Assembly: GCA_041571435.1 (NCBI GenBank)
Contig: JBFFUI010000046.1
Coordinates: 1 to 14,842, forward strand
Reading direction: 5' to 3'
Length of the DNA: 14,842 nt
From: Sulfurimonadaceae bacterium
GTDB lineage: Bacteria; Campylobacterota; Campylobacteria; Campylobacterales; Sulfurimonadaceae
Of this stretch, positions 1-14,842 are shown piece by piece. How positions within the stretch are numbered: the stretch's first letter is position 1; each line of letters begins with the position of its first letter. Below the pieces are notes generated by a model, which did no database searches, was not told the DNA's origin, and worked only from the letters and a program-made list of their open reading frames with translations. A program made the translations under genes and the position numbers.

Positions 1-459
1 ATCAAAGTTGGCCTCTGCAATTTGTTGTGAATTATGCATGGCACAGTCAGGACAAACCCCAAAGGCACCATAGATTGTATATTCAAGCGTGCAGTTTGAA
101 CAAGTTACTTTTTCTTCTAATTCTTTTTCTGTGTAATAAGTTATAGGAGTAGGCTTACCTTTAACTGTGACACCGATTGAAATTAGCTGATTTCGGTTAG
201 GCTTCCTCTCCATTTTTTTCATGGATTTGAGTAGCTCATTAGAAAATTGATTTAGCACGACTGAGTGGGCATATTCGATTTGTTCTTTGGTCCAGAACTC
301 ATTCTGTGATCCAAAGTGTTGACAGTATGGACAATAGCAGTCACTAGAATCAGGTAAACCTGTGCCAGGTTTGATTTTAAAATACTTTTCACATTCTGGG
401 CACTCTCTGCCTAAATAGCCTTCTTCATCAGGCCTGATTTCCACTGAAACAGTTCCCAT
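1..459 (-). CDS. N-terminal part of a hypothetical multi-zinc-ribbon protein (4 CxxC motifs); runs off the left edge of the window
   Basis: Translated by hand; not in the ORF track because there is no stop in the window. ATG at 459-457, preceded by purine-rich AAGGGAAGAAAG, with 153 open codons: MGTVSVEIRPDEEGYLGRECPECEKYFKIKPGTGLPDSSDCYCPYCQHFGSQNEFWTKEQIEYAHS...EEKVTCSNCTLEYTIYGAFGVCPDCAMHNSQQIAEANFD. Motifs CPEC, CPYC, CSNC, CPDC. Confidence 0.85.
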   Translation of the reverse strand, partial: MGTVSVEIRPDEEGYLGRECPECEKYFKIKPGTGLPDSSDCYCPYCQHFGSQNEFWTKEQIEYAHSVVLNQFSNELLKSMKKMERKPNRNQLISIGVTVKGKPTPITYYTEKELEEKVTCSNCTLEYTIYGAFGVCPDCAMHNSQQIAEANFD

Positions 460-589
460 CTTTCTTCCCTTATACAGCTAACTACTTAATATCAGACATA
501 ATATAACTTTTAACCTGACAACTCCCGATATCTAACAAAAAATATGTTCTGCTATTTTAAATTATCTGTCAAGGTGCAATATTACTAGG

Positions 590-617
590 GTGTTATCGGT
601 GCCTTTGTTGATAACAC
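590..617. repeat. Inverted repeat GTGTTATC-N12-GATAACAC (hairpin or operator)
   Basis: Perfect 8-bp arms at 590-597 and 610-617, in the divergent intergenic region. Confidence 0.5.
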
Positions 618-660
618 TACTATTTTTAATGTCCACATACTGGTTTTTGGGCCAATATTT

Positions 661-713
661 GGACAAAGTGTAGGGGTATTTGCCGATTTAGACAATATCC
701 GTACATTTTGTCC
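661..713. repeat. Imperfect 53-nt inverted repeat or hairpin
   Basis: GGACAAAGTGTA (661-672) pairs with TACATTTTGTCC (702-713), with one G.T. The inner GGGTATT/AATATCC continues the stem. Confidence 0.55.
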
Positions 714-794
714 GGCTAATTGAAAGATAATTCTGGAAAGAAAAAGCATGATGTTCTCCTGTTGATGTCGAGGGCGGAAGAGCGGAAATAAAGA

Positions 795-800
795 TATAAT
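795..800 (+). promoter_or_regulatory. Sigma70-type -10 box for truD (probably a leaderless transcript)
   Basis: Perfect TATAAT ending 6 nt before ATG 807; no Shine-Dalgarno between them. Confidence 0.6.
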
Positions 801-806
801 ACGCCC

Positions 807-1955
807 ATGAAACGAAAATATATTCAAGACCATAATCCCGTAAGCTTTAGCTTCAGACCGACCCGTGAGGACTTTATCGTCGATGAGATCCCTCTTTACG
901 GCGAGGGAAAAAGCGGCAACTACCTGCATCTGCACATCAAAAAGACCGACATGTCCACACTGGAGATGATCGCCGTGCTTGAGGAACAGACCAAGTTCCA
1001 CAACATCTCCTATGCAGGGCTGAAAGACAAGTACGCGACGACCACGCAGTACATCTCGATGCCGGCATCGTACGAGAAGTACTTCGCCAAGTTCAAGCAT
1101 CCTCAGATCGAGATACTGGGCTCCTACCTGCACAAAGAGAAGCTCAACATCGGCGACCTCAAAGGGAACCGTATCAAGATCCGCCTGCGCGACGTCACGC
1201 CGGCGGCGGCCGAAAAGCTTGACAGGGTGCTTCAGGAGATCATCCGCCAGGGGATGCCGAACTACTTTGGCTACCAGCGTTTCGGGCAGGGTGAGAACCA
1301 CTTTGAAAAGGCGCAGGAGGCGGCGCACGGCAGCAAAGTGTTCAAAGACCGCCGCCTCAACAAGCTGATGAGCAATGCCTACCAGTCCTACCTCTTTAAC
1401 GATTGGCTTGTCGAACGTGTCCAGCTCTGCCGGGAGCTCGATTACATGGACATGGACGCCTTTGAGAAGAAGTGGCACCTGACGACGGACGATGTCAAGG
1501 CCATACAGGCGCAATCCTCTATTTTCAAAGTCCTGCCGGGGGACATTATGCTCGATGTCGCAACGGACAAATGGGTCAACGTCACCGATCTTGCATCGGT
1601 CAAGAAGCCCTATAAAGAGCGCAAGCTGCAGCCGACCGGGATGCTGGTCGGTAAAAAGGTCTGGCGTTCCCGTGATGCGGCAGGTGCGATAGAGAGCCGC
1701 CACGACGATGACGAGGTCATCATGGCCGGTGAACGCCGTGTCGCCTGGGTCTACCCTAAAGAGATCAAGTCGAACTACATCCAGGGCGAGAGCATCTATG
1801 AACTCTCGTTCGCCCTGCCAAAAGGGGCATACGCGACGGTGCTGCTTGAGAACCTTGCCAACAGGGATGTCGAGAGCGCGCCTGAGACGAAAACGAAGAA
1901 GAAGTTTGTGCCGCTTCGGTTCGATGATCCGGATGATGAGGATGATGACTACTAA
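807..1955 (+). CDS. truD: tRNA pseudouridine(13) synthase TruD family protein
   Basis: TruD motifs EDFIVDEIP, YAGLKDKYATTTQ (catalytic Asp74), GDLKGNR, PNYFGYQRFG, AYQSYLFN and FALPKGAYAT. Confidence 0.95.
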   Translation: MKRKYIQDHNPVSFSFRPTREDFIVDEIPLYGEGKSGNYLHLHIKKTDMSTLEMIAVLEEQTKFHNISYAGLKDKYATTTQYISMPASYEKYFAKFKHPQIEILGSYLHKEKLNIGDLKGNRIKIRLRDVTPAAAEKLDRVLQEIIRQGMPNYFGYQRFGQGENHFEKAQEAAHGSKVFKDRRLNKLMSNAYQSYLFNDWLVERVQLCRELDYMDMDAFEKKWHLTTDDVKAIQAQSSIFKVLPGDIMLDVATDKWVNVTDLASVKKPYKERKLQPTGMLVGKKVWRSRDAAGAIESRHDDDEVIMAGERRVAWVYPKEIKSNYIQGESIYELSFALPKGAYATVLLENLANRDVESAPETKTKKKFVPLRFDDPDDEDDDY

Positions 1956-2025
1956 GGAGAAAGCTTTATACTTTCAGCTTTTTTGAATTTCTATCATTTT
2001 TTGACCTAATCACTTTTATCTCATA

Positions 2026-2500
2026 CACTTTTTCCTTTTTTCACGATGCGAAATTTAGTTCCGCCCTGTGCGGCGCTTTAGCGCTGTGTCACCGCAAAAA
2101 AGGAAACGAAAAAGCTCTCGTGGACGGCTTCAATCCCGACGGCTGTCGGGTTCCTTCCTTTCACTCGCTCCATCCCTAAAAACGACAAACTCGCTGCGCT
2201 CAGACAGAGCCGTTTTTTTAACGGAACTTCGCTCACTTCAGTCAGCTCTGCAGATGCCACGAATTCCTCAATCGGTAACGCATTGATTTGATGTAAAAGC
2301 TGACGCTTTTGACTCAGTTTGGATTGTGTCGACATATAACAACTTCGTGGTACAGTTGCTGAAGCCGGAGGGGTTTAGGGGGTCAAAGTATGGATGGTTC
2401 AAAGAGTAACTGTACCCGCTTCGTACTCTCTTTTTTTCCTCAAGGTTTTTTCTCTGTACGAGCAGAGAAAAAAAGTTGAATACTAGTGCTATGAAGTAAT
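2026..2500 (+). ncRNA. Candidate large structured non-coding element, copy 1 (weak homology extends about 1957-2530)
   Basis: Homologous to 2578-3250, including a 45-nt identical block (2057-2101 = 2609-2653). Several stems covary between the copies. No credible ORF. The + strand assignment is tentative, based on G.U pairs and GNRA loops. Confidence 0.6.
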
Positions 2501-2577
2501 AAACGAAATTCAAAAGTAGACAAAGTCGAATAGAGAAGACCTGTCTCAGCGTATTGAATTTTGATACTTTCAAGACC

Positions 2578-3250
2578 ACACTCTTACTTTTTTCACGATG
2601 CAAAATTCAGTTCCGCCCTGTGCGGCGCTTTAGCGCTGTGTCACCGCAAAAAAAGTAAGCAAAAAAGCTCTCGTGACGGCTTCGCGGTCGGCGGGCTGCC
2701 GACTCCTCTCACTCCAGTCGTTTCTTCGCTAAAAACTGCCGCACCGGTGCTATGCACAACGGTTTGGCGCGTCGGCTAAAAAACGCAAAGAAATTTGCCT
2801 TTTTCTTAACGCCTTTGGCACTCCCTACGGTCAGACAGAGCCGTTTTCTTAACGTTCCTCCACTCACTGCATTCAACGCTGCAGATGCCACGAATTTCTC
2901 AAGCGGTGACGCATTGATTTGAATATCAAAGCTTACGCTTTGATCCCCGTTCGAATAGTGATAAAGGTTGAAAGTTTGTTGTGTCGCAGTGTGATCTTGG
3001 AAATTCTATTCAGGCAGTAGGAGAAGTCAATTAAGTAATGCATTGCTACATGAGGACATTAATTTCGGCAGTAGTGCCGAAATGCAAGAAGCTTTTGAGT
3101 TTTTATATGCAAAAAAGTGAATAGTGGCCGGAGGGTATCGCTTTTTTCTTTTTTGGTTACTTCTTCTTTTGAGCGAGCAAAAGATGAAATGCATGGGAGC
3201 AGCTTGGCTGCGAGTCGTAAAAAAGTAACGTACTATTGCTATAAAGTAAT
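2578..3250 (+). ncRNA. Candidate large structured non-coding element, copy 2 (weak homology extends about 2532-3280)
   Basis: Same conserved blocks in the same order as copy 1, plus inserted hairpin domains at 2737-2820, 2945-3125 and 3189-3218. The 5' arm (2653-2681) is complementary to the 3' arm (3126-3162). Confidence 0.6.
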
Positions 3251-3293
3251 TAAAAAAAGTTTGCACGCAAGGAAGTGGAACTGAATGTCAGGC

Positions 3294-3309
3294 AAGTTCA
3301 TATGAACTT
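3294..3309. repeat. Perfect 16-bp palindrome AAGTTCATATGAACTT
   Basis: Self-complementary. Lies 21 nt past the stop of the minus-strand gene 3331-3834. Confidence 0.6.
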
Positions 3310-3330
3310 AGAAGGAGGTCAAATCTTAGA

Positions 3331-3834
3331 TCAATCCTCTTCGATCATATGGTCCAGAATGTAGAGCTGGATCTCTTTGTTAGGCAGCTCTTTGTCCAGC
3401 GCTTTGCCGTAGAGACGCGACACCTGTCTGTTGTGTTTGTCATAGGCAAAGTGCGGGTAGTGGTTGTGCCATGCCTCTTTGATGGTCTTCAGGGCGACAC
3501 GGTCTATCATCCATGACTTGAAGATGGAGTAGGTCGCGAAAAAGAGACCGGTGAAGATGACGGAGAGGATGATGAGCAGATGGCAGTCGATCTTTGCAAG
3601 GATCTTGTGGAAGATAAGGCTCAGCGGCAGCAAAATAAGGTTCCATGTCACCAAAAAGACAAGGATGTTCCGTCCGGTACGGATGCGGGTACCGGGAATC
3701 TTCCCTTCAAGATTAAGACCGTCGTTGTACATCTTGTTGGCTTTTAACAGCTCGCGAAACAGCAGGGGGTCGTCATTTTTTATAAAGACATACGGGACGA
3801 TAACATTGTCGACAAAATTTAAAATCTTACTCAT
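3331..3834 (-). CDS. Hypothetical membrane protein (2 predicted TM helices)
   Basis: 167-aa ORF with hydrophobic segments NILVFLVTWNLILLPLSLIF and HLLIILSVIFTGLFFATYSIF. AAAGAGA before the ATG and a TATAAT further upstream. Confidence 0.85.
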   Translation of the reverse strand: MSKILNFVDNVIVPYVFIKNDDPLLFRELLKANKMYNDGLNLEGKIPGTRIRTGRNILVFLVTWNLILLPLSLIFHKILAKIDCHLLIILSVIFTGLFFATYSIFKSWMIDRVALKTIKEAWHNHYPHFAYDKHNRQVSRLYGKALDKELPNKEIQLYILDHMIEED

Positions 3835-3863
3835 AGCTATTCTCTTTAATCGTTAGTAGCAGT

Positions 3864-3869
3864 ATTATA
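3864..3869 (-). promoter_or_regulatory. -10 box for the gene at 3331-3834
   Basis: ATTATA on + reads TATAAT on -, about 30 nt upstream of the ATG. Confidence 0.55.
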
Positions 3870-3949
3870 CCTTTGAAATGGTAATTCTTTTTGAAAGTGC
3901 CGTAAACTTTACTAAAAGAGTAGGGTTAGTCAGAAATTTAGAGTAGTGA

Positions 3950-3958
3950 TGTTATAGT
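3950..3958 (+). promoter_or_regulatory. Possible extended -10 (TGtTATAGT) for the ThiF-family gene
   Basis: TGnTATAGT at 3950-3958, SD AGGA at 3975-3978, ATG at 3986. Confidence 0.4.
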
Positions 3959-3985
3959 ATTTGACTTAGATATGAGGATGGACCG

Positions 3986-4657
3986 ATGTTGAAATATTTC
4001 CATAGACAGGTACAGCTTTGGGGCGAAGAGACACAGCGCTCGCTGCAGGACAAACGCATTGCCATCATCGGCAGCGGCGGACTCGGAAGCTCACTCTCCT
4101 TTGCCCTGGGTGCCTCCGGTGTGGGGCATATCCACATGGTCGACTTCGACGAGGTCAGCCTGCACAACATCCACCGTCAGATCGCGTTCAAGACGGGTGA
4201 CGAGGGGAAGAACAAAGCCCGTATCAATGCACAGATCATCGAAGAGCGCTGCCCTTATGTGAAAGCGACGGCACATGAGTGCGACTTCGCCGCGTTTACG
4301 GAGAAGGGGATCGAGGTCGACCTGATCATCGATGCGACGGACAACCTGCCGACACGCGGTGCCATCAACGCCTATGCGAAGTCAGTGAACACGCCGTGGG
4401 TCTACGGGTCGGTCGAAGCCTTTAACGGGCAGGTCTGTTTTTTTGATGAAGCCTCTTTTGAGGATGTGTTCAAGATCACGCAGAAGACGCCGGCTGGGAT
4501 CGCGGCGCCGATCGTGATGCACATCGCTTCATTGCAGGCCAACCTCGCACTGCGTCATCTTGCCGGACTGCCGGTCAAAAAAGATTATCTCTACTACCTC
4601 TTTTTCAACGACGAAGGCGAACTGATCACCCAGAAGTTCGGACTGCCCAAGAGTTGA
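3986..4657 (+). CDS. HesA/MoeB/ThiF family adenylyltransferase (E1-like)
   Basis: Motifs FHRQVQLWG, IIGSGGLGS (nucleotide binding), VDFDEVSLHNIHRQ and IIDATDN. Confidence 0.92.
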   Translation: MLKYFHRQVQLWGEETQRSLQDKRIAIIGSGGLGSSLSFALGASGVGHIHMVDFDEVSLHNIHRQIAFKTGDEGKNKARINAQIIEERCPYVKATAHECDFAAFTEKGIEVDLIIDATDNLPTRGAINAYAKSVNTPWVYGSVEAFNGQVCFFDEASFEDVFKITQKTPAGIAAPIVMHIASLQANLALRHLAGLPVKKDYLYYLFFNDEGELITQKFGLPKS

Positions 4658-4665
4658 CGCTCTTC

Positions 4666-4684
4666 TGTGCGATGCGCACATTTA
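4666..4684 (+). terminator. Possible short terminator hairpin after the ThiF-family gene
   Basis: TGTGCG-ATG-CGCACA followed by TTTA, 8 nt after the stop; the U-tract is weak. Confidence 0.3.
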
Positions 4685-4740
4685 TGATAACTTTTATCCT
4701 CTCTTGACTACAATATACGACAGTCCCTATTAAAGTCCCT

Positions 4741-6561
4741 ATGATGAAACAGCTCCTCTTTTTATTGCTATTGGCCACCTCTCTTCTTGCCGGCGACTTT
4801 GTCGAAGATTTTTTCAGTGAACAGAACGCATTGCAGGCAAAACTCCAAGATCAAAATATCAGCAGCGAGTTGATGGAGGAGATCCTGCACGAAGAAGATC
4901 AGGGCTTTAAAGTCTTTTTTGTCAACTACATCGAATCCGAGAACAAAGGCAAGCGGATCGACCGGAACCCGTACCGCAGTGAGGAGTTTACATTGCAACG
5001 CCGTATTCAGGCCAACAAGCGGCTGGGCAATACGCTGGCAGCGATGCGTGATGAACTGAAACTTGCAACCCTCGCACTCAAGAAGAACATACGTGCAACG
5101 ATGTCGAGTGTTGTTAGCGCGGCAGAAAACAGCACCTTCGAGATATTTGAGCGTGAACTGGAAAAGATCGTAGTGCAGCGGCATAAAGACGAACCGCATA
5201 TCGATCTGCAAAGATTTGATGAGATCGAGAAGATTGCCGATCCTGAGCCATTGACTCAAAGTGTTCAGCAAAACCTTGACGAGTATCTCAATATTCTCAA
5301 CATACACAACACCTTGAGTGTCGAACTGATCAACTATGCACAGCAGATCTACAAAGGGCGCATGATCTCACAGTTTGGGATTCTCTCTTTGGCAGTATAT
5401 GTTAGTGATTCTACTGTTGCCAAAGCTGCAGACCCCTACCTGGCCTATCTCTATCTTAATACGACCAAAGTGATCTATATCGTCGTCATTCTGATCTTTA
5501 TCTACCTTGTTCGCAAGACCATCATATTTTTGTTGCGGCGTCTGCTCGATTTTGTGAGCAAACAAGAGGCAGATGTAGACTATATCGTTTCACAGGTCTC
5601 CCGTCCGTTTACACTGCTGATCGTTTTGGTGACATCCGACTTGATCATCGCCGTATATGCCGAACTTGGCCAATATGCGTGGATTTATACACTCTACAGT
5701 ATCAGTTATGTGTTTATGATCGCGTTTCTGTTCTATCGTTTGGGCAATGCGATCGCTGTGGTCAAACTCGAAGAGATGCAAAAGAGCAAGCATCTGCGCA
5801 ATGAGGTTGTCAACCTTGGACTGAAGATGATGAACTTTACATTGGCGTTTGTCGCCTTGATATTCGTTCTGAAACTGCTCGGCGTCAACTTGACAGCTAT
5901 TCTTTCGGGTCTTGGTATCGGTGGCGTAGCGGTTGCTTTTGCAGCCAAAGATACGATTGCCAACTTCTTCGGATCGGTCTCGATCCTGTTGAGTGACCTG
6001 TTCGAGCAGGGTGACTGGATCGCGGTTGACGGCATGGAAGGTACGGTGGTCGAGTTGGGTCTGAGGGCAACGACGATCCGGACATTTGACAACGCATTGA
6101 TCGCTATTCCGAACTTCAAACTTGCCGATAGCGGGATAAAGAACTGGAGCAGACGCACGATGGGCCGTCGGATCAAGATGAAGATCGGGGTTACCTACGA
6201 ATCGGATATGGAAAGTGTCAAAAAAGCGATCGAAGATATCAAGAAGATGCTGCTTAATCATCCGGGCATTGCGACAGAGAAGACAGAGTACATGAGCGAA
6301 GAGCGTCAGATGAGACTGGTCTCGAAAGAGGATCTAAAGGGGATCAAACGGATGGTCATGGTCTATCTTGACGAATACAACAGTTCCAGTATCGACATTA
6401 TGGTCTACTGTTTCAGTCGTTCGGTTGTATGGCATGAGTGGGTTGCGGTCAAAGAGGATGTGATGTTCAAAATCGCGGAGATACTCAAGGCAAATAATCT
6501 TACGTTTGCCTATCCTACAGTGATGATCCATCAGGCTGCTGACCAGCCTGTAGATGCATAA
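4741..6561 (+). CDS. MscS-family mechanosensitive channel with a long N-terminal periplasmic domain
   Basis: Signal peptide, then a ~190-aa helical region, several TM helices, and the MscS core: GLGIGGVAVAFAAKDTIANFFGS, GDWI, GTVVELGLRATTIRTFDN, IPNFKL, NWSRR, FAYPT. Confidence 0.93.
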   Translation: MMKQLLFLLLLATSLLAGDFVEDFFSEQNALQAKLQDQNISSELMEEILHEEDQGFKVFFVNYIESENKGKRIDRNPYRSEEFTLQRRIQANKRLGNTLAAMRDELKLATLALKKNIRATMSSVVSAAENSTFEIFERELEKIVVQRHKDEPHIDLQRFDEIEKIADPEPLTQSVQQNLDEYLNILNIHNTLSVELINYAQQIYKGRMISQFGILSLAVYVSDSTVAKAADPYLAYLYLNTTKVIYIVVILIFIYLVRKTIIFLLRRLLDFVSKQEADVDYIVSQVSRPFTLLIVLVTSDLIIAVYAELGQYAWIYTLYSISYVFMIAFLFYRLGNAIAVVKLEEMQKSKHLRNEVVNLGLKMMNFTLAFVALIFVLKLLGVNLTAILSGLGIGGVAVAFAAKDTIANFFGSVSILLSDLFEQGDWIAVDGMEGTVVELGLRATTIRTFDNALIAIPNFKLADSGIKNWSRRTMGRRIKMKIGVTYESDMESVKKAIEDIKKMLLNHPGIATEKTEYMSEERQMRLVSKEDLKGIKRMVMVYLDEYNSSSIDIMVYCFSRSVVWHEWVAVKEDVMFKIAEILKANNLTFAYPTVMIHQAADQPVDA

Positions 6562-6566
6562 AGAGA

Positions 6567-7112
6567 TCAGAGCGTAGAGATATATTCCGCAACGGCTTCG
6601 ATCTCTGCATTATCCAAGCCGCCGGCCTGACCTTTCATGATGGCTTTCATATTGCCGCCGTAGCTGCCGTCTTGATAGCCTTTTAAGGCGCCAATAATTT
6701 TCTCTGGTGCCCAGCCTGCAATGATCTGTGAGTTGTTCAGGGCCGATTTCTCAGCGTTTTGACCATGGCATGACGCACATTGTCGGGTAAAGACTGTACG
6801 ACCGCTGACAGCACTCTCTTTTTGCTCTGTCTCTGCCTGCACCGGTTTGGCAGGCTTTTGCACCGGTTTAGGTTCTGTAACGACTTTCTTTTGCACAGGT
6901 TTGGGTTCTGTAACGGCTATTTTCTCTTCAATGACTTCAGTCTTTTCTTCACTCTTGTTCTGCTCAACAGTGTTGGTCGGGGCGGCGACCTCTTTCTGGA
7001 CGGTGACACTCTCTTGTTTAGGTGCACTGGATGTCGAGGCCTGTTTACTAGAGGTATTGTCGTTACAGGCGGTTAGAAATAGGGTTAATGTAATAAGTAG
7101 TGTCAATCTCAT
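6567..7112 (-). CDS. Lipoprotein-anchored monoheme c-type cytochrome (c553-like domain)
   Basis: Lipobox LTAC, low-complexity linker, CASCH heme motif, and YGGNMKAIMKGQ carrying the likely distal Met. Confidence 0.92.
   Translation of the reverse strand: MRLTLLITLTLFLTACNDNTSSKQASTSSAPKQESVTVQKEVAAPTNTVEQNKSEEKTEVIEEKIAVTEPKPVQKKVVTEPKPVQKPAKPVQAETEQKESAVSGRTVFTRQCASCHGQNAEKSALNNSQIIAGWAPEKIIGALKGYQDGSYGGNMKAIMKGQAGGLDNAEIEAVAEYISTL
6855..6915 (-). repeat. Intragenic repeat with 33-bp period, encoding VTEPKPVQK twice
   Basis: CTTTTGCACCGGTTTAGGTTCTGTAACG (6855-6882) versus CTTTTGCACAGGTTTGGGTTCTGTAACG (6888-6915). Partial third copy at 6838-6848. Confidence 0.85.
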
Positions 7113-7144
7113 CGGTTAGGTTCCATCTGGTGTTAAAGTGGAAA

Positions 7145-7153
7145 ATTATAGCA
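7145..7153 (-). promoter_or_regulatory. Extended -10 (TGcTATAAT) for the cytochrome c gene
   Basis: ATTATAGCA on + reads TGCTATAAT on -, 32 nt upstream of the start at 7112. Confidence 0.6.
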
Positions 7154-7249
7154 CTCCGGCTCTTAGGGAAAACAGCGCGCATGAAAAAATTAATGTATGT
7201 TTAATGTTCGGATAAGAGGGCGCAAAACATCCCTATAGGAAAAAAAAGG

Positions 7250-7255
7250 TATAAT
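7250..7255 (+). promoter_or_regulatory. -10 box of the aminotransferase-murC-mutS2-ligA operon
   Basis: Perfect TATAAT 35 nt before ATG 7291, preceded by an A-tract. Confidence 0.55.
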
Positions 7256-7290
7256 CGCGACTACTAGAGAGATCAATAACATGAGAACAT

Positions 7291-8427
7291 ATGCAATTTG
7301 AACCATATCCATTTGAAAAACTGAACACACTTTTGGCAGAGATCACGCCTAACCCGGAACTTGAACCTGTTATATTGACGATCGGCGAGCCTCAGTTCGA
7401 GACACCCGACTTTATTCAAGAAGCGCTCAAAGAGAGTGCGCCGCTTCTGAAAAAGTACCCCAGTACTGCCGGTGAAGCCTACCTTAAAGAGGCCATGGCA
7501 AACTTCGTCAAAGGGCGTTTCGGGGTTGAACTGAGCGATACGCAACTGGTACCGTCATTTGGGACACGCGAGGTGCTCTTTAATTTTCCACAGTATCTTC
7601 TTTTTGACAAAAATGACCCGCAGATCGCTTTTACCAATCCGTTCTATCAGATCTACGAAGGGGCTGCCATTGCCAGCCGTGCTACGATGCATTTCTTGAA
7701 CCTTAATGAAGCAAACAGCTACAAGCCTGAGATAGACGAAGAGGTCCTTAAAAAGTGTGACCTTGTGATCTTGAACTTTCCCAACAATCCGACGGCATCC
7801 TGCCTTAGCATTGATGAACTGGGCGAGTGGGTAAAACTGGCGCTGAAGCATGACTTTGTTCTGTTGAACGATGAATGTTATTCGGAGATCTATACCGATA
7901 AACCGGTTCCTTCGCTGCTTGAAGCCTCAAAACATGTCGGCAATGATAGCTTTACGAATGTACTGGTCATCAACTCCATCTCAAAACGCTCTTCGGCACC
8001 GGGACTGCGGAGCGGTTTTATTGCTGGTGATGCCGCGATATTGAAGGGGTATCTGCAGTACCGCACCTATGTCGGTGCTGCGTCTCCGTTACCGCTTCAG
8101 GTCGCTGCTGCAGCGGCGTGGAACGACGAAGAGCATGTCGAGGCATCCCGTAAGGTCTATCGACGCAATTTTGAGATGGCAAAAGAGATTCTGGGTGTCG
8201 AGATGCCCGAAGCGACATTTTACATCTGGCTGAAAGTCGATGATGCGATCGAGATGACCAAAACGCTCTACGAAAAGTACAATGTCAAAGTACTGCCGGG
8301 AGAATACCTCGCACGGACAGATGCTGAAGGTGAGAATCCGGGCAGGGGTTACCTGCGCATCGCACTGGTCGAGGATGAGATAAAAACAGAAGACGCGCTA
8401 CGACGTATCAAGGAGGCATTGTCATGA
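7291..8427 (+). CDS. dapC: PLP-dependent class I/II aminotransferase, probably succinyldiaminopimelate transaminase
   Basis: N-terminus PYPFEKL, LTIGEPQ, GTREVLF, NPFYQIYEGAA, NFPNNPT, DECYSEIY, and the PLP-lysine motif NSISKRSSAPGLRSG typical of DapC. Confidence 0.85.
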   Translation: MQFEPYPFEKLNTLLAEITPNPELEPVILTIGEPQFETPDFIQEALKESAPLLKKYPSTAGEAYLKEAMANFVKGRFGVELSDTQLVPSFGTREVLFNFPQYLLFDKNDPQIAFTNPFYQIYEGAAIASRATMHFLNLNEANSYKPEIDEEVLKKCDLVILNFPNNPTASCLSIDELGEWVKLALKHDFVLLNDECYSEIYTDKPVPSLLEASKHVGNDSFTNVLVINSISKRSSAPGLRSGFIAGDAAILKGYLQYRTYVGAASPLPLQVAAAAAWNDEEHVEASRKVYRRNFEMAKEILGVEMPEATFYIWLKVDDAIEMTKTLYEKYNVKVLPGEYLARTDAEGENPGRGYLRIALVEDEIKTEDALRRIKEALS

Positions 8428-8918
8428 GTAATGAATTGAAAGAGAAGGTGTTAAAAGCACAGAGTGAGGGCAGTATCGCGGGACTCTACGTGCTTGAGGG
8501 CGAAGCGCAGGAGACACTCGAAGAGAGTGATCTGATCTCCTTTTATGCCAATATTCTTGACCTTGCACTTGAAAACCTGACGAACACGTTGGAAGCCGCA
8601 CGAACAATGGATATCAGTGATGTCGAAGACTATGCGACACTACGGGCACTGTATGAGTATGCGATGGAACACTACAGCGCGGGTAAAAACCGTGACGCTT
8701 CGGCACTTTTCGAGATACTGGCCGGTCTGACGGACGATGAGATGTTCTCCAAAGCGATGAAAGCTCATCAGCTCGGTGCCGATGCCGGGATCACGCTTGA
8801 CGTGTTTATTGCGACGATCGGTGATGTCGATGCGACCCACCTTGCCGGGAACTTCTATATCTCCCACTTTAAGAAAGAGGCGCTTGCTGCCATGGAACGT
8901 GCCGGAGCGAAGTCGTGA
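8424..8918 (+). CDS. Hypothetical acidic, alpha-helical protein (possibly TPR-like)
   Basis: ATGA overlap with the upstream gene, SD AAGGAGG, and GTGA overlap with murC. Confidence 0.85.
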   Translation: MSNELKEKVLKAQSEGSIAGLYVLEGEAQETLEESDLISFYANILDLALENLTNTLEAARTMDISDVEDYATLRALYEYAMEHYSAGKNRDASALFEILAGLTDDEMFSKAMKAHQLGADAGITLDVFIATIGDVDATHLAGNFYISHFKKEALAAMERAGAKS

Positions 8919-10222
8919 AGATCCACTTTATCGGTATCGGGGGCATCGGTATCTCCGGATTGGCGCAATACATGCATTTTAAAGGGCATGAGATCACCGG
9001 CTCAGATGTGGCTGATTCCAGGATCGTGAAGATTCTGCGCGACAAGGGTATTGAGGTGACGATCCCGCACAACAAAAAAGCGATCGACGACCAGGACCTG
9101 GTGATCCACTCTGCGATCATCCGTGCCAACAACCCGGAAGTCGTTGCCGCCAAAGAGCAGGATATCAAAGTCCTTGCGCGCCGCGAAGCCCTGTTGGACC
9201 TCCTTCATGAGCAGAAAGTCTATGCCGTTGCCGGTGCACACGGAAAAAGTACCACCTCGGCGATTCTTGCTGCCATCATGGATGGTTCCGCCATCATCGG
9301 TGCAGAGTCCAAAGGGTTTGGTTCAAACGTGCGTTACGACGGTTCGACAGATCAGCTTATTTTTGAAGCGGACGAGAGTGACGGCAGCTTTCTAAATTCC
9401 AATCCCTACTGTGCGATCGTGATCAATGCTGAACCGGAGCACATGGAGTACTACAATTACGACTATGAGCTCTTCTTCGATTCGTACCGCAAGTTTATCG
9501 CCTCTGCAAAAGTGCGCGTTATCAATGCGGAAGATGAGTTTCTGAGTACGATTGAGGGCGACGCGATCCGTCTCTATCCGAGCAAAGATATCAAAGATAT
9601 CAAGTACATTCTGATCGATGATGAACCCTACACATCATTTACACTGAAAGACCTGGGCAGCTTCAATGTATGGGGCTTCGGGGCACATATCGCTGTCGAT
9701 GCCTCTTTGGCGATTTTGGCGGCGTTGGAAAGCATGGATGTCGAGACGATCCGTGTCAAGCTTCTTCATTTCAAGGGGATCAAAAAGCGTTTTGATATTA
9801 TCTCCAAGGGTGAAAATACGATGATCATCGATGATTACGGTCACCACCCGACGGAGATCGCGGCAACGATGGGGTCGGTGAGAGAATATGCCAAACTCAA
9901 AGGTATCTCGCGTATTACTGCCATCTGGCAGCCGCATAAATATTCACGCACTATCGACAACCTCGAAGCCTTTACCAAATGTTTTAAAGGGGTTGACCGT
10001 CTTATCATCCTTCCTGTCTGGGCCGCGAGTGAAGCGGAACAGTTTATCGATTTTGAAGATGAGTTCAGTGCGTACGACCTGAGCCTGATGGACTACCTCA
10101 GACGGGATGAAGAGAGCGTCAATCTCTGCAAGCATGACGAGGTTATCGAGACGATTGATGAAGGTCTTATTATCGGCTTCGGCGCCGGGGATATCACCTA
10201 TCAACTCAGAGGAGAAAAGTAA
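8915..10222 (+). CDS. murC: UDP-N-acetylmuramate--L-alanine ligase
   Basis: GTG start. Motifs IHFIGIGGIGISGLA, GAHGKSTT (P-loop), FEADESDGSFL, DDYGHHPTEI and WQPHKYSRT. Confidence 0.97.
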   Translation: MKIHFIGIGGIGISGLAQYMHFKGHEITGSDVADSRIVKILRDKGIEVTIPHNKKAIDDQDLVIHSAIIRANNPEVVAAKEQDIKVLARREALLDLLHEQKVYAVAGAHGKSTTSAILAAIMDGSAIIGAESKGFGSNVRYDGSTDQLIFEADESDGSFLNSNPYCAIVINAEPEHMEYYNYDYELFFDSYRKFIASAKVRVINAEDEFLSTIEGDAIRLYPSKDIKDIKYILIDDEPYTSFTLKDLGSFNVWGFGAHIAVDASLAILAALESMDVETIRVKLLHFKGIKKRFDIISKGENTMIIDDYGHHPTEIAATMGSVREYAKLKGISRITAIWQPHKYSRTIDNLEAFTKCFKGVDRLIILPVWAASEAEQFIDFEDEFSAYDLSLMDYLRRDEESVNLCKHDEVIETIDEGLIIGFGAGDITYQLRGEK

Positions 10223-10547
10223 TGGCATATATGTTTGGACTGGTTATTGTTCTGCTCTTTTTCGGGGTAATGCATTTTTTCACGGAACTCAATGTAAAAC
10301 AGAAAGTGGCAGCGACGCTTATAGTGCTCTTTTTTGTGATGGGGGCCCTCTTTTACAACAACATTCAAAATGAAAATGCAGCCCATCTGCGTGATGTGAT
10401 GCTGCGCTACAACCAGGGGCACCAGCTCAAATGCGGTGATCTTGATGTCACAAAAGAGGACTTCTCTCTCAGTGTCGGCACGCAGACCTTTATCGGAAGA
10501 AAAGAGGGGCAGTACGCCGGCAAAATGATCGCAGCAAGTGATTGTGA

Positions 10548-10551
<4 letters not shown>
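10222..10551 (+). CDS. Small hypothetical membrane protein (2 N-terminal TM helices)
   Basis: TAATG coupling to murC, SD AGGAG, ATGA overlap with mutS2. A small membrane-protein gene also sits between murC and mutS2 in Campylobacter/Helicobacter. Confidence 0.88.

Positions 10552-14842
<4,291 letters not shown>

Follow-up and report, generated by a model that had tools for sequence, protein, structure and literature searches.

The window, a 14,842-nt stretch of DNA from a Sulfurimonadaceae bacterium, carries a truD gene at positions 807-1955 of the plus strand (Pfam TruD match), followed by a gap of 1375 nt before the next open reading frame, which lies on the minus strand at 3331-3834. Positions 2001-2520 (copy A) and 2555-3262 (copy B) are diverged head-to-tail copies of one another, as a preliminary description made from the sequence had proposed. 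A repeat search of the window returned direct repeats at 2032-2113/2584-2665 (82 nt, 91%) and 2189-2291/2820-2922 (103 nt, 84%), and pairwise alignment agrees with it, giving a mean column identity of 73%. The tandem arrangement proposed at that time stands, with the correction that copy B holds an insertion of about 80 nt (~2738-2817) that includes a partial internal duplication, seen as the direct repeat 2797-2811/2840-2854, and that interrupts the apical part of the central domain. The five pairs of hairpins named in that description all lie at the coordinates given there.

Table 1. Features of the two tandem copies downstream of truD.
Feature	Position	Strand	Basis or remark
Promoter-like site TTGACC-17-TACACT, just upstream of copy A head	2001..2029	+	consensus match only
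Copy A head hairpin, arms 2031-2041 and 2096-2106	2031..2106	+	repeat search, alignments
Copy A central domain, rod of nested long-range helices; side hairpin 2135-2150, conserved apical loop around 2188-2206	2111..2268	+	model R1, 151.9 bits, E 1.5e-44
Copy A 3' segment of core (AAGCGGTRACGCAT-type box) and hairpin AAAAGC-tgac-GCTTTT (2295-2310)	2269..2310	+	
Copy A middle module, type M-a: stem arms 2349-2360/2405-2416, CCGGAGGGG box	2325..2420	+	consensus fold; arms also recovered by repeat search
Copy A tail: pyrimidine run, hairpin arms 2440-2456/2463-2479, then TTGAATACTAGTGCTATGAAGTAAT box	2421..2507	+	arms also recovered by repeat search
Copy B head hairpin, arms 2583-2593 and 2649-2659; expanded loop as in copy A	2583..2659	+	arms 2583-2600/2642-2659 also recovered by repeat search
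Copy B central domain, side hairpin 2687-2703	2664..2899	+	model R1, 105.5 bits, E 1.3e-30
Copy B 3' segment of core and hairpin ATCAAAGC-ttac-GCTTTGAT (2925-2944)	2900..2944	+	
Copy B middle module, type M-b	2945..3140	+	unrelated to M-a; common to the copy at G000:C3
Copy B tail: hairpin 3165-3184, ~35-nt extra insert, then AAAAAAGTAACGTACTATTGCTATAAAGTAAT box	3141..3262	+	

Both units are neighbouring members of an interspersed, modular, non-coding repeat family of Sulfurimonadaceae (Table 1). A full unit is composed of a head hairpin, a central domain of 157 nt, a short conserved box with its own hairpin, a middle that varies and a tail that is very conserved, and spans roughly 450-700 nt, of which the conserved folded core accounts for approximately 157-260 nt. 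In copy A the head loop (2042-2095) owes its expanded size to an insert of about 45 nt, which most copies elsewhere lack. Sites of the form TTGAAT-N16/17-TATCCT, related to the promoter-like site of copy A, were read by eye ahead of the head in a subset of copies from other genomes. The tail has 75 matches in the sequence searched, with identities of 92-99% between species. In copy B, positions 3219-3253 match the tail at 80%, and similarity to other copies stops near 3262.

The fold of the central domain (157 nt) is a long rod from which one side hairpin branches, with an apical loop that is conserved in sequence. When columns were ranked by mutual information across 109 distinct copies, the top positions were taken by Watson-Crick pairs whose partners lie up to 140 nt apart. 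Among 100 distinct copies, 92.1% of the cells are paired compared with 77.4% in shuffles, and changes on both sides occur in 29 of the 39 pairs (622 cells). The covariation score of 0.402, against 0.152 for shuffled data, was reached by none of 500 shuffles, and slid controls gave at most 0.082. For 42 distinct copies from other genera the paired fraction is 91.3%, changes on both sides affect 31 of 39 pairs, and the score is 0.552 versus 0.180, again unmatched in 500 shuffles and with far lower slid controls. Selection maintains the fold of a single strand, and the covariation in a larger alignment on which the preliminary description had staked its structural proposal is settled by these two data sets.

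The copies at the truD locus tell the same story on a smaller scale. When both are aligned to the family model (2111-2268 and 2664-2899), 7 of the 39 pairs have changed on both sides and are still paired, a count reached by 5 of 500 shuffles, and all six slid controls gave zero. Outside the central domain, two compensatory changes fall in the head hairpin, one in the 2295-2310/2925-2944 hairpin and three in the tail hairpin. The earlier estimate of about ten compensatory changes is correct, because these changes add to the seven in the core, and it exceeds what is expected by chance. The head arms covary among the copies, occurring as TTTCC/GGAAA, CTTAC/GTAAG and CTC/GAG, and the outermost pair of the AAAAGC-tgac-GCTTTT-type hairpin is AT in 66, TA in 24, CG in 9 and GC in 9 of 108 copies. 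The M-a middle module is supported by an alignment of 24 canonical copies.

A coding explanation for these conserved blocks finds no support. Of the 321 indels that separate nearest copies, only 23 have a length divisible by 3, a 3-base periodicity is absent, and none of the eight open reading frames of the gap has a Pfam match. Together with covariation above controls, these observations bear out the earlier view that selection acts on fold and not on coding. A more specific form of the coding explanation is that the repeat is a type I toxin-antitoxin-like module of the LDR or aapA/isoA kind, wherein a hydrophobic peptide is encoded in the plus-strand middle and is overlapped by an antisense RNA. 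Tandem non-coding repeats of 0.5 kb, such as those seen here, are typical of type I toxin-antitoxin loci. Moreover, many M-a middles carry GGAGG, 6 nt and GTG, promoter-like boxes can be read by eye on both strands of the tail, and about 13 of 30 motif-selected copies keep the frame ...PEGFRDS.YMILLIVTVP.IALLLFR* open, with an open version of 16-17 amino acids in three more. However, open in only about 16 of these 30 copies, this small hydrophobic frame is not conserved in all members: it is absent or shifted in both M-a copies of the source genome (G000), and it is missing from M-b units, from head-plus-core units and from other genera. Valine-to-lysine changes lie within the hydrophobic stretch, the residues follow a covarying stem, and the conserved part of the unit, its core, would be left unexplained. 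We therefore regard a toxin-antitoxin module as very improbable.

The repeat is widespread in its family. The source genome holds nine copies, all of which are intergenic and adjoin unrelated housekeeping genes, and BLAST finds the family in all 15 genomes of the genus. Matches to the covariance model R1 occur in 53 of 151 genomes, representing 14 of the 23 genera of Sulfurimonadaceae. Two further Campylobacterales families carry a shorter relative of the repeat, with partial rod matches that retain the same apical loop in 4 of 12 genomes. A 16-base motif scan of genome contigs produced mostly chance matches in unrelated phyla, and with nhmmer used as a filter the real matches were a few Sulfurimonadaceae/Campylobacterales records only. 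Copies stand alone, in tandem or as inverted pairs; nested insertions are also seen. Among the 13 genomes of the genus in which truD was matched, 11 are occupied at the truD site, with two copies present in G000, G003 and G004, and a second site, between a HAD-family hydrolase gene and mnmG, is common to G000 and G009. At the truD site of G015 the head alone is left, the rest being deleted, and in G001 the site is empty and synteny is broken there.

These characteristics suggest that the family was dispersed as a repeat that is, or once was, mobile, and that many copies are old residents held at the same sites across species. The preliminary description had proposed either a large ornate non-coding RNA or a structured mobile or single-stranded DNA element. 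The structured, dispersed element stands, whereas the single large RNA gives way to a multicopy modular repeat. Could the fold then matter only at the level of DNA? In such a scheme, the repeat would be a MITE-like or foldback transposon whose fold serves transposition or replication in single-stranded DNA, its transcripts would have no role, and the covariation would reflect diverging master copies. The compensatory differences could largely mark off subfamilies of a selfish element from one another, in which case they need not record selection on resident copies. The multicopy and patchy distribution across genera fits this scheme, as do the tandems, inverted pairs and nested insertions, the frequent location of contig ends inside copies, and a tail subfamily that is 97-99% identical between species whose truD genes are only 83% identical. 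Wobble pairs are rare on both strands (1-3%), and a DNA fold fits as well as an RNA fold. The consensus ends are also weakly alike in inverted orientation, with a local score of 24 against 15.4 +/- 2.65 that was reached by 4 of 500 mononucleotide shuffles, although low-complexity T runs may inflate this score.

Several observations weigh against a purely DNA-level element. There is no sign of a recent burst, because the mean identity among the copies of one genome is 71% and different species retain the same sites, and blastn found no copy on plasmids or phages. Repeat borders are fuzzy, and target-site duplications are not established. No transposase partner was found: the source genome lacks any TnpB-type domain (PF07282), and its one Y1_Tnp gene lies far from any copy. 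Y1 transposases occur in 10 of 29 g33 genomes and 4 of 4 g3 genomes, two genera in which the repeat was not found, and were not found in g34, g27, G004 and G007, all of which hold the repeat; for these reasons RAYT/Y1 and TnpB proteins were rejected as partners. The one reverse transcriptase gene of the source genome (RVT_1 only), considered as a possible partner, is far from any copy. Finally, a three-way rod with a sequence-conserved loop, maintained across families, exceeds the needs of known transposon ends. On balance, we consider it quite unlikely that the repeat acts through its DNA alone.

Because this scattered repeat keeps an elaborate folded shape, it probably works as RNA, and the working strand is most likely that of a transcript. 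From sequence features we infer transcription, the strand and the ends of the unit as follows. Each unit would most likely be its own small transcription unit, running opposite to the head-to-tail direction and hence on the minus strand of the window. A -10-like TAGnAT box within the tail would set the start of transcription, and in copy A this box may correspond to TAGTAT at 2485-2480 as read on the minus strand; the tail hairpin would open the transcript. The 3' end would lie at the rod, where U5-6 comes after the G+C-rich closing stem in the manner of an intrinsic terminator, and the predicted RNAs would be approximately 360 nt for copy A and 560 nt for copy B.

The wobble asymmetry and the U5-6 run after the closing stem favour the minus strand of the window. 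At paired positions, A.C mismatches exceed G.T in two data sets by 2.4-2.5-fold (107 vs 43 and 47 vs 20), which is the reverse of what a plus-strand RNA predicts, and among nearest-neighbour changes from a Watson-Crick pair there are 116 to A.C and 48 to G.T. In the minus sense, a U run of at least 5 follows the closing stem in 107 of 109 copies from the genus and in 27 of 36 copies from other genera. The stem whose base is the closing helix of the rod is G+C-rich and runs directly into these U residues, an arrangement characteristic of intrinsic terminators. In addition, the RNAalifold energy of the core is -85.1 in the minus sense versus -70.4 in the plus sense.

Other signals are in conflict with this orientation, including promoter-like boxes, tetraloops and gene context. 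They could be understood if the element were instead read from the plus strand, either from its own promoter ahead of the head or as the 3' untranslated region of the gene that precedes it (here truD), where it would act in cis as a nuclease-resistant or insulating structure. Such roles have been proposed for REP/BIME, BOX and ERIC elements. A neighbouring gene points into the head at 48 of the 69 arrays, compared with only 38 of 69 for the tail. Among the 76 arrays with both flanks called, 30 convergent and 35 tandem gene contexts compare with only 11 divergent ones, and in tandem contexts 20 arrays run in the direction of their neighbours and 10 run against it. Heads in the source genome begin about 40-90 nt past stop codons, and no terminator lies between dxs and the head at G000:C3. 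Promoter-like sites, some of them read by eye, precede the head in the plus sense, one being the site at 2001-2029. The middle and tail fold better in the plus sense (-61.3 vs -49.1), and the box GCG-GTRA-CGC could form a GNRA loop in the plus sense only. In one distant relative (L287), a promoter-like TAGTATAAT box lies upstream of the rod in the plus sense, with a co-oriented gene following. Furthermore, head-plus-core copies and tight inverted pairs lack the proposed minus-strand promoter because they lack a tail.

A plus-strand element nevertheless leaves the wobble asymmetry unexplained. Its internal loops would be pyrimidine-pyrimidine on the plus strand (110 vs 23), and no U run follows any major helix on that strand, whereas the opposite strand has a conserved U run after the closing stem. 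Inverted pairs also occur in every gene context (five tandem, four convergent and one divergent, n = 10). We judge plus-strand action unlikely, albeit with real evidence in its favour. As a whole, the best explanation, to which we assign a probability of about one half, is a folded family repeat that carries its own minus-sense small transcription unit and has a mobile or formerly mobile origin.

The conserved apical loop might be a contact for a partner, although this is a guess. A bolder version of this idea is that the rod, with its near-invariant 19-nt apical loop, represents a new class of trans-acting RNA that is multicopy, extends across the order Campylobacterales and has a protein partner, for example by scaffolding or guiding an enzyme of a mobile element or of defence, or else a bacterial SINE-like element copied via an RNA intermediate. 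We hold this to be a speculative and improbable proposal; if true, the repeats would be genes for an RNA and not passive DNA. A search for 11-mers of the apical loop in the rest of the source genome, as candidate trans targets, gave 26 matches where about 32 are expected. A role as a CsrA sponge was dropped, as minus-sense GGA occurs 5.45 times per core and composition alone predicts 5.28 +/- 2.05.

The repeat constitutes a large folded non-coding family with very strong covariation and tens of copies per genome across a whole family of sulfur-oxidising Campylobacterota, and it is a candidate for a new RNA family or a repeat-library entry. It accounts for long, seemingly 'empty' gaps between genes and for many of the contig breaks in Sulfurimonadaceae genomes. 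It also offers a tractable case for asking whether interspersed bacterial repeats with RNA-like folds are selfish DNA, cis-acting transcript ends or real RNA genes, and its conserved apical loop gives pull-downs something concrete to work with.

The family is absent from Rfam 15 and from the literature searched, in keeping with the earlier remark that no characterised equivalent was known in Campylobacterota. Rfam 15 covariance models gave no match on the window at the gathering score, including ARRPOF, HEARO, GOLLD, ROOL and the group I and II introns, which the preliminary description had singled out for scanning. At E values up to 10 there were seven matches on the window, all far below threshold, the best at 23.4 against 48.1 bits. 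Sixteen further loci that hold copies matched RNase P only, and four loci from distant relatives matched tRNA only. The suggested likeness to ARRPOF is not upheld, since no ARRPOF match was found on the window or on either set of loci, and there was no relevant Rfam 15 match even at E up to 10; the resemblance is limited to both being structured non-coding elements. Readings as a group II intron, an integron attC site or a 6S-like RNA were dropped, as there were no defining motifs and no Rfam match.

The omega-RNAs of HEARO/IscB and of IS605 TnpB are structured RNAs of 150-300 nt that become multicopy via mobile DNA. The repeat resembles them in being structured and multicopy, but it has no Rfam match, no TnpB-type domain in the source genome and no adjacent nuclease gene at the copies in that genome. 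REPs are simple palindromes of 20-40 nt that are tied to RAYT (Y1) transposases. REP/BIME elements of enterobacteria and pseudomonads, for which PMC3184786 is a review, are, like the repeat, extragenic, multicopy and hairpin-forming, are found as singles, tandems and inverted pairs, are enriched after gene ends, and are thought to act on transcripts or DNA topology. The repeat does not belong among them: instead of a short (20-40 nt) G+C-rich palindrome, its unit of 250-700 nt contains long-range helices nested in one another, a three-way rod of 157 nt and a loop that is conserved, and its occurrence does not track that of Y1 transposases. MITEs such as Correia/NEMIS and ERIC are likewise non-coding and multicopy, carry no transposase gene and take part in nested insertions (review PMC10969869). 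Clear terminal inverted repeats and a parent IS were not found for the repeat, whose copies are old and diverged. A parallel in modular architecture is seen with the BOX, RUP and SPRITE elements of Streptococcus pneumoniae, which share conserved end modules, a variable middle, intergenic placement and predicted folded transcripts (PMC3049150). They belong to another phylum and have no sequence relation to the repeat, which is larger and exhibits long-range covariation throughout its family and beyond.

The 1375-nt gap between the end of truD (position 1955; Pfam TruD match) and the next open reading frame (ORF) contains two units arranged head to tail. A repeat search recovers two direct repeats with identities of 91% and 84%, and alignment of the whole units, copies A and B, gives a column identity of 73% and reveals large differences in their modules. 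Alignment of both copies to the family model shows 7 of the 39 base pairs of the central domain altered on both sides with pairing kept, compared to none in any slid control. The head hairpins, the hairpins at 2295 and 2925, and the tail hairpins carry approximately six further compensatory changes. The preliminary description of this DNA had proposed two diverged tandem copies with pairing-preserving differences, and these results establish that arrangement; all five of its hairpin pairs lie where it had placed them. A separate hairpin with a T run, directly 3′ of the truD stop codon, resembles a weak truD terminator; its G-C pairs are too few for a consensus terminator scan to call it.

The element is a dispersed repeat family, not a single RNA. 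The window's own genome (66 contigs) holds nine copies, all intergenic: two in the window, two on contig C33, two inverted on C36, two on C3 and a truncated one on C6. The flanking genes are unrelated housekeeping genes (dxs, mnmG, HAD hydrolase, lgt, AI-2E transporter, TetR regulator and POR subunit). The truncated copy is missing the stretch that links its head with the rod apex, and an RNase P RNA lies approximately 160 nt upstream of it. By BLAST, all 15 genomes of the genus contain the element (4 to 42 matching segments apiece, many at contig ends), as does one other genus among 25 sampled. Sixty further regions were retrieved for the collection of copies, and a profile built from seven copies of the window's genome produced 135 matches. 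These include 118 full-length cores, 109 of them distinct, with a mean pairwise identity of 71% (range 50-99%).

Mutual information with average-product correction, calculated for the 109 cores, ranks Watson-Crick pairs at the top, some of which are approximately 115-140 columns apart. The top-ranked pairs nest as a closing helix, a side hairpin, three more helices and then an apical loop. A fresh MAFFT alignment comprised 101 central domains (100 distinct), with eight of the 109 omitted for a length outside 145-165 nt or a position outside the retrieved locus; from it, RNAalifold unaided predicts 23 pairs, 16 with double changes. When the 39-pair structure is applied to these 101 domains, 92.1% of cells are paired versus 77.4% in shuffles, and both-side changes occur in 29 pairs (622 cells). 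Its covariation score is 0.402 versus 0.152 in shuffles (0 of 500 reach 0.402) and at most 0.082 in slid controls, over which the structure has an advantage because it was derived from the same sequences on which it was scored.

A covariance model of the central domain built from this structure (R1) recovered 44 copies in other genera, 42 of them distinct. In an alignment fitted to R1 and thus biased towards it, these are 91.3% paired, with 31 of the 39 pairs double-changed and a score of 0.552 versus 0.180. With at most 19 candidates scored per genome, R1 detects the central domain in 53 out of 151 genomes of Sulfurimonadaceae, spread over 14 of its 23 genera, the counts by genus including 15/15 (g1), 10/17 (g7), 8/12 (g37), 5/29 (g2), 0/29 (g33) and 0/10 (g10). 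In a class-wide sample of 151 genomes, the only matches are partial ones to the upper rod; two further families show them in two of six genomes apiece, and the two large families show none (0/53 and 0/60 genomes). These AT-rich relatives retain a covarying stem, and their loop (U/A)AACUCNCUNCGNUCAAACA is nearly unchanged in sequence. In one of them, a short form of the rod precedes a tRNA gene by approximately 100 nt, with a TTGATATAAT box between. The few true matches in a scan of public contigs are recorded as Sulfurimonadaceae and Campylobacterales MAGs, in agreement with the original assignment to Campylobacterota.

The family is non-coding, as first claimed: among 321 indels between nearest copies, 237 are single-base and just 23 are multiples of three, variability among copies has no 3-base period, and none of eight ORFs in the gap matches Pfam. 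A short hydrophobic reading frame in middle modules of the M-a type was considered and rejected, being open in about half of the motif-bearing copies, lost in the window's genome and absent from other unit types. Rfam 15 gives no match in the window at gathering scores and none of relevance at E values up to 10; it matches RNase P alone on 16 copy-bearing loci and a tRNA alone on distant relatives. A literature search yielded no paper connecting MITEs, REPs or intergenic repeats with Sulfurimonas or Sulfuricurvum; those retrieved were general reviews of repeats. We regard the element as a real and well-supported, undescribed family of structured repeats, among the interspersed bacterial repeats with RNA-like folds.

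The canonical unit spans approximately 450 nt. Across 75 tail matches, core and tail are separated by approximately 100 nt in units of the common M-a type, compared to 140-340 nt in the remaining types. Copy A conforms to the canonical M-a pattern; copy B contains an M-b middle, common to the C3 copy, and carries one insert of approximately 80 nt in the rod apex and another insert in the tail. A head-loop insert of approximately 45-54 nt, with two small hairpins (CCGC-CCTGT-GCGG and GCGC-TTTA-GCGC), occurs in both window copies and some elsewhere (e.g. L035, L038, L027, L020), is absent from most, and behaves as a separate optional module. At one truD site (L232), two 26-nt inserts approximately 190 nt apart, in the upstream hairpin loop and immediately 5′ of the side hairpin, match each other's reverse complement with a single mismatch. 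They represent either a small inverted-repeat element nested in this copy or an additional helix of long range. Another locus (L259) carries a small repeat, CTAAAGAAACATCGCT..GCGACCGC..GCTT.TTTT, inside the head loop and again after the core hairpin of one arm, a second, smaller repeat family nested within the first.

Features of the truD gap, of other loci and of the canonical repeat unit (window positions unless a contig or locus is named)
Feature	Position	Strand	Details
Hairpin and T run	1960-1984		AAAGCT..AGCTTT
Direct repeat, 91%	2032-2113/2584-2665
Direct repeat, 84%	2189-2291/2820-2922
Head-loop inserts	2042-2095, 2594-2648
Tail of copy A	2421-2507		87 nt
ORF	3331-3834	-	167 aa, no Pfam match; conserved beside truD site in G002, G010, G005, G015, G004 (76-96% nucleotide identity)
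Truncated copy	C6:6044-6193
RNase P RNA class A	C6:5559-5888 (L015:3560-3889)		252.8 bits
Y1 transposase-like gene	C1:587-913	-	62 bits; open frame 260 aa
Reverse transcriptase	C52:2515-4098 (L291:1468-3051)		527 aa
Copy with paired inserts, G010 (truD site)	L232:941-1520	reverse
Small repeat, G083	L259:1088-1120, 1367-1405
Short rod and tRNA gene, G037	L288:1501-1607, 1701-1785
Unit, part 1			terminator-like hairpin + T run (many copies)
Unit, part 2			TTGAAT/TTGACN box, conserved TTGAC
Unit, part 3			head hairpin, pyrimidine arm + purine arm
Unit, part 4			core, ~210 nt
Unit, part 5			box AAGCGGTRACGCAT
Unit, part 6			hairpin AAAAGC-N4-GCTTTT
Unit, part 7			middle module
Unit, part 8			pyrimidine run
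Unit, part 9			tail hairpin
Unit, part 10			box ACTAGTGNTATGAAGTAAT; similarity between copies ends here

The truD site is filled in 11 of the 13 genus genomes that have a truD match. Two copies are present in G000 (the window's genome), G003 and G004, and one in G002, G005 and G010; in G007 and G011 a contig end truncates the copy, fragments occur in G006 and G009, a head-only remnant persists in G015, and the site is empty in G001. In G002, the front of copy A is fused with the right flank of copy B as a single unit. The pair is present in G004 too, so the tandem arrangement probably came first and G002 probably reflects a deletion. The sites of the element are old. The copy A tail has 96-99% identity to tails in G004, G009 and G002 and to those of two other copies of G000 (loci compared include L226:2580-2666, L038 and L179). 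Within one tail subfamily, identity between species is 97.7-98.8% versus 83% for their truD 3′ ends (G000 vs G004), and cores are 75-80% identical. This pattern points to very strong constraint on the tail module, or to recent conversion or transfer.

Units from other genera are usually arranged as inverted pairs, in which two head-plus-core arms face each other tail to tail at a distance of 15-330 nt; the C36 pair has this same form. Ten inverted pairs lie in every gene context (five tandem, four convergent, one divergent), and therefore the pair is a unit in its own right. By crude ORF calls in related, non-independent genomes, 76 of the 113 arrays in the sequence collected have ORFs on both flanks (35 tandem, 30 convergent, 11 divergent).

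We put at roughly 60-65% the probability that the core folds in the minus sense, on the window's minus strand. Excluding one pair (A.C in 63 of 99 genus copies, Watson-Crick in 38 of 42 other-genera copies), paired positions in the genus set hold 107 A.C versus 43 G.T; the other-genera set gives 47 versus 20, and nearest-neighbor changes away from Watson-Crick 116 versus 48. In the minus sense, furthermore, mismatches are purine-purine (110 versus 23), the core fold is -85.1 versus -70.4 on the opposite strand, and a U run of at least five follows the G+C-rich closing stem in 107 of 109 genus and 27 of 36 other-genera copies, giving the look of an intrinsic terminator. On this strand the invariant tail box reads TAGTAT/TAGGAT/TAGAAT and varies, by eye, solely where -10 boxes tolerate change. 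The working strand might instead be head-to-tail, on which the middle and tail fold better and a GTRA loop is present. Promoter-like boxes, some read by eye, precede the head, and one distant copy lies between a TAGTATAAT box and a gene of the same orientation. The head is entered by a neighboring gene in 48 of 69 arrays and the tail in 38 of 69, and tandem contexts include 20 co-oriented and 10 opposed arrays, all from crude ORF calls in related genomes. Both strands may be produced. We infer minus-sense folding as the preferred reading of the putative transcripts, whose ends the terminator-like and promoter-like elements would mark.

A search for a partner of the repeat among TnpB, Y1 and reverse transcriptase genes, plasmids and phages found none. 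The window's genome has no TnpB-type domain, and its one Y1 transposase-like gene is distant from all copies. Similar single genes of approximately 260 aa occur in many genomes of Sulfurimonadaceae, and this candidate was rejected because its by-genus distribution does not track the element; the gene may represent a domesticated, RAYT-like gene with no connection to the repeat. The sole reverse transcriptase, far from any repeat copy and adjoining a Ham1-family gene, has an N-terminal RVT_1 domain only, with no maturase or intron-type domains, and is possibly of the defense type. Matches to the repeat are absent from plasmids and phages, GGA motifs are not enriched beyond composition, and the genome has no excess of sites complementary to the apical loop. 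The unit ends are only weakly alike in inverted orientation.

The reading we favor is that of an old, probably once-mobile repeat family, each member of which would be a compact, autonomous unit specifying a folded RNA. The family itself, its fold, non-coding status, distribution and site conservation are shown by the results above; transcription, strand, ends and mobility are inferred. The rod would double as the terminator, and our guess at function is that the conserved apical loop is the likely contact for a partner. Compared to REP, BOX, ERIC and Correia elements, the family described here is larger and more elaborately folded.
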